A stretch of DNA of 64,000 nt, taken from NCBI GenBank assembly GCA_947627205.1, contig CANQVE010000008.1, positions 6,944 through 70,943 on the forward strand, given 5' to 3'. Within the stretch, counting starts at the first letter, position 1, and each line of letters starts with the position of its first letter. The position numbers and the translations under genes are program-made. This document shows, piece after piece, positions 1 through 64,000 of this stretch. The notes under the pieces were generated by a model. It worked only from the letters and a program-made list of their open reading frames with translations. It made no database searches and had not been told where the DNA came from. This DNA comes from an uncultured Clostridia bacterium (GTDB lineage Bacteria > Bacillota > Clostridia > Oscillospirales > Ruminococcaceae).

Positions 1-501
1 CTGGATGAGGCGGGAGAACGCTTTGAAAAAGGGAAGATGTTCCTCCCCCAGCTTATACGCGCGGCAGGAGCGGCGCAGGCGGCGTTTGACGAGGTAAAGA
101 CGGCAATTTCCAAAAACGGCGGCGAAAACAAAGCGAGAGGGAAAGTTGTCCTTGCGACGGTAAAGGGCGACGTTCACGATATAGGAAAGAACATTGTCAA
201 AACGTTGCTTGAGAATTACGGATTTGAAGTAATCGACCTCGGAAAAGACGTTGAATACGAGGCTGTAGCGGACGCCGCCGAAAAGACGGGCGCAAAGCTC
301 GTAGGGCTTTCGGCGCTTATGACGACGACGCTTAAAAGCATGGAAAACACTATAAAGCTCATCAGAGAGCGCGGCATTGACTGCAGGATAGTCGTGGGCG
401 GAGCGGTCCTTACTCCCGAATATTCGGCAAAGATAGGCGCAGACTATTATGCAAAGGACGCAAAGGAAACGGTAGATATAGCGAAAAAAGTTTATGAATA
501 A
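1..501 (+). CDS. metH: Cobalamin-dependent methionine synthase, C-terminal cap + B12-binding domain (5' truncated by window edge)
   Basis: Frame open from base 1 (LDEAGERFEKGKMFLPQ); B12-binding motif ATVKGDVHDIGKNIV, then LSALMTTT and VGGAV. Confidence 0.85.
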   Translation: MDEAGERFEKGKMFLPQLIRAAGAAQAAFDEVKTAISKNGGENKARGKVVLATVKGDVHDIGKNIVKTLLENYGFEVIDLGKDVEYEAVADAAEKTGAKLVGLSALMTTTLKSMENTIKLIRERGIDCRIVVGGAVLTPEYSAKIGADYYAKDAKETVDIAKKVYE

Positions 502-506
502 AAAAC

Positions 507-540
507 AACGCGGAGAATTTTTATTTCTCCGCGTTTTATT
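507..540. terminator. Bidirectional intrinsic terminator between convergent metH and hpf
   Basis: Arms AACGCGGAGA (507-516) / TCTCCGCGTT (526-535), A-tract before and T-rich tail after. Confidence 0.75.
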
Positions 541-556
541 TATTGCTTCGTTATGG

Positions 557-1078
557 TCAATTGTCCTCGGGAACAAGCACCGCATAATTTCCGTCGTCGC
601 GCTTGTAAACAACGTTTACAATGCCCGTCGTTGCATTCTTGAACATAAAGAAATTGTGTCCGAGGAGATCCATTTGCAGGATAGCTTCTTCAACGGTCAT
701 AGGTTTCATACGGAAATTCTTGTAACGTATAACTTCATAATCGGGCTCTTCTGGCTCGGGATCAAGTCCCGCAAAAGCGTTTTCACGCAGATTTTTTTCG
801 ACTCTTGTCTTATGCTTTCTTATCTGACGGATAATGCGGTCGATCGTAACGTCAAGCGCGTCGTTCTTATCTCTCGCGGTCTCTTCTGCGCGGTAAATTA
901 TCCCGTTATAGCTTACCGTAAGCTCCAGGACTATCTGTTCGCGCCTTTCGGATAAAGTTATTTTTGCTTCTGCTTCTTCGGGGAAAAACCTGTCGAGCTT
1001 TGCCGCAAACTTCTTTTCCGCATAATCGGTAAATGCCTGTGAGATGTTTATTTTCTTTGCCGTAATCGTAACCTTCAT
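557..1078 (-). CDS. hpf: Ribosome hibernation promoting factor (long HPF/RaiA)
   Basis: N-terminal HPF domain (DALDVTIDRIIRQIRKHKTR) plus C-terminal MKPMTVEEAILQMDLLGHNFFMF...VVYKRDDGNY. Confidence 0.92.
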   Translation of the reverse strand: MKVTITAKKINISQAFTDYAEKKFAAKLDRFFPEEAEAKITLSERREQIVLELTVSYNGIIYRAEETARDKNDALDVTIDRIIRQIRKHKTRVEKNLRENAFAGLDPEPEEPDYEVIRYKNFRMKPMTVEEAILQMDLLGHNFFMFKNATTGIVNVVYKRDDGNYAVLVPEDN

Positions 1079-1216
1079 CGGTCAGACCTTCTTCCGTTAA
1101 ATATTAGGCTTTAGCCTTATTTAATTTTATCATATTCTTTAAATTATTGCAAGAGTGTAAGAACATTTTCAGTCATTTTTCACAAAAAACTAATGAAAAT
1201 TTCTCTATCTGTTTTT

Positions 1217-1621
1217 TTATTTAAGAATAAGCGAATGATTGTAAGAGTCGGTTTTGTCGTTTATCTGCTCGGTTATCATATCGAAAAGAGTTTTCCCCTC
1301 GTGCATTTCGGCGGACTTTATTTTGCCGAGTATTTTTTCGCGGTTTGAGGGGTGGCATTTTTCGAGCAGTTTTTTATAATACCGTGCCGTCGCTTCATAG
1401 CCAAGCTCCATACGGCTTTTTTCGGAGTTCAGCCACACAAATTCCGCCGATTCTCCGTATTCAAAAACGCCGAATCCCCCGCGCAAAAGGTCGTGAAAAG
1501 CGTCGAAATTATGTCCCGCTCTGAAACCCGTATCATTTGTAAGAACGCGCTGCGCCTCGTCAAAAAACTCGTCGAGCGAAGAAAAGTTGTTTCCGTTTAT
1601 TTCAATTGTAATAATGCCCAT
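1217..1621 (-). CDS. Barstar-family protein
   Basis: IEINGNNFSSLDEFFDE...GHNFDAFHDLLRGGFG...WLNS matches the barstar pattern. Confidence 0.7.
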   Translation of the reverse strand: MGIITIEINGNNFSSLDEFFDEAQRVLTNDTGFRAGHNFDAFHDLLRGGFGVFEYGESAEFVWLNSEKSRMELGYEATARYYKKLLEKCHPSNREKILGKIKSAEMHEGKTLFDMITEQINDKTDSYNHSLILK

Positions 1622-1872
1622 AATTACTCCTCAATTATTATTAGTTTCAATTACAATAATTATAACATTATTTTCATTTTATTTCAAGTGAAATATAGCA
1701 AATAATCATGTGCAATTGTCAATAAATAAAACAGATTTGGTAAAAATAAATAAACTAAGTCAAGTCAATATGTCTGAACTTACAAAAATTGAAAATTAAA
1801 AACAAAAGTCTTGATTTTAATATACGGCAGATGATAAAATAAAGACGGAAAACTTCAGAAAAGGAGAACAAA

Positions 1873-2775
1873 ATGATATATACAATAACGTTCAATCCTG
1901 CGGTAGATTATGTAATGCGCATAGGAAAAATAACGGCGGGCATTGTAAACCGCTCCGAAAGCGAGGAAATATATTTCGGGGGAAAGGGAATAAATGTTTC
2001 GATAGTGCTGAACGAGCTTGGGGTAAAATCGACAGCGCTCGGATTTGTCGCGGGATTTACGGGAAAAGCGATTGAAAGCGGTCTTTCAGAAGCGGGAATA
2101 AAAACGGACTTTATTTTTCTTAAAAGCGGATATTCGAGGATAAACGTAAAGATAAAATCGACCGAAGAAACGGACATAAACGGCAGAGGACCGGATATCC
2201 CCGAAGAAGCGATAGATGAACTGTTGAAAAAACTGAAAGATATAAAAGACGGAGACACGCTTGTTTTAGCGGGGAGCGTTCCGAAAAGCCTGCCCGAAAA
2301 TATTTACGAAAAGATACTCGAAGAAATATCGGACAGGAAAATAAAGATAGTTGTCGATGCGGAGAAAGATCTTTTGTTAAACGCTCTTAAATACAAGCCG
2401 TTTCTGGTAAAGCCGAACAGCCGTGAGCTGGGAGATATGTTCGGCGTTTCGCTCAACACCAAAGAGGAAATAAATCTTTACGCAAGAAAGCTGAAAGAAA
2501 TGGGAGCGCAGAATGTTCTCGTTTCAATGGCGGGCGACGGAGCGTTATTGCTTGATGAAAACGGCGAAACGCATATATGCGGGGTTTGCAGGGGAGAAGT
2601 CAGAAACTCGGTCGGCGCGGGCGACTCAATGGTCGCGGGATTTATCGCGGGTTCTGCAAACGGAGACTATGAATACGCTTTGAAGCTCGGCACAGCCGCG
2701 GGCGGCGCAACGACCTTTTCCGAGGGCATAGGGAAAAGAGAGGAAATTTTAAGGCTTTTGGAACAGCTGGGGTGA
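1873..2775 (+). CDS. pfkB: 1-phosphofructokinase (PfkB family)
   Basis: MIYTITFNPAVDY, GGKGINVS, KPNSREL, NSVGAGDSMVAGF motifs. Confidence 0.9.
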   Translation: MIYTITFNPAVDYVMRIGKITAGIVNRSESEEIYFGGKGINVSIVLNELGVKSTALGFVAGFTGKAIESGLSEAGIKTDFIFLKSGYSRINVKIKSTEETDINGRGPDIPEEAIDELLKKLKDIKDGDTLVLAGSVPKSLPENIYEKILEEISDRKIKIVVDAEKDLLLNALKYKPFLVKPNSRELGDMFGVSLNTKEEINLYARKLKEMGAQNVLVSMAGDGALLLDENGETHICGVCRGEVRNSVGAGDSMVAGFIAGSANGDYEYALKLGTAAGGATTFSEGIGKREEILRLLEQLG

Positions 2776-2822
2776 ATGATTTTTAAAAGTATCCATGCTC
2801 GGTCGGGGCGGGGAGAAGCGCA

Positions 2823-3923
2823 TTAGTGGTTATTTCGATGATAGAAGAAGCTTATGACGCTTCTTATATACCTGTATATTTCGGCATCTTCAAGATTATG
2901 CTTCAGCATATCTTCTTTTCTAACAGAATAGCAGAGATTTTGCGGTGTACAGCCTTTCTTAATGGAGAAAAGATATGAATTCATAATTTCTGCTGTCACG
3001 ACCTCATATGGGAACAGCATTACGTTTGTTCCAATTGCGCCGATGACAAGAGTTGCCATATCCTTTATCTCCGCACACTTGTTGAAGATTTTTATGACTG
3101 CTTCTCGCGAATCAATACCCGCAATACTTTCGCTTTTATCATCATTGGAGACCATTCCAGAGTTGGCGATAAGCAACAGATTTACGGAAAATTGTCGAAA
3201 TACTTTGGGCATAATCGGGATACTCACCGTGATTATATCACCAAGGCAAAGAGGAGTTCCGTCTTTGTGGAGCTCTCCTATAGCGGTGTCCATTTTTGCC
3301 TGTAAACTCTCTGGCATAACGCCGAATTCGTCCTTTAAATATTGACACACGCTCCAAAAAATGCCCGATTTTGTAAGCTTGCTTATTTTCCCTGATACAT
3401 CCATACCCATAGCGAAGTATGTCGTGCCTGCGTCAACTTTCCCATTGTCGATCAGAAATTTCATGTTTGAATCAAAATTACCCTTTATTAGTGAGAACTT
3501 GTGCCCGTGAGAATCTATATCTGTTTCGAAATATCTTTCTCCCATGCTTATTTCGTTAATGAATCCTTTAAGGTTTAGGTTGTTTATATCGAAGCGCTGC
3601 GAACGTCCAATCTTGTATCTCAGCTCATCTGCTATATCATTTTCCGCTGTGTTATCAATTTTAAGCACCCATATTTTTCGATGTATCTTCTTGGCTCGCT
3701 CAATCTCATCATAAACATAATCAGAAGTCTCCGTGTTTTTGGACAGGAGCAGTAGAAAGATACTGCACGCCTGTATATTCTCAATCTCTGCTAATGTGTG
3801 GTCTTCCGTACCCGGTAAGATATCCTCGGGGGCAATCCAGGTCTCAATTCCATGCAGTTCAAGTATGTTTCTTATGAGCAGAGCGATACTGTGGTCTTTA
3901 CTGCTATGACTAATAAATATCAT
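2823..3923 (-). CDS. TIR domain fused to a probable Macro-like (ThsA-Macro/DUF6430-like) domain
   Basis: Likely start ATG at 3923 (TGA-G-ATG coupling to upstream gene); IFISHSSKD...TWIAPEDILPG...IFLLLLSKN..SDYVYDEIERA is a TIR with the catalytic Glu; C-terminal SLIKGNFD...LLLIANS...LVIGAIGTN resembles a Macro fold (less certain). Confidence 0.7.
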   Translation of the reverse strand: MIFISHSSKDHSIALLIRNILELHGIETWIAPEDILPGTEDHTLAEIENIQACSIFLLLLSKNTETSDYVYDEIERAKKIHRKIWVLKIDNTAENDIADELRYKIGRSQRFDINNLNLKGFINEISMGERYFETDIDSHGHKFSLIKGNFDSNMKFLIDNGKVDAGTTYFAMGMDVSGKISKLTKSGIFWSVCQYLKDEFGVMPESLQAKMDTAIGELHKDGTPLCLGDIITVSIPIMPKVFRQFSVNLLLIANSGMVSNDDKSESIAGIDSREAVIKIFNKCAEIKDMATLVIGAIGTNVMLFPYEVVTAEIMNSYLFSIKKGCTPQNLCYSVRKEDMLKHNLEDAEIYRYIRSVISFFYHRNNH

Positions 3924-3924
3924 C

Positions 3925-4353
3925 TCAAATATCCCTAAAATCGTCGTTCCACATAGACATCCACGCATTTGTTTCGGCGTTTGGGGTCACAAGTACCTTA
4001 TCGTTTCCACCGGGAACTTTTGAGAAAATGATTCGTGTCCCAGGTAGATATTTCGATACATATGGTTCGTTACTGTTTATGACATAGAGGTCGCCCTTCC
4101 CAAATTTGTATTCCGTTTTCCCGTTCAGCAGAAGCAACTTGACCTCACCCTCAATCACATAGTTATACTCGGTATTGAACGAATGATAATGTGGCATATC
4201 TGCTTTAAATCCTTGGTAATTGCTAACTCCTATTTCGTATCCGTCCGTAGGTATATGTCTTACTCCGTTTTCGCTATGAAGGTAGCCGCAAAGGTATACC
4301 CTATTGGAAGCCGTAAGACCTTTTTCTATATCCTTACCATAAACAATATTCAT
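3925..4353 (-). CDS. Cupin-domain protein
   Basis: PHYHSFNTEYNYVIEGEV...FGKGDLYVINSNEPY double-stranded beta-helix motifs with metal-binding HxH...E. Confidence 0.75.
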   Translation of the reverse strand: MNIVYGKDIEKGLTASNRVYLCGYLHSENGVRHIPTDGYEIGVSNYQGFKADMPHYHSFNTEYNYVIEGEVKLLLLNGKTEYKFGKGDLYVINSNEPYVSKYLPGTRIIFSKVPGGNDKVLVTPNAETNAWMSMWNDDFRDI

Positions 4354-4412
4354 TTAAATGTACTCCCTTTTCTTCGAATCAAAAACGTGTGGTTGATGTC
4401 AATTATTCAAAA

Positions 4413-4690
4413 AAAGCCTGTCGGCATTGATTTCGAGTTCGTTTGAAAGAATGTAGTTTAAGACGAATATACCGTTAGGGTAAATCCATAATTTTCGCTG
4501 GAAACGGACATTTATCCGTCCTCGATATATTTTTCAGCTTTGCAACGTATGCCGTGCCGAAATCCTTATCGAACGTCCTAATGAACTTCTGCAAACAAAT
4601 CCATCCACTAATCTCATGCGGGGAATAATCTTTCCGCTGAGCACCTCATATAACGGAATTTCCTCGTAATCGTATGAGCCGACAGGCTTT
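4413..4690. repeat. ~280-bp non-coding segment bounded by a perfect 13-bp inverted repeat
   Basis: AAAGCCTGTCGGC (4413-4425) / GCCGACAGGCTTT (4678-4690); T-run follows the distal arm on the minus strand. Confidence 0.6.
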
Positions 4691-4697
4691 ATTTAAT

Positions 4698-5732
4698 TCA
4701 ATTTTTTATTTGCGGTTTGCACAAGACTGTTAAGCCTTTCATAGCCTCTTCAACCGCAACAGCGCAAGCGACTGTAGCGCCTACCATGGGGTTGTTGCCC
4801 ATGCCGATAAGTCCCATCATCTCAACATGCGCGGGAACTGACGAAGAACCCGCAAACTGCGCGTCGGAGTGCATGCGTCCCATTGTATCGGTCATACCGT
4901 AAGAAGCAGGGCCCGCCGCCATGTTGTCGGGGTGGAGGGTACGTCCCGTGCCGCCGCCCGATGCAACGGAGAAGTATTTCTTGCCCTTTTCAACGCACTC
5001 TTTCTTGTAAGTGCCTGCAACGGGGTGCTGGAAACGGGTGGGGTTTGTGGAGTTGCCCGTAATTGAAACGTCAACGCCCTCTTTCCACATTATCGCAACG
5101 CCCTCTGTAACGTCGTTCGCGCCGTAGCAGTTTACCTTTGCACGAAGTCCCGTAGAATAAGCCTTGCGGAATACTTCTTTAACTTCGCCGGTGTAGTAGT
5201 CCATTTCGGTTTCAACGTATGTAAAGCCGTTTATGCGCGCGATTATTTGCGCCGCGTCCTTTCCGAGACCGTTAAGTATAACTCTCAGCGGTTCTTTGCG
5301 GACCTTGTTTGCCTTTTCGGCAATTCCTATAGCACCCTCAGCCGCCGCGAAACTCTCGTGACCTGCAAGGAATGCAAAGCACTTTGTGTCCTCTTCGAGG
5401 AGCATCTTTCCGAGGTTTCCGTGTCCGAGACCAACTTTTCTCTGATCAGCAACAGAGCCGGGAATGCAGAACGCCTGAAGTCCCTCTCCGATAGCCGCAG
5501 CCGCGTCAGCAGCCTTTGTGCAGCCTTTCTTTATCGCAATAGCGCAGCCTACGGTATAAGCCCACTTTGCGTTTTCAAAGCAGATAGGCTGAATGCCCTC
5601 GGTTATCTTATAAGGATCAAAGCCTTTAGCCAGGCAGATATCGCGGCATTCTTCTATAGTGTTTATTCCGTATTCTTTCAAGACAGCGAGGATCTGCTTT
5701 TCGCGTCTTTCATAAGATTCAAATAAAGCCAT
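4698..5732 (-). CDS. GGGtGRT family protein (function unknown)
   Basis: Signature SVASGGGTGRTLHPDNMAAGPASYGMTDTMGRMHSDAQFAGSSSVPAHVEMMG. Confidence 0.9.
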   Translation of the reverse strand: MALFESYERREKQILAVLKEYGINTIEECRDICLAKGFDPYKITEGIQPICFENAKWAYTVGCAIAIKKGCTKAADAAAAIGEGLQAFCIPGSVADQRKVGLGHGNLGKMLLEEDTKCFAFLAGHESFAAAEGAIGIAEKANKVRKEPLRVILNGLGKDAAQIIARINGFTYVETEMDYYTGEVKEVFRKAYSTGLRAKVNCYGANDVTEGVAIMWKEGVDVSITGNSTNPTRFQHPVAGTYKKECVEKGKKYFSVASGGGTGRTLHPDNMAAGPASYGMTDTMGRMHSDAQFAGSSSVPAHVEMMGLIGMGNNPMVGATVACAVAVEEAMKGLTVLCKPQIKN

Positions 5733-5749
5733 TCTTCGTTACCTCCCCA

Positions 5750-6442
5750 TTACTGCTTTCTCGGATCAATTATCTTGACCGCGTCGGCAACTCTTCCGTA
5801 CTGACCTTGAGCTTTTTCATAGGCTTCTTTAACGTCCATTCCGCCCTTTATAAAGTCCATCATCTTGCCGAAGTTTATAAACTTATAGCCGATTATCTCA
5901 TTGTCCTCATTCAGAGCAAGTCCCGTTACATATCCGTCTGTCATTTCAAGATAGCGGGGACCTTTTTTAAGAGTGCCGTACATTGTGCCTATCTGCGAGC
6001 GTAAGCCCTTTCCGAGGTCCTCAAGACCTGCGCCTATTGTAAGACCGTCTTCGGAGAAAGCGGACTGCGAGCGTCCGTAAACTATCTGTAAGAACAGTTC
6101 TCTCATAGCCGTGTTTATAGCGTCGCATACAAGGTCGGTATTGAGCGCCTCGAGAATAGTTCTGCCGGGGAGTATCTCCGCCGCCATAGCCGCAGAATGT
6201 GTCATACCCGAACAGCCGATCGTTTCAACGAGAGCCTCCTGTATAACACCGCCCTTTACGTTGAGCGACAGCTTGCACGTTCCCTGCTGGGGAGCGCACC
6301 AGCCTATGCCGTGCGTAAAACCGTTGATGTCTGAAATTTCCTTTGCCTTTACCCATTTAGCTTCTTCGGGAATAGGCGCAGCGCCGTGAGCAACGCCCTG
6401 TGCCACAGGACACATTGCTTCGACTTCATGAGAATAAGTCAT
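5750..6442 (-). CDS. IscU/NifU-like Fe-S scaffold-family protein, usual partner of GGGtGRT
   Basis: GWCAPQQGTCKLSLNVK.G.IQEALVETIGCSGMTHSAAMA...NTDLVCDAIN with conserved Cys. Confidence 0.8.
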   Translation of the reverse strand: MTYSHEVEAMCPVAQGVAHGAAPIPEEAKWVKAKEISDINGFTHGIGWCAPQQGTCKLSLNVKGGVIQEALVETIGCSGMTHSAAMAAEILPGRTILEALNTDLVCDAINTAMRELFLQIVYGRSQSAFSEDGLTIGAGLEDLGKGLRSQIGTMYGTLKKGPRYLEMTDGYVTGLALNEDNEIIGYKFINFGKMMDFIKGGMDVKEAYEKAQGQYGRVADAVKIIDPRKQ

Positions 6443-6620
6443 TTTAATTTCTCCTTTTTTCCAATATTTAGCAGTTTATCTGCCATACAACTTTATTATA
6501 CAATATTTTTTTCAATATTTCAAGTACATAATGACTAAAATTTTAATTGATAACAATATGTAGGTATGTTGATTAAGACTTGTTTCGGAATTTGGCGCTA
6601 TTCGGGCGGAGGGGGGTAGG

Positions 6621-6843
6621 CAAGTATACAGTGTACAGTGGATAGTGTACAGCATTGGTGTCCTCTTCGCGGACAGTATTTAGATTGTTTTAAGTCGATA
6701 GGCACACGAACAACCTTTTATGGGTACATTTTAAAACGTTTCGGTTTGATAACAATCAAAAATGTCCGCATAGCGTTTTGCGCGAAGCGCATAATGCGTG
6801 GACAACCATAACTGACTACTTTACACTTTACACTGTATACTGT
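6621..6843. repeat. Heptamer-ended palindromic interspersed repeat, copy A
   Basis: Ends AGTATACAGTGTACAGTG / CACTTTACACTGTATACT; core TAGATTGTTTTAAGTCGATAGGCACAC...AAAACGTTT...GATAACAATC shared with 10904-11130 (inverted) and 27322-27522. Confidence 0.8.
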
Positions 6844-6845
6844 GT

Positions 6846-7466
6846 CTAGATGGTGAAATCAAAAAACTCTTTTCCTTTCACCTCAAACCCGACATTTCCC
6901 GAACAGGCGTCTGTGAGTTCTGTTCTGAGCTTTTCCGAAAGCTCCTCTTTTACATAAACGGCGAGCTTAACGCCGTTTCCGAAATCCTCGTCTGCAATCT
7001 TTGCGCCCAGCTCGTCAAATATCCTCGCTAACTTCCCGTAAAACGAATAGTCTACGGTTATCTCGGTTTTCACCGCAAAAGCCATTTCCTTTATCTTCGC
7101 CATTCCCACGGCGTCCGCGGCGGCTTTCGTATACGCTCTCACAAGCCCGCCCGCGCCGAGCAGTATCCCGCCGAAATACCTCGTAACAACACAGCATACC
7201 CCGCTTAAACCCTCTTTTTGCAATACTTCGTATATCGGCACACCCGCCGTTCCTTGGGGTTCGCCGTCGTCCGAGTGACGGGAGGTCTTGTCCGTCAGAA
7301 TATACGCATAGCAGTTGTGGCGAGCCTTTCGGTTCGCCGCGCGTATTTCGTTTATAAATGCCGTCGCTTCTTCTTCGCTCGAAACGGGCGCAAGATAGCC
7401 TATAAACTCCGACTTCTTTTCCTCAAACCGTGACACAACGCGGCTTTCAATTGTCCTGTATTCCAT
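6846..7466 (-). CDS. yigZ: YigZ/IMPACT family protein
   Basis: EEKKSEFIG, ARHNCYAY, SDDGEPQGTAGVP, VVTRYFGGILLGAGGLVRAY. Confidence 0.9.
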   Translation of the reverse strand: MEYRTIESRVVSRFEEKKSEFIGYLAPVSSEEEATAFINEIRAANRKARHNCYAYILTDKTSRHSDDGEPQGTAGVPIYEVLQKEGLSGVCCVVTRYFGGILLGAGGLVRAYTKAAADAVGMAKIKEMAFAVKTEITVDYSFYGKLARIFDELGAKIADEDFGNGVKLAVYVKEELSEKLRTELTDACSGNVGFEVKGKEFFDFTI

Positions 7467-7567
7467 TTTACTCCTCGGGATATAACAAATTCACGCGCAT
7501 CACAAGACGCGCGTGAGCTTGTTTATAAACAAAATTAACAAAACGATATGAGCGTTTTAATACCAAA

Positions 7568-7771
7568 TTACTTTCCGAGATTATAACGCTTATTAAATCT
7601 GTCAACGCGTCCGCCGCTGTCAACGAGCTTCTGCTTGCCCGTGAAGAAAGGGTGGCACTTTGAGCAAATTTCAACTCTTATGTCTTTTTTGGTGGAACGT
7701 GTTTCAATAACGTTTCCGCAGGCACATCTGATAGTTGTCGCTTCGTATGCGGGATGAATACCCTCTTTCAT
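7568..7771 (-). CDS. rpmE: 50S ribosomal protein L31 (Zn-binding type)
   Basis: MKEGIHP...CACG...[30 protein letters not shown]; ATG at 7771 behind a GAGGTG RBS. Confidence 0.95.
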
Positions 7772-7892
7772 TCTTCTCACCTCACAAAAATATGCTGTGC
7801 ATAAATCACAAAAACAATTATAACATATTTGCCCCGAAAAATCAAGGGAATTTCAAAAAATATTATTATGTTATAATATACAAATTATTCCG

Positions 7893-9605
7893 TTAAATGC
7901 CGAGAATTTTGGTAAATTCAACGGACAATTCTTTCTGGATCTCAACAGCAATATCTCTTGCGGGAGCCTTTGTGGTATAGTAAACCTTTATCTTAGGCTC
8001 CGTGCCCGACGGTCTGATTATAATGCTCGCGTCATTTTCGAGGTTGTAGGTAATAACGTTCGACTTCGGGAGCTTTACTTCGCTCTTTGTTCCGTCGGCT
8101 TCTACTCTCTCGCTTGCCTTATAGTCGGTCGTAGCGAGGACTTTAAGACCGCCGATATTGTCGAGCTTTGTATTGCGGAGTCCCGCCATTATCTCGCTCA
8201 TCTTTGTCATTCCCGCTTCGCCCTCAAAGCCGAAGTTCTCAACTTTGTTGAGATATACGCCGTATTCGTCATAAAGACGAGCTCTCGCTTCTATCATTGA
8301 AATGCCCTTTGAGCGGTAGAACGCAGCCATTTCGCAGATAAGCATAGAAGCAACGACAGCGTCCTTGTCTCTTACATATCCGCCCGCAAGATAGCCGTAG
8401 CTCTCCTCAAAGCCGAATATATAGCGCTCTTCTTCGCCTGCCGCTTCGAGCAGACCTACCTGTTCGCCGATATACTTAAATCCCGTGAGGACTTCTCTAA
8501 GCTCTACTCCGTACTTTTTCGCAATTGCCTTTGTAATGTCGCTGGTTACAATTGTCTTTACAGCGACAGGGTTTTTCGGCATTCTTCCGAGCGCAAGACG
8601 TTCTCTGCAGACATATTCGAGCAGGAGAGCACCTGTTTCGTTTCCTGTAAACAGTTCGTAGCCGTCGCCGTCGGGAACGGCAATTCCCACTCTGTCGCAG
8701 TCGGGATCGGTCGCAAGCATAAGATCGGGCTTTTCCTTTTCGCAGAGCTTAAGACCAACTGCAAGAGCTTCTCTTATCTCGGGGTTCGGGAACGGGCAGG
8801 TCGGGAAGTTTCCGTCGGGATTTTCCTGCTCGGGAACAACTACAACGTCCTTTACGCCGATCTCGGAAAGTATTCTTCTGACAGGCTTGTTGCCCGTGCC
8901 GTTGAGCGGTGAGTAAACGACTTTCAGTCCGCTCTTTGCGACAACGTCGGTATGCAGGCTCTGTTCTCTTACTTTTGCGATATAAGCGTCGATAACGTCG
9001 TCGCCTATGTAGTTTATCATTCCGCTTTCGACCGCAGAATTAAAGTCCGCAGACTTTATACCGCTGAAAGTATCGATGTTATTTATTTTAGCAAGAACGG
9101 CGTCCGCCGCTTCGGAAGTCATCTGACAGCCGTCCGCGCCGTATACCTTATAGCCGTTGTATTTGGCAGGGTTATGAGAAGCAGTAACAACAATGCCCGC
9201 ACCGCATTTAAGATAGCGCACCGCCCACGAGAGCATGGGGGTAGGCATAAGCTCTTTGTAGATATGTACCTTTATGCCGTTTGCCGCAAGAACTTCCGCC
9301 GCGCACTGAGCGAAATATGTAGACTTTATACGGCTGTCATAGCCTATAGCGACTTTCTTTTCGAGACCGCTCGAAAGAATGTATTCCGCAAGTCCCTGGG
9401 TAGCCTTTTTTACGGTATAGACGTTCATTCGGTTTGTGCCTGCGCCGATAACGCCGCGCAGACCTGCCGTTCCGAATTCAAGCTCACGGTAAAAACGGTC
9501 GTTTATTTCTTCGGGTTTGTCTTTGATCTGTTCCAGCTCGGGTTTAAGATCGGGATCTTCGGTCGCCTTTTCGAGCCACAGTTCATATTCTTTACGGATA
9601 TCCAT
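7893..9605 (-). CDS. pgm: Phosphoglucomutase/phosphomannomutase
   Basis: FGTAGLRG, TASHNP active Ser loop, DPDCDR metal loop, GFEESYG, RPSGTEPKIK. Confidence 0.92.
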   Translation of the reverse strand: MDIRKEYELWLEKATEDPDLKPELEQIKDKPEEINDRFYRELEFGTAGLRGVIGAGTNRMNVYTVKKATQGLAEYILSSGLEKKVAIGYDSRIKSTYFAQCAAEVLAANGIKVHIYKELMPTPMLSWAVRYLKCGAGIVVTASHNPAKYNGYKVYGADGCQMTSEAADAVLAKINNIDTFSGIKSADFNSAVESGMINYIGDDVIDAYIAKVREQSLHTDVVAKSGLKVVYSPLNGTGNKPVRRILSEIGVKDVVVVPEQENPDGNFPTCPFPNPEIREALAVGLKLCEKEKPDLMLATDPDCDRVGIAVPDGDGYELFTGNETGALLLEYVCRERLALGRMPKNPVAVKTIVTSDITKAIAKKYGVELREVLTGFKYIGEQVGLLEAAGEEERYIFGFEESYGYLAGGYVRDKDAVVASMLICEMAAFYRSKGISMIEARARLYDEYGVYLNKVENFGFEGEAGMTKMSEIMAGLRNTKLDNIGGLKVLATTDYKASERVEADGTKSEVKLPKSNVITYNLENDASIIIRPSGTEPKIKVYYTTKAPARDIAVEIQKELSVEFTKILGI

Positions 9606-9895
9606 GAAAAAGTCCTCCTTAATGGAAATTAAAATATAGAATTACCCGATAAAATTATAGCATATTTGCAGAAAATTTTCAAGATAGATTTTGTATTTTT
9701 GTGAAATTTGCAAACAAATACATAAAACGGCAATTGTGAAGTAAAAAAACAGCAGGCACAGCAGGAAACATTTGTGCAAAACGCTGAATTTAAAAATAAA
9801 AAAAGGATTTTTGATGTCGAAAGTTGTATTTATAAATAGAGCAGGAAAATTGTGAGAGAGTGAATTATTGACAATTAAGAAAGGACAGTGAGTTT

Positions 9896-10906
9896 ATGCT
9901 TCCGCGTGAAAGGACCGAACAAAACGAGAAAATTTTACTTAGCGAATATGCCTGCCGCGCGGATATGTCAAAGGGGCGCGCTTTTTATGAAAAGCCCTGC
10001 GACCTGCGGACGGATTTCCAGCGCGACCGCGACCGCATAATCCACTGCAACTCCTTTCGCAGGCTCAAACGAAAAACGCAGGTCTTTCTTGATCCCCTCG
10101 GCGACCACTATCGAACGCGTCTGACGCATACCCTAGAAGTGAGCCAGATTGCAAGAACGGTTTCGAGAGCGCTCGGACTGAACGAAGATCTGACGGAGGC
10201 AATTGCTCTCGGTCACGATCTGGGGCATACTCCTTTCGGTCATGACGGCGAGAGGATTTTGAACGCCCTTATGAAAACAGGCTTCAGGCATAATCTCCAA
10301 AGCCGGCGTGTCTGCGAGAGGATAGAAAAAGACGGAAGCGGGCTTAATCTGACGTTCGAGGTGCTTGATGGGATAGCCGCCCACACGGGAAAGGAGCTTC
10401 CCGAAACGCGCGAGGGAATGGTCGTAAGATTTTGCGACAAGATAGCATACATAAACCACGACATCGAGGACGCGATACGCGGGGGAGTGATAACCGAAGA
10501 CATGCTCCCCGAATTCCCGATAAAGGTCCTCGGAAAAACAAAATCCGCGAGAATTTCGGCGCTTGTAAACAGCCTTGTGCAGAACAGCGGCGACGAGATA
10601 AAAATGGATTATACCACCCGAAAAGCTCACGACGAGCTGAGGGATTTTATGTTTGAAAAAGTCTACCGTTCTTCGAGGACCGTTGCCGAAAAAGGAAAAG
10701 CCGAGTTTATCATTGAGTATCTTTTCAGATATTTTTCCGAAAACAAGGACAAGCTCCCGAGACTGTACCTTGATATTTCCGAACAGGACGGTCTTGAAAG
10801 AGCGGTCGCGGATTTCATCAGCGGAATGACCGATGACTATGCCGTTGATTACTTTACTTCACTTTGCGTGCCTAAAAGCTGGAAGAACGGATATATAGAC
10901 AGCTGA
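9896..10906 (+). CDS. dgt: Deoxyguanosinetriphosphate triphosphohydrolase-like HD protein
   Basis: RTDFQRDRDRIIH, RRLKRKTQVF, RTRLTHTLEVSQ, LGHDLGHTPFGH, DFISGMTD. Confidence 0.9.
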   Translation: MLPRERTEQNEKILLSEYACRADMSKGRAFYEKPCDLRTDFQRDRDRIIHCNSFRRLKRKTQVFLDPLGDHYRTRLTHTLEVSQIARTVSRALGLNEDLTEAIALGHDLGHTPFGHDGERILNALMKTGFRHNLQSRRVCERIEKDGSGLNLTFEVLDGIAAHTGKELPETREGMVVRFCDKIAYINHDIEDAIRGGVITEDMLPEFPIKVLGKTKSARISALVNSLVQNSGDEIKMDYTTRKAHDELRDFMFEKVYRSSRTVAEKGKAEFIIEYLFRYFSENKDKLPRLYLDISEQDGLERAVADFISGMTDDYAVDYFTSLCVPKSWKNGYIDS

Positions 10907-11130
10907 CAGGGTACAGTGTACGCATTGAACGCTTCGCGTGCAACGCTGTATGCAGTAAAATATATCCGCCTTGCGGCGGATAATATTAGATTGTTATCGG
11001 ACTGAAACGTTTTGGAAACAACTGTAAGTATAGGTTCGTGTGCCTATTGACTTAAAACAATCAAATAATGTCCGCGAAGTGGACAACTACTACTGTACAC
11101 TGTACACTGTAAACTTTACACTGTAAACTG
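10904..11130. repeat. Heptamer-ended palindromic interspersed repeat, copy B (inside dgt-dnaG operon)
   Basis: TGACAGGGTACAGTGTAC...TATCCGCCTTGCGGCGGATA...TGTCCGCGAAGTGGACA...CTGTACACTGTACACTGTAAACT; core is the reverse complement of copy A. Confidence 0.8.
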
Positions 11131-11140
11131 ACGACAGGAG

Positions 11141-13090
11141 ATGATAACGACGGCGATTTCACCTGAATTTCAAAACTACCTCGACGAGCTTTGCCAAAAC
11201 AACGATATCTCTTCTGTTGCAACAGAACACGGTATCGCCGTAAAGCGTTCGGGAAACAATTATATGTGCTGTTGTCCGTTTCATACGGAGAAAACACCCT
11301 CCTGCCAGCTTTATCTTGAGGACAATCATTTCCACTGTTTCGGCTGCGGCGCACACGGAAACGTCATAAAGTTCCTTATGCAGGCAGAAAATATCGACTT
11401 TATGAACGCGGTAGAAATATTGTCCGACCGTGTCGGAATGACTATTCCCAAAAGAAGCGGGAAAAACAGCGGGTATAAAAAACGCCCCGCCTACAGTCAC
11501 AGCTCCGCCTCCAAAACAATTTCACATATCACATCTCCGCCCGAACCCGAACCGCCCCCCGAATACGAGCAGGCGCCCGATATTCCCGAGGATATCCCGC
11601 CAGAAAACATTCCGCCCGAAAATATCCCTCCCGACAGAAATGAGGAATATTATTTTCACAGCGGCGGATATTCAAAAAAAGAACGGATCTACCAAATGAA
11701 CAAGGCGGCGGGAAAATTTTTCCACGAACAGCTTTTCTCTCCCGACGGAAAAGCAGGTCTTGATTATTTTAAAGAACGCGGACTGAAGTATGAAACAATA
11801 AAGCGCTTCGGGCTGGGGTTTGCTGCGGACGATTATCACAAGCTCCACTATTATATGAAAAGCCTCGGATATACCGACGCAGAGCTTAAAGAAGCGGCGC
11901 TTATCACAACGCGCGACGGGAAAAAATATTATGACAAATTCCGAAACCGCGTTATGTTCCCCGTATTTGACGAGCGGGGGAGAGTCATTGCTTTCGGCGG
12001 CAGGATAATAACGAGCGATACAAAGGCTCCGAAATATTTAAACTCCGACGAAACGCCCATCTTTCAGAAACGAAAAACGCTTTTCGCACTCAATTATGCG
12101 AAGAAGTCAAAAGCGGATCATTTCATAATCTGCGAGGGATATATGGACGTTATCGCCATGCACCAGGCGGGTTTTGACAGCGCCGTGGCATCGCTCGGAA
12201 CAGCGGTCACCTCCGAACAGGCAGAGCTTCTTTCAAAACGCGGAAAGAAAAAAGCCGTTCTGTCATACGACTCGGACAGCGCAGGTCAAAAAGCTACTTC
12301 GAGAGCTATAGACCTGTTTATGCAGACGGCGTTTGAAAAAGTTACGGTGCTTAAAATATCGGGCGCAAAAGATCCCGACGAGTTTATAAAAAAATACGGC
12401 GGCGAGGCATTTTCCTTGCTTATAGACAATTCTATAGGCGCTGTCGTATTTGAAATGGAAAGGCTCTCGAACGGACTTAAAATGAACGATCCCGACGACA
12501 AAAACGTCTTTATTAGGCGAGCGGTCCGGTTTATGGCTGACATACATGATGATGCATTCAGAGAATTGTGCGCGGAAAAGGCGTCAATACTCGGAGATGT
12601 TTCAAAAAAGACGGTGCTTGACGGAGTAAACGAGCTTATCCAAAAAAAAGCTCCTTATCTGAAAAAAAAGCAGAATGACAATGCCGAAAGCCGCGCCGAA
12701 GAAGAAATGTACGACAGCGGTCTTAAAGGCGAGGAAAACGCCGAAACGGCGGTGTTGTCCTATCTGTTTCACAATCCCGACGAGATAACAAAGGTAGAAG
12801 AACAGCTTTCGGACGGACTTTTGACGGATTTCGGAAACGGCGCATATAAAACGCTTGTCGAAAAGATCCGGACAAGCAGCGGAGAATGTGAAATTTCATG
12901 GCTTTCCGAAAAATTCCCCGAAGAAAAGGGAAGAATAAACGATATCCAAAACGATACGATATATGCATTCAGCGAAGAATGTTTTCTTGAAGCAGCGGGA
13001 AAAATATCGGATATAAAACGTAAAAGGACAAGCGTCCACAATTTTGCGGATCTTGCAAATTATATCAAGTACAAACAAGGCGACGAATAG
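11141..13090 (+). CDS. dnaG: DNA primase with Pro/acidic linker insertion
   Basis: Zn finger CPFHTEKTPS...CFGC; DKFRNRVMFP, KYLNSDET, CEGYMDV, SYDSDSAGQKA TOPRIM motifs. Confidence 0.92.
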   Translation: MITTAISPEFQNYLDELCQNNDISSVATEHGIAVKRSGNNYMCCCPFHTEKTPSCQLYLEDNHFHCFGCGAHGNVIKFLMQAENIDFMNAVEILSDRVGMTIPKRSGKNSGYKKRPAYSHSSASKTISHITSPPEPEPPPEYEQAPDIPEDIPPENIPPENIPPDRNEEYYFHSGGYSKKERIYQMNKAAGKFFHEQLFSPDGKAGLDYFKERGLKYETIKRFGLGFAADDYHKLHYYMKSLGYTDAELKEAALITTRDGKKYYDKFRNRVMFPVFDERGRVIAFGGRIITSDTKAPKYLNSDETPIFQKRKTLFALNYAKKSKADHFIICEGYMDVIAMHQAGFDSAVASLGTAVTSEQAELLSKRGKKKAVLSYDSDSAGQKATSRAIDLFMQTAFEKVTVLKISGAKDPDEFIKKYGGEAFSLLIDNSIGAVVFEMERLSNGLKMNDPDDKNVFIRRAVRFMADIHDDAFRELCAEKASILGDVSKKTVLDGVNELIQKKAPYLKKKQNDNAESRAEEEMYDSGLKGEENAETAVLSYLFHNPDEITKVEEQLSDGLLTDFGNGAYKTLVEKIRTSSGECEISWLSEKFPEEKGRINDIQNDTIYAFSEECFLEAAGKISDIKRKRTSVHNFADLANYIKYKQGDE

Positions 13091-13186
13091 CCTTTATAAA
13101 ATGAAAGACAGTCTGTCGAGAAAGCCCCGGACGCTGACGCCGCAGATGGAGTTTTATCGTCAGACTGAAAAAGGAGAGAGATAATT

Positions 13187-14278
13187 ATGACAGTCAATTC
13201 AAGAGGAGATAACCTGCTCGAAGAGCTTTTCAGGCAGGGAAAGAAAAAAGGATTTCTAACGGCGAGGGAGATAACGGACGCGCTCGAAGAACTGAGTTTC
13301 GACGCAAACCAGATAAACCGCGTCTTTGATAAGATCGCGGCGATGGATATAAAGATAGTCGATAACTTCGAGGCGGACGCGGATTTTGACATTGAAAATC
13401 TGTTCGACTACAGCGACAGAGATTATGACAATCCCGACGCGGACGTTGTGACTGCCGACGATTCCGTAAAGCAGTATCTGAAAGAAATAGGCAGGATACC
13501 GCTTTTGTCTACGGAAGAAGAAATTGAGCTTGCCGCGAGAATGGCGGCAGGCGACGAGAGTGCTAAAACAAGACTTCAGGAGGCAAATCTGCGTCTTGTT
13601 GTAAGCATTGCCAAAAAGTATGTAAGAAGAGGCATGCAGTTCCTCGACCTTATTCAAGAGGGAAACGTCGGACTTTTAAAGGCAGTAGAAAAGTTCGATT
13701 ATACAAAGGGCTTTAAGTTCTCCACCTATGCGACATGGTGGATAAGACAGGCAATAACAAGAGCTATCGCCGATCAGGCGAGGACCATTCGCATACCTGT
13801 TCACATGGTCGAAACAATTTCAAGAGTAAAGAAAGCCGAAACTTTCCTGCTCCACGAAAACGGAAGCGAGCCCACCGAGGACGAGATAGCGGAGTATCTC
13901 GGAATGTCTACCGAAAAGGTGCGCGAGATAATCCGCCTCGCACAGGATCCCGTGTCGCTTGAAACTCCTATAGGAGAAGAAGAGGACAGTCACCTCGGCG
14001 ATTTCATTCCCGACGAGGACGCTCCTGCGCCCGCCGACGAAGCCTGCAACAGTATGTTAAAGCAAATGTTAAGCGATGTTCTCGACACGCTTTCCGAGAG
14101 GGAAAAGCGCGTTATAATCATGCGCTTTGGTCTTATCGACGGCAGGGCAAGAACTCTCGAAGAAGTCGGTCAGGAGTTTCAGGTAACGCGCGAGCGTATC
14201 AGACAGATCGAAACAAAGGCTTTGAGAAAACTGCGCCATCCGACCAGAAGCAGAAAACTGAGAGATTTTCTTGAATAA
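13187..14278 (+). CDS. rpoD: Primary (group 1) sigma factor, copy 1
   Basis: Region 1.1 plus [72 protein letters not shown]; follows dnaG. Confidence 0.9.
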
Positions 14279-14612
14279 ATTCCTCTACATAAAGAGCATT
14301 TGCGGTATATTTTCTGTTTTGAATTTCTGAAAATTATATAGTATGTGCAATTATAGGAGCCAAGCTCTACAAAATGCGCCGATTGTCGGGCATAATAATG
14401 CCTGCAGAAGTTTATCAATTAAACTCGGAGAATTGCAATAATAACAATAGGTGACAATAAATAAAAAAGGAAATATGCCGGGAGTTTCAGACTTAAGCAA
14501 AAATGAAATTTCGGGCTTTACGGACAGCCTGAATTTCTGAAACGTGCGTGCGCGGATATATAGTGTGCATAAGGACTGTGCACATTGCGCATTAGCCGAA
14601 AGGATATAATAA

Positions 14613-15668
14613 ATGAACAATACGGATAGAATTTTAAACGAGCTGTTGGAAAAAGGAAAGCAGACAGGAACGATAAGTGCAAAGGAGCTGTATATTCTCG
14701 CGGACGAAACAGACCTTGACATAGACAAGGTCAGCGATTATCTTGAAAAGAACAATATAAAGCTGATAGACGACTATGCCGTTGAGGACGACTTGGAAAG
14801 CGACATCAAAAGCTGTGAAGAAAACGATCCGAACGCTTCGGGATTTGACGATCCTGTCAGGATACATCTTCGCGAAATAGGCAGGATACCGCTTCTTACG
14901 CCCGAAGAAGAAACGGAGCTTGCGGAGCAGATAGCCGAGGGAAATTCGGAAGCGCGCGACAAGCTGATAGTGGCGAACATGAGACTTGTGGTAAGCATAG
15001 CCAAGCATTATGTCGGACGCGGAATGCCTCTGCTTGACCTTATACAAGAGGGCTACAGCGGACTTATAAAGGCTGTGGAAAGATTTGACCATACAAAGGG
15101 CTATAAGTTTTCGACGTATGCCACATGGTGGATAAGACAGGCAATAACGAGAGCAATTGCAGACCAGGCGAGGACTATACGAATTCCCGTGCACATGGTC
15201 GAAACGATATCCCGCGTAAAGAAAGCGCAGAACAGCCTGCTTCACAAAAACGGCAGAGAGCCTACGACAAACGAAATTGCAGAAGAACTCGGAATGACGC
15301 CCGAAAAAGTGAGAGAAGTGCTAAGGATATCACAAGAGCCTGTGTCGCTCGAAGCTCCCGTCGGAGAAGAAGAGGACAGTTTTCTCGGTGATTTTATTCC
15401 TGATGAAGAAGCGCCGACGCCTGTTGATACGGCGATGAAGTCGGCATTCAAGGACGAGCTGAATAAGGCATTGAATACGCTCCCCGAACGTGAAAGAGAA
15501 GTTCTGAAATTCCGCTACGGCGTAGGATATGACCGTTCGCATACGCTTGAAGAAGTAGGACGTCAGTTCAAGGTCACGCGGGAAAGAATACGCCAAATAG
15601 AAGCAAAGGCATTGAGAAAGCTCCGCACCCAAGGAAAGAGCAAGGGATTAAAGGTGTTTTTGGATTAA
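14613..15668 (+). CDS. rpoD: Primary-like sigma-70 factor, tandem paralog (copy 2)
   Basis: Same regions 1.2-4.2; variant QEGYSGL and divergent C-terminus [15 protein letters not shown]. Confidence 0.85.
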
Positions 15669-15718
15669 ATGTTGTCCGGTGATAAAACGTTTTCTAAAGA
15701 GATAAAGAACACGAAATT

Positions 15719-15748
15719 GCAAGTATGCAGTGTACACTGTATACTGCC
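15719..15748. repeat. Minimal (ends-only) copy of the TACAGTG-heptamer palindrome
   Basis: GCAAGTATGCAGTGTACACTGTATACTGC: the two terminal arrays joined with no core. Confidence 0.55.
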
Positions 15749-15810
15749 TACACCGCAGTTTATTGGGATATTTATCCATAAATGCCTATAAATTCTTTTT
15801 AAATTTATAA

Positions 15811-15924
15811 ATATTGACTATTGAAAATCTCGTCAATATGTGTTATACTAACGTTTGAAGATACAAAAGTATGTATTTTGTACAGCGCTAATTGGTTAGT
15901 AAGTTAATTGGTTAGTTGGTTAGT
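15811..15924 (+). promoter_or_regulatory. Sigma-A promoter with flanking inverted repeat and downstream direct repeats
   Basis: TTGAAA(15821)-17-TATACT(15844); ATATTGAC/GTCAATAT IR (15811-15839); TAATTGGTTAGT x2 + TGGTTAGT (15889-15924). Confidence 0.55.
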
Positions 15925-15972
15925 CGATCAGACGGTTATTTGGGCGGTGCCCAAAATTACAGGAGGAAAAAT

Positions 15973-16551
15973 ATGAATAATGTAGAACTTGTAAAGAAGA
16001 TAGAGGGCTATTTAAAGTCTTCTGCATCAAAGGCAAAGAAGTTTGAGGATCTGGTCGCTGTGACAGTTTCCTTGATTTCCGAAAACAATGAGGATCTTTA
16101 TGTTGAGGTAAAGGACGGAAAGATAAGCGTTGCTCCTTATTCTTACAATGATTACGGCTGTGCTGTTGAGGCATCTGCCGAGAGCATCGACAAGATCTTC
16201 TCCGGAGCAGTTTCTTTTGATAAGGCGCTTTCCGACGGACTTGTAAGAGTATGCGGCGGCGACGTTGCTAAGTTTAAGGCACTCGAAGTTCTTGTTCCCG
16301 CAAAGAAAGCTCCTGCGAAGAAGACTTCTGTAAAGGCTGAAACAGCTAAGAAGACAACAGCAAAGGCAGCTAAGGCTCCCGCAAAGAAGACGGCTGAAAA
16401 AGCTCCTGCAAAGGCTGAAACAAAGACCGAAGCAAAAGCTGAAGTAAAGGCTGAGGTTGTTAAGGCTGAAGCGGTAAAGGCACAGGCTCCCGCTGAAAAG
16501 GCTGTTGACAAAGCTCCCGCGGCAAAGAGATGCTGCAAGAAAAAGCAGTAA
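15973..16551 (+). CDS. SCP2 (sterol carrier)-like domain fused to a Lys/Ala/Pro-rich histone-H1-like tail
   Basis: AGGAGG RBS then ATG 15973; YVEVKDGKISV...ESIDKIFSGAVSFDKALSDGLVRVCGGD is SCP2-like; tail PAKKAPAKK...AKAPAKKTAEKAPAKAE. Confidence 0.7.
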   Translation: MNNVELVKKIEGYLKSSASKAKKFEDLVAVTVSLISENNEDLYVEVKDGKISVAPYSYNDYGCAVEASAESIDKIFSGAVSFDKALSDGLVRVCGGDVAKFKALEVLVPAKKAPAKKTSVKAETAKKTTAKAAKAPAKKTAEKAPAKAETKTEAKAEVKAEVVKAEAVKAQAPAEKAVDKAPAAKRCCKKKQ

Positions 16552-16572
16552 TAAAATTTCAGAAAGATGTAT

Positions 16573-16598
16573 GCTCCCGTGACAAAAAGCGGGAGCTT
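16573..16598 (+). terminator. Hairpin, probable terminator
   Basis: GCTCCCG / CGGGAGC just after the stop codon; U-tail weak. Confidence 0.5.
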
Positions 16599-16774
16599 AC
16601 AGCTTAAAACCAACGGTTATAGCGCTTGCGGTCCCGACATGTATTGTTTATACGATGCGGCGAAATTGCACGGTATTATTTAAAGTCTTTTCGTATTTTA
16701 CTTTCGTTATGTTGCTGTTATAAGGAAGACATGTTGAACAGCGCACATTCCAAAGGCAAATACTCTTATTATCT

Positions 16775-16848
16775 GCGGATATAGTTTATCGGTAAAACAT
16801 TAGCTTCCCAAGCTGAGGTGGTGGGTTCGACTCCCATTATCCGCTCCA
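16775..16848 (+). tRNA. tRNA-Gly (anticodon CCC)
   Basis: GCGGATA acceptor stem, anticodon arm TTAGC-TTCCCAA-GCTGA, T-loop GGTTCGACTCC, encoded CCA. Confidence 0.95.
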
Positions 16849-17056
16849 CGCATTGAAGCCCGCCTTTACGGCGGGCTTCAACGTTGCACATTTGCCCTAA
16901 CGGCAATTCAATTTTGCTCGCTGTGCTCGCAAAACCGTAAAAATGCGCACTCCCCGAAAAGTGGTTTAGGTATATTGGGCAGAAAAATCTTTTTTGTAAA
17001 GGTTAGACATTTAGAAATAAGAGGTAAGAATTTGAGATTCTTACCTCTTATTTCTT
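16849..17056 (+). repeat. tRNA-abutting repeat element (copy 1)
   Basis: CGCATTGAAGCCCGCCTTTACGGCGGGCTTCAACG...CGCAAAACCGTAAAAATGCGCACT..CCGAAAAGTGGTTT...GTAAAGGTTAGACATTTAGAAATAAGA, homologous to 23243-23490. Confidence 0.8.
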
Positions 17057-17420
17057 TTATAACAAACTTGCTTTAATAAGGGAAACAAACTTTCGGCTTG
17101 AACTCTTACTTCTTATCTCTAACCTCTTACCTCTAAAAGCGCAATTCAATTTTGCTCGCTGCGCTCGCAAAACCGTAAAAATGCGCTGGCGTTGTTTTTC
17201 TTGGATAAGGTTTTTGAGGTAAAAATTTGTATCGAACGATTGTTCGCTCATTTCTTACCTCTTATTTCTTTTTTTATTCGTTAATTTCAGCAAACAACAT
17301 CTTGGCTCAAACTCTTACCTCTTACTTCTTACATCTTACCTCTAAAAGCGTAAAAATGCGCTGATGTTGCTTTTCTTGGATAAGGTTTTTGAGGTAAGAA
17401 TTTGTACCGAACAGATATTC
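17039..17420. repeat. Imperfect ~180-210 bp tandem duplication built from CTCTTAC/TAAGAGG heptamer arrays
   Basis: TTCTTACCTCTTATTTCTTTT, CTCTTACCTCTAAAAGCG and TTTCTTGGATAAGGTTTTTGAGGTAA each occur twice in the same order. Confidence 0.7.
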
Positions 17421-17469
17421 GCCGAGTTCTTATCTCATTTCTCGGAAAACGAGGATTATTACTCGTAAG

Positions 17470-17584
17470 TTGACTTTTGCAGAAAATTGTTGTATAATAA
17501 TCGCAGAGCGATTATTATACATTTATGTCCATGCACATCCGCAAAATTTTTTACAAAATTTTGCTTCGTGCGGTAAGGGACATA
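17470..17584 (+). promoter_or_regulatory. Sigma-A promoter + long-hairpin leader cassette (copy 1)
   Basis: TTGACT-17-TATAAT (17470-17498), then TATGTCC..GCAC..GCAAAATTTT-TTAC-AAAATTTTGC..GTGCG..GGACATA; near-identical to 31738-31850. Confidence 0.75.
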
Positions 17585-17609
17585 ACTAATTTTTCAGAAC
17601 GGAGAATAT

Positions 17610-18350
17610 ATGAATACAGAAAACAACGATATGCAAATAAGCAGTGACAGGACCGACACGCAAAAGGAGCGCAGGCATTTTTTTACGAAAAAGAGAATAA
17701 TTGCTCTTTCGGTTGTTGCAGCATTGATTTTATTCAATGTGTTTGATATTTTCATTGATCCGCCCGCATGGTGGAGATTTGAGCGTCAGGAGGATAAGCG
17801 GGCGATGTTGAAATATGTAAAAGACAATTATCCCGACACAATAAAAATACTTGATATGTCATTCCCTGTCCAGCTTCCGGCTGGTCCTCATCAAGCTAGT
17901 AGTATGCAATTGGAACTTGACGGTGTAGTTTTTAATGTCGGAGCAAAATACGGTAAGATTATTTTTGACAGTTACTACTATAGGAAAGCAGCCACACAAT
18001 TTGACAAAATTATTAAAGACGGATTCTTTAATCCGCGAAACATCACAGCATCACTCGACTATTCTTTTACTGACAATTATGAAACTGCAGCTCCATACAC
18101 GGGCGGTTTAGGGTTAGAAATTATAATTGTTGATCAAGGTGCAACAGCTCGGGAAGTCGGCTGGATATATGATTTCTATAAATTTTGGCAAAATGAGGGC
18201 GCTTTCCTTAGGGATTACAAGGTTTGGATACTTATATACCAAAACGCAGAGGAAAAGGAACGGATCATTTGGGACAAAGAAACCGATTTTTCAGATGAGC
18301 TTGATTTTTTCTATGCCATAAGACATAATGACGGAATTTTGCTCGACTAA
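17610..18350 (+). CDS. Hypothetical membrane-anchored protein (accessory to ABC exporter)
   Basis: 246 aa; N-terminal TM (IIALSVVAALILFNVFDIFI); GGAG RBS. Confidence 0.7.
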   Translation: MNTENNDMQISSDRTDTQKERRHFFTKKRIIALSVVAALILFNVFDIFIDPPAWWRFERQEDKRAMLKYVKDNYPDTIKILDMSFPVQLPAGPHQASSMQLELDGVVFNVGAKYGKIIFDSYYYRKAATQFDKIIKDGFFNPRNITASLDYSFTDNYETAAPYTGGLGLEIIIVDQGATAREVGWIYDFYKFWQNEGAFLRDYKVWILIYQNAEEKERIIWDKETDFSDELDFFYAIRHNDGILLD

Positions 18351-18605
18351 TGCGCACATCATTTTCTCCTAGCGAAATTTTTAATAGATCCTCATTTAAA
18401 GGATATTTTATATTTCTTTTACAATAATTTATGATAAATATACAAATTACCGCCGAGAAATCGGCGGATTTTTATGCTTTTAGTATATTGCAATATATAG
18501 TACCTTGTGATATAATTAAACTGTATAGAAAGATATTGAAAATTCTTGTTATGCGCGGCAGGCAAAAAACGTCCTATATATTATTTTCTGCAAAAGGAGA
18601 AAACA

Positions 18606-19769
18606 ATGTTCAAAAAATACATCTTAAACTCATTCAGAAAAAATCCTATAAGATACGTTGCTATAATGCTCTGCGAGATAGTTCTGCTCGGCGTTTCGCT
18701 TTTTGCAAGCTGTACGGTGATGAATTATGTTATCGAAAAGAACTATGTTGTGGAAAATGCAAAGGGATTTACTTTTTCATTTCCCGATGTTGAGGGTTTA
18801 AATAATGACGATCCTAAATACGCCGAGGAAATTGCAAAATGTCCTGAAGCTGAAAGCCTAAGAGAAAGGATATATGAATTTTGCAGACGCTCGCCTGTTG
18901 AATTGTCATATATGTCTATAAGACTTGCCGATGATAAATATAAATATACTGTTACAGATTACTACTTTGTTACATACGACGACCTTGTGGATTTCTATGA
19001 GAAATCAATGTCAATGTCTGCGGGTTCGTATCCTACCGAAGAACAGTATTTAAATCACGAAAAGGTCGCTGTTATCGGAATGCTCCCAACATGGATGGGA
19101 CGAGATCCGTTCGCCTATTCCGATGAAAGTCATGTACTTTTCGGAGAAAATGACGACGAATATCTTGTTGTCGGGAATAATCCCATAAACGATTGTTTCA
19201 GCATTTTATGGGGAAGCGAGCCGGATAATTCAAAGGTTTGTTCTGTCGCTCTTATCTCAAAGGACTTAGTGTCAGATGAACAGAAAAAAGAAACAGAAGC
19301 CCTGTTTAAAGAAATAGTCGCTCCCGATATAAATATTGCAAACACCTGGCTCCCAAGCAACGACGGCTTGCTTGAGATACGCAAAAGCGTTTCTATCGTC
19401 ATAATGACGTTGGCTCTGCTCGTAATATCCGCATTTATTATTCTTGCGATCTTTAAGTATATGACAGACGAGCGCAGAAACGAGTATGCCGTTTTGAGGC
19501 TTTGCGGATACGGAAAATTTACGGCATTGGCTTTTCCGCTTGTTGAGATAATTTCTATTTCGGTGGTGTGTTCGGTTTTGTCGTGCGTTATTTTCTCGCT
19601 TTTCATTCCGCTTTTAAAGACGTTTTTCCCTGTTGTTTCGGTGTTGTTTGACTTCGGATTTTTTGCGGCTTTTACAATAGGATTTATAGCAATAACGGCT
19701 ATTATGTTCGCTGTTTATATTGCCCCGTCGCTGAACAAATCAATAAGCGATGAGCTTAGGGAAATGTGA
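18606..19769 (+). CDS. ABC transporter permease (FtsX/MacB-like)
   Basis: AGGAG RBS, ATG 18606; N-terminal TM, extracellular loop, ERRNEYAVLRLCGY motif followed by 3 TMs. Confidence 0.8.
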   Translation: MFKKYILNSFRKNPIRYVAIMLCEIVLLGVSLFASCTVMNYVIEKNYVVENAKGFTFSFPDVEGLNNDDPKYAEEIAKCPEAESLRERIYEFCRRSPVELSYMSIRLADDKYKYTVTDYYFVTYDDLVDFYEKSMSMSAGSYPTEEQYLNHEKVAVIGMLPTWMGRDPFAYSDESHVLFGENDDEYLVVGNNPINDCFSILWGSEPDNSKVCSVALISKDLVSDEQKKETEALFKEIVAPDINIANTWLPSNDGLLEIRKSVSIVIMTLALLVISAFIILAIFKYMTDERRNEYAVLRLCGYGKFTALAFPLVEIISISVVCSVLSCVIFSLFIPLLKTFFPVVSVLFDFGFFAAFTIGFIAITAIMFAVYIAPSLNKSISDELREM

Positions 19770-19779
19770 GGTGAAATAA

Positions 19780-20943
19780 ATGAAATATTTAAAACTTTCA
19801 TTATCTTCTATAGGAAAGAACAAACTTACATTTCTGCTCATTACCATTGAAATAGCTGTTCTTCTGCTCACTGTCAATTTTATGGTTTCAACTATTTCCG
19901 ACCGGCAAATGCTTACAAAGGGTTATGAGAAAATTTTGGGAGATAATTCGGCGTTTGTCTGGGATATCAATTTCACCCAAAATAAAATAAACGGTCTTGC
20001 GAATGATATGAAAGGATCGCGAGAGCTTATACTTTCCGACATAACGGATGAATATGAAATACACGAGGCTGTGTCGGTATATGCACACTTAATGAATGCA
20101 GACAACCTTATTGTGGTTTCCGATGAGATCTATGACAATCTGGCTTTACCTCTTGTGTCGGGAGATTATTCGGGAGCAATAGCAAGTTTTAATTATCCGA
20201 ACGACAATTGTTTCGGTTCATATAACGTAGATTATCAGGAAAAAGCTAAGGATTTCTACTTAACTATTTCGGGAAAACTTACTCCCGACACATACATTCC
20301 TCTTATGCGCTCATTCAGCAGTGCAAATGACTTTACGACCAAAGACCTTTATGTTGATTCAAGCGAACTTGACAACTTTGTAATTTGCAGAAAAAGCGAT
20401 CTTGAAGAGGAAGTATTGTCATATTGCGGAGTGTATGAAATGGGATTTATTATCCGCTTCCCCGAAAACTATGATGAGAACATAGCTAAACTCAAACAGA
20501 AAGCAGGCGTTCAAGAGGGCAAAGCGATCCTCGAAAACTCGCAAAAGGCTTTGTGGGAGGACTTGGCGGATTTCATTCCCGTTGTGATCTGCATTTTGCT
20601 TGTGGTAATAATCGGCACAATGAGCATTTCCATTATCTTAAACAAATACAATGAAAAACGCGGCGGGGTGCTTTGGATATGCGGTTTCAGCAGACGGCAA
20701 ATATTGTTCGCGCATTTTGTGAATATGCTTATAATTTTTGTTGTCGCGGCGATTTTGAGCGTAGGAGCATTTTTCATAATGTCGCTTTTGCAAATAGAAC
20801 TTGTCGTTTCGGCAAATCTTTCAATTGCAAATATAATAGCAACTGTCGCTCTGTCATTGATTTTGATTTTAGCGTCAATGATAATCCCGGCGATAAAGAG
20901 CAAAAACACTTCACCTGTTGAATATCTGAGGAGGGCGAAATAA
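19780..20943 (+). CDS. ABC transporter permease (FtsX/MacB-like)
   Basis: Same topology; KRGGVLWICGFSRRQI, C-terminal SPVEYLRR. Confidence 0.8.
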   Translation: MKYLKLSLSSIGKNKLTFLLITIEIAVLLLTVNFMVSTISDRQMLTKGYEKILGDNSAFVWDINFTQNKINGLANDMKGSRELILSDITDEYEIHEAVSVYAHLMNADNLIVVSDEIYDNLALPLVSGDYSGAIASFNYPNDNCFGSYNVDYQEKAKDFYLTISGKLTPDTYIPLMRSFSSANDFTTKDLYVDSSELDNFVICRKSDLEEEVLSYCGVYEMGFIIRFPENYDENIAKLKQKAGVQEGKAILENSQKALWEDLADFIPVVICILLVVIIGTMSISIILNKYNEKRGGVLWICGFSRRQILFAHFVNMLIIFVVAAILSVGAFFIMSLLQIELVVSANLSIANIIATVALSLILILASMIIPAIKSKNTSPVEYLRRAK

Positions 20944-21115
20944 AGTATACAGTTTACAATGTACAGTAAACAGCAAAGGTATCTGCTTCGCAGATGAAAT
21001 TTAGATTGTTTAAAATGACCGCAAACCGTTCGGCAGATTATGTCGATTTAATCTAAAAACAATCTAAATCCAAACATTAGTTCTAGCATCTAGCTTCTGA
21101 ATTTCTAGTTTCTAG
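20944..21115. repeat. Hybrid heptamer-ended repeat (TACAG left end, CTAG right end)
   Basis: AGTATACAGTTTACAATGTACAG..GTATCTGCTTCGCAGAT..TAGATTGTTT...AACAATCTA..TTCTAGCATCTAGCTTCTGAATTTCTAGTTTCTAG. Confidence 0.7.
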
Positions 21116-21127
21116 GAGGGCAAAAAA

Positions 21128-21790
21128 ATGATTGATTTAAGGAACATAACAAAAGTCTACAACCCAAAAAAGCACAATGAATTTACGGCGCTTAACGACG
21201 TAACATTAAAGATAAACGACGGGGAATTCTGCGCTGTCATCGGGAAATCGGGTTCGGGCAAATCGACGCTTCTGCACATAATAGCATTGCTCGATAAATT
21301 TTCTTTTGGGGATTATTTTCTGAACGGAAAGGACGCTGCGAAAACTCCCGAAAGCGCCGCGGCAAAATACCGCGCGAAAAACATCGGCTTTGTAAAGCAG
21401 GATTTCGCGCTTATTGAGGACTACACCGCGCTCGACAATGTAATGCTCCCGCTTTATCCGATAAAAGCAAAGGATAAAAAGAAAAAGGCGCTTGCGGCGC
21501 TGAAGAAAATGGGAATTGAAAGGCTTTCGGAAAAGGAAACGCGTAAGCTCTCGGGTGGCGAGAAACAGCGCGTTGCCATTGCGAGGGCAATCGTAAACGA
21601 GCCGAGCATAATTCTTGCGGACGAGCCGACGGGTTCGCTCGACAGCAAGACCGCCGCCGAGATCATGAGCGTTTTCAAACAACTCAATGCCGAGGGGAAA
21701 ACCGTTGTTATCGTAACGCACGACCAAGGTATCGCGAAGCAGTGCAGCAGGATAATTGAAATCTCGGACGGAAAGATAATTTCGGCGTGA
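21128..21790 (+). CDS. ABC transporter ATP-binding protein (LolD/MacB-like)
   Basis: GKSGSGKST Walker [15 protein letters not shown] signature, [12 protein letters not shown]. Confidence 0.92.
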
Positions 21791-21921
21791 CTTATTATAC
21801 GTTCTGTTAAGCGAACAGCCTTTCGGTTCAAGTTCCTATCTCTTACTTTTTATGTTGACAAAATATATTAAGATGTGCTATAATAAAAATGCTGATAAAA
21901 ACTGCAAGCAAAGGGGCGGGA

Positions 21922-22938
21922 ATGATAATGAACTTTTACGATATGACCGTTGATAAATTAAGAAAATTTCTCGCCGAACAAAACGAAAATCCCTCAAAGG
22001 CTCTTTTGCTTTTTGACGGGATATACCGCAAGGGCTTTGATGATTTCGGGCAGTTCGGGTTCAGCGGGCGTGTTGTAAATAAACTGTCAGGCTTTAAACT
22101 TGAAACGCCCGAAGTCGTGCGAAAATTAGACGGCGGTGACGCCGCAAAGCTCTTGCTGAAACTCTCCGACGGCAATTTCTGTGAAACGGTACTTATGCGT
22201 CAGAGGTTTGGAAACTGCGTTTGCGTTTCAACTCAGGTGGGCTGCAACATGGGCTGTAAATTCTGCAGGAGCGGTATGCTCAAAAAGCAAAGAAACCTTT
22301 CGGCAGGAGAAATAGTCGGACAGCTCATAGCTATTTCAAAAGAGTTTTCATGCAGGATAGACGGCGTTTCAGTCATGGGAATCGGCGAGCCGTTCGACAA
22401 TTTTTCTGCTGTTTCGGATTTTTGCGCCATAATAACCGAGGACAAAGGGCTTGCAGTTTCAAGAAGAAAAGTCACTGTTTCGACCTGCGGGATCGTTCCG
22501 AAAATACGGGAGTTTGCGGATATTAAAGCGCCCGTGAGCCTTGCGGTAAGCCTGCATGCGCCGAATGACAAGCTGAGAACAGCGCTTATGCCCGTAAACA
22601 AGCTCTATCCCATAAATGATGTTCTTGACGCGGCGGAGTATTATTCAAAAAAGACAAACAAGCGCGTTACTCTTGAATATATCCTTTTGGCGGGGATAAA
22701 TGACAGTGAAGCGCACGCCAAAGAACTTTCCGAGCTTATTCACGGCAGAGATTTTTACATCAACCTTATTCCGTACAACGAGACCGACACCGAGTTTAAA
22801 AAGCCGTCCTCGGACGTTGCGGACAATTTTTGCCGTGTTCTGAAAGAAAACGGCGTTGTCGCAACAAAGCGCAAGGAATTCGGCGCGGAGCTCAAAGCCG
22901 CCTGCGGACAGCTCGCTTCGGTTTACGAGGACAATTGA
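21922..22938 (+). CDS. rlmN: Dual-specificity RNA methyltransferase RlmN (radical SAM)
   Basis: CVSTQVGCNMGCKFC, MGIGEPFDN, SLHAPND.LR, NLIPYN, AACGQL; start uncertain (21889/21922/21928). Confidence 0.85.
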   Translation: MIMNFYDMTVDKLRKFLAEQNENPSKALLLFDGIYRKGFDDFGQFGFSGRVVNKLSGFKLETPEVVRKLDGGDAAKLLLKLSDGNFCETVLMRQRFGNCVCVSTQVGCNMGCKFCRSGMLKKQRNLSAGEIVGQLIAISKEFSCRIDGVSVMGIGEPFDNFSAVSDFCAIITEDKGLAVSRRKVTVSTCGIVPKIREFADIKAPVSLAVSLHAPNDKLRTALMPVNKLYPINDVLDAAEYYSKKTNKRVTLEYILLAGINDSEAHAKELSELIHGRDFYINLIPYNETDTEFKKPSSDVADNFCRVLKENGVVATKRKEFGAELKAACGQLASVYEDN

Positions 22939-23109
22939 GAATAAAACGAGATTGTTAAAAAGTATGTGCCGATATCAAAAGGCACGACTATAAATTTCGG
23001 CGCTGTAAACTTTGACATAAGCCGTTATTCAAAGGTTTTGCCTTGTTTTAAGGGAAAATCAGCCATTTTGCCGAGCTTTTACAAAACTAAAAAAAATTTT
23101 AAAAAACCC

Positions 23110-23138
23110 TTGACAATTCGATAAGTATGTGATATAAT
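23110..23138 (+). promoter_or_regulatory. Consensus sigma-A promoter of tRNA-Leu
   Basis: TTGACA-17-TATAAT with upstream A-tracts (UP element-like). Confidence 0.85.
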
Positions 23139-23157
23139 TAAATAGTCGTCAGGAAAT

Positions 23158-23242
23158 GCGAGTGTGCTGGAATAGGCAGACAGGCTAGCTTGAGGTGCTA
23201 GTGTTTCACGACGTGTGGGTTCAAGTCCCGTCACTCGCACCA
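23158..23242 (+). tRNA. tRNA-Leu (anticodon GAG)
   Basis: GCGAGTG acceptor stem, D-loop GGAATAGGCAGAC, arm CTAGC-TTGAGGT-GCTAG, long variable arm, GGTTCAAGTCC, encoded CCA. Confidence 0.95.
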
Positions 23243-23490
23243 CGCATTGAAGCCCACCTTTACGGTGGGCTTCAACGCTGCGTATTTTTACTTTGAAATT
23301 CCCTAATGGAATTTCAATTTTGCTTCGCAAAACCGTAAAAATGCGCACTTCCCGAAAAGTGGTTTTAAATTATAACTTGCAAAAATCTTTTTTGTAAAGG
23401 TTAGACATTTAGAAATAAGATGTTAGAGGTAAGAGGTAAGAATCTAGCGTAACGGTGGTTAGCTAATTTATTCCTCTTATCTTTTTTTGT
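23243..23490 (+). repeat. tRNA-abutting repeat element (copy 2)
   Basis: CGCATTGAAGCCCACCTTTACGGTGGGCTTCAACG...; homologous to 16849-17056, ends in TTAGAGG/TAAGAGG heptamers. Confidence 0.8.
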
Positions 23491-23553
23491 AAGATTTCAG
23501 GATTTTAAACGCATAGATATATAGATCAAGCTTGATAAATATAACGGGGTGAT

Positions 23554-24096
23554 ATGTTGACGGATGTGGAACTGCTTGAACTTCTGAAAACAAAGCCCGA
23601 AAAGGGCATAAATGCGCTTTTAAAGCAATACGGCGGGCTTGTGTATGCGGTAGTCAGGCGAAAACTTTCGGGGCTGAATTTTGCCGAAGCGGATATTGAA
23701 GCCTGCGCCGCCGACACTTTCAGCGAATTTTATACCGACATTTGTAAATTTGATCCCGCAAAAGGAAGTATAAGAGCCTGGCTCTGCGTTATTGCTCGGC
23801 ATAATGCCGCAGACATTATAAGGCGGAACGCGCCTTTGCCTTTGGACGACGAGCTGAACGCCGCCGACTGCTCGCTTGAAAGCGACCTCGAAGAACAGGA
23901 AATGCGAAAAGCCGTTTTAGAAGCAGTAAAGGCATTAGCCGAACCCGACCGCGAAATACTTATGCGAAAGTTCTACCTCGGCGAAAGCTCAAAGGACATA
24001 GCAAAAAGGCTTAAAATGACGGTGTCAAATGTAGACACAAGAACGAGCCGCGCTGTTGAAAAACTTCGCAAAAGTCTTGAAGATTGGAGGAAATGA
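23554..24096 (+). CDS. ECF sigma-70 factor
   Basis: DIEACAADTF, KGSIRAWLCVIARHNA (region 2); DREILMRKFYLGESSKDIAKRLKMTVSNVDTRTSRA (region 4). Confidence 0.88.
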   Translation: MLTDVELLELLKTKPEKGINALLKQYGGLVYAVVRRKLSGLNFAEADIEACAADTFSEFYTDICKFDPAKGSIRAWLCVIARHNAADIIRRNAPLPLDDELNAADCSLESDLEEQEMRKAVLEAVKALAEPDREILMRKFYLGESSKDIAKRLKMTVSNVDTRTSRAVEKLRKSLEDWRK

Positions 24097-25616
24097 GAAT
24101 GAAATATTCTTTGGACAATTTATTAGACGAATTAACTCCCGGCGAGCTTGATGAAATAATGCCCGATAATATTGACGTCAATTTGTCGGGTAAGACGCTT
24201 CGCGGCGTCAGGAAAAGAGTTCTTAAAAATGCAAAGATAAAGCCCCGGCATTTAAGCGTAAAGATAGCCGTACCCGCCGCCTGCGTTGCTGTTGCTGCGG
24301 GAGTAGGAGGCTTTGCAATTGCAGAGGAGGCGAAGGAATACAACTCGGCGGTCGAGTTTTTCGAGGAGAACGGCTTGTCGTCCGAGGGGCTGAGCCGTGA
24401 TGATCTGAAGGCGGTATACCGCGACATAACCACAAACAGCTTTACAAACGGAAAAACCGCCGAGGTGTTCAGAAACTCTGTCGCAGGAACGGAGATACTT
24501 CAGAGCGAACCCTCTCCCGACGAGCTTGAATATTTCTGGAACAACAACGTAAATACAAGCACATACGCATACACCAAAGAAACGCCCGTGAAATATTCCA
24601 TTGATTATGTCGGCAGCAAAAGAGGCGACGATCATGAAAAAGTTACGGTAAAATGCGAAAAGAACGGCGCTGTTTTATGGACGGCCGATTTCCCGAATTT
24701 CGGAACAAGGTGGGAGGACGACGACCTTTATATTGAACAGGCGCAGTATATTTCGGACAAGACCGCTGTTATCGGTTCAACTTGCCATTACAGAGTAGTT
24801 ACCTCAGGCAGTAAGTCGGACGGCGTTACACACAGCTTTCTGACCTTGATTGACAACAGCGGAAACAAACTTTGGACGCACAGTTTTGACCATGGTTTTG
24901 ACTGGGATTATTTGTACAGAGTTGTTGAAAACGGGGATAATCTGATTTGTCTGGGAGTGTGCGACAATGATTGTCTGTTCTTCACCGAACTTGACAAAAA
25001 CGGAAACGAGATTAATTTCAACAAGGCGAAAATCGACGGCATTATTGACGTAAGAAACGCCGTAAAGCTCGGCAATGAGTATCTTGCGCAGATTTGGACC
25101 GATAGCGGCGAAAGGCTCGTAAAAATTGACGAGAACGGATACGTGACCGAAAACTATTTCTACGAAAGCGACGACTGCGACTACAGCATAGTTGATATGG
25201 CAGAATTTGAGGGGAAAGTTTATCTGTCGGCTTATTCATTCCCTAAGGGGGAAAGCGGCGCATATAGCGAACACGATTCGCTCTGGGATGCTATTGCAAG
25301 CAGAAACTCAGATGAACCGTTTGATATAACAGAGCATATCCGCGAATTTTACACGGCTGTCCTGCTTGTATGCGACCCGAACGGCGGAAAGCCCGAAACA
25401 TTCTGGTCGGCAAAAAATGCTCTCGGAGGCGACCTTGACGTTTCTGACGGAGAGCTTATCTGGGATGTCAAAAGCATAGTAAATGCGGGATTTATGCCGT
25501 ATGTAAGCAGTTATCCCTTCACAGGCAACTGCAAGGTTTACCGTTATACGTTCGATACTTCGGGGAAACTGACAAATTGCGAGGATACGGGGAAATATGT
25601 GCCTTTCGCCAGATGA
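24093..25616 (+). CDS. Probable membrane-anchored anti-sigma factor with extracellular beta-rich (propeller-like) domain
   Basis: ATGA overlap with the sigma stop; short cytoplasmic N-terminus, TM (IAVPAACVAVAAGVGGFAIA), repeated D..G...W motifs. Confidence 0.7.
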   Translation: MRMKYSLDNLLDELTPGELDEIMPDNIDVNLSGKTLRGVRKRVLKNAKIKPRHLSVKIAVPAACVAVAAGVGGFAIAEEAKEYNSAVEFFEENGLSSEGLSRDDLKAVYRDITTNSFTNGKTAEVFRNSVAGTEILQSEPSPDELEYFWNNNVNTSTYAYTKETPVKYSIDYVGSKRGDDHEKVTVKCEKNGAVLWTADFPNFGTRWEDDDLYIEQAQYISDKTAVIGSTCHYRVVTSGSKSDGVTHSFLTLIDNSGNKLWTHSFDHGFDWDYLYRVVENGDNLICLGVCDNDCLFFTELDKNGNEINFNKAKIDGIIDVRNAVKLGNEYLAQIWTDSGERLVKIDENGYVTENYFYESDDCDYSIVDMAEFEGKVYLSAYSFPKGESGAYSEHDSLWDAIASRNSDEPFDITEHIREFYTAVLLVCDPNGGKPETFWSAKNALGGDLDVSDGELIWDVKSIVNAGFMPYVSSYPFTGNCKVYRYTFDTSGKLTNCEDTGKYVPFAR

Positions 25617-25643
25617 GCATTAAAACAAGCGAGGTGAATTTTT

Positions 25644-25769
25644 ATGAAAAAAGTAATCATCATTTTTTCGGGAATATTTTTAGCAAGCGCCATTTTAACA
25701 CTAAGTCATTTTACAAAAAACACATCAGCCGATGCAATACATCCAAATTCAGTAATTGCCGAAAGGTAG
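25644..25769 (+). CDS. 41-aa secreted-type peptide (not in ORF track)
   Basis: GAGGTG RBS; MKKVIIIFSGIFLASAILTLSHFTKNTSADAIHPNSVIAER*; basic N-terminus, hydrophobic core, A-x-A site. Confidence 0.55.
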   Translation: MKKVIIIFSGIFLASAILTLSHFTKNTSADAIHPNSVIAER

Positions 25770-25870
25770 TCCGCTTATTTCTCACTTTTAAATAATCTCA
25801 ACGAACTTCTTTCCCGCTCAAAAGTAAATGCAATTCAAGGGCGGTTTTACGCTCAAAACATCTTTGTAAG

Positions 25871-26104
25871 ATTGCCGTTTCAAAGCACGGCTTTGAAACG
25901 GCAATGCGGGGAAAACTCTTGTTTTCCCCGCACCCTTTAGCGCTAAGAATCGTTATTGAGGGAAAACTTTTTTGAAAAAAAGTTTTCCCTCAAACTCCTT
26001 TTCAAAAAACTTTCGTGCGCCCGCCAGTTAGGCGGCTTGAACGGAAAAGCGCTTCGCCGCTCAAAACAAATTCTAGCCTCTAACTTCTAACCTCTAGCCT
26101 CTAG
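25871..26104. repeat. Cluster of three palindromes plus a CTCTAGC heptamer array
   Basis: ATTGCCGTTTCAAAGC/GCTTTGAAACGGCAAT; GCGGGGAAAAC/GTTTTCCCCGC; GAGGGAAAACTTTTT/AAAAAGTTTTCCCTC; TTCTAGCCTCTAACTTCTAACCTCTAGCCTCTAG. Confidence 0.7.
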
Positions 26105-26139
26105 ATGGGTTTTCCCCCTTGCGCGTCTTTGTGCCTGAA

Positions 26140-27228
26140 TTATCTCTTGATGTCGTAGTTCATATTCATCAGGTTGCGAATACTCTGAACGTCGTCGGTG
26201 ATATTTCCGTCGCCGTGGATAGTATGCTTGATAACGCTTGATGCAACAGCGAAGTTTATCATATCTATCGGCTTGAAATTATTCATCATAGCATAGATAA
26301 GTCCGCTCGCGAATGCGTCGCCACCGCCGACTCTGTCAAGGATATTGAACGTAAACAAACGGCTCTCAAACGTATGTCCGTCATACCACATAAACGCTTT
26401 AAGGCTGTTCTCGCTTCCGCTGTGAGCATAGCGTACATGGCGCGCAATGCACTTTAAGTTCGGATATCTGTCGACAAAGTGGCAGAACACTTCTTCCTGT
26501 TCCTCATAAGATGGCTGGAGCGGAACACCGTCTTTCCAGTCGCCCTTTGAATGGTCGTCCTCGTCTTTCCAGAGATGATAAGGTTCAATTCCAAGAAGAA
26601 CGTCAACATAAGGCAGGCACTCCGTGCAATAGTCGCGCGCTTCTTCCCAGCTCCAGAGCTGACTTCTGAAGTTTCCGTCAAAGCTGACTATAAGTCCCTT
26701 TTCCTTTGCCTTTTTAATACAGTTCATGATAAGTTTACGGCAGTTCTCTCCGAGCGCGGGAGTAATTCCGCTCAAGTGAAGCCAATTAAATCCCTCAAGA
26801 AGCGAATCAATGTCGTAGTTGTCAAAGTTATACTCGGTTATAGCGCTGTGCATACGGTCGTATGTAACCTTGCTCGGGCGTATTCCGTAGCCTGTTTCAA
26901 GGTAATAAGTACCGAGCCTGTGGGTAGGCGTCTCCTCGGCTGTGGACAAAATAACGGGCGTGCAATGAACGTCGTTTGAACGAAGCATGCGCACTGCGCT
27001 CTTTCCGAGGCTGTTGTTGGGAACAACGCTGAAAAACGTACTGTCAACGCCAAGGTTTGCAAGCGCAAGAGCGATATTGGCTTCACTTCCTCCGTAGCTT
27101 GCTTCAAACGTAGAAGCCATACGGATCTTCTCATAGTTCGGGGGAGTAAGGCGAAGCATTATCTCGCCGATAGTTATAAATTTCTTTTGGTTTCCGTCTT
27201 TGGGGAGCAGAGGGTTATAATGTTCCAT
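26140..27228 (-). CDS. kdgK: PfkB-family sugar kinase, 2-keto-3-deoxygluconate kinase-like
   Basis: ITIGEIMLRLTPP, GGSEANIA, LHLSGITPAL, SFDGNFRSQLW, DRVGGGDAFASGLIY; AGGAG RBS before ATG 27228. Confidence 0.8.
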   Translation of the reverse strand: MEHYNPLLPKDGNQKKFITIGEIMLRLTPPNYEKIRMASTFEASYGGSEANIALALANLGVDSTFFSVVPNNSLGKSAVRMLRSNDVHCTPVILSTAEETPTHRLGTYYLETGYGIRPSKVTYDRMHSAITEYNFDNYDIDSLLEGFNWLHLSGITPALGENCRKLIMNCIKKAKEKGLIVSFDGNFRSQLWSWEEARDYCTECLPYVDVLLGIEPYHLWKDEDDHSKGDWKDGVPLQPSYEEQEEVFCHFVDRYPNLKCIARHVRYAHSGSENSLKAFMWYDGHTFESRLFTFNILDRVGGGDAFASGLIYAMMNNFKPIDMINFAVASSVIKHTIHGDGNITDDVQSIRNLMNMNYDIKR

Positions 27229-27321
27229 AGTTTTTCTCCTTAAAAGTGATATAAGAGAAAAATATTCTCTATCAATTATTATACACCATACACAGGAAAA
27301 TTTCAAGTGGGGAAATTGAAA

Positions 27322-27522
27322 AGTTTACAGTATACAGGGTACAGTATGCAGTAGTAGGTATCCGCCTTACGGCGGATAAGATTTAGATCGTTTTTGAACA
27401 ATAGGCACACTAGCAAACTTTTATTGTTACGTTCCAAAACGTTTAAGTTTGATAACAATCCAAAATTATCCGCGAAGCGGATACCATAACTGACTACTGT
27501 CCGCTGTACCCTGTATACTTGC
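27322..27522. repeat. Heptamer-ended palindromic interspersed repeat, copy C
   Basis: TACAGTATACAGGGTACAGTATGCAG..TATCCGCCTTACGGCGGATA..ATAGGCACAC..AAAACGTTT..GATAACAATC..TATCCGCGAAGCGGATA..CTGTACCCTGTATACTTGC. Confidence 0.8.
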
Positions 27523-27526
27523 ATAT

Positions 27527-27557
27527 AAAAACCGCTCCCGCCTGTTACAGCGGGAGC
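27527..27557 (-). terminator. Intrinsic terminator of the large ncRNA
   Basis: Minus strand GCTCCCGC-TGTAACAG-GCGGGAGC-GGTTTTT. Confidence 0.75.
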
Positions 27558-27559
27558 CT

Positions 27560-28155
27560 CAATTATTCAATTTTAAATTCATCCTGCTTGTAAGCTGAAG
27601 TATTACATCGGACCGTACCTCTCAATAAAATTCGTACTTCACACAAATTTTACCGCCCATGGGACTCAATCCTTTCGGTCAAATTTTCCTCTCCGTAATT
27701 TCAAAGCGCACATTCTAATCACCTAATTCTTTTTGGGGGTTATATGTAAACGCCTCTGAGCGACTTCGTCGCTGCAAGCGGTAGAAAAATGTCTGCGGAC
27801 TGCCTACTCGCAAAGGTTTTTATCAAACGGGTAATGCCCCTCACATCAGCGTATCGACGCACTCACTCGCGCGGATAAACACTCTCAAATTCGACCTAAG
27901 CGGTCGGCGGAACACGAATCCGCAGACTGTTCAAAAAATCCCTCGCTCATTTCCATTGGACTCGCTTCCTTTCTGCTTCAAGCTGAATTTTTTCGGCTTT
28001 CATTGCCGTAGGATAATTCCTCATCTCTCACCGATTACTTAGCTATATACCTATAGACCTTTCTTCGGGTTTAAATCAGATACCCATCGGACTGAACCGC
28101 CTTTCTTGGTTTTTACTTTAAGGAAGATCCGCCGTCGCGGTCTGTCTTTCCTTGT
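27560..28155 (-). ncRNA. Large structured ncRNA, ROOL-like (~600 nt)
   Basis: ORF-free; own promoter and terminator; long-range helix GTCTGCGGA/TCCGCAGAC and several hairpins; segments CTATAGGT..GCTAAGTAATC..GAGAG, AATGAAAGCCGAAAAAA..AGCTTGAAGCAGAA, GAGTGAGT..ATACGCT, GTTTGATAAAA match my recollection of ROOL conserved blocks (not computed). Confidence 0.7.
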
Positions 28156-28161
28156 GATTAT

Positions 28162-28190
28162 ATAATAACATATTTTTTGTTAAAAGTCAA
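28162..28190 (-). promoter_or_regulatory. Sigma-A promoter driving the large ncRNA
   Basis: Minus strand TTGACT-17-TATTAT with extended -10 TG. Confidence 0.7.
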
Positions 28191-28393
28191 TAGAAGTTTT
28201 TAATTTTTTTGTTGTGAATTTGTATATATTTTTAAAAATCAATTTGGGCAAACTAATGATAATTTCATGTAATGCACGTCAAAACGCTGTTTTTCATAAA
28301 TTTCCTATTGACACAAAACAAAAAATAGTGTAAAATAATAAAGTCGGCGTTATTCATATCTGAAAATACTGCGCCGAAAAAGGCGGCGGTAAA

Positions 28394-28711
28394 ATGGCTG
28401 AAAATAACGATGCATTTCTTGACGAAGAAGAGGGAATAATTGAACTTGAGGACGAAGACGGAAACGTCACGAGATTTGAGTTTGTAGATCGTGCCGAGTA
28501 TAACGGAACGGTTTATTATGCGCTTATTCCCGACGACGCCGAAGACGAGGGCACGGCTGAATTTGTCGTTCTGAAAGAACAGGAAGTCAACGGCGATATA
28601 ATGCTCGCAACTGTCGATGACGACGACGAATACAACGAGGTCGGAGAGATGTTTCTGAAAAGATTTTCTGAACTGCCAGATCTTGAAGAGCCCGAGGACG
28701 ACAATCTTTAA
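28394..28711 (+). CDS. DUF1292 family acidic protein
   Basis: IIELEDEDGNVTRFEFVD..EYNG..YYALIP...DDDEYNEVGEMF. Confidence 0.8.
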   Translation: MAENNDAFLDEEEGIIELEDEDGNVTRFEFVDRAEYNGTVYYALIPDDAEDEGTAEFVVLKEQEVNGDIMLATVDDDDEYNEVGEMFLKRFSELPDLEEPEDDNL

Positions 28712-28763
28712 TTTTGTTTACATACTGCCTTGCAGCGCGAATGTGTGCTGTTATAATCCCAAC

Positions 28764-28925
28764 ACATTGTAAAAGGGATCTCGACTCCGTCAGCGGATTG
28801 CAGACCTCCTGTTCCGAAAGGACAGTTGGCGGGAGCGTGAAACTGTCGGGCGACTTTACCCACCCTGCTATTTGCGGGTTTTATATTGCATCTTACGGCA
28901 AGGCGGTACTTTTAAAAATTACGCA
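28764..28925 (+). ncRNA. ssrS: Probable 6S RNA (ssrS)
   Basis: Downstream of TTGCAG..TGTTATAAT; contains GGGAG then ACCCACCCTGC..GCGGGTT..ACGGCA blocks typical of Firmicute 6S; 5'/3' arms partially complementary; ends approximate. Confidence 0.5.
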
Positions 28926-29108
28926 GAGGGGCATTTGCTCCGCTTTTTCGGGACAGCACTGTATAATAACCGTAAAAACGCTTGTTATACAAAACTGTTC
29001 GTAAAGTCACATCTGCGAAGCCGGCGGCAATGCAACACAGGCAAAGTTGCATTGCCGTTTTGGCGTTATGCGTTTTGAGCACAATAAACGGTCCGAAAGG
29101 AGGCCGCT

Positions 29109-29633
29109 ATGGCTGAATTTTATGAGATATTGGTAAAAGAACTTGAAAAGGCTTTTGTAAAGGAACTTTGGGAAATACGGCGCGCTGCGGGAGATGAAAA
29201 GATCTATGCCGCCGCGCTTTTAACGGACAGCAACTGTACTTCTGTTTCACTTTATGTAAATACCCTTGAACATCTTACCCGAACGCTCGGCGAAAACACT
29301 TCCGATGAGAAATTAAAATGGAAAATAGAAAGCTGGGGTTATTCGGACCGAATGAACGGCAGAAAAAGTCTGCTTTTAAAATCGTGTCAAATGCTTTCAA
29401 TTCATGACAAAAAGGATCATGACGAGCACATGAGAATGCGGGATGTGTTTATTGAAACGGCGGTTTCGGCATTCAGGCGGGCAATACTTAAACACCCGCT
29501 GACGGCAGACACCGATGATGTGACCTATTACATCTCTATTTCGGACAGCGACGAGGCGAAAAGGCTCGAAAACTTTTCCTCGAAAATGCTTAATTCAAAA
29601 GCAGTGTACAAGGAATTTTTCAAAAGGTCATAA
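29109..29633 (+). CDS. DUF4303-like protein
   Basis: EKIYAAALLTD...SLYVNTLE...KWKIESW...YYISISD pattern; AGGAGG RBS. Confidence 0.55.
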   Translation: MAEFYEILVKELEKAFVKELWEIRRAAGDEKIYAAALLTDSNCTSVSLYVNTLEHLTRTLGENTSDEKLKWKIESWGYSDRMNGRKSLLLKSCQMLSIHDKKDHDEHMRMRDVFIETAVSAFRRAILKHPLTADTDDVTYYISISDSDEAKRLENFSSKMLNSKAVYKEFFKRS

Positions 29634-29668
29634 AGTAAACGGCACTACAACTTCCGAATGGTGAACAA

Positions 29669-30028
29669 ATGAAAGCAAAGTATTATATAAAGCAGATAAT
29701 TATTCTTGTGGTGTGGTTTCTGGCAATGGCATGGCTGGTATACGATCTTGTAAAAGATGAAGCAGAACTTAGGAATGTACTTGCAGATGACGATTATCCG
29801 AGATACATTGAAAGCGCGCCGGAAGCCGTAACATTTCCTATAAACATAAACACCGCAACTTTGCGCGAGCTTAAAGCCATTGAGGGTATCGGCACAGCAA
29901 AAGCCGAAGCCATAATCGGCTATCGCGAGGAAAACGGCGGTTTTTCATCTGTTGACGAGCTTATAAACGTAACAGGCATAGGAAAGGCAACTCTTGAAAA
30001 GATAAGGAAATATGTTACTGTCGGGTGA
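29669..30028 (+). CDS. comEA: ComEA-like helix-hairpin-helix DNA-binding protein (short form)
   Basis: N-terminal TM; ININTATLRELKAIEGIGTAKAEAIIGYREENGGFSSVDELINVTGIGKATLEKI. Confidence 0.8.
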   Translation: MKAKYYIKQIIILVVWFLAMAWLVYDLVKDEAELRNVLADDDYPRYIESAPEAVTFPININTATLRELKAIEGIGTAKAEAIIGYREENGGFSSVDELINVTGIGKATLEKIRKYVTVG

Positions 30029-30035
30029 ATAACAG

Positions 30036-30070
30036 CTCTAGAGGTAAGAGGTTAAACTCTTGCCTCTAAC
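30036..30070. repeat. Short TAAGAGG-heptamer hairpin
   Basis: CTCTAGAGGTAAGAGGTTAAACTCTTGCCTCTAAC after the comEA stop. Confidence 0.55.
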
Positions 30071-30192
30071 CTTTTAAAACATTATACAAATTATTTCAGT
30101 CACACCCATACATGTATATTGTCGGATAAAAACCAAAAAACCGAATATCAACATACCTGTCTGCAATTAAATAAAGTTGTTTTATATTAAAA

Positions 30193-31587
30193 TTACTGTC
30201 CTTTCAGCTTTTCAGCAATATTTTTAAAGAAAGGCTTAATTCCTGCATATATAGGCAAATATAATTTATTCAGCTTTTCGTTTAAAGCATCTGACACATC
30301 AAGCAATGCGGATATGTCTGTTTTCTTTTTATGAGACAGGAATGGGGACATAAACATAACGGCGGTTTGTGAAAAAATCGCCGCGGCAGCGGCTTGAAAA
30401 TCCCCTTGCTCTTTTTTTATTTTATCAATAAACCGTGTAATGTTGTCCATATATATTTCCCCAATGTCCGCCGCCTCTTTTCCGTCCTTTGTAAACAGCA
30501 GACTGAGCAATGCGGGAGCCGACGCCATAATTATTCCCTTTACCGTATCTTTTGCTGAAACAAAATCGCCGTTGACAGGGACAGTTGAATTGCCTAAGAT
30601 CCTTTGCAGTATGCTCATTATGCTTAGTGTTATGTACTGCCTTTCCGACGGCTCAATTGCCATTATAGTGTGTGACAGGTTTTGCATATATTGTGATATA
30701 TCCCCCTGGACATCTTGTTCATTTAATCTTCCGTCATTGTCCGTAAGTGTTTCAACATAGTGGTAAGCAAAGGGACTGTCGCTAATATCCGGGGACTTTA
30801 AGAAATAGATCTGTTCCGCAGGTGCAAGCGGCTCGCCTAAAACATTGACAAAATCGTTATCAGCGGAAAAGCTGTATATTTTTCTTCTGCGCTCTTCAAA
30901 AGATTTGCCGAATTTTTTCTTGAACATTGTCATTGCCTCAGGCGAAAATCCCTGACCGTCAAAGCTGATACACATATCAGCAAAGCGGGAATTTATCGTG
31001 ACGAACTGTGCCTTATTGCCTCCCTTTGAGTGTCCTGAAAGTATTATGCGCGTATTTTCGTTCCAGCCGTTTTCCCCGCATATCCTGCTGAACCAGTTTA
31101 AAGCCTCAGCTTGTTGGTCGGTGGCATAATCCTTTTCAACGGCGGCAGTGTATAGGAGCTGACCGAATTTATCGTATTTTTCATACAGATTGTATTCGGG
31201 TATGCCGGACAAACTTTCCCCGTTATCTATCCATTCACCCGCACCTGTACCTGCGAAAATTACATAAACCGTTCCCGTGCCGTGAACAAAGGTGCAGGCT
31301 TTCATTCCGCCGTTTTTGTTGTTGTAGTCTACGGCAAAGTTTCCTATTACCGAATTTGCAAGCGCATTGTCTGCCATGCAGGCTTTTTGTATTATTTCAG
31401 AACGCTTTTCAAATTGAGACTTTTCCATTTCTTTTAAAGTGCTTGTATCCATGTTTTTCAGGTCAGACGCAATATCCGAAAGTTTGTCTCCGTTCCTCAC
31501 ATTTTCAGAGGTCAGAAGATATAAAAAAATATTGTAGACAATTGCCGTGTTTGCAATATTCAAAACTGATTTATCAATATTGTTCAA
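30193..31587 (-). CDS. Mbeg1-like/DUF2974 alpha/beta-hydrolase (lipase-like)
   Basis: YVIFAGTGAGEWIDNG, nucleophile elbow LSGHSKGGNKAQF, SFDGQGFS, DFVNVLG; TTG start behind GAGGGGGG. Confidence 0.8.
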   Translation of the reverse strand: MNNIDKSVLNIANTAIVYNIFLYLLTSENVRNGDKLSDIASDLKNMDTSTLKEMEKSQFEKRSEIIQKACMADNALANSVIGNFAVDYNNKNGGMKACTFVHGTGTVYVIFAGTGAGEWIDNGESLSGIPEYNLYEKYDKFGQLLYTAAVEKDYATDQQAEALNWFSRICGENGWNENTRIILSGHSKGGNKAQFVTINSRFADMCISFDGQGFSPEAMTMFKKKFGKSFEERRRKIYSFSADNDFVNVLGEPLAPAEQIYFLKSPDISDSPFAYHYVETLTDNDGRLNEQDVQGDISQYMQNLSHTIMAIEPSERQYITLSIMSILQRILGNSTVPVNGDFVSAKDTVKGIIMASAPALLSLLFTKDGKEAADIGEIYMDNITRFIDKIKKEQGDFQAAAAAIFSQTAVMFMSPFLSHKKKTDISALLDVSDALNEKLNKLYLPIYAGIKPFFKNIAEKLKGQ

Positions 31588-31737
31588 AAAAACACCCCCC
31601 TCTGCATATTATACGCGAAATGCCTTAACATTGACCAAACAAAATGTCAATCTAGATAGCTATGCCTTGAAGTAATGATAATAAAACACCCTGCCGTTGT
31701 CTGAACTTTTGGAGTTCGGATTACGGCAGGTGTCCGC

Positions 31738-31850
31738 TTGACATATTGCAGGCGATATGGTATAATAATCACAAGGCGATTATTATATGTTTATGTCCAC
31801 GCACATCCGCAAAATTTTTTACAAAATTTTGCTCCGTGCGGTAATGGACA
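31738..31850 (+). promoter_or_regulatory. Sigma-A promoter + long-hairpin leader cassette (copy 2)
   Basis: TTGACA-17-TATAAT then TGTCCACGCACATCCGCAAAATTTTTTACAAAATTTTGCTCCGTGCGGTAATGGACA; near-identical to 17470-17584. Confidence 0.75.
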
Positions 31851-31892
31851 ATTATATCATAAAGTAAAATTTAAATTAAAGGAGAAGTTAAA

Positions 31893-34286
31893 ATGGCTGA
31901 CGAAAATTTTCAAAAGATTTATAATCATTATGAGGGCGAAGCAAATAATAAGATAAGTTTTTATGTGACTGTCATTAAAGATTGGAATAAGCGCAGGGCA
32001 CAAATTACGGAGCAAATGACATTGGACGACTACATAGAACTTGTTGACTTTTTGGGCAATAAGTCAGGGGCGTTTGTTGAACTTAGTTCCCGTAATCCCG
32101 AACACTATATGATTTATAAAGATAAAGATGATGATAAATATAAAGATGATGATAAATATAAAGATAAAGATAATGATATATATTCCGTATCTAAGACGTA
32201 TTATACACCCGAAGAGTTAGAGACAAAAAATGCAGAAAATAAAAAGAGCAAAACTGTTAAGGTTAATAATGCTGAAGCTGAAAAAATTTTTAATGAACAT
32301 ATTCGCCCTTTGCTGAAGCTGGTTATCGATGCGTTTAATGAAAACGGATTTAAAGAGAATAAGACATTAGAAGATAGTTTATTAGACAACATAAAAGCTA
32401 GTATAACTAATATTATAACTAAACTGCAAAAATCTATTAATAATAAAACGTCGGATGAAATCAAAAAGAAAAAGGAAGCTATTATAAAAGCGTTGGAAAC
32501 AGCTAAAAATGAAGCAACCAAAGGAAATATAAAAACTAAACTCGTTAAAATGTCTGATAATAAAGACTATAATACAATAAACAAAAATATAAAAGAGATA
32601 ATATCTGAAATAGAGGAGATTGAAAATTTACTTAAACCCCCCACAGGTCCCACAGGTTTGAATGCTCTCGATCTTGTTCAGCACACTAAGCTCTATAAGG
32701 ATTACAGCGGAAAACAGCTGATCATAAAAATAATGGTTCTGGAATCTGCAAGATATGAATTGGTTCCCGAAAATGATAAAGGTAAATTTCCCGAAGAACT
32801 CAGATTCGCACTGCCGATTATACTTGAAAACGGTACAATAACCAGCCTTTATAAAAAACACGTTTCTGAAAACGATAAAGGTTTGACAACAACAAGAAAA
32901 TCTGCCGAAATTTTTAAAACGTTTAAAGAAAAATTGAAAAAAAAGTCCGCAGACAACCTCGAAAATAAACCCGCAGAAGCCACTGCAGAAACCCCCGGAG
33001 AACCCTCCGCAGAATTTAAACAATATGTTGCAATAGGCTATGTGCTTTGGGATATGGAACGCGGAGATATACTTGACGTTACGGACGAAACGCCGAACGT
33101 TATATACTACGGAAGTCCGGGAACAGGAAAAACTTATACCGTGACGCAGGGCATTAAAATGAACTTGATTTCTGACGGTAAGGGTGATAAAGAGAAAGAT
33201 TATTCGGTAACAGTTCAGTGCCACCCGGGATTTGGCTATGAAGAATTTGTAGAGGGACTTAAACCCGTTGGTTTTACAAGCAACGGCACGCTGAAGCTCG
33301 AACCGGTAAACGGAACTTTTAAAAACCTCTGTATTAGGGCAAGAAAACACCTAAACGAAAAATATTATTTTGTTGCCGACGAAATAAACCGCGCTAATCT
33401 TTCGGCTATGTTCGGAGAAACTCTCTCACTTCTGGAAACTGATTACAGGGATTTCAGAGAGCCAAGTGATAATAAGGTTGAACGCCAGACTATACGCAAG
33501 ACTATAGAAACCCCCATGTCACAGCTTACTGCGGTGTATTTCAACGATAAAATCAAGACTGCAAACGGCGACCAGTCTGTACTTAAAGAGATACTTGATG
33601 ACATCAGGGAAAAAGTCTACGAATGCGATTTGATATTCGGCGAGGGCGATAATAACAAGTGCAAACTTTCGGATTTGGATTGCAATGACAACGAGAAAAA
33701 AGCAAAAGCCCAAAAATTGGCGGGAAATCCTGAAAAGCTGGAGAAAATTGAAAACGTAGAATTCGGAATACCGAAGAACATTTACTTTATCGGCATGATG
33801 AATGACGTTGATAAAAGCATTGACGCGTTTGACCTTGCTCTGCGCAGGCGTTTCAAGTGGATAAGAAAAGACTGCGACTATGGAGTTCTGGAGAGTATGC
33901 TGGCAGATTGCGAAGCTGATTCAAAGATAAGATTCCGCAATGCATGCGAAAATTTGAACAACAGTATATCGGGCGGTGAATTGCGATTCGGGAAACCGTA
34001 TGAATTCGGTCACGCCTACTTCATGAAAATCAAGAATTATGTTAAAACAGACGGCGAGATAACAAAGGACTGCGTTAAAAAATTCTTTGCCGAACATCTT
34101 GAACCCGTTTTAAGAGAATACATCAGGTCTTTCAAAGATGAAAGCGAGATAGATTTACAGGTTAAAAGAATAAAGACAGCTTTTCTGAATGATATTGAAG
34201 AAGAAACAGGATTTGCGCCAGCTGACAGCACAGACCAACAGCAGAGTGATGATAACGATAAAAATGACGAAAAACCCGAAGAATAA
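31893..34286 (+). CDS. mcrB: McrB-family AAA+ GTPase with ~400-aa unrecognised N-terminal region
   Basis: YYGSPGTGKT Walker A, CHPGFGYEEFVEG, VADEINRANLS..FGE, MMNDVDKSI (NxxD), LALRRRF, FGHAYF. Confidence 0.85.
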   Translation: MADENFQKIYNHYEGEANNKISFYVTVIKDWNKRRAQITEQMTLDDYIELVDFLGNKSGAFVELSSRNPEHYMIYKDKDDDKYKDDDKYKDKDNDIYSVSKTYYTPEELETKNAENKKSKTVKVNNAEAEKIFNEHIRPLLKLVIDAFNENGFKENKTLEDSLLDNIKASITNIITKLQKSINNKTSDEIKKKKEAIIKALETAKNEATKGNIKTKLVKMSDNKDYNTINKNIKEIISEIEEIENLLKPPTGPTGLNALDLVQHTKLYKDYSGKQLIIKIMVLESARYELVPENDKGKFPEELRFALPIILENGTITSLYKKHVSENDKGLTTTRKSAEIFKTFKEKLKKKSADNLENKPAEATAETPGEPSAEFKQYVAIGYVLWDMERGDILDVTDETPNVIYYGSPGTGKTYTVTQGIKMNLISDGKGDKEKDYSVTVQCHPGFGYEEFVEGLKPVGFTSNGTLKLEPVNGTFKNLCIRARKHLNEKYYFVADEINRANLSAMFGETLSLLETDYRDFREPSDNKVERQTIRKTIETPMSQLTAVYFNDKIKTANGDQSVLKEILDDIREKVYECDLIFGEGDNNKCKLSDLDCNDNEKKAKAQKLAGNPEKLEKIENVEFGIPKNIYFIGMMNDVDKSIDAFDLALRRRFKWIRKDCDYGVLESMLADCEADSKIRFRNACENLNNSISGGELRFGKPYEFGHAYFMKIKNYVKTDGEITKDCVKKFFAEHLEPVLREYIRSFKDESEIDLQVKRIKTAFLNDIEEETGFAPADSTDQQQSDDNDKNDEKPEE

Positions 34287-34298
34287 AAGGATCGTGAT

Positions 34299-35768
34299 AT
34301 GGCAAAAGATATAAAAACATTTAAGGAATCTGCAAACAGCAATTTCTATAAACCGCCGTCAGCTGACAAGCTGAAAAAATCCAACTCGGGTTTGACAGGG
34401 TTGCTTAATAAGATATACGGCAGTCCTAAAGCGCAGAAATTCTATGTTAAAGGTCAGGGAGATTTTGAAAAGCGCGGATATAAACTTTTTGAACTTCAGT
34501 CTTTTGAAAGCAACGGTTTTTCAAAGAATTACGATGAAAGCCGTCTTGTATATGAATTGGCAATAACTGCGGACGAAGACAACAATTCAAAAAATTATTA
34601 TTATTTCAAAACAGGTCTGTATACGGGTTTTTTATACATCACCGTGAAAGACGAACGTTTATGCCTTGAGATCGATACGGGATACAGTGATATTTTCTTT
34701 CGGAGAATGTTGAACGTTGCGAATAATGTCTTTCTGGACAACACTTCAAGCGGTGCAAAAAGCGCAAAAGCAAATTCTCTGACAGGTCTGGTTAGCTTTA
34801 TGTTCCTTTCGAGATTTAAATCCGCATTTGCTATGGGTATGCCGTCTGAGTATAAAACTATAAACGAACACGGTTTTAACGTAAAGGGAAAGATCGACGT
34901 TAAAAAGTACATTCAAAAGGATATGCTTCTGGGCGGGGCGCTGTCGTATTCTTACAAACAGAGGCAATACGTTCAGGACGTGATCGACGTGCTGTATCTT
35001 GCAATGAAAACACTAAAGGAATCGGGCGAGATAAACACGGCGGATTATGAGAAATATTACCGCGAATTAAGACAAATGCGCTCAGATAAAACGGTGACGC
35101 ACGCCACTATTCACAATATCAGAAAACACCGTTCTCTTAATAATCCTTTGTACAACAGGTATAAAACTGCGCTGTACTTTGCGGAAATGGTTCTTGAAAT
35201 GAAAGAGGTATTTCATAACGACGAAAGCAGTGAAATGGGCTTTTCGGGATTTTTGCTCGACATTTCCCAGCTTTGGGAAGTATACCTTGTAAATCTGCTT
35301 AGGAAGCGTTTTGATAATGAGTATAATATATTAGCGCAGGAAGAACTCGAACTGTATAACGACGCTTTCTACAAAAGAACCAACAGACCTGATATTGTAA
35401 TTGAAACAAAGGACGGAGTGCCTGTTGCGGTGCTTGACGCTAAGTTTAAGAAAATGAATTATGATAAAGATGATGTTGACAGGGGCGATATGTTTCAGAT
35501 CCATTCATATACGGGATATTACAACGAACATAGCAAACTTACAGGAAACCCGCCCCTGCGTTTCAGCGCGCTTGTCTATCCGTCAAAAAGCGCCCCCGGT
35601 GTTCAGACATATTCGCCTTTATACGGTCTGAACAATGCCATAACTCAATTTGCGGTCGAGTATATATGTGTCAAAGATAATGACAACTTTGAAGATATTA
35701 AAAATTCTGAAGATGCGTTTCTTGACAGGATAGAACAGCTTCTTGAAAATAAGACCTCCGCGCTGTAA
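34299..35768 (+). CDS. mcrC: McrC-family PD-(D/E)xK nuclease subunit
   Basis: LLDISQLWEVYL, RPDIVI...VLDAKFK, DRGDMFQIHSY motifs; directly after mcrB. Confidence 0.82.
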   Translation: MAKDIKTFKESANSNFYKPPSADKLKKSNSGLTGLLNKIYGSPKAQKFYVKGQGDFEKRGYKLFELQSFESNGFSKNYDESRLVYELAITADEDNNSKNYYYFKTGLYTGFLYITVKDERLCLEIDTGYSDIFFRRMLNVANNVFLDNTSSGAKSAKANSLTGLVSFMFLSRFKSAFAMGMPSEYKTINEHGFNVKGKIDVKKYIQKDMLLGGALSYSYKQRQYVQDVIDVLYLAMKTLKESGEINTADYEKYYRELRQMRSDKTVTHATIHNIRKHRSLNNPLYNRYKTALYFAEMVLEMKEVFHNDESSEMGFSGFLLDISQLWEVYLVNLLRKRFDNEYNILAQEELELYNDAFYKRTNRPDIVIETKDGVPVAVLDAKFKKMNYDKDDVDRGDMFQIHSYTGYYNEHSKLTGNPPLRFSALVYPSKSAPGVQTYSPLYGLNNAITQFAVEYICVKDNDNFEDIKNSEDAFLDRIEQLLENKTSAL

Positions 35769-35808
35769 ATAAAACTCGGCGCGGAGATCTCTTTCGGGAA
35801 TTTATTCA

Positions 35809-36972
35809 TCAGTCAAGGTCCATTTCAATATCAACAGGTTTCGCTATATCTCCGCGAAGAGTATAATCGACCATAACTCTTATGCCGTCTTCTTCGGGGT
35901 AATATCTTTCGTTTGAAGTTACTATTTCAAAATCACTATAGAAATTCTCCTCAAAGAGGGCAATTTGTTTTTTAAGTTCCGAAACAGCGTTTTCGGGACT
36001 TCTTTTTATTTCTTTAGGAACATACTGCGTAAATATCTCCGTTCTTATTTTCACGTTTCCGTTTAATATCAGCTTTGTTTCCTCGGAATAAAGCGAGTTT
36101 TCGGCAAACGCTCTCCCGAAGAAAAGCGGATATTCGTCGTCGCCGAAAATAAGATAGCTAAAGCGTTTTTGTTCGCCCTCCGCGCGCAATACGGTTTCAC
36201 TGTATGGAACAAAAAACTCTTTTGTTTCAGAAAATTCTCCGATTATTTCCGCGTCCGAATGTATGAACATTGTCTTGGTTTCGCCGTCAAAGACCGTCCC
36301 CGAAACAAGCAGGTCGCCCTCATTCACGCCGCTTCCTACCGTAACGACCGAACCGCCTTTTCTTATGGTCTGCGAAATGATGACGGCAGAATGCGAAGCA
36401 ACGATATTTCTCGGATTTGTGCTTTCTATTTCGGGAGCGGGTATTCCTTTATGCACTTCAACTTTCAGCCTGAATCCCTCGCACGAAACGTCCGCCCATG
36501 CACAGTCGGGAACTTCGAGCATTATGCGCTGTTCGGCTTCGGAAAAGTTTATTTTTGAAACGCTCGTGCCTATTCCTATCCCGCATTCTTCGAGAATAGG
36601 ATTTATCTCGGCAGGCACTGCCTCGCCGTCATACTGTATGTCAATAACCTTTGTTCCGAAAATTGATATTATCAGGATAAACACAAGAAGCCCCACATAA
36701 AGCCCCGCTCTTGTGCGGTATTTATACAATGTGAAATACAATCCTTTCCGCTCTCCCGCGCGTATTCTTACGCCGTTTTTCCGCGCAAGAGAAGCGGTCT
36801 TGTAATAATCGAACGGCGACACTTCTCCGCTTATTTCCGCTCCCGAAACTCTGAGATTCCTTACGGGAATACCGCTGTCAATAATTGCCGTCAGGAGATT
36901 TTCCTGAAACCCGCCTATTCCCGAAAAACCGACCGTTCCGAAAAACAAGTCGGAACGCTTTTCTTTTTTCAT
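35809..36972 (-). CDS. yqfD: Sporulation protein YqfD
   Basis: Follows yqfC; TM, AWADVSCEGFRLKVEVHK, PRNIVASHSAVI, VNEGDLLVSG. Confidence 0.8.
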   Translation of the reverse strand: MKKEKRSDLFFGTVGFSGIGGFQENLLTAIIDSGIPVRNLRVSGAEISGEVSPFDYYKTASLARKNGVRIRAGERKGLYFTLYKYRTRAGLYVGLLVFILIISIFGTKVIDIQYDGEAVPAEINPILEECGIGIGTSVSKINFSEAEQRIMLEVPDCAWADVSCEGFRLKVEVHKGIPAPEIESTNPRNIVASHSAVIISQTIRKGGSVVTVGSGVNEGDLLVSGTVFDGETKTMFIHSDAEIIGEFSETKEFFVPYSETVLRAEGEQKRFSYLIFGDDEYPLFFGRAFAENSLYSEETKLILNGNVKIRTEIFTQYVPKEIKRSPENAVSELKKQIALFEENFYSDFEIVTSNERYYPEEDGIRVMVDYTLRGDIAKPVDIEMDLD

Positions 36973-37253
36973 GACTTTCCTCCCGAACAATTTAAGTCCA
37001 CGGAAGAAATTTTCCCCGTTATTTTAACTCCCCCTGCGCCAAAATTTTCGAGAACGAGAGGCGTTCCCGAAATGCGTATATCGGTTTTGCAAACGCAAAG
37101 CGTTATAAATTCCTCGTCGCAGGACAAGACTTTCCGACAGTTTTCAACGTATATCTCCGACATATCCGAGCTTGAATTCATGCGTATGGTTATCACACAT
37201 TCGCGCATCGAAAGCTCATCGAGCGCTATAAGTTTGTCGTATAATATTCCCAT
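36969..37253 (-). CDS. yqfC: YabP/YqfC family sporulation protein
   Basis: EIYVENCRKVLSCDEEFI...ISGTPLVLENF..GGVKITGKISSV. Confidence 0.75.
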   Translation of the reverse strand: MGILYDKLIALDELSMRECVITIRMNSSSDMSEIYVENCRKVLSCDEEFITLCVCKTDIRISGTPLVLENFGAGGVKITGKISSVDLNCSGGKS

Positions 37254-37318
37254 ATAAACACCCCTTTAAAATACTTGTCTATTTATATGCATACGGACAA
37301 GAAAATAGACCGTGTCGG

Positions 37319-37478
37319 CAGTATACAGTTGACGGGGTACAGTATCCAGTTAAGGTATCCGTTTCGCGGATAAAATAAAGATTATTTTATAATAAAAAGA
37401 GCGTAAACCTATCGCAGGCTTACGCTCTTTCCTCTAAAACTCTAGCCTCTTGCCTCTGAATTTCTAGCTTCTAGCTTC
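37319..37478. repeat. Hybrid heptamer-ended repeat (TACAG left end, CTAG right end)
   Basis: CAGTATACAG..GTACAGTATCCAG..GTATCCGTTTCGCGGATA..AAAAGAGCGTAAACCT..AGGCTTACGCTCTTTCCTCT..CTCTAGCCTCTTGCCTCTGAATTTCTAGCTTCTAGC. Confidence 0.75.
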
Positions 37479-38741
37479 CCACCAATCGCATACATAATAT
37501 TCCACATTACCGTTTATGGCGTTTACATAAATGATGTATTTCAAATCGTCATTCGTATTGTGACAGCGGAATTTCCAAACGGGAAAAGCCTTTTCAACGG
37601 AGCGGTCTGCTGCTCCTCCGGAATTTTCATTGTTTTCATCGTCTTCGCTTGCGGGATACATACCCGTATATATAAGCTCTGCTCTTGAAACCGACAATTC
37701 CATTTGCGAGGCAAGCTCTTTTTCCAATATCTTTACCGCGCCAGAAAATGAAATAACTTTGTCGTGAGAAGCCGTTTCTTTTGCGGTGTATCCGGAATAT
37801 CCTCCATGAAAACGCTCAAACTGTCCGTATTCCATCATAAATGCCTGAGGCATAAACAGATCATAATCGTGACTAAGTGCTTTTTCGCCGTACATGGATT
37901 GCCCTGCGCTGTCCGTAAATTCATAACTGTCGAATATAACGCCTTTATATGACGGAGTAAAAGTAAAATCAAAGCCGTATTTTCCGCCGCCGATGTCAAT
38001 TATTCTCACCTGATAAACTTCGGGTTTGAGATCGCCGCCCCAGCTGTAATTATATTCCGCCGTCATTTCTTTTGCCTTTTCGACTGCTTCTTTGACAGAC
38101 ACTTCTCTGTCAAGAAGAGCATATTTGTCTTCGGAATCAACGTTAAGATAGTTTTCAGCAACTTCAAAAAAGTTGGTCGGATCGTACATTGAAACGGATA
38201 TGTAGTCGGTAACGCCCGCTTGTTTTAGCAGGTCATCATGACTAAGACCGTATACGCCTGTGCCAAACAAAAATAACGTGAGATATGCCTTGTCGGTATC
38301 TACATATATCTGACCGAGTTTCTGTTCTCCGCTTTTGAGCTTGTCTATCCTGTTTTTCAAAAGCACTGTATCTTCGAGATAGTTTTCGCCGTTTTCGCCC
38401 TCATAGAGAACGCGGTATAGTGAGTCCTTATCTTCCTGCGTGTAAATATCGCCGAACTCTTTGTCAAAAATCTTGTCAAATTTATCGTAAAATTGCTGAA
38501 AATCAAAAGTTTCGGCAGTTAAAGTAAGGTCGTATACTACGTCGCTGTCGGGAATTTTTGCAACAAAATCATCACTCAAAGTGACGACTTTATATCCTGC
38601 GTTTTTAACTTCCTCTATCTGTTTATTAAGCTCATTGCGAAGATCGGATATTTTCTGGAGATCCTTTCCGCCTGTATCATCGCACCCGGGAATAAGCAGT
38701 ACTAGAACTATGCTGAGAATAATTGTTAATATTTTTTTCAT
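37464..38741 (-). CDS. Lipoprotein, paralog family member 4
   Basis: GGAGG RBS, MKKIL..LVLLIPG-C lipobox; C-terminal PVWKFRC.NTNDDLKYIIYVNAING motif. Confidence 0.8.
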   Translation of the reverse strand: MKKILTIILSIVLVLLIPGCDDTGGKDLQKISDLRNELNKQIEEVKNAGYKVVTLSDDFVAKIPDSDVVYDLTLTAETFDFQQFYDKFDKIFDKEFGDIYTQEDKDSLYRVLYEGENGENYLEDTVLLKNRIDKLKSGEQKLGQIYVDTDKAYLTLFLFGTGVYGLSHDDLLKQAGVTDYISVSMYDPTNFFEVAENYLNVDSEDKYALLDREVSVKEAVEKAKEMTAEYNYSWGGDLKPEVYQVRIIDIGGGKYGFDFTFTPSYKGVIFDSYEFTDSAGQSMYGEKALSHDYDLFMPQAFMMEYGQFERFHGGYSGYTAKETASHDKVISFSGAVKILEKELASQMELSVSRAELIYTGMYPASEDDENNENSGGAADRSVEKAFPVWKFRCHNTNDDLKYIIYVNAINGNVEYYVCDWWEARS

Positions 38742-38769
38742 ATATACCTCCAAAAGTATTTGCTTTCAA

Positions 38770-39402
38770 TTACCTTATCACCGTCAGAACTCCCTTGTCC
38801 ATTTCGCATACCGTATCACAAAGCACGTCGATATCCTCGGCGGAATGTGATGCGATAAGAATTGTTATGCCTTGTGCTTTCAAATCAAGAAGATATTGTC
38901 TCATATCTTTTACGCCGTCTTTGTCCAGACCGTTCATAGGCTCGTCGAGGATAAGCAGGTCGGGGTTTTCCATTATCGCCTGTGCAAGGCCCAGACGCTG
39001 GCGCATGCCGAGAGAATATTTGCGGACGTGACGTTTAAGGTCGGGATCAAGTCCGACTTGTTCCATTGTCTTTCGTATGTCGTCTCTTGAAATATGCCCT
39101 CGCAGATCCGCCAGCAGTTTCAGATTTTTATACCCCGAATAATACGGTATAAATCCGGGAGTTTCTATGATTATTCCGACGTTTTTCGGAAAGTCGCAGT
39201 CTTTTCCTATCCGCTTGTTATCGACAATTATCTCTCCCGTATTCGGTTTTACAAATCCGCATATACATTTCATGAGCATGGTTTTTCCGCTACCGTTTCT
39301 GCCGATAAGTCCGTGTATTTTTCCGCGCTCAAAGTGTACGTTGATGTTCTTTAAGATCGGGTTTTTCTGTAATGTCAGGTTTACATTTTTAATGTCTATC
39401 AT
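38770..39402 (-). CDS. ABC transporter ATP-binding protein
   Basis: GRNGSGKT, YSLGMRQRLGLAQA, ILDEPMNGLD, ASH. Confidence 0.92.
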   Translation of the reverse strand: MIDIKNVNLTLQKNPILKNINVHFERGKIHGLIGRNGSGKTMLMKCICGFVKPNTGEIIVDNKRIGKDCDFPKNVGIIIETPGFIPYYSGYKNLKLLADLRGHISRDDIRKTMEQVGLDPDLKRHVRKYSLGMRQRLGLAQAIMENPDLLILDEPMNGLDKDGVKDMRQYLLDLKAQGITILIASHSAEDIDVLCDTVCEMDKGVLTVIR

Positions 39403-39403
39403 A

Positions 39404-40276
39404 TCAGTGATTCTCCGTAAATTTCAATTTTTTCAAAGCTATAAAACAGCCTATTGTCAGTGCCGCTATCAATGCCCCGAAGTATAAGAAAGAAGCCCAT
39501 AAGGGGTAGATAGGATCGCTGAATATATTTGTGTAGTGATACCAGAGTATAGTGTTTGCCGCGGGAAACGCCCACCTTATTCCGCCGGAAAGATTTGCCG
39601 TTACTGTTCCGAGAGCCATTACTGCAACTGCAGCTGCAAGTCCCGCGGGACCGCCGTATAGAATTTTGACCAGATAAATTATAAGCGACAGTGCCAGCAG
39701 ATAAGCTCCGAGCAGAACGCTTGTCTGCCAGACAGCCGTAATCATCGGTATCTGGTTATAAAGATTAGGCGGAAGAAGCAGACTGTCAAAGCTGAATGCC
39801 TCATCGGGAAACCGCGCCGCATATTTTCTTACAGCCTCGCTCCATTCCGTTCCGAAATGTCCTCCCGAAAAAAGGATACTCGCTGAAAATATTACTGCGA
39901 TAAACGTCGTTATCGCCATTATCAGAAACAATATCTGCCCGCAAAGCCAGCTCTTTTTTCCCGTCCTTGATATAAAGAACATGGAGTTTCCACCGAGCCT
40001 CGGATAATCCGCCAGCAATATCAGAAAGACCAGCGGCATAAACAGCAGAAGCGCCGATGAATTTCCTACGGCAATATACGGCTCAAAAATTATCATAGTG
40101 TCGCCGAACTTGTCCGCGCGCGCCGCAAGCGGATCTATTACTAGGGTTTTTATGAATATCATCAGGACGCCGAGGATTATTATTCGGGGATCGGTTATCC
40201 AATTTACATATTCCGTCCTTGCGACGCCCCAGATCTTTCGCAGTTCATGCACCGAAATCGCCCCGCTTTCTTTCAA
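39404..40276 (-). CDS. ABC-2-type permease (true start probably ~40250)
   Basis: Multiple TM segments; DYPRLGGNSMFFISRTGKKSW motif. Confidence 0.75.
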   Translation of the reverse strand: MKESGAISVHELRKIWGVARTEYVNWITDPRIIILGVLMIFIKTLVIDPLAARADKFGDTMIIFEPYIAVGNSSALLLFMPLVFLILLADYPRLGGNSMFFISRTGKKSWLCGQILFLIMAITTFIAVIFSASILFSGGHFGTEWSEAVRKYAARFPDEAFSFDSLLLPPNLYNQIPMITAVWQTSVLLGAYLLALSLIIYLVKILYGGPAGLAAAVAVMALGTVTANLSGGIRWAFPAANTILWYHYTNIFSDPIYPLWASFLYFGALIAALTIGCFIALKKLKFTENH

Positions 40277-41081
40277 TTATCATAAACGCCGCCAACGAGA
40301 CCGCAAGAAGTATTCCGTACATTATAAATGTCTCATAGAATTTCGTCATGCTTATATCCATTAGTCCGTCGGGATTTATAAACTTTAACATCTCATTAAA
40401 GCTCTCGCCGTAATCGTTGCTCCAGCTGTCCATAGTGAGCTTGCTGAACAGCTGTGACAGAGCGTATTTAAGGAAAAAAGGTATACATATTATCAGATAT
40501 TTGCTCTGCAAAACGCTCGTAAGAAACATTGAGGGAATGCTCCAGAATATTGCAAAAATCCACATGTCAAGAACGAGAATGTAAAACTCCCCTGATATCA
40601 TTTTCACCGTTTCCGCCGCGAAAGGCTCCATTTCGGAAATGCCGGGGAAAAAGAGCATTACAATACCAGAGAATATGACATACCCCAGAGTGACCGCTGT
40701 GCCACCCGAAATAATTCCCGAAAAGAAGTTTGACAACTGCCACTTCGTTTTTGAGGAGCGCACCACCTGAAACCGCAGAGCATTTTCTTCTCTCTCTGCG
40801 CACATTTGGGGAACGAAACAAAACGCGGTTATGATCGGAACGAAAAGCGAAAACCACGAGCCTCGCGCGCCATAATACACATACATATTGCAGAACTCAT
40901 AATGGCTTTTCATTTCATCAGCTGAAAAGCTAAAGAGCGCATTTATCACGGAATACCTGTTTCCCGTTTGGGTGTCCTCGTATATCACGGAAAAGAACAG
41001 CAATGCAACCGTCGCTCCCGCGCAGAGCCAGAAATTCCATGAAGTAACTGTTTTTTTGAAAGATACTGCTATTTCACGCAT
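40245..41081 (-). CDS. ABC-2-type permease
   Basis: GAGG RBS, MREIAVSFKK; multiple TMs; AEREENALRFQVVRSSK. Confidence 0.75.
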   Translation of the reverse strand: MREIAVSFKKTVTSWNFWLCAGATVALLFFSVIYEDTQTGNRYSVINALFSFSADEMKSHYEFCNMYVYYGARGSWFSLFVPIITAFCFVPQMCAEREENALRFQVVRSSKTKWQLSNFFSGIISGGTAVTLGYVIFSGIVMLFFPGISEMEPFAAETVKMISGEFYILVLDMWIFAIFWSIPSMFLTSVLQSKYLIICIPFFLKYALSQLFSKLTMDSWSNDYGESFNEMLKFINPDGLMDISMTKFYETFIMYGILLAVSLAAFMIIERKRGDFGA

Positions 41082-41136
41082 AATGATCCCTCGTTTCTTA
41101 TCTCCTTTCATAATGCCGAAATCGGCATAAACGGTT

Positions 41137-42459
41137 TTATTCTTTAATGACACCAATGTTTTTTGACACGGAGTATTGTCTTAAATTCCCGCCGTCTTTG
41201 GCGTCGATGTAGACGAAATATGTAAGATGATCGTTCGGGTTATAGGCGGTGAGCTTCCATGCGGGAACGACTTTGGATTCGTGCGTCACAGGATTTAAAC
41301 CGCCGAGCTCGGTCGGAACATAAGACGAATAGTATACAAACTCTAAATCGTTTATTTCAAATTCAACTTCTTTTGTTAAGCCCTCGGAGAATTTTTTTAC
41401 AGCCTCGTCTGCCGAGATAACCTTATCAACGCTTTTTGCGCTTGAAATTCCAATATGCAAGGGCATTGACGAAAACATGTCTACTGTATCGCTTTCTATC
41501 ATCAGCGCGGTTGCGCCCTCGCCGAGATAGTGATTTTTCATATTGTTCTCGGAAACCGTATTTCCTATAGGACAATGCTCAAAATTGACATCTGTCAGTT
41601 GCTTTTGCAGATCAAAATAAAATCCGTATATATCGCCTATCTCCAAAACCTTTACGGAGTAAACCTTTGTGGTCATATTTTTCTCTACGCTTTTTCCTAT
41701 AGGCGCGTTGTTGATATAATCTTCAAAGAAACGCACCGCGTCGCATATCCTTGTTTCTTTGTCAAGGAGCTTGAATGACTGTTCGCTTGTGGGACTGTAT
41801 GTGCCTGCCACACGGAAATACTGATCTAAAGGAGCAACAGGCGACATACGTTCATAAACAAGTTTGTTTTTATATGCATATTCAAAGATCTTTCCATGGC
41901 AGACGCTGAAACTCGAAATATTCGGCGTAGAGGACATATTGACGGGAATTTCCGCGTCATCTCCCTCGCTGTAATTTAAACTGATTATTCCCTCTGTCTG
42001 CGAAAAGTCTTTTACAAATCCGCTTTCTACTTCTGGGTTTTCGGGAAGATCTTTATAACTTTTCAGATCTTCTAAAGGCTCTGTCCATGTATAAGAAAAA
42101 TAGTCCTCGTTAAGTTCGCTGTCGGGGAAGAAATAGGAGTATGCCTTTCTGAAATCTTCTATAGCCATTTTGGGAGTATATTCTCTCCCGACATAATCGT
42201 TGTCGGAAAACGACCTGAATTCATAGGCCTTTGCTCTTTCGGGAGCGTTTAAATAAAAGTCTTCCGAGGCCTTGAAATTATCGCAGGCGTCTATAGCGCT
42301 TTTTATCTCGTCTTTCGGCTTGTTCAATATTTCGATTTCCTTTCCGCCCATTTCTTCTAAAGATATGTTTTTAAGTTCGCCTATCGGCGTAGACTGGTCG
42401 CACCCCGACATAAGCACCGCGCAAGCTAATACCGCTAAAATTGTTGTTTTTGTTTTCAT
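41137..42459 (-). CDS. Lipoprotein, paralog family member 3
   Basis: MKTKTTILAVLACAVLMSG-C lipobox; C-terminal PAWKLTAYNPNDHLTYFVYIDAKDG. Confidence 0.8.
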   Translation of the reverse strand: MKTKTTILAVLACAVLMSGCDQSTPIGELKNISLEEMGGKEIEILNKPKDEIKSAIDACDNFKASEDFYLNAPERAKAYEFRSFSDNDYVGREYTPKMAIEDFRKAYSYFFPDSELNEDYFSYTWTEPLEDLKSYKDLPENPEVESGFVKDFSQTEGIISLNYSEGDDAEIPVNMSSTPNISSFSVCHGKIFEYAYKNKLVYERMSPVAPLDQYFRVAGTYSPTSEQSFKLLDKETRICDAVRFFEDYINNAPIGKSVEKNMTTKVYSVKVLEIGDIYGFYFDLQKQLTDVNFEHCPIGNTVSENNMKNHYLGEGATALMIESDTVDMFSSMPLHIGISSAKSVDKVISADEAVKKFSEGLTKEVEFEINDLEFVYYSSYVPTELGGLNPVTHESKVVPAWKLTAYNPNDHLTYFVYIDAKDGGNLRQYSVSKNIGVIKE

Positions 42460-42553
42460 AATGATTTTTCCTTTCGTGTTTAAAATTGTTGATAGAGTTG
42501 TAGTTTGCATAGTGTAAAATTAAATGACATCGCCCGTTATAGCAATAACTTTC

Positions 42554-43852
42554 TCATCTCCCTCCGTTAAATTCTCCCGTAAGAGCATTCACATAGGCTA
42601 CATATCTAACGCCGTCGTTGGTGTTTTCTAAGGTCAGCTTCCACGCGGGGTGTGCTTGTGTAAAGTTTTCGCCGATCTGCCCCCAATATATTTTTTTGTT
42701 ATCTCTGTACAAAAGCTCAGCCCTTGTCACTTCAAAGTCTACATAGTCCGTCAGTTTTTCGGAGATGGTCTTTACCGCTTTTTCAAACGGAATGAAGTCC
42801 GTGTGCTTTTTTTCGTCAAAAGCCTTATATGCATTATAAGTCGAATATGCTCCCTCAACGTCGTCCGTAACGACCATACACCCTACAGACATATCTCTGT
42901 CCATACCGTCTACATCAGTGCCGTCATAGACATAACTAAACGGGATATTGTCAAACGATCTTGAAGTTATAAACTGAAATACGCAATGATCGTCGGTTTC
43001 CGAAATTTGATAGACATAAACTTCATTTACATGTATACCAAACCCCGAATGTTCTGCGGCGGTCGGGATAGATACGATATAATCTTCAAAAAACTTTACT
43101 GCTTCTTTTATTGATATTTCTTTGTCGTCAAGCATTTTAAATTTTTCTTCGCTGTCTGGAGGAAAGCTCCCTACAAATTCGGTCGCATGGTTCGTTATGA
43201 ACGCGCAAATATTACTTGATGCAAAATAAGTTGTTTCGCCGTTCTTTTGAGCAGAATATTTTTCGAGAACGCCTTTGTTAAAAGCGCAATAATCGTTTCC
43301 GAACGGGCTTCGATAGTACAAAGAAACGCTTTCCTCGCGTTCGGCATAATCCTCTTTATAAACCATAAACGTCAAACCGTCGTGGACATATCCGCCCGAC
43401 ATATAGGTGTCATATACCTCTTTGTTGCTGAGTGGGAAATAACCATCATCTACAGCCAAGGTTTTATCAACATCTTCATAATTGTTAAAATAATAAAGGC
43501 AATTTTCATCTAGTTCATGGTTGGGGAAAAGGTATTTAAAAACGGTTTTAAATTCTTCAAGTTCTTCTTTCGGCTGGAGCTGATAAGAAGTGCCTGTGAC
43601 AAATTCGCTCACATGGTCTATGGTTTTAGGAACTAAAGTATAAAAGAAATCATCGCTTACTTTAAGGTTGCTGTTTTGTTCTATCATTTCTTTTACTTCT
43701 TCTTTTGTATAATAGGTTATAGGATTTTCATGTTTATCTATAGGATCGCCAAAATTGAGGTCGGGGTTTGACGAATTGTTGTCATTATTTTCACAGGCTG
43801 AACATAATGTAATTACGGTAATCGATAAGAATAGTGCCGCTAATTTTTTCAT
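42554..43852 (-). CDS. Lipoprotein, paralog family member 2
   Basis: AAGGAGG RBS; MKKLAALF..TLCSA-C lipobox; C-terminal PAWKLTLENTNDGVRYVAYVNALTG. Confidence 0.82.
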   Translation of the reverse strand: MKKLAALFLSITVITLCSACENNDNNSSNPDLNFGDPIDKHENPITYYTKEEVKEMIEQNSNLKVSDDFFYTLVPKTIDHVSEFVTGTSYQLQPKEELEEFKTVFKYLFPNHELDENCLYYFNNYEDVDKTLAVDDGYFPLSNKEVYDTYMSGGYVHDGLTFMVYKEDYAEREESVSLYYRSPFGNDYCAFNKGVLEKYSAQKNGETTYFASSNICAFITNHATEFVGSFPPDSEEKFKMLDDKEISIKEAVKFFEDYIVSIPTAAEHSGFGIHVNEVYVYQISETDDHCVFQFITSRSFDNIPFSYVYDGTDVDGMDRDMSVGCMVVTDDVEGAYSTYNAYKAFDEKKHTDFIPFEKAVKTISEKLTDYVDFEVTRAELLYRDNKKIYWGQIGENFTQAHPAWKLTLENTNDGVRYVAYVNALTGEFNGGR

Positions 43853-43902
43853 GGTAGTTACCTCCTTAAATTTTTTCGGCATTTTATGACAATTTTAATT
43901 TC

Positions 43903-45210
43903 TTATCTCCCTCCGCTGAATTCTCCCGTCAGAGCGTTTAAATAGGCTACATACGTTATATCGTCGTTCGGATTTTCAAGAGTCAGTTTCCATGCGGGAT
44001 AAGCTCGTGTATAGGTTTCTCCTATCTTATGCTCGCCTACAAATTCGCCCCATCTGTACAAAAGCTCGGCTTTTGTTACTTCAAAGTCTACATAGTCCGT
44101 CAGTTTTTCGGAGATTGTTTTTACTGCTTTTTCAAACGGAATGAAGTCCGTGTGCTTTTTTTCATCAAAAGCCTTATATGCATTATAAGTCGAATATGCT
44201 CCCTCAACGTCGTCCGTAACTACCATACATCCATTAGCCATATCTCTGTTTCCGCCGTCAACATCAGTGCCGTCAATATAAGTAAATGGTATATTGTCGA
44301 ACGATCTGGAAGTAGTATAATCAAATCCATAATAATCGTCGTCTTCCGAGAGCTTATAGACATAGACGTCATTTACATGGATATCAAATCCCGAATGTTC
44401 TGCGGCGGTCGGGATAGATTCTATATAACTTTCAAAAAACTTTACCGCGTCTTTTATTGAAATTTCTTTGCCGTCAAGCATTTTGAATTTTTCTTCGCTG
44501 TCGGGAGGATAGTGTCCGACATATTCTGCCGCATAGGAGCGAACACTAATACTCGATGCTGCACGATAAGTTTGTTCGCCGTTCTTTTGTGCAATATATT
44601 TTTCAAGAACGCCTTTGTTAAAATTGCAATAATCGTTTCCGAACGGGCTGCGATATGACAAAGCAACGCTTTCCTCGTGCGGAAACTTCATCTCATCATA
44701 AACCAGAAATGTAAGACCGTCATAAATATATTCACCCGCCAAGTATGCATTTAATATATCGCTGTTGTTTAGCGGGCGTCCAAATACCATCTGATCAATC
44801 AGCTCTTCATCAGTAGCGCTGTCATCATATTCATCAAAAGGATAGTAATAATATAAACATCTTTCGTCTAATTCGTGGTTGGGGAACAGATAGTTATAAA
44901 TGGTTTTAAATTCTTCGAGTTCTTCTTTCGGCTCGAGATCAAAGGAAGTGCAGGTGACAAATTCGCTCACATGGTCTATAGTTTTTGGAACTAAAGTATA
45001 AAAGAAATCATCGCTTACTTTGAGGTTGCCGTTTTGTTCTATCATTTCTTTTACTTCTTCTTTTGTATAATAAGTTATAGGATTTTCATGTTTATCTATG
45101 GGATCGCCAAAATTGAGGTCGGGGTTTGACGAATTGTTGTCATTATTTTCACAGGCAGAGCATAATGTAAGTACGGCGATTGACAAAAATAGTGCCGCTA
45201 ATTTTTTCAT
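43903..45210 (-). CDS. Lipoprotein, paralog family member 1 (close tandem duplicate of 42554-43852)
   Basis: Near-identical leader, N-terminus and long internal blocks to member 2. Confidence 0.82.
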   Translation of the reverse strand: MKKLAALFLSIAVLTLCSACENNDNNSSNPDLNFGDPIDKHENPITYYTKEEVKEMIEQNGNLKVSDDFFYTLVPKTIDHVSEFVTCTSFDLEPKEELEEFKTIYNYLFPNHELDERCLYYYYPFDEYDDSATDEELIDQMVFGRPLNNSDILNAYLAGEYIYDGLTFLVYDEMKFPHEESVALSYRSPFGNDYCNFNKGVLEKYIAQKNGEQTYRAASSISVRSYAAEYVGHYPPDSEEKFKMLDGKEISIKDAVKFFESYIESIPTAAEHSGFDIHVNDVYVYKLSEDDDYYGFDYTTSRSFDNIPFTYIDGTDVDGGNRDMANGCMVVTDDVEGAYSTYNAYKAFDEKKHTDFIPFEKAVKTISEKLTDYVDFEVTKAELLYRWGEFVGEHKIGETYTRAYPAWKLTLENPNDDITYVAYLNALTGEFSGGR

Positions 45211-45423
45211 GGTAATTACCTCCTTAAATTTCTTTGGCATTTTATGCCGATTTTACTTAGTCGCTGTAAATGGTAAACTCTTCTGTTTTACCTGTGCCGT
45301 CGGTCAGCGAGAAAAACCATTTTTATCACCTCCGTTTTAAAAATTTTTTTCAGAGGATTATTTAGTCCTCTATAATATAAGACCTTTAAAAAAAATAGTT
45401 TTATACCATAACTATTATATTTT

Positions 45424-46161
45424 TTATTCGGTTTCTGAAAGTTTGGCACTTTTAGCTAAATTTAAAGTAGTGTTTTTGTCAAAATAGCAAAATAATTCTA
45501 ATATGTAATCTCCGTCGTCCCATAGAATGTCAGTGAAATGATCATTTTCAATAATTGCTTCAAGCAATAATCCTCTGTGTCCGTTTATATCGACCTCGAC
45601 CAACTTGCCTTGATCCGTGTTTAAATGAATAACACCACAGGTTTTTTTAATGCGCTGGTCGAACCAAATATGTTGATTTGTTTCATGATTTATGTATTCG
45701 GTACCTACACCGAATACATCTTCTTTTTCGTCTCTGATTTCAAATCCCTCGGGAATATCGGTCAAAACGTATTTTTTCTCTATAGTCTCGGGAGCGTTAT
45801 TTATGTTTTTGGGGCGAATTTCGGTGTGGTCGGGATATTCCCTGCCGGTAAAATCAGTAAATATAACGTCGGGTTTTAAAAAACAACCCGATATTAAGGC
45901 TAGAAAAATCAAGATAGTTATGATAAGTATTAGTTTTGCAGAAATATGTTTCCTCTTGGGAAGCGCGGGCGCATAGGAAAGGGCAGTTTCGGCGCGGTCT
46001 TTCTTACGAAGAGCGGCGGCGTTGCGCTCATAGACTTTGAAGATCTTTTTCATTTTGAGGCGGTGTTTATAGGAGAATTTGTGGTCGGTAGTTTCGGGAT
46101 AGGAATTAAACTCGCGCTCGGCATATTCTTCTATTATAGATTTAAAAATGCTTTCAGACAT
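45424..46161 (-). CDS. DUF4367-type membrane anti-sigma factor
   Basis: HKFSYKHRLKMKKIF, TM, extracellular LTDIPEGF...VDINGHRG...ILWDDGDYILEL...TTLNLAKS; overlaps ECF sigma. Confidence 0.75.
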   Translation of the reverse strand: MSESIFKSIIEEYAEREFNSYPETTDHKFSYKHRLKMKKIFKVYERNAAALRKKDRAETALSYAPALPKRKHISAKLILIITILIFLALISGCFLKPDVIFTDFTGREYPDHTEIRPKNINNAPETIEKKYVLTDIPEGFEIRDEKEDVFGVGTEYINHETNQHIWFDQRIKKTCGVIHLNTDQGKLVEVDINGHRGLLLEAIIENDHFTDILWDDGDYILELFCYFDKNTTLNLAKSAKLSETE

Positions 46162-46708
46162 CGTCGCTGCTCCTTTCTAAAATAAATTTCTTGACAGCCT
46201 TTCGTGCTGTATAAAGCCGTTTATAAACCGCCGATACAGAAATTTTCAACGTCTTGGCTATCTCATTTGCCGGCATTTCTGAGGAATATGACAATATCAG
46301 AACGCTCCTTTGCTTTTCGGGAAGCGTAGCGATGAAATCAATTATTTCGTCGCGGGAGATAAGAGCAAGCAAAGAATTTTCAATAATATCCTCATCATAT
46401 TGTGCAATATTGTCCTCGGTCTCTGTTTCGTCAGTGAGAGGCTTTCTTTTTTTGATAAAATCAAGACAGACATTTTTGACTGTAACATACATATAATGGA
46501 CGCGTTTTAAATTGCTTAGCGACAAAAAGACTTCGGGATCGTCGGCAATTCTCAAAAACGCCTCTTGTACAGCGTCCTCGGCGTTTTCGGGATTATTAAG
46601 AATTTTAAGGGCTATGTTGAAAAAGCGGGCTTTGTACCTTTCGTAAAACTCGGCAAATTCATTTCTTTGTTCTTCATTTTCCAGAACAGCTAAAGCGGCA
46701 GATATCAT
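46154..46708 (-). CDS. ECF sigma-70 factor
   Basis: AEDAVQEAFLRIA; LPEKQRSVLILSY..EIAKTLKISVSAVYKRLYTARK. Confidence 0.88.
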   Translation of the reverse strand: MISAALAVLENEEQRNEFAEFYERYKARFFNIALKILNNPENAEDAVQEAFLRIADDPEVFLSLSNLKRVHYMYVTVKNVCLDFIKKRKPLTDETETEDNIAQYDEDIIENSLLALISRDEIIDFIATLPEKQRSVLILSYSSEMPANEIAKTLKISVSAVYKRLYTARKAVKKFILERSSDDV

Positions 46709-47009
46709 TTTTACCTATCCTTGTTTTTCACTGTGTTTTTTTTATTATATCACTAATATATGTAAATTGCAATATAATTTTGTAACAAGGCGTGCTTTAG
46801 TGAACAATAAAGCCCTTTTGCTTTTATAAAATGCCGTGTCATGTCGATATCCCGCAGGGGGCGGGGTTTAGTATAAGTCTACAAAAAACGGAGCAATTTG
46901 GTTTTAAATTTTGTTTGTTCATACATTGACGGGAAAATACAAAATAATATATAATAACATTATGGCTTTAAATGCGGCATTGCCGCGCGTTATCAAGAAA
47001 GGAAATAAT

Positions 47010-49787
47010 ATGTTTTGTAAAAAATGTAATTCGGAAATACCCGAGGGCTCCAAGTTCTGCCAGAACTGCGGAGAGCCTGTTCCCGCGCCCGCAGACAGGG
47101 GAACAGTATGCCCGAAATGTAAAATGATCTTGCCCGAAAACACAAAGTTCTGTGCTTTCTGCGGAACACCGATAGGCGAGGCGGCTGTTGATACAACGGC
47201 TGATACTGTAAGTTTAGCGGATAGTGTTGACGCTACCGTAAGCCTCGAAAAGCAGAGCTCTATTCCGCAGATGAGCGAACCCTCTTATGCAGGAACAGCA
47301 CAGCAGGTCGCTTATTCGGGAACAACAGGCTACATACCGCCCTTTGCTCCCTCGGAGAATACGGCGCAGACGCCCGTTATAGTTTCAAATGAACCCGCTG
47401 CGGCGGCAGTAAAACAGAAGAGCGCAAAGAAGCCTCTTATTATCACGATAGTGGCTGTTTTAGTTGCGGCGATCATCGGTGGAGGGGTTTTGTGCTTTTT
47501 TAATTCCGCGGCAGTTTTAAGTACCTTTATGGGAAAAGCAAACTATGCGGCTATGGTCGAGGGCAACTCGCTAAAGCAGATGGCAGAGTCTTTCGACAAG
47601 TCTTCTCTTGCGAGCAGCATTAAAACCTATTCCGAGCTTTATGCTTCTCTCGGCACGCTCGCAAATACGGGCAGTTATCGCGGAATGTCCGTTCCTATGT
47701 CGGATACGGTAACATCTGATGACGGGCAGAGCGTTGACCTTTCTTCGGCTTTTGCGGCGCTTAATGAGACCATGAAGAACTATCTTGGCGCAAACTCTGC
47801 GGAATTTTCTCTGGGAATGGACGTAGAGTTTACCGACGAAGCGAAAAGCGAGATATTAAAGAACACGGAAATGACCGAAGAGGAGCTCGGCGAGATCGTT
47901 GAATTTATAAATAAATCCAAGATATCGGCTGGTATCGCTTCGAGCGAAAACTCCGCGGCATATACCTTTGCGGCTGAAACAAGCGGATTTAAAGCCGACG
48001 CAAGGATCCTTGTAAACGACGAGGGAGAGACTTATCTTGTTCTGCCGTTTGCTTCGGAAAAAGGGCTTATGGTAAAGCTCGAAAATGTAAACGGAACTGA
48101 CATTGAAATTTCCGAGCCCGAAGAGGCTGTTTCTCTTGAAATTGACGAAAAGGAAATAGAGCGCTTTATAAACGAAGTAGTTGAGACCTACATCGAAAAC
48201 TACAAGGACTCCGAAATAGAAATGGAAGACGGCGAAATAAGCGCGGCGGGCGTCTCGGTTTCGGGAAAGGTCCTTACTGCCGAGTTTGACAGCGATAAGA
48301 TCGAAAAGCTCATAACCGACATTGCGGACAAATTCGCGTCAGACGATTACTTCGCAGACAAGATAGTTGAATATATAAACAACATCGGCATTGACTACAG
48401 CACAAGCGATCTCAAAGAAGATATCGAAGATTATATTGACAATATAACAATAAACAGTTCTCTTTCGCTCAAGATCACAACTGTTATAAACAACAGGGGA
48501 GACGTTCTCGGAAAAAGCTGTGAATTGTCCTCGGGCAAAGAAAACAGCATAGTATTTTCTTATGTTGCAGGCGGAACAAAGGAAAGCGGGTTTGAAGTAA
48601 AGTCCAAGGGACAATATACCGTTTCCGTAAAGAACGAACCCGAAAACAACGAAAACGGTCTTGTCACTATAAAAATGACTGTTATAAACGGCGATGAAAA
48701 GCAGACGGCTTCTTTAAAGCTCAAATACAGCGACGCAAAGACCGAAAAGTTCTGCGGCAGAGATGTTTATGTCGGAAAGTATGAGATGAGCATTGACCTG
48801 CCCGATGAATTTGCAGAATACAACGCCGAAGCGGCAGAGTTTCTGGACGGCACGAGCTTTTCCGTAACTAACTCGGTAGAAGAAAATTCATGCTCGACTA
48901 CTTTCGGAATTAAGAACAAGACCTACGGAAGCGTTTCGGTAGACTATGTTCTGACAGTAAAGGACGACAATTCCGCACTTGAAAAGCCCTCGTCTGTTCT
49001 CGACTTTACGCCTTATATGGACGGAACTCAGCCCGATGATGATTTCAAAAACGAGCTTATAGACTATCTCAAAACGGTGCGCGACGCTATTACAAAACAG
49101 GACGCGGGAGATCTCGGCGATACGGTCGCAGACCGGATAGATGGTATTATAGGACAGGTAGACACTGTAAGCACTGATGCTCTCAAAGGGCTTCTTGTTG
49201 ATATCGAAGATGACGTAGAAGAGATCGAAAAAGATTATACCAAATACGGCTTCTATTTCAGCATGGAAGAAAACGAGGACAAATTTGAACAGCTTTCGGA
49301 ATTGGCAGAGGATTATGAAGATCTGTATGATGAGATCGAAAGCGAATGTTACTACAGTTACAGTGACACAATAACCTCCGAGGAATACAAGGAATACCAG
49401 TCGAAGCTCAAAGAGCTTTCAGACAGAAAGGACGCTATTATCGCCGAAGCGGCAGGCTATACGCCAAATCCCGACGATCTTACGAGCATAGACGCTCTTT
49501 ATATCATAAGCGCCGTGACGTCAAACGGCAAAAGTGATGTAGATGACATTTATTCGGAATATTACAGCTATTTTAATACCGAGGATTTCTACAACGAAGC
49601 CAACGAGCTTTACACTGACTACGGCGAGCTTTACTCTGATGTGAACGATGTTTTGTATTCGTCAAAGGAAACCCTTACTTATTCGGAATACAACGAATAT
49701 CTTGAGCGGCTGAATGCGCTTGAAGCAAGGAAAGACGAGCTTGAGAAAAAAGCAAAGATACAGGCGGGAGAAATGGCGGCGGCGTAA
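47010..49787 (+). CDS. Double zinc-ribbon membrane protein with large acidic extracellular region
   Basis: AAGGA RBS; CKKC..FCQNCG and CPKC..FCAFCG ribbons, Pro-rich linker, single TM, two C-terminal ~95-aa repeats. Confidence 0.8.
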   Translation: MFCKKCNSEIPEGSKFCQNCGEPVPAPADRGTVCPKCKMILPENTKFCAFCGTPIGEAAVDTTADTVSLADSVDATVSLEKQSSIPQMSEPSYAGTAQQVAYSGTTGYIPPFAPSENTAQTPVIVSNEPAAAAVKQKSAKKPLIITIVAVLVAAIIGGGVLCFFNSAAVLSTFMGKANYAAMVEGNSLKQMAESFDKSSLASSIKTYSELYASLGTLANTGSYRGMSVPMSDTVTSDDGQSVDLSSAFAALNETMKNYLGANSAEFSLGMDVEFTDEAKSEILKNTEMTEEELGEIVEFINKSKISAGIASSENSAAYTFAAETSGFKADARILVNDEGETYLVLPFASEKGLMVKLENVNGTDIEISEPEEAVSLEIDEKEIERFINEVVETYIENYKDSEIEMEDGEISAAGVSVSGKVLTAEFDSDKIEKLITDIADKFASDDYFADKIVEYINNIGIDYSTSDLKEDIEDYIDNITINSSLSLKITTVINNRGDVLGKSCELSSGKENSIVFSYVAGGTKESGFEVKSKGQYTVSVKNEPENNENGLVTIKMTVINGDEKQTASLKLKYSDAKTEKFCGRDVYVGKYEMSIDLPDEFAEYNAEAAEFLDGTSFSVTNSVEENSCSTTFGIKNKTYGSVSVDYVLTVKDDNSALEKPSSVLDFTPYMDGTQPDDDFKNELIDYLKTVRDAITKQDAGDLGDTVADRIDGIIGQVDTVSTDALKGLLVDIEDDVEEIEKDYTKYGFYFSMEENEDKFEQLSELAEDYEDLYDEIESECYYSYSDTITSEEYKEYQSKLKELSDRKDAIIAEAAGYTPNPDDLTSIDALYIISAVTSNGKSDVDDIYSEYYSYFNTEDFYNEANELYTDYGELYSDVNDVLYSSKETLTYSEYNEYLERLNALEARKDELEKKAKIQAGEMAAA

Positions 49788-49810
49788 TTGCACGAATATA
49801 ATGACCAAAC

Positions 49811-49836
49811 TTCACCTCGGAATTTTCCGGGGTGAA
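49811..49836 (+). terminator. Probable terminator hairpin
   Basis: TTCACCTCGG / CCGGGGTGAA after the stop codon. Confidence 0.55.
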
Positions 49837-50067
49837 TTGCTTTATACGGCAATGATCATATTCGGTTGTTTTTAGCCAAGATGAATGAGAGTTTCAAAAG
49901 CATTTTTTCATTATTTATTATATCACAAGGTACCATATATTGCAATATACTTAAAGCATAAAAAACCGCCGAATATTCGGCAGTTTTTGTATATTTTATA
50001 CTATAAATTAACAGCGCCGCACGGACAGTATTCCGCGCGGCGTTTGTTTATGTAGGTTTTCTTATCC

Positions 50068-50283
50068 TTAGAAATCAATGTCATTAACGGCAGAGTTCGC
50101 GAGCTGAAGCTCTTTTTTGGGTATTCTCTTCAGCGGGTTGTAAACATACTTCTTGCACGAATCGTAGGACTTTACATCTCCGAATTTCGAGCAGGTTATT
50201 GTATCGCCTGAAGCCGCCGTACCGAGAGCGCAGTACTTGCACGCAGGCTTTATATTATTTCCGAACAACGCTTTTCTTGCCAT
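50068..50283 (-). CDS. Small Cys-rich hypothetical protein
   Basis: GGAGG RBS; ACKYCALG...CSKFG...SCKKYVYNPLKRIP. Confidence 0.65.
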   Translation of the reverse strand: MARKALFGNNIKPACKYCALGTAASGDTITCSKFGDVKSYDSCKKYVYNPLKRIPKKELQLANSAVNDIDF

Positions 50284-50412
50284 AGTAAATACCTCCGTAT
50301 AAAACAATTTACCTATTTACATTATATCACGCTTTTTTTAAAATGTCCACAGGAATTTTCTTTTAAAACGTAAAAATAATGGAAATATTTTTAGCTATTT
50401 TAACAATAAACC

Positions 50413-51216
50413 TCATTTCGAGTATATCGGGAGAACATTAAGCGTAGCTTTTCTTCCTAGGTCTCCGTTAAGCGGAACGATATGCAGGGGCATTTTCCCG
50501 ATGAAATCTTTTCCCGCTGTGCCGAAAATATCGTAAAAGCGGTCGGGCTGGGGCGCATTTATAACAAGCAGATAGCCTCTGTCGCCGTTTAATGTTATTC
50601 CGCGAAGCCAGAGAGCGCTTACCTCGGGGAGTTTTTTCGCTGTCTCGCAGAGCTTGTTTGAAAGCTGGAGAGGATAGGGATTAGGCGTATACAGATCGAC
50701 GGGCGTATTTCCCGTAACAAGGTGATTTGCGCGTCCCGTTTTCAATACCTGCTTTTTTTCGCGCCATTTGGAAACGGCGTTTCGGCTTATAAACATATTG
50801 TCGTCGAAAGGATTTACCATCATTCCCTCGCAAACGCCGCCGTCAGCTATCACTCCCGAAATATAGTCGAAGTCGGTTATTATCGTATAATAATCGCTGA
50901 ATGCATCACATTTTTCAAGCTCGCTTTCGTCCGTAAAGACAGGGAAAATACTTCCGAATTTTGGGTTTTCAAGAAGCATAAAAGAAACCTTTGCATTGTC
51001 GTCGGCATTATATGTTCCGTCGCTTTTCTTTATAGGCTCGGGCGAAATTTTAACGGCGCAGACAAATTTTGCGTTCATTACTATTTCCGTAGCTATGGCG
51101 TCCATCAGCTTGTTCTGAGCCGAAGTATCGTTTTCGTCTGTTGTGCGCCTGCTTATTATAAGTTTATGAAGCTCCTGCGGTTCGAGCTTTTCGTTTATTC
51201 TGTATTTATTTGGCAT
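50413..51216 (-). CDS. SseB-family protein (SseB + SseB_C)
   Basis: FPVFTDESEL, GMMVNPFDDN, EVSALWLRGI; GGAGG RBS. Confidence 0.75.
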   Translation of the reverse strand: MPNKYRINEKLEPQELHKLIISRRTTDENDTSAQNKLMDAIATEIVMNAKFVCAVKISPEPIKKSDGTYNADDNAKVSFMLLENPKFGSIFPVFTDESELEKCDAFSDYYTIITDFDYISGVIADGGVCEGMMVNPFDDNMFISRNAVSKWREKKQVLKTGRANHLVTGNTPVDLYTPNPYPLQLSNKLCETAKKLPEVSALWLRGITLNGDRGYLLVINAPQPDRFYDIFGTAGKDFIGKMPLHIVPLNGDLGRKATLNVLPIYSK

Positions 51217-51281
51217 TTTTGACCTCCGTGTTATAAAAGAAATATGCCCGTCATTAAATACGGCATTATTGAAAAATGCGT

Positions 51282-52091
51282 TCAGTAATTGTCTTTATAT
51301 ATCGCCGCAACGGAAATATCGTCCCTGCTTCCGCTGCGTGAGCGTGTTCTCAGATGTTCTTCGAGAGCGTCTGCGGTGTCGGTTTCAATAGCCGAGAAGA
51401 TCCTTTTCCCGAATTTCATGAAATCCCCGACATTCACAAATGAATTTATCAGCCCGTCGCTTGAAAGCGACACGCCCGAAAAGTTCCCCTCGCTGTAAAA
51501 CGAACGGAAGCTCTCAATGGCGTTATTGTCGCAAAGTGAAGTCGTAAGGTTTCCGACAAGCTCCGCGTCGTCGGGCATAGGGCAGAATATTTCCCCGTCC
51601 TTTTGCACAAGAAAGTTCCCGTCGCCTATCTGAAGCCCGAAACAGCCTTTTTCGCTTATCCCTGCGACAATAAGCGTCGCTCCGTACATTACTTCGTTCG
51701 CTATTCCGCCGTATTTTTCGCAGACAGCCTTTTCGCTTTCACTAAGCGGATTTTCGCGGATATGTTCGGCAATTTCGCTGTTCCAGCCGCAAATTATGTT
51801 TGCGGCAATTCTCCTGGCGGCGGTAGTGCGGTCGTTTTGAAATATCCTGTCGATACCGCCGTTCTGCGCGGCAAAATCACTGACAGAACGTATAGCGACA
51901 TTTACAGCCATTTCGCTCCCTATTGCACTGCGAAAATGCCGTTCGCTTCCGTGACCGTCGGAAAGAACGGCCAATGCAAGGTTTTCTGACAGACAGACCT
52001 TTGCGCTGTCCTGGCAAGGCAGTCCCTCGCACTCATGAGAAGCGCCGCGCACCGACAGGGCATAACCCCTGAATTTTGTGTTTTCAAGCAT
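51282..52091 (-). CDS. PP2C-like phosphatase of TerY-P type
   Basis: SVRGASH...PCQD, VLSDGHGS, GATLI, QIGDG, TTSLC, LSSDGL, SRDDISV. Confidence 0.85.
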   Translation of the reverse strand: MLENTKFRGYALSVRGASHECEGLPCQDSAKVCLSENLALAVLSDGHGSERHFRSAIGSEMAVNVAIRSVSDFAAQNGGIDRIFQNDRTTAARRIAANIICGWNSEIAEHIRENPLSESEKAVCEKYGGIANEVMYGATLIVAGISEKGCFGLQIGDGNFLVQKDGEIFCPMPDDAELVGNLTTSLCDNNAIESFRSFYSEGNFSGVSLSSDGLINSFVNVGDFMKFGKRIFSAIETDTADALEEHLRTRSRSGSRDDISVAAIYKDNY

Positions 52092-52111
52092 AATTTACCC
52101 TATAGAGCGCA

Positions 52112-52840
52112 TTACCAGCCCTCTTCTATATCCTCGCTTATTTCGGAGCTTTCTGCATACTCGCGTATCTGCTCTGCGGCAGTCTGCTGTTTTGTACGGA
52201 AATCTTCTTCTGTTTCCGCAAGGCGTATGCTCCTGCTCCCTATCTGAGATGAAGTTATGGCTACAAACTTTACGAGCTTTGCGAGCGCTTCTCCGTTATG
52301 CGCCGCGACAACGCTGTCGGGGTTTTCGGTAAAGCGGGCTAAAATGTCTAAGTCTGCGTCCTCGCCTATTGCAACAGCGGCTTTTATTCCTGCGGAATAC
52401 CAGCGGTTTCTGCGGAGCTCTTCAAGCCCTTTTTCAAAGTTATCCGTAGGATATCCGTCCGACATAAGTATCATAACAGGCGCAAAAGACAGCGACGGAC
52501 TGTTCATAAACGAATTTCTGGAGAGCTTTGAATTAAGCTCGGAAAACGCGCTTCCGAGGTCCGTAACGTTTTCCGCGTCGAGCGGTTTCCATTCAAAATT
52601 TTCGACAGAAATAGGCTCGGGATACATCCACTCGCTCCCGCCCGAAAATTTTAGTACCGCTATTTTTATATCCGCGTCTGCTCCGCCTATTCCGCGTATT
52701 TCCGAAATAAGCTCTTCCATAACGGCGTTTACTGTTCCTATCTTAGAACCGCTCATACTTCCCGAGCAGTCTATAAGCAGGAAAAGCACCATTGATTTTT
52801 TGGCGATCTCTTCTGCATCGTCAAACGGATTTATGGGCAT
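52112..52840 (-). CDS. TerY-like von Willebrand factor A protein
   Basis: MIDAS LLIDCSGSMSG, TDLGSAF, MSDGYPTD, AIGEDADL..L..F; GGAGG RBS before ATG 52840. Confidence 0.85.
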   Translation of the reverse strand: MPINPFDDAEEIAKKSMVLFLLIDCSGSMSGSKIGTVNAVMEELISEIRGIGGADADIKIAVLKFSGGSEWMYPEPISVENFEWKPLDAENVTDLGSAFSELNSKLSRNSFMNSPSLSFAPVMILMSDGYPTDNFEKGLEELRRNRWYSAGIKAAVAIGEDADLDILARFTENPDSVVAAHNGEALAKLVKFVAITSSQIGSRSIRLAETEEDFRTKQQTAAEQIREYAESSEISEDIEEGW

Positions 52841-52910
52841 TTTTCTTCCTCCCTTAAAAGATGTAACTTTATAAGCGTTTACTCTTCCGCTCAAACACGT
52901 TGCCAGAGGG

Positions 52911-53176
52911 ATACAGTATACAGTGCATCTAGAAGCTGGAGATTAGAGACAAGAGGCTAGAATTTTAGAGGAGAGGTTATTCGATTTTCATAAGAATTCT
53001 AGCCTCTAGCCTCTTTATCCGAAAACTAAACAACTTTCCTTTCAAAAGTTCCCCGAAATTCTTATCTCTTACATCTTACTTCTTACCTCTAGCAGGATAG
53101 GGCGAGAAAACGTTATTTAGAAAGATAACGTTTAAAAAGAACCACTGCTAAATACTGCATACTGTCTACTGCATAC
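52911..53176. repeat. Composite/nested heptamer repeat (TACAG ends enclosing CTAG and CTCTTAC arrays)
   Basis: ATACAGTATACAGTG..CTAGAAGCTGGAGATTAGAGACAAGAGGCTAG..TTCTAGCCTCTAGCCTC..CTTATCTCTTACATCTTACTTCTTACCTCTAG..CTGCATACTGTCTACTGCATAC. Confidence 0.65.
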
Positions 53177-53340
53177 CGCCAACAGGTCTGATCAAACTAT
53201 ACACCGTAATTATACCACATTTAATGCTTTTCGTCAAGAGAAATATAGCATTGTTGAAAACTTTTTAATATATTTTGTCAAAAAACGGTTGAATACAAGT
53301 CTGATTTATGCTACAATATGAGAAAGGGGAGCATTTAAAT

Positions 53341-54735
53341 ATGAAATTCAGAATTATTGCCATTTTAATATTAGCTGTATTTATGTTTGCAGGGTGCGCA
53401 CAACAACGGGATATAAGCGAGCTTACTATATTTATCGCTGAAGAGAGCGGGTATGCAGGGAATAACAGTGATACGGAAAGTTCGAGCGAAGAGAGCGCGC
53501 CTGTGCTCGAGCCCGAAAAAAAGCCCGAAGAGCCCGAATATGCCGAATTTTTTAAGGAAATGAAAGTTCATACTCTTGAGCTTGAAATGGAACAAAAAGA
53601 TTGGAATTTCCTTTTGTATAACCCGTTTGCTAAACAATACAGAACAGCAAATGTAATTATTGACGGTGAAAGATATGACAACACCGCCATAAGGACGAGA
53701 GGAAATTCGACGCTTAAATCGGCTATAACAGAAAGCGGGATCTACCGCCCGCCGCTCAAGCTGAAGTTCGACAAGTATGTTGAGGACAGGACGTTTAAAG
53801 GGCTTGACGAGCTGGCGCTTTTAAATGTTGCGGGAGACAATTCTTATGCGCGCGAATATATAGGATATGAGGCGTTTCGTGTATTAGACCTGTGTGCGCC
53901 GTATGTTACATTCTTCAACATTTATATAAACGGAAAGCTCCACGGCTTTTATGTCGGAGTGGAAATAATAGACAACAGTTTTCTTGACCGCGTATTCGAC
54001 AGTCATAAGCACAGTCTGTATAAAGCCGACAACAATTCAACGCTTCTTACGAATATGGACTTTTCGGTTATGGAACAGAAAAAAGGAAGCGACACCAGCA
54101 AGACCGATCTAAAATATTTGACACAAGTCTTGGACGAAATGACGCTCGGCGAAAAGGGAAATATTGAGGATATACTTGACGTGGATTCGGTGCTGAAAAA
54201 TTTCGCGGTAAATGCCGTATTGCACAATTGGGACGACTATGCGGGATATTATGCTCATAACTATTATCTTTATCTGCATGACGGGAAGTTTTATTTTATC
54301 CCGTGGGATATGAACCAGATATGCTTTCAGTGGCAAAGACATTTTACCGACAGCGACGGCTCAAAGCAGGATATCATCACGCCCGTAACGGGAGGCGCTT
54401 CGGTCTCACAGCGCCCGCTGGTAAATAAGCTCCTTTCGGTAAATGAATATTATCTGAAGTATCTTGATTATTGCGAACAGCTTAATGCGTGGCTGAAAGA
54501 ACTTGACGAAAGCAATAGGCTCAATGATATAAAAGATATGCTGGACGAAAATGTAAAAAACGATCCCACCAGATATTACGGCTATTATGATTTCGTCCGT
54601 GAATTCAGCAAATCATATTCCTATGGGCTGGCTTATTTTATTCACGACCGCTCGGCTTATCTTACAAAACGGATAGAACAGATACGCACGGAAAACAAAA
54701 ATCCCATAACGGGCTTAGAGCTTATTGCGTCATAA
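53341..54735 (+). CDS. CotH kinase-family lipoprotein 1
   Basis: FMFAG-C lipobox; IRTRGNST, KLKFDKY, DNSYAREY, HNYYLY..GKFYFIPWDMN. Confidence 0.85.
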   Translation: MKFRIIAILILAVFMFAGCAQQRDISELTIFIAEESGYAGNNSDTESSSEESAPVLEPEKKPEEPEYAEFFKEMKVHTLELEMEQKDWNFLLYNPFAKQYRTANVIIDGERYDNTAIRTRGNSTLKSAITESGIYRPPLKLKFDKYVEDRTFKGLDELALLNVAGDNSYAREYIGYEAFRVLDLCAPYVTFFNIYINGKLHGFYVGVEIIDNSFLDRVFDSHKHSLYKADNNSTLLTNMDFSVMEQKKGSDTSKTDLKYLTQVLDEMTLGEKGNIEDILDVDSVLKNFAVNAVLHNWDDYAGYYAHNYYLYLHDGKFYFIPWDMNQICFQWQRHFTDSDGSKQDIITPVTGGASVSQRPLVNKLLSVNEYYLKYLDYCEQLNAWLKELDESNRLNDIKDMLDENVKNDPTRYYGYYDFVREFSKSYSYGLAYFIHDRSAYLTKRIEQIRTENKNPITGLELIAS

Positions 54736-54795
54736 TTCAATGCATTTACGGCACTATTATTCGTATATATGACTTACAGACTTTAAAGGAGCATT

Positions 54796-56145
54796 ATGAA
54801 AAAATTCCATGCACTAGCCTTGGCAATGACCGTGTTATTGCTGTCGGGGTGCCGCGGCAATACTAAAGATGTTCCGCTTGAACTGATAATAAGCAGTCAG
54901 GCAGAAAGCTCCGATACCGAAATAATTGACAATAATGATGATGAACCAAATTCGGGCTACGGCTTTTCCAAGGAAGAAAAGGAGCCCGAATATGTCGGTT
55001 TTTTCAAGGAAACAGCCGTTCATACCATAGATTTTCAAATGCCCGCTTCCGATTGGGACTATTTTATAAACCACCCTCTGGCAAAGACCTATAGAACTGT
55101 TGATGTTGTTATTGATGGCGAAATGTATGAAAACGCAGGTATACGCACAAGAGGGAATACTTCTCTTTTAGCATACATTGATTATACGAAAATGCGCCCG
55201 CCGTTTGAAATAAAATTCGATAAATATATCGACGGCAGGCTGTTTTTGGGACTTGACGAGCTTAGCCTTTTGAACGTTGTTGACGACAGAGCGTTTTTGC
55301 GCGATTACATCGGCTATGAAGCGTTCAGGGCAATAGACGGTTTTGCTCCTTATGTGACGTTTTTCAATATCACGGTAAACGGAAAACTTCACGGTCTGTA
55401 TGTCGGAGTTGAATCGGTTGACAGCAGTTTTCTTGACCGAGTTTTCAACAGCCATAAGCACAATCTTTATAAAAGCGAAACGCAGACAACGCTCCTGCCG
55501 ACTATGAGGAAAAGTGCAGTTTCCCAGCAAAAGGGGAGCGACGAGAGCAGAGCCGACCTTAATTACCTTATAAAAACGCTCGATACAATGAAGCTCGGTG
55601 AAAAGGAAAATATCGAGGACATTTTAGACGTGGATTCTGTCCTCAAATATCTCGCTGTAAATGCCGTATTGCATAATTGGGACAGCTATGCGGGATACTA
55701 TGCGCATAATTTTTACATGTATATAAACGACGGAAAATTTTATTTTATACCGTGGGATATGAACGAGGTATGCTTGCAATGGCAAAGGCAATATGAGCCG
55801 AGCGACGGCTCAAGGGAAGATATTGCTTCGCCCATAACGGGAGATATTTCCGTTTCACAGCGTCCTCTGGTAAATAAACTGCTCGCGGTAGACGAATATT
55901 ATAATAAGTATCTAGACTATTGTTCGATACTCAACGAATGGCTAAAGGGCATTGACGAAAGCGGTTGGCTGAATGATATGCATGATATGCTTGATGAATA
56001 TGTAAAAAACGATCCCACCAAATTCTATGACTATTCATCATTTAACAATCAGTTCAATAACGCCTATTATTACGGTATTTCATACTTTATCCACGACCGC
56101 ACGGCTTATCTCACAAAAAGGCTTAATGAGCTTCGCCGCGAATAA
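54796..56145 (+). CDS. CotH kinase-family lipoprotein 2
   Basis: LLLSG-C lipobox; GIRTRGNTS, HNFYMY..FIPWDMN. Confidence 0.85.
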   Translation: MKKFHALALAMTVLLLSGCRGNTKDVPLELIISSQAESSDTEIIDNNDDEPNSGYGFSKEEKEPEYVGFFKETAVHTIDFQMPASDWDYFINHPLAKTYRTVDVVIDGEMYENAGIRTRGNTSLLAYIDYTKMRPPFEIKFDKYIDGRLFLGLDELSLLNVVDDRAFLRDYIGYEAFRAIDGFAPYVTFFNITVNGKLHGLYVGVESVDSSFLDRVFNSHKHNLYKSETQTTLLPTMRKSAVSQQKGSDESRADLNYLIKTLDTMKLGEKENIEDILDVDSVLKYLAVNAVLHNWDSYAGYYAHNFYMYINDGKFYFIPWDMNEVCLQWQRQYEPSDGSREDIASPITGDISVSQRPLVNKLLAVDEYYNKYLDYCSILNEWLKGIDESGWLNDMHDMLDEYVKNDPTKFYDYSSFNNQFNNAYYYGISYFIHDRTAYLTKRLNELRRE

Positions 56146-56255
56146 AAATATTTTATTAAATTTTTCTGCAACTTTTTCGACATTAGAAAAGTATTTATTT
56201 TAGAAACGTCATTTGGAAATTTTATAAAAAGCTCGGAATTTATAAGGGGAAAATT

Positions 56256-57593
56256 ATGAAAAAAATACTTGTGGTATTCACTATATCTGCTTTGCTTTTG
56301 CTTTCGGGGTGCGGCAAGAGTGAAACAAGCTCCCTGCAGATAGAAATAAACAATACCGAGAGCGGCGGCTATGCCGAAGAAAACAGCGGCTATCCCTATG
56401 AAAACGTGCAAAGCAGCTCTGACTATTATCACGAAAACGAGCTTGAACAGCCCGAATATGCAGAGTTTTTTGAAGAAAAGAAAGTGCACAGGCTGGACAT
56501 AAGTATCACTTCGGAGGATTGGAGCGCGATATGCGCCGCGCCGCTGAACAAGGAATACAAAAGCGCGGATATAACGATAGACGGTGTGACAATAGAAACC
56601 TGCGGTCTTAAAACTCACGGAAATTCAACGCTCAATGAGGTGGTTAAAGCCGAAAAGACCTGTTTCCCGTTTAAAATTAAATTTGACAAGTACACCGAAA
56701 ACACATTTATGGGTTTGGACGAGCTTGTATTGTGCAACAATTATATAGACGTTTCATATACGAGACAGTATGCGGGGTATGAAGCATTCAGGGCGATAGG
56801 AAAAGACGCACCGTTATCCGCGTTTTTCAATGTCTATGTAAACGGTGAGCTTATGGGGCTTTATACGGGCGTAGAAGAAATAGACGACAGCTATCTCGAA
56901 CGCGTTTTCGGAAGTCACAAGCACAATCTCTACAAAGCGGACGAGATGGCGACGCTTGCGCCAAGTATGCCCTCATGGTCAATGAAGCAGAAAAATGGGA
57001 ACGACACAGCGGATCTTAAAAAGCTGGTAAAGGTCCTTGATGAAACGCCTCTCGGAGAAAAGGGAGAAATAGAAAGCGTGCTTGACGTGGATTCGGCGCT
57101 CGCGTATATTGCGGTAGGCGCGGTTATTCATCATTGCGACGGCTACGGCGGTTATTCGGCTCATAACTATTGTTTATATTTTAACGACGGAGTATTCTAC
57201 GTGTTGCCGTGGGATATGGACTTGTGTTTTTATCAGACGGGCTGGGGATTTTTGCCGAGCGAGGGAGCGCAGATGGATATTGCCGACGGGCTTACGGGAG
57301 CGGAGAATATAAAGGAGCGTCCGCTTATCCAAAAGCTCCTGGCGGTAGACGAGTATTATGAAACGTATCTTGAATATTGCAAAGAAGCTCTCGAATGGCT
57401 CAAAGAGTATGACTTAAACGGAGCAGACGAGCTTTATGAACTTATCGGCGAGAGCGTTAAAAACGATCCGCGCGGGAAATACAACCTCTTTAACAGCGAG
57501 TTTAACCACACCTATCACTACGGCTTCGCGGGATATATAAGAGAGCGCGTGGCTTACCTCGAGAATAGATTAAATGAACTTGCAGGCAGTTGA
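56256..57593 (+). CDS. CotH kinase-family lipoprotein 3
   Basis: LLLSG-C lipobox; GLKTHGNST, HNYCLY..VLPWDMD. Confidence 0.85.
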   Translation: MKKILVVFTISALLLLSGCGKSETSSLQIEINNTESGGYAEENSGYPYENVQSSSDYYHENELEQPEYAEFFEEKKVHRLDISITSEDWSAICAAPLNKEYKSADITIDGVTIETCGLKTHGNSTLNEVVKAEKTCFPFKIKFDKYTENTFMGLDELVLCNNYIDVSYTRQYAGYEAFRAIGKDAPLSAFFNVYVNGELMGLYTGVEEIDDSYLERVFGSHKHNLYKADEMATLAPSMPSWSMKQKNGNDTADLKKLVKVLDETPLGEKGEIESVLDVDSALAYIAVGAVIHHCDGYGGYSAHNYCLYFNDGVFYVLPWDMDLCFYQTGWGFLPSEGAQMDIADGLTGAENIKERPLIQKLLAVDEYYETYLEYCKEALEWLKEYDLNGADELYELIGESVKNDPRGKYNLFNSEFNHTYHYGFAGYIRERVAYLENRLNELAGS

Positions 57594-57804
57594 CAGGGTA
57601 CAGGGTACAGTATGCAGTAGTAAGTGTCCGCCTTTCGGCGGACATTTTTTAGATTGTTCAATAATTAAAAGAGCGTAAGCCTGTGAAAGGTTTACGCTCT
57701 TTCCTCTTAACACAATTTAAATATTATCCGCGAAGCGGATACCTAAACTGACTACTGTCCACTGTACACAGCGTTGCACGCGAAGCGTTCAATGCGTATA
57801 CTGA
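57591..57804. repeat. Heptamer-ended palindromic interspersed repeat, copy D (alternative core)
   Basis: TGACAGGGTACAGGGTACAGTATGCAG..TGTCCGCCTTTCGGCGGACA..AAAAGAGCGTAAGCCT..AGGTTTACGCTCTTT..TATCCGCGAAGCGGATA..CAGCGTTGCACGCGAAGCGTTCAATGCGTATACTG. Confidence 0.8.
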
Positions 57805-57837
57805 CAACCCGCCCGAATTTATTTCACAGCCTATAAA

Positions 57838-58605
57838 TTAAATAACATCTTTCAGTGATTTTACAAACTTATAAATCTCCTCAGGCGCGCCCTCGCCGTA
57901 TTTTTCTACGAGCCTTACTATTGCCGAGCCGACAATTACGCCGTCCGAAAGCTCGGACATTTTTTTCGCCTGTTCGGGATTTGAAATTCCGAAGCCTATT
58001 GCCGCGGGAACTTTTGAGTATTTCCTTACGCTCGCCATAATTGACGCAAGGTCGGTCTTTATCTCGCTTCTGACGCCTGTAACGCCCATTGAGCTTACTA
58101 TGTACAAAAATCCGTTTGCACTTTGGGCTATGGACTTTATGCGCTGTTCGCTGGTGGGAGCTATCATTGAAATAAGCGCAACGCCGTGAGCTTTTGCAGA
58201 ACTGTCTGCTTCGCTCTTTTCCTCAAACGGAAGATCGGGGCAGATAAGACCGTCTATGCCTATCTGTGCGCATTTTGCGAAAAACCTGTCGTAGCCGTAT
58301 TTATAAACGGGATTTACATACGTCATAAACACAAGCGGAATGTCAGTTTGCGAACGTACTTTTTCGGCAAGCTCAAAGGCTTTGTCAGTAGTCATTCCCG
58401 CCTTTAATGCCCTTACGTCTGCACCCTGAATAACGGGGCCCTCTGCAATAGGATCGGAAAACGGAATGCCTATTTCTACCATATCCGCGCCTGCTCTTAT
58501 CAGTGCCATTATATTTTCATAAGAAGCCTCATAGCTCGGATCGCCCGCCGTCAGAAAGCCAATAAAGGCTTTTTTGTTTTTGAATGCGTTTTCAATTCTG
58601 TTCAT
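57838..58605 (-). CDS. trpA: Tryptophan synthase alpha chain
   Basis: FLTAGDPS, EIGIPFSDPIAEGPVIQ, SSMGVTG, GFGIS, DGVIVGSA. Confidence 0.95.
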   Translation of the reverse strand: MNRIENAFKNKKAFIGFLTAGDPSYEASYENIMALIRAGADMVEIGIPFSDPIAEGPVIQGADVRALKAGMTTDKAFELAEKVRSQTDIPLVFMTYVNPVYKYGYDRFFAKCAQIGIDGLICPDLPFEEKSEADSSAKAHGVALISMIAPTSEQRIKSIAQSANGFLYIVSSMGVTGVRSEIKTDLASIMASVRKYSKVPAAIGFGISNPEQAKKMSELSDGVIVGSAIVRLVEKYGEGAPEEIYKFVKSLKDVI

Positions 58606-58617
58606 CTTTTGTTCTCC

Positions 58618-59802
58618 TTATTCATGCAGATCAATTCCGCGATAGCGGGCAATTGCCGCGACATCTTTATCTCCGCGTCCCGACAGACAGCAAATTATGA
58701 TATCGTCTTTTTTCATTGTAGGCGCTATCTTCATAAGATAAGCGACAGCGTGAGCGCTTTCTATTGCGCAGATAATGCCCTCTGTGCGCGCGATATACTC
58801 AAACGCATTTACGGCTTCGTCATCTGTAACGGGGACATATTCCGCTCTGCCTATTGAGTGAAGATAAGCGTGCTCGGGACCTATCCCGGGATAGTCAAGT
58901 CCCGCGGATATAGAGTAAACAGGCGCTATTTGTCCGTATTCGTTCTGGCAGAAAAGGCTCTTCATTCCGTGGAAAATGCCGAGCGTTCCCGTGGCGATAG
59001 TTGCCGCGGTCTCTCCCGTATCAACGCCGCGCCCCGCCGCTTCACAGCCGATAAGGCGAACATCTTTGTCGTTTATAAAGTTGTAGAACATTCCCATAGC
59101 GTTTGAGCCGCCGCCTACACAAGCCATAACGGCAGTCGGGAGCTTTCCCTCTTTTTCGAGTATCTGCTCTCTTGCTTCTTTGGAGATAACGCTCTGAAAA
59201 TCGCGCACTATCATCGGGAAAGGGTGCGGTCCCATTACCGAGCCTAAAACGTAAAGCGTGTCGTCTACTCTGTTCGTCCAGTCGCGCATAGCCTCGTTTA
59301 CAGCGTCTTTTAGCGTCATTGTTCCGCTCGTTACGGGGTGTACCTTTGCGCCCAAAAGCTCCATTCTGTATACATTCAGCGCCTGCCTTATTGTATCTTC
59401 CTTGCCCATGAAAATCTCGCACTCTAAGTCCATAAGTGCCGCAGCCGTTGCCGCAGCAACGCCGTGCTGTCCTGCGCCTGTTTCAGCGATTATGCGCGTT
59501 TTTCCCATTTTTTTGGCAAGCAGGCACTGACCGAGAACATTGTTTATTTTATGAGAACCCGTGTGGTTTAAGTCCTCGCGCTTGAAATAAATTTTTGCGC
59601 CACCCAGATCGCGCGTCATCTTCTCCGCATAATACAGCAGGGACGGTCTGCCCGCATATTCGCGGTTCAGCCTGTCAAGCTCCGCGACAAAATCGGGATC
59701 ATTCTTATAGTGTTCATAAGCCTCTTCGAGCTTGTGTATTTCGTTCATCAGCGTTTCGGGGATATACTGTCCGCCGAAATCGCCGTAACGTCCTTTTGAC
59801 AT
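58618..59802 (-). CDS. trpB: Tryptophan synthase beta chain
   Basis: [56 protein letters not shown]. Confidence 0.96.
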
Positions 59803-59836
59803 AGTAACTTAGCTTCCTTTCGTTCAAGTTTAGTTT

Positions 59837-60448
59837 TTAAAGATTTCTTATCGCCTTTACGGCGGCTATCATTTTTTCTCGGTCTTTTATTTTGTCGGTT
59901 TCAATGCCGCTGCTAAGGTCTACTGCGAACGGCTTTGATTTTGCGGCGGCTTCGGCTAAGTTTTCGGGAGTAAGCCCGCCCGCGAGAAAGAACGGAGTTT
60001 TTATTTTTTCGGTGTCAATAAGTGAATGATCGAAACTTATCCCGCTTCCCGTGCCGCTGTCGAGCAGGAGAAAATCAGCTCCCATATCGTCCGCTTTTTT
60101 TATGTCATCTTCAGTTGTCACCTTTACGGCTTTGATTATCGGAACGCCCGTAAGCTCTTTTAATCTTTTGATATATTCCGCATTTTCATTTCCGTGACAT
60201 TGAAGCATATCCGCTATACCGCGCCTTGCAAATTCCGCAAACTTCTCTATATCGGCATTTACCGAAACAGCAACAGACTTTATCTTCGGAGAAAGCCTCG
60301 CTTTCAGATTTTCGGCTGTCTCAATGTCAATGTTCCTGTGGCTTTGGGGAAACATTACAATAAAGCCGATATAATCGGGGTTAGCCTCGTTTGCGTATTC
60401 AATATCTTCTTCGCGGAACATTCCGCATAATTTTATTTTGACCGACAT
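59837..60448 (-). CDS. trpF: Phosphoribosylanthranilate isomerase
   Basis: KIKLCG, LLLDSGTGSG..FD, FFLAGGLTPEN, AVDLSSGIE. Confidence 0.92.
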   Translation of the reverse strand: MSVKIKLCGMFREEDIEYANEANPDYIGFIVMFPQSHRNIDIETAENLKARLSPKIKSVAVSVNADIEKFAEFARRGIADMLQCHGNENAEYIKRLKELTGVPIIKAVKVTTEDDIKKADDMGADFLLLDSGTGSGISFDHSLIDTEKIKTPFFLAGGLTPENLAEAAAKSKPFAVDLSSGIETDKIKDREKMIAAVKAIRNL

Positions 60449-60449
60449 T

Positions 60450-61235
60450 TTACTTTTCTCCGCGCAGTTCTTTCAGCTTTGCCGTTTTGTCCTCTGCTCT
60501 CATAAGAGCTTCTCCGATGAGAGCCGCGTTTGCGCCGATTTCCCGCAGTTTTTCAACATCAGCTTTTGTAGTTATCCCGCTTTCCGAAACAAATATTCTG
60601 TCTCGGGGAATAAGTTCGCGCAATCGAGCGGAATTTCCCACGTCAACCGTAAATGACCTGAGGTCGCGGTTATTTACGCCGATTATCTTCGCCCCGATAT
60701 TTACGGCGGTTTTAATTTCTTCTTCATTGTGAGTTTCGACAATTGCCGACAATCCCAAAGAATGTGCAAGATTTAGATAATCCTTTAATTGCTGTTCACT
60801 AAGAATTGAGCATATAAGCAAGACCGCGCCTGCGCCGAGAATTTTCGCTTCGTATATCATATACTCGCTTATGGTAAAATCCTTGCGCAGAACGGGAATA
60901 TTTACCGCGCCCGTTATTTCTTTCAGTATCTCATCACTGCCCTTGAACCAGAACGGCTCTGTCAGGCAGGAAATTGCCTCCGCGCCCGCTTTTTCATAGT
61001 CCTTTGCAATTTGCAGATAAGGAAAATCCTCTGCAATAACGCCCTTTGACGGAGAGGCTTTCTTGACCTCGCAGATAAAAGAGATATCATTTCCGCAAAG
61101 CGCCTTATAAAACGGAAATTTCGTATCAACAGGCAGTGCTTCGGCTTTTTCGCGGACTTCTGAAAGCGGTATTTCCCGTTGTTTTTCGGCAATTCTCTCG
61201 CGCGTCTTTGCCGCTATTTCGTCGAGAATGTTCAT
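60450..61235 (-). CDS. trpC: Indole-3-glycerol phosphate synthase
   Basis: ICEVKKASPSKG, ISCLTEP, LRKDF, VETHN, IGVNNRDL, VSESGI. Confidence 0.95.
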   Translation of the reverse strand: MNILDEIAAKTRERIAEKQREIPLSEVREKAEALPVDTKFPFYKALCGNDISFICEVKKASPSKGVIAEDFPYLQIAKDYEKAGAEAISCLTEPFWFKGSDEILKEITGAVNIPVLRKDFTISEYMIYEAKILGAGAVLLICSILSEQQLKDYLNLAHSLGLSAIVETHNEEEIKTAVNIGAKIIGVNNRDLRSFTVDVGNSARLRELIPRDRIFVSESGITTKADVEKLREIGANAALIGEALMRAEDKTAKLKELRGEK

Positions 61236-61240
61236 AGTTA

Positions 61241-62251
61241 TTATTCAACCTTGTTTGAAACTTCGATATACTTTTCGAGAGTTTTCATTGCTGCGCCGCT
61301 GTCTATCATCTCTGCCGCCTGCTTTATGCCGTCCTCGATAGAAATGCCCTTATAGATATGGAGCGCCGAGCCTGCATTAAGCAAAACAGCGTCGCGTCCC
61401 GCGCACTTCTTTCCTCCGAGAATTTCTTTTGCGATTTTAGCGTTTTCCGCAGGATCGCCGCCTTTTATCTCGGACATATCATGGCGCGAAAGACCGAACT
61501 GTTCGGGAGTTATCTCGTATTTTGTAAACTTGTCGCCCTCGAATTCAATTACCGAAGTGGGAGCGCTGACGGAAATTTCGTCGAGCTTATCCTGACCGTA
61601 AACTGCTATTCCGCGCTTAACTCCGAGCTTTACGAGAGTTTTCGACATAGGCTCCAAAAGGCTCTCGTCATAAACTCCCAAAAGCTGATAAGAAGCATGA
61701 GCGGGGTTTGTAAGCGGACCGAGGAGATTGAACACAGTAGGAATTCCTATTTCCTTGCGGACAGGTCCGACATACTTCATAGCCGTATGGTATTTCTGCG
61801 CGAACATAAAGCACATTCCGACTTCATCAAGAAGTTTTATACAGCCCTCAGGAGATACCGAAATGTTTATGCCAAGCGCCTCTAAAACGTCCGCTGCTCC
61901 GCATTTTGAAGAAGCCGCGCGGTTTCCGTGCTTTGCTATTTTAACGCCCGCCGACGCGCATATAATTCCTGAAATTGTCGAGATATTTATAGACTGTGCG
62001 CCGTCGCCGCCCGTTCCTACGATTTCCATAACGTCGCCGTTATAGCTTACGCGCGTTGCGCAATCGCGCATTACATAGGCGCTCGCCGAAGTTTCCTCGA
62101 CTGTTTCGCCCTTTAGGTGAAGCGCAGTGAGATAAGCGGCGGTCTGGGCGGGAGTTGTATTTCCCGTCATTATTTCGCGCATTACTTCCGACGCTTCGTC
62201 AAATGTGAGGTTTTCGCCTTTTGCGGTTTTGATGATAGCTTCTCTGATCAT
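61241..62251 (-). CDS. trpD: Anthranilate phosphoribosyltransferase
   Basis: VGTGGDG..SINIST, AKHGNRAASSKCGAADVLEALG, TVFNLLGPLTNP. Confidence 0.95.
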   Translation of the reverse strand: MIREAIIKTAKGENLTFDEASEVMREIMTGNTTPAQTAAYLTALHLKGETVEETSASAYVMRDCATRVSYNGDVMEIVGTGGDGAQSINISTISGIICASAGVKIAKHGNRAASSKCGAADVLEALGINISVSPEGCIKLLDEVGMCFMFAQKYHTAMKYVGPVRKEIGIPTVFNLLGPLTNPAHASYQLLGVYDESLLEPMSKTLVKLGVKRGIAVYGQDKLDEISVSAPTSVIEFEGDKFTKYEITPEQFGLSRHDMSEIKGGDPAENAKIAKEILGGKKCAGRDAVLLNAGSALHIYKGISIEDGIKQAAEMIDSGAAMKTLEKYIEVSNKVE

Positions 62252-62276
62252 GATAAATTCTCCTTTTCGGTTAAAA

Positions 62277-62855
62277 TTAAGTTCTTATTTTCAAAAAGTT
62301 TTCGGCAAACGCCTTTCCTTTTGTGGTCAGTATACTTTCGGGGTGGAACTGAAGTCCGAACACGGGAAATTCTTTGTGCTGGACTGCCATTACTTCGCCG
62401 TCGTCAGTTCTTGCCGTTATTTTCAGCACCTCGGGTATTGTGCTTTCGTCTGCGGCAAGAGAATGATAACGCGCAACTTCAAGCTCTCCGCTTATCCCCG
62501 CGAATATCGGGGAAGAGGTATCGTATTCGATAGTTGACTTTTTCCCGTGCATAAGCCTTTTCGCGTATGTTATTTTCGCGCCGAAAGCCTCGCAAATTGC
62601 CTGATGTCCGAGGCAAACTCCGAGTATCGGGACTTTTCCCTCCGCTTTTATTACAAGCTCCTCGCAGATACCTGCGTCGGCAGGTCTTCCCGGACCGGGG
62701 CTTATTATTATATGCGAGGGTTTTAACGCGAGGACTTTTTCACAAGAAAGCTCGTCGTTTCTTATCACCTTTATATCGGGATCGATCGCTCCGATAAGCT
62801 GATAAAGGTTATACGAAAAGCTGTCGTAATTGTCTATAAGCAATATCATATTCAT
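62277..62855 (-). CDS. trpG: Anthranilate synthase component II
   Basis: LIDNYDSFSYNL, ISPGPG, LGVCLGHQ, ARYHSL, LQFHPESI. Confidence 0.93.
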   Translation of the reverse strand: MNMILLIDNYDSFSYNLYQLIGAIDPDIKVIRNDELSCEKVLALKPSHIIISPGPGRPADAGICEELVIKAEGKVPILGVCLGHQAICEAFGAKITYAKRLMHGKKSTIEYDTSSPIFAGISGELEVARYHSLAADESTIPEVLKITARTDDGEVMAVQHKEFPVFGLQFHPESILTTKGKAFAENFLKIRT

Positions 62856-64000
62856 ACCTCCTGTGAGGCTTCGAGCGCCTTTACGACTGCCTTAGCCTTG
62901 TTTATACATTCGGTAAATTCGTTTTCGGGAACGCTGTCCGCTACTATTCCCGCTCCACTTCTTACGAAAACCTTTCCGTTTTTCTTAAAGCAAAGCCGTA
63001 TAGCAATACAGGTGTCGAGGTTCCCTCTGAAATCAATGTAGCCTATCGCGCCTCCGTAGATACCGCGCTTGTTGTTTTCAAGCTCGTTTATTATCTCACA
63101 GGCGCGTATCTTCGGCGCTCCCGAAAGCGTTCCCGCGGGCAATACCGCGTCTACTGCGTCCAAGGCGCAGAACTCTTTTCTTATCTGCCCGCGCACCGTC
63201 GAGCCTATGTGCATAACATGCGAGTAGCGTTCAATTGACATGTATTTTTCAACTTCAACGCTTCCGAACTCCGAAATTTTTCCTATATCGTTTCTTCCCA
63301 GATCTACGAGCATATTGTGCTCGGAAAGTTCTTTTTCGTCTTTCAGAAGTCCTCGTTCAAGTTCCTTGTCCTCTTCGTCGGTCTTTCCGCGGGGGCGTGT
63401 TCCTGCGAGAGGGAACGTATGCAAAACGCCGTTTTCAAGTTTTACGAGCGTTTCGGGACTTGATCCCGCGACTTCCATATCGTCGCTCGAAAAATAGAAC
63501 ATATACGGCGAGGGATTTAAAGTTCTTAACATTCTGTAGGTGTTTAAAAGGCTTCCCTCAAAGTCCGCTTCGAGCCTGTTTGAAAGAACGACCTGGAAAA
63601 TATCGCCCTCGTAGATATACTTTTTCGCCTTTTCCACCATTGCGCAGTATTGCTCTTTGCTGAAAAGCGGGTGAAACTCGCTCATAAGGCGCGCTTCGTG
63701 TTCCTGCTCGGGTTTTCCCTCGGTTATCAGCTTTGCCATTTTATCAAGCTCTTTTTCGGCAAGCTCATATTCCTCGTCAATATTGCTCCCCGAAATGTTT
63801 GTTATGAGGATTATTTTCTGTCGGATATTGTCAAAGGCTATAACGTTGTTAAAAAGCATAAGGTCAACGTCCTTGAAATGCTCCTCGTCAAGAGCGTCGA
63901 GCGTCAGTCTCGGCTCGCTGTACTTTATATAGTCATAGCTGAAATATCCCACAAGTCCTCCCGTAAAGCTCGGAAATCCTGCTATAACAGGCGACTTAAA
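62852..64000 (-). CDS. trpE: Anthranilate synthase component I (5' truncated by window edge)
   Basis: GDIFQVVLS, NPSPYMF, PLAGTRPRG, EHNMLVDLGRND, PAGTLSGAPK, RGIYGGAIG; frame open to 64000 (..PGFTGGLVGYFSYD). Confidence 0.93.
   Translation of the reverse strand, partial: FKSPVIAGFPSFTGGLVGYFSYDYIKYSEPRLTLDALDEEHFKDVDLMLFNNVIAFDNIRQKIILITNISGSNIDEEYELAEKELDKMAKLITEGKPEQEHEARLMSEFHPLFSKEQYCAMVEKAKKYIYEGDIFQVVLSNRLEADFEGSLLNTYRMLRTLNPSPYMFYFSSDDMEVAGSSPETLVKLENGVLHTFPLAGTRPRGKTDEEDKELERGLLKDEKELSEHNMLVDLGRNDIGKISEFGSVEVEKYMSIERYSHVMHIGSTVRGQIRKEFCALDAVDAVLPAGTLSGAPKIRACEIINELENNKRGIYGGAIGYIDFRGNLDTCIAIRLCFKKNGKVFVRSGAGIVADSVPENEFTECINKAKAVVKALEASQEV

Follow-up and report, generated by a model that had tools for sequence, protein, structure and literature searches.

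The block at positions 27527-28155 of the window, i.e., the whole 64,000-nucleotide stretch of Clostridia DNA analyzed here, is the gene for an abundant, independently transcribed and structured non-coding RNA, the family of which is found neither in Rfam 15 nor in the searchable literature; we assign this conclusion a probability of about 0.9. This is in agreement with the central claim of an earlier reading made from the sequence alone (hereafter the sequence-only reading), which placed a stand-alone structured RNA of ~600 nt in a core-chromosome position: promoter and terminator, transcript, homologues and covariation were all found.

The block is ORF-poor, as had been stated, with longest open reading frames of 32 and 40 amino acids in 27560-28160 when both strands are scanned. 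A promoter scan recovered the proposed minus-strand promoter of the sigma-A type with 10 of 12 matches (TTGACT and TATTAT at a spacing of 17 nt, with TG upstream of the latter), which predicts a transcription start at ~28155, and both the -35 element and the TG-extended -10 element are kept in the consensus of the homologues. The terminator that had been proposed for the opposite end is present as a 9-bp hairpin with 7 GC pairs (27557-27534) followed by GGTTTTTATA, and its stems vary in sequence among homologues yet keep their complementarity. The features of a stand-alone non-coding RNA gene in general, i.e., promoter, terminator and transcript, are thereby present, while a conserved peptide and codon periodicity are absent, and the length of the RNA is about 590-630 nt. 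Coordinates of the features are collected in Table 1.

Table 1. Features of the large RNA and of the adjoining genes, in window coordinates; minus-strand features are listed in the direction of transcription.
Feature	Position	Strand	Description
Large non-coding RNA	27527..28155	-	Primary transcript predicted ~629 nt; RNA-seq contigs 27559-28144
Promoter	28162..28190	-	-35 TTGACT 28190-28185; 17-nt spacer; extended -10 TGtTATTAT 28170-28162
M1	28085..28105	-	GAAAGGCGGUUCAGUCCGAUG; SD-like GAAAGG, weak GG/CC hairpin, UCC-N-AUG
M2	28007..28022	-	Window copy degenerate, GAGGAAUUAUCCUACG; family consensus GAAAGGAGUUACUCCGAUGG
M3	27954..27973	-	GAAAGGAAGCGAGUCCAAUG; best-conserved block of the RNA
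Long-range helix, 5′ strand	27919..27927	-	GUCUGCGGA; closes the central domain
Main hairpin, central domain	27848..27883	-	AGUG..UAUCCGCGC / GUGCG..GAUA..CGCU
Small hairpin, central domain	27828..27840	-	GGGG-CAUUA-CCC; pair types GC/AU and CG/UA/GC
Last stem of central domain (helix 6)	27803..27816	-	CCU-UUGCGAGU-AGG
Long-range helix, 3′ strand	27791..27799	-	UCCGCAGAC; outermost pair GC 23 / AU 14 / GU 10
Near-invariant block	27703..27754	-	GGCGUUUACAUA ... AUGUGCGCUUU; predicted helix ACAU/AUGU + AGCG/CGCU
M4	27658..27676	-	GAAAGGAUUGAGUCCCAUG
A/U-rich hairpin, M4-M5 interval	27626..27652	-	UAAAAUUUGU / ACGAAUUUUA; 8 stacked pairs, mostly conserved
M5	27603..27623	-	GAGAGGUACGGUCCGAUGUAA; AUG then UAA directly in 37/42 homologues
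Invariant single-stranded block	27564..27574	-	AAAAUUGAAUA; immediately 5′ of the terminator
Intrinsic terminator	27527..27557	-	GCUCCCGC-UGUAAC-AGGCGGGAGC, then U-run
DUF1292 gene	28394..28711	+	105 aa, very acidic; divergent; Pfam PF06949, E 1.5e-14
6S RNA gene	28719..28913	+	8 nt past the DUF1292 stop codon; third constant member of the locus

The transcript anticipated between promoter and terminator is covered by RNA-seq contigs. On the 5′ side a contig abuts adaptor sequence at 28144, and on the 3′ side coverage extends to 27559 and includes the block that precedes the terminator. Contig depth in runs X17 and X18 is 940-1,080 over 27584-28144 compared with 0-40 in the flanks. The large RNA and the 6S RNA are the sole assembled parts of the locus in runs X25-X28, where the large RNA is ~5-25 times deeper, while the contig on the 6S side is the deeper of the two in run X20. 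Taken over seven gut metatranscriptomes, the depth of the large RNA exceeds that of the flanking genes in all seven and that of 6S RNA by 5-25 times in most, with the proviso that contig depth, by which abundance was judged, is a poor measure of it. Numerous G-U pairs in the fold are compatible with the minus strand alone.

Conservation of the RNA was found at ~55 further loci. A pattern scan of 185,579 species genomes returned ~51 true loci, all of them in species-level, uncultured metagenome-assembled genomes of gut Oscillospiraceae, Ruminococcaceae and Clostridia, and an independent pattern for the 3′ end gave 68 matches in metagenomes, 4 real and 64 by chance. Starting from eight orthologues of the neighboring DUF1292 protein (72-93% identity), every contig fetched carries the large RNA except one, which is cut at the upstream end of the DUF1292 gene (L002). 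The RNA is single-copy at each locus, as counted per locus and not genome-wide. The family is restricted to one clade of uncultured Oscillospiraceae of the animal and human gut. A literature search by topic and by sequence strings, including 13-mers of the RNA, returned no earlier description; the RNA has probably been overlooked so far because no cultured representative of the clade was found here.

Our data do not lend support to the ROOL-like label of the sequence-only reading, which had relied on sequence blocks. In covariance-model scans with Rfam 15, ROOL, GOLLD and OLE reached their gathering scores nowhere in the window, the region 27300-28400 gave no credible match to any known Rfam family at E ≤ 10 with lax filters, and eight divergent homologue loci gave none to ROOL, GOLLD, OLE or any other large-RNA model at E ≤ 1. 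Weak matches of the region to MIR4208, rteR, MALAT1 and RAGATH-13 are due to chance, or to the terminator and a neighboring inverted repeat. ROOL is operationally defined by cmsearch at 1e-5 with the Rfam covariance model; its members were first seen in rumen- and gut-type Clostridia, and are borne by phages or prophages, often near tRNA islands (PMC12286853). Similar length and abundance, together with the rumen- or gut-type Clostridia hosts (PMC12286853), speak for a ROOL RNA, or for a ROOL, GOLLD or OLE RNA that has diverged or become domesticated; however, a length of 580-660 nt and very high abundance, both found here, are not specific to ROOL, the covariance models find no match, and the context of phage genes and an adjacent tRNA island is absent. 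Also in line with the sequence-only reading, no tRNA adjoins the RNA, the nearest being 4.3 and 10.7 kb away. A scan of IMG/VR gave a single chance match, rejected by CM R1, and thus no true viral copy, and the chromosomal neighbors, DUF1292 and 6S RNA, are constant. As far as sequence-plus-structure models reach, the ROOL reading is already refuted, and we consider descent from ROOL, GOLLD or OLE, including the domesticated copy that had been suggested, highly improbable. The alternative offered alongside it, i.e., a new class with retained covariation and a missing ROOL match, is the outcome in the data.

Similarly remote is the possibility of a housekeeping RNA or ribozyme that has diverged strongly, such as RNase P, SRP RNA, tmRNA or an intron remnant. 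Such an RNA would be very abundant and single-copy per locus, as observed, and the GAAAG..GUCC strings are taken by us to bear a faint resemblance to the RNase P CR-I sequence GGAAAGUCC. None of the corresponding Rfam models matched even at E ≤ 10, however, and the narrow clade distribution, unlike that of universal RNAs, and the presence of five repeated modules instead of a single catalytic core also oppose this assignment.

The minimum free energy of the large RNA corresponds to z = -2.98. A single MAFFT alignment of the whole RNA proved too ragged for structure derivation, RNAalifold and a naive stacked-pair scan giving mostly noise, and the structure was derived instead from per-sequence folding of 42 sequences and from per-domain alignments. 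The RNA begins with a variable 5′ domain that holds the modules M1 and M2 (see below) and can grow by up to ~330 nt. Module M3 comes next and is followed by a central domain of several helices, by a 3′ domain of invariant sequence that contains M4 and M5, and by the intrinsic terminator. Covariation, which the sequence-only reading had proposed as a check, strongly supports the central domain when measured against controls with slid partners and shuffles. In the covariance-model (CM) alignment 89.8% of cells are paired compared with 24-46% after sliding, with 148 double-change cells compared with 11-41 and compensatory changes at 20 pairs; in a structure-naive alignment the corresponding values are 88% compared with 32-42%, and 102 compared with 23-40, and none of 500 shuffles reaches the observed value. 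The main hairpin shows compensatory changes at 11 of its 12 pairs in the CM alignment and at 9 of 12 in the structure-naive MAFFT alignment. Stems of the small hairpin occur in homologues as GGGG/CCC, AGGC/GCCU, CGGU/ACCG, GAGC/GCUC, GAGU/ACUC and CAGU/ACUG, and all three pairs of helix 6 show double changes, its paired fraction of only 75% of cells being due to the ragged alignment at this site.

The central domain is closed by the 9-bp long-range helix of the sequence-only reading, which is indeed perfect in the window (27927-27919 with 27799-27791) and is the best-conserved helix in the family, where its near-invariant form is GUCUGCGG/CCGCAGAC; its outermost pair covaries. Two of the local hairpins named earlier are likewise real and covary, i.e., GCGAC-GAA-GUCGC (27772-27760), replaced by GCGGC/GCCGC and GGCGA/UCGCC in relatives, and CUAUA-GGUA-UAUAG, replaced by CUGUA/UACAG and CCGUA/UACGG in close relatives. 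The hairpin CGACC..GGUCG exists in the window but shows no clear conservation, and of the two copies of the UCAGCUU..AAGCAG block, the first is found family-wide but the second in the closest relatives of the window only. For the 5′ and 3′ domains, the alignment of homologues yielded little or no covariation support, because the sequence varies too little in the 3′ domain and the 5′ domain is too uneven among homologues to be aligned. The helix predicted in the near-invariant block 27703..27754 recurs among independent folds of the 42 sequences, where UGCG/CGCA is seen as well as AGCG/CGCU; the block is mostly invariant and covariation is therefore uninformative. A helix of an A-run and a U-run around M3 is plausible, but covariation is uninformative here too, and the helix is not claimed.

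The second distinctive property of the RNA is a module of the form GAAAGG-N5-8-UCC-N-AUG, present in five copies (M1-M5). The string GTCCNATG occurs four times on the RNA's own strand compared with ~0.02 expected, and is enriched ~200-fold. The modules occupy five fixed positions, with the AUG present in 32-42 of 42 sequences, and the open frames behind them comprise 1-23 codons: M1 has its AUG in 38 of 42 homologues and a three-codon frame in 34 of 42; M2 has the alternative stems GGAG/CUCC, GGGC/GUCC and GGA/UCC; the AUG of M3 (27956-27954) opens a frame of 16-23 codons in all 42; and the frame of M4 has 11-12 codons in 31 of 41 homologues and 2-7 in the remainder. Genuine ribosome-binding sites in the window read aAAGGAGa followed by 6-10 nt (mode 8) and ATG, and that of the DUF1292 gene itself reads GAAAGG(C/A)GG-N7-9-AUG. 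At the level of sequence, the modules thus reproduce the Shine-Dalgarno (SD)-spacer-AUG geometry of the host genome. Their stems of 2-4 bp have a mean of 3.05 compared with 2.62 ± 0.09 in shuffled sequences; they barely exceed the shuffled values, and the modules are therefore treated chiefly as sequence motifs, stable module hairpins being rejected. Five to seven A(A/G)GGA sites are conserved, with the GG within a weak stem, and a rough count against base composition gave no enrichment of GGA triplets in the RNA.

The modules could be read as real start sites of a translated or dual-function RNA, in which the mini-ORFs (M3 ~19 codons, M4 ~12, M5 a start-stop) encode micropeptides or translation itself is functional, a ribosome crossing, for example, the 5′ strand of the long-range helix. 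This would account for the native SD motif and spacing at each module, for an M3 frame that is open in 42 of 42 sequences while the other two frames close at a median of 3 codons, for a second indel in two loci (L007 and L036) that brings the homologous UGA back into frame, and for the direct AUG-UAA of M5 in 37 of 42. However, there is no third-position bias (entropy 0.83, 1.16 and 1.21 at codon positions 1, 2 and 3), and in six lineages the frame is shifted such that the "peptide" is unrelated downstream while the nucleotides are still conserved. Furthermore, truncation leaves M4 with 2-7 codons in 10 of the 41 homologues, M1 and M2 have only 2-3 codons, the M3 frame crosses helices with RNA-level covariation, and at least 16 stop-free codons are found at 26% of RNA positions, the GC-rich stretch being stop-poor in all frames. 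We regard a translated RNA as unlikely. A conserved micropeptide at M3 or M4 was rejected from the frame shifts and the absence of codon bias; the M3 frame itself is persistently open.

A different view would assign the conserved single-stranded blocks and the repeated modules to tertiary or quaternary RNA-RNA contacts, by which the RNA would self-assemble into a dimer or cage, or to a dedicated RNP, as in an architectural, "ornate" RNA of the kind represented by OLE, ROOL and GOLLD, and would make the likeness to ribosome-binding sites incidental. Comparable size, very high abundance, the multi-helix central junction and numerous invariant nucleotides outside helices all agree with it, and the GAAA-rich elements and the CC-NAUG/GAAA-GG modules, which resemble internal loops, could presumably serve as receptor-like or loop-E-like contacts. 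OLE, ROOL and GOLLD have all proved to be homo-oligomers (PMC12286853), which adds to the appeal of this view. It is weakened by the absence of homology to these three classes and by module stems that barely beat shuffled sequences, and it predicts neither the native ribosome-binding motif and spacing nor the strict conservation of the AUG. We consider an architectural RNA of this type conceivable but doubtful.

The genomic setting of the RNA is constant on one side. As stated in the sequence-only reading, it lies between a PfkB-family sugar kinase gene and a DUF1292 gene, and the flanking genes in the window encode the PfkB kinase, DUF1292, DUF4303 and a ComEA-like HHH protein. DUF1292, also named UPF0473, is divergent from the RNA and 185-385 bp from its promoter at all loci with room except one (L069). 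A 6S RNA gene follows about 560 bp from the large RNA; it aligns with Rfam RF00013 over the full length at 43.6 bits, below the gathering score of 46.4 (E 1.4e-7 locally), and at 46.2 bits in L007, is expressed (RNA contigs at 28722-28906), and has a homologous 6S-like gene in 61 of 61 loci with room. The far-side neighbor of the large RNA differs lineage by lineage. There is thus always a constant three-gene unit, with the large RNA on one strand and the acidic DUF1292 gene and 6S RNA on the other. For DUF1292 there is no sequence relative in the PDB, a "hypothetical protein" alone in NCBIfam, below cut-off, no structural neighbor of its AF2 model (pLDDT 72; best E 0.07, TM below 0.5), and an uninformative literature. 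DUF1292 as an evident RNA-binding partner was rejected, since comparisons of sequence, structure and literature gave no support, and the protein may be linked to 6S RNA and not to the large RNA.

This arrangement raises the question of a cis element, i.e., a leader or riboswitch of the kinase gene, or control of the DUF1292-6S operon by antisense RNA or promoter interference. The PfkB gene does share the strand of the large RNA in the window, the promoter of the RNA stands back-to-back with the DUF1292 promoter region with ~150 bp between, and the distance to DUF1292 hardly varies. On the other hand, a strong intrinsic terminator and a 190-bp MITE-like element precede the kinase gene, the downstream gene changes in every lineage, the large RNA overlaps neither DUF1292 nor 6S RNA, and promoter interference would need neither an abundance far above that of the neighbors nor 600 nt of conserved structure. 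A function in cis is accordingly judged improbable.

For the family as a whole, we favor as best explanation, tentatively and at somewhat less than even odds, a new non-coding RNA family that acts as a mimic or scaffold of initiation regions. Its mechanistic part, a trans-acting RNP or decoy RNA engaging translation-initiation factors, is suggested by motif and spacing and is the best reading, although we hold it as possible at most. In SD motif, spacing and start codon, the five modules copy genuine initiation regions of the host genome, the SD-like GG(AG) being weakly paired with an anti-SD-like (CU)CC, and the large RNA would be a trans-acting, multivalent scaffold or mimic for such regions. 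It might bind, and then titrate or organize, a factor that recognizes them, for which the 30S subunit, a 30S platform protein or an RBS-binding repressor are candidates. The large RNA could in this way be a translational counterpart of the nearby 6S RNA, which holds RNA polymerase by imitating open promoters. Against this mimicry, the likeness to SD plus AUG is one coincidence copied five times and not five independent ones, because the modules repeat a single motif; the module might just as well have a structural role, make a tertiary contact or be the site of an unrelated protein, its SD-like GG sits in a weak hairpin, and DUF1292 is extremely acidic and has no known RNA-binding fold. In a more far-reaching form of the initiation-region mimic, which we rate as rather unlikely, the RNA would be a "6S RNA for the ribosome" that docks 30S subunits or initiation factors on the five SD-AUG modules, including the start-stop M5 and the short M3 frame that is kept open without a conserved peptide. 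A ribosome reading the M3 frame would then pull the long-range helix apart and change the fold of the RNA, and the co-inheritance of the large RNA with 6S RNA and the acidic DUF1292 would mark out a compact module that globally shuts down gene expression in gut anaerobes.

New classes of large bacterial RNAs with extensive structure are seldom found, the main examples being OLE, GOLLD, ROOL, HEARO and raiA, and they have led to RNA-only cages, guide RNAs of transposon nucleases and membrane RNPs. The large RNA appears to add an undescribed family, and its five native-looking copies of a ribosome-binding site are an unusually explicit functional clue. If the initiation mimic is true, this would be the first known case of an RNA that regulates or organizes the translation machinery through mRNA mimicry at such a scale, and DUF1292 would gain its first functional context. 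Even if it is wrong, a covariation-supported target of ~600 nt suits cryo-EM and partner discovery.

Compared with ROOL (RF03087), the large RNA shares the length class of 580-660 nt, very high expression and rumen or gut Clostridia hosts, but it has no match to the ROOL model, its chromosomal neighbors are fixed and no true viral copy was found, and ROOL is characterized by assembly into a homo-octameric RNA nanocage; GOLLD (RF01998) likewise differs in model match and in phage and tRNA context. OLE (RF01071) resembles it in being ~600 nt long, chromosomal, encoded by one gene, among the most abundant transcripts and found in anaerobic Firmicutes, and in its numerous invariant positions and its conserved association with a few neighboring genes. 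In addition, the OLE RNP (OapA/OapB/OapC, bS21) has a proposed tie to a translation-initiation component, sequestration of ribosomal protein bS21 by OLE RNA having been suggested (PMC12286853). However, the large RNA has no sequence or structure match to OLE, its neighbors are DUF1292 and 6S RNA, with no oapA-like membrane-protein gene among the Pfam-scanned neighbors, it carries five repeated RBS-like modules, and it is confined to one gut Oscillospiraceae clade whereas OLE genes number thousands. With the CsrB/RsmZ sponges it has in common high abundance, many short purine-rich SD-like motifs (A/GGGA) and the concept of titrating an RBS-binding protein. CsrB motifs lie in hairpin loops, beyond which little structure is conserved, whereas in the large RNA the GG belongs to a weak stem, UCC-N-AUG is a further part of the module and there is a large covarying core; to our knowledge, Csr-type sponges are not known in Firmicutes. 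6S RNA (RF00013), finally, is also an abundant stand-alone RNA, and acts by mimicking a nucleic acid on which the expression machinery works, but it is a single irregular hairpin of ~190 nt with a central bubble, whereas the large RNA has three times this length and several domains; and while 6S RNA mimics open promoter DNA, the large RNA, if a mimic at all, would mimic the initiation regions of mRNA.

The minus-strand locus divergent to the DUF1292 gene is a new gene for an abundant, structured non-coding RNA whose genomic partners are fixed, an identity to which we assign a probability of about 0.9. Promoter and terminator delimit ~630 nt in which no ORF exceeds 40 aa, and the computed fold has a minimum free energy of -185.6 kcal/mol (z = -2.98 against dinucleotide shuffles). 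The sequence-only reading had described an ORF-free block with a sigma-A-type promoter, a terminator of GC hairpin and T-run, a perfect 9-bp helix and several small hairpins, lying between kdgK and DUF1292, and all of these were recovered in the window, the kinase gene as one of the PfkB sugar kinase family; the only tRNAs of the window lie 4.3 and 10.7 kb away.

Coordinates of the large-RNA locus and of features around it in the window
Feature	Position	Strand	Details
Large RNA	27527-28155	-	
Promoter of large RNA	28190-28162	-	-35 TTGACT, 17-nt spacer, TG-extended -10 TGtTATTAT at 28170-28162; promoter scan, 10/12 matches
Terminator of large RNA	27557-27534	-	hairpin of 9 bp, 7 GC, then U-run
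Long-range helix	27927-27919 with 27799-27791	-	perfect, 9 bp
Main hairpin, central domain	27883-27848		
M3 frame	27954-27886	-	
PfkB-family sugar kinase gene	26140-27228	-	neighbour of large RNA
DUF1292 protein gene	28394-28711	+	neighbour of large RNA
DUF1292 5' UTR hairpin	28372-28388	+	CGCCG-AAAAAGG-CGGCG; Shine-Dalgarno in loop and 3' arm
6S RNA gene	28719-28913	+	probable 6S: 43.6 bits, just below the gathering score of 46.4; full-length, 8 nt after DUF1292 stop
MITE-like element	27329-27519		~190 bp, between large-RNA terminator and kinase gene; 27-nt inverted termini (AGTATACAGGGTACAG...), inner inverted repeat
Related MITE termini	6624-6638/6826-6840, 11093-11114, 15730-15744, 57589-57610		
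ECF-type sigma factor	23554-25616	+	interval spans the sigma factor (regions 2 and 4) and the next gene, whose start overlaps its stop
McrBC-type restriction pair	31893-35768	+	

Termini of the MITE type number nine in the window (0.03 expected), and the MITE-like element beside the terminator accounts for a spurious Rfam match to MIR4208. The protein encoded after the ECF-type sigma factor (510 aa, no Pfam match) may be its anti-sigma factor or partner. In the restriction pair, the McrB-like partner is a 797-aa AAA_5 protein whose N-terminal region is long, of low complexity and rich in K, D and E, and a McrC-family protein follows.

The transcript expected from the sequence was found as RNA contigs over 27559-28144 in seven public RNA sequencing runs from at least three studies, which were mapped as contigs onto the locus; the sequence is present in rabbit-gut and other gut metagenomes and in several RNA libraries. 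Contig depth, a rough and strandless measure of abundance, is 940-1,080 in runs X17 and X18 over 27584/27667-28070/28144, against 0-40 in the flanking genes. Across 2.2 kb, runs X25, X26, X27 and X28 assembled only the large RNA and a short RNA at 28722-28906, which coincides with the 6S RNA gene. The large RNA exceeds the short one 5-25-fold in depth in X26 and X28 and ~23-fold in X17; the order is opposite in X20 (31.9 and 63.8, respectively). One X18 contig runs into sequencing adaptor at 28144, which is 11 nt short of the start predicted at ~28155, another does so at 27584, and an X25 contig reaches 27559, the foot of the terminator. We infer the minus strand from the promoter and terminator, from their conservation in homologues, and from the covarying helices, which are rich in G-U pairs where the opposite strand would give C-A.

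Homologues were collected by three routes. Contigs carrying eight DUF1292 orthologues (72-93% identity) have a gene-free gap of 880-1,360 bp 5' of DUF1292, except for one contig, L002, that ends 203 bp upstream of the gene, and nhmmer found the large RNA in every gap, divergent to DUF1292. In a search that did not rely on the protein, a single genome from each of 185,579 species was screened for the pattern GCGAGTCCNATGGAA-N15-35-TCTGCGG, which gave 59 loci; eight of these were chance matches in unrelated phyla without further homology. The other 51 are from uncultured MAGs throughout, labeled Oscillospiraceae (26), Clostridia (16), Ruminococcus/Ruminococcaceae (7), '[Eubacterium] saphenum' (1) and Lachnospiraceae (1), with rabbit, deer, mouse and human among the gut sources. 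An independent 3'-end pattern matched a metagenome collection 68 times, and only four matches were true by the covariance model CM R1, so that the family is rare outside animal guts. Conserved relatives of the kind anticipated thus comprise 51 loci in species genomes and four in metagenomes.

At the RNA-ascertained loci the DUF1292 gene is divergent, and its distance to the promoter end of the RNA is 185-385 bp (192-208 bp in most), a rule that holds in every locus with room except L069. At the latter (L069:4631-5056) the profile did not match the 5' part of the RNA, and DUF1292 is encoded 2.5 kb off on the strand of the RNA; rearrangement or decay of this copy may be the explanation. A permissive Rfam scan of eight homologue loci returned 6S matches of 24.7-46.2 bits (gathering score 46.4), directly downstream of DUF1292 in five of them, and with a profile built from the 6S element all loci with room (61/61) gave a homologue on the same strand as DUF1292, at most 400 nt off. 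The conserved unit therefore consists of the large RNA on one strand and DUF1292 plus 6S RNA on the other. A mechanical ORF at 28714-29004, overlapping the 6S RNA gene, was discarded as spurious.

The far (3') side of the large RNA is prone to rearrangement, while the DUF1292-6S side is constant. Its gene varies between contigs (PfkB, IS200-type transposase, Zn-ribbon protein, L28, IspF, a hypothetical protein beside lepA, integrase); an IS200/IS605 Y1 transposase or phage-type integrase is found in some lineages (L003:2320-2667, L004:1624-1971, L014:1497-2402) and unrelated housekeeping genes in others. GC-hairpin-plus-GAAAGG contexts similar to the DUF1292 5' UTR hairpin occur at several orthologous loci. 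The DUF1292 protein (105 aa) is very acidic, has no PDB relative by sequence, and gives only sub-threshold 'hypothetical protein' matches in NCBIfam. Its AlphaFold model, built with 37 orthologues, shows six β-strands and a C-terminal helix (mean pLDDT 72.3) and has no significant structural neighbor (best E 0.07, TM below 0.5); nothing in this model suggests a known RNA-binding fold. Speculatively, the acidic protein might act as a nucleic-acid mimic or have a basic binding partner.

A non-redundant alignment of 42 homologues (A2) is too ragged for whole-molecule inference, and each sequence was folded alone, with base-pair probabilities averaged over alignment columns. The recurring folds are the long-range helix, one long and one small hairpin inside it, an ACAU/AUGU-AGCG/CGCU helix, an A/U hairpin between modules M4 and M5, and the terminator. 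In a structure-naive MAFFT alignment of the central domain alone (A3, 33 curated pairs), 88.0% of cells are paired (32-42% in slid controls), with 102 double-change cells (23-40) and a covariation score of 0.254 (0.05-0.08), values reached in 0/500 shuffles. Realignment of 52 copies with CM R1 (A4), which leans towards the model, gave 89.8% (24-46%) and 148 double-change cells (11-41), with compensatory changes in 20 of the 33 pairs and in 11/12 of the main hairpin. The central-domain helices hence covary, as had been proposed for testing, and the structure-naive alignment had given the same answer before the model was applied. The long-range helix is near-invariant, its outer pair alone varying (GC 23, AU 14, GU 10); the 3' domain is too conserved for covariation to inform. 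The 5' domain is variable, and since insertions of 150-330 nt occur in some homologues (L007:3480-3762, L044:997-1300) it tolerates large expansions; GC hairpins and short repeats of the GAGGGUGCG type abound in these insertions.

Of the five copies of GTCCNATG in the window (64 kb), four lie within the large RNA on its own strand (~0.02 expected). Family-wide, a module GAAAGG-(5-8 nt)-UCC-N-AUG-(G/U) occupies five positions that are fixed in the alignment and named M1 to M5; M2 is degenerate in the window copy. The GG(AG)/(CU)CC stem of the modules has 2-4 bp (mean 3.05 versus 2.62 ± 0.09 for shuffled loops) and alternates somewhat (GGAG/CUCC, GGGC/GUCC, GGA/UCC); stems so short and barely above shuffled indicate that the modules are mainly sequence motifs. 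Well-supported genes of the window use aAAGGAGa, 6-10 nt (mode 8) and ATG, and DUF1292 across genomes uses GAAAGG(C/A)GG-N7-9-AUG. With an AUG 8-10 nt after an SD-like core, the modules reproduce the translation-initiation signal of the organism.

Genuine translation of the large RNA is improbable. The frames opened by M1 (3 codons in 34/42), M2 (2-3 codons in 26/42), M4 (11-12 codons in 31/41, otherwise 2-7) and M5 (AUG-UAA in 37/42) are short; that of M3 spans 16-23 codons and is open in 42/42 homologues, the other frames closing after a median of 3 codons, and two homologues, L007 and L036, have a further indel that restores the frame at the homologous UGA, which speaks for translation. A conserved M3 peptide was rejected, however, on three grounds: the frame has entropies of 0.83/1.16/1.21 without third-position bias; the distance from the AUG to UCUGCGG, 30 nt in 32 sequences, is 27, 28, 29, 31 or 33 nt in ten, six of them out of frame; and the downstream 'peptide' is then unrelated while the nucleotides are still conserved. 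The large RNA encodes no conserved peptide. At least 16 open codons are found at 26% of RNA positions, and chance may account for the open M3 frame, since the stretch is rich in GC and poor in stops; it could also be that ribosome transit rather than the peptide matters.

The five native-looking SD-spacer-AUG modules are conserved as sequence and not as stable stems. They are carried by a very abundant RNA encoded beside 6S RNA, which is the textbook case of an RNA that holds RNA polymerase by mimicry. As the most parsimonious mechanism we tentatively suggest that the large RNA would be a multivalent mimic of translation-initiation regions or a scaffold for them, with binding in trans of 30S subunits, of a platform or initiation factor, or of an RBS-binding repressor. 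An 'ornate' RNA with a role that is only architectural, or one that assembles with itself, is almost as probable in our view, and genuine translation is the other main rival.

The proposed ROOL-like identity did not hold. At gathering thresholds the whole window matched only two tRNAs in Rfam 15 (4,227 families); at E ≤ 10 with lax filters, 27300-28400 gave chance matches only and none to ROOL, GOLLD, OLE, RNase P, SRP, tmRNA or introns, nor did eight of the most divergent homologue loci give such a large-RNA or housekeeping-RNA match at E ≤ 1. ROOL membership is operationally an Rfam profile match, and phages or prophages carry both ROOL and GOLLD, in many cases at tRNA islands (PMC12286853); the large RNA has neither the profile match nor that setting, and the single IMG/VR match to the most conserved pattern of the family was rejected by the covariance model. 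ROOL identity is accordingly rejected on the three scans and on the lack of a true copy in IMG/VR or of a tRNA-island setting. No Rfam family covers the large RNA, all its carriers are MAGs, and neither its characteristic 13-mers nor such an RNA was found in the searchable literature, though unpublished or non-open-access accounts may exist. For OLE RNA, sequestration of bS21 has been proposed (PMC12286853), a precedent for a large non-coding RNA engaging that part of the ribosome. Likeness to OLE and ROOL is limited to size and abundance, and the large RNA is therefore assigned to a new class rather than placed within, or as a variant beside, an established one; the label applies at family level, beside a mechanism that we only infer.
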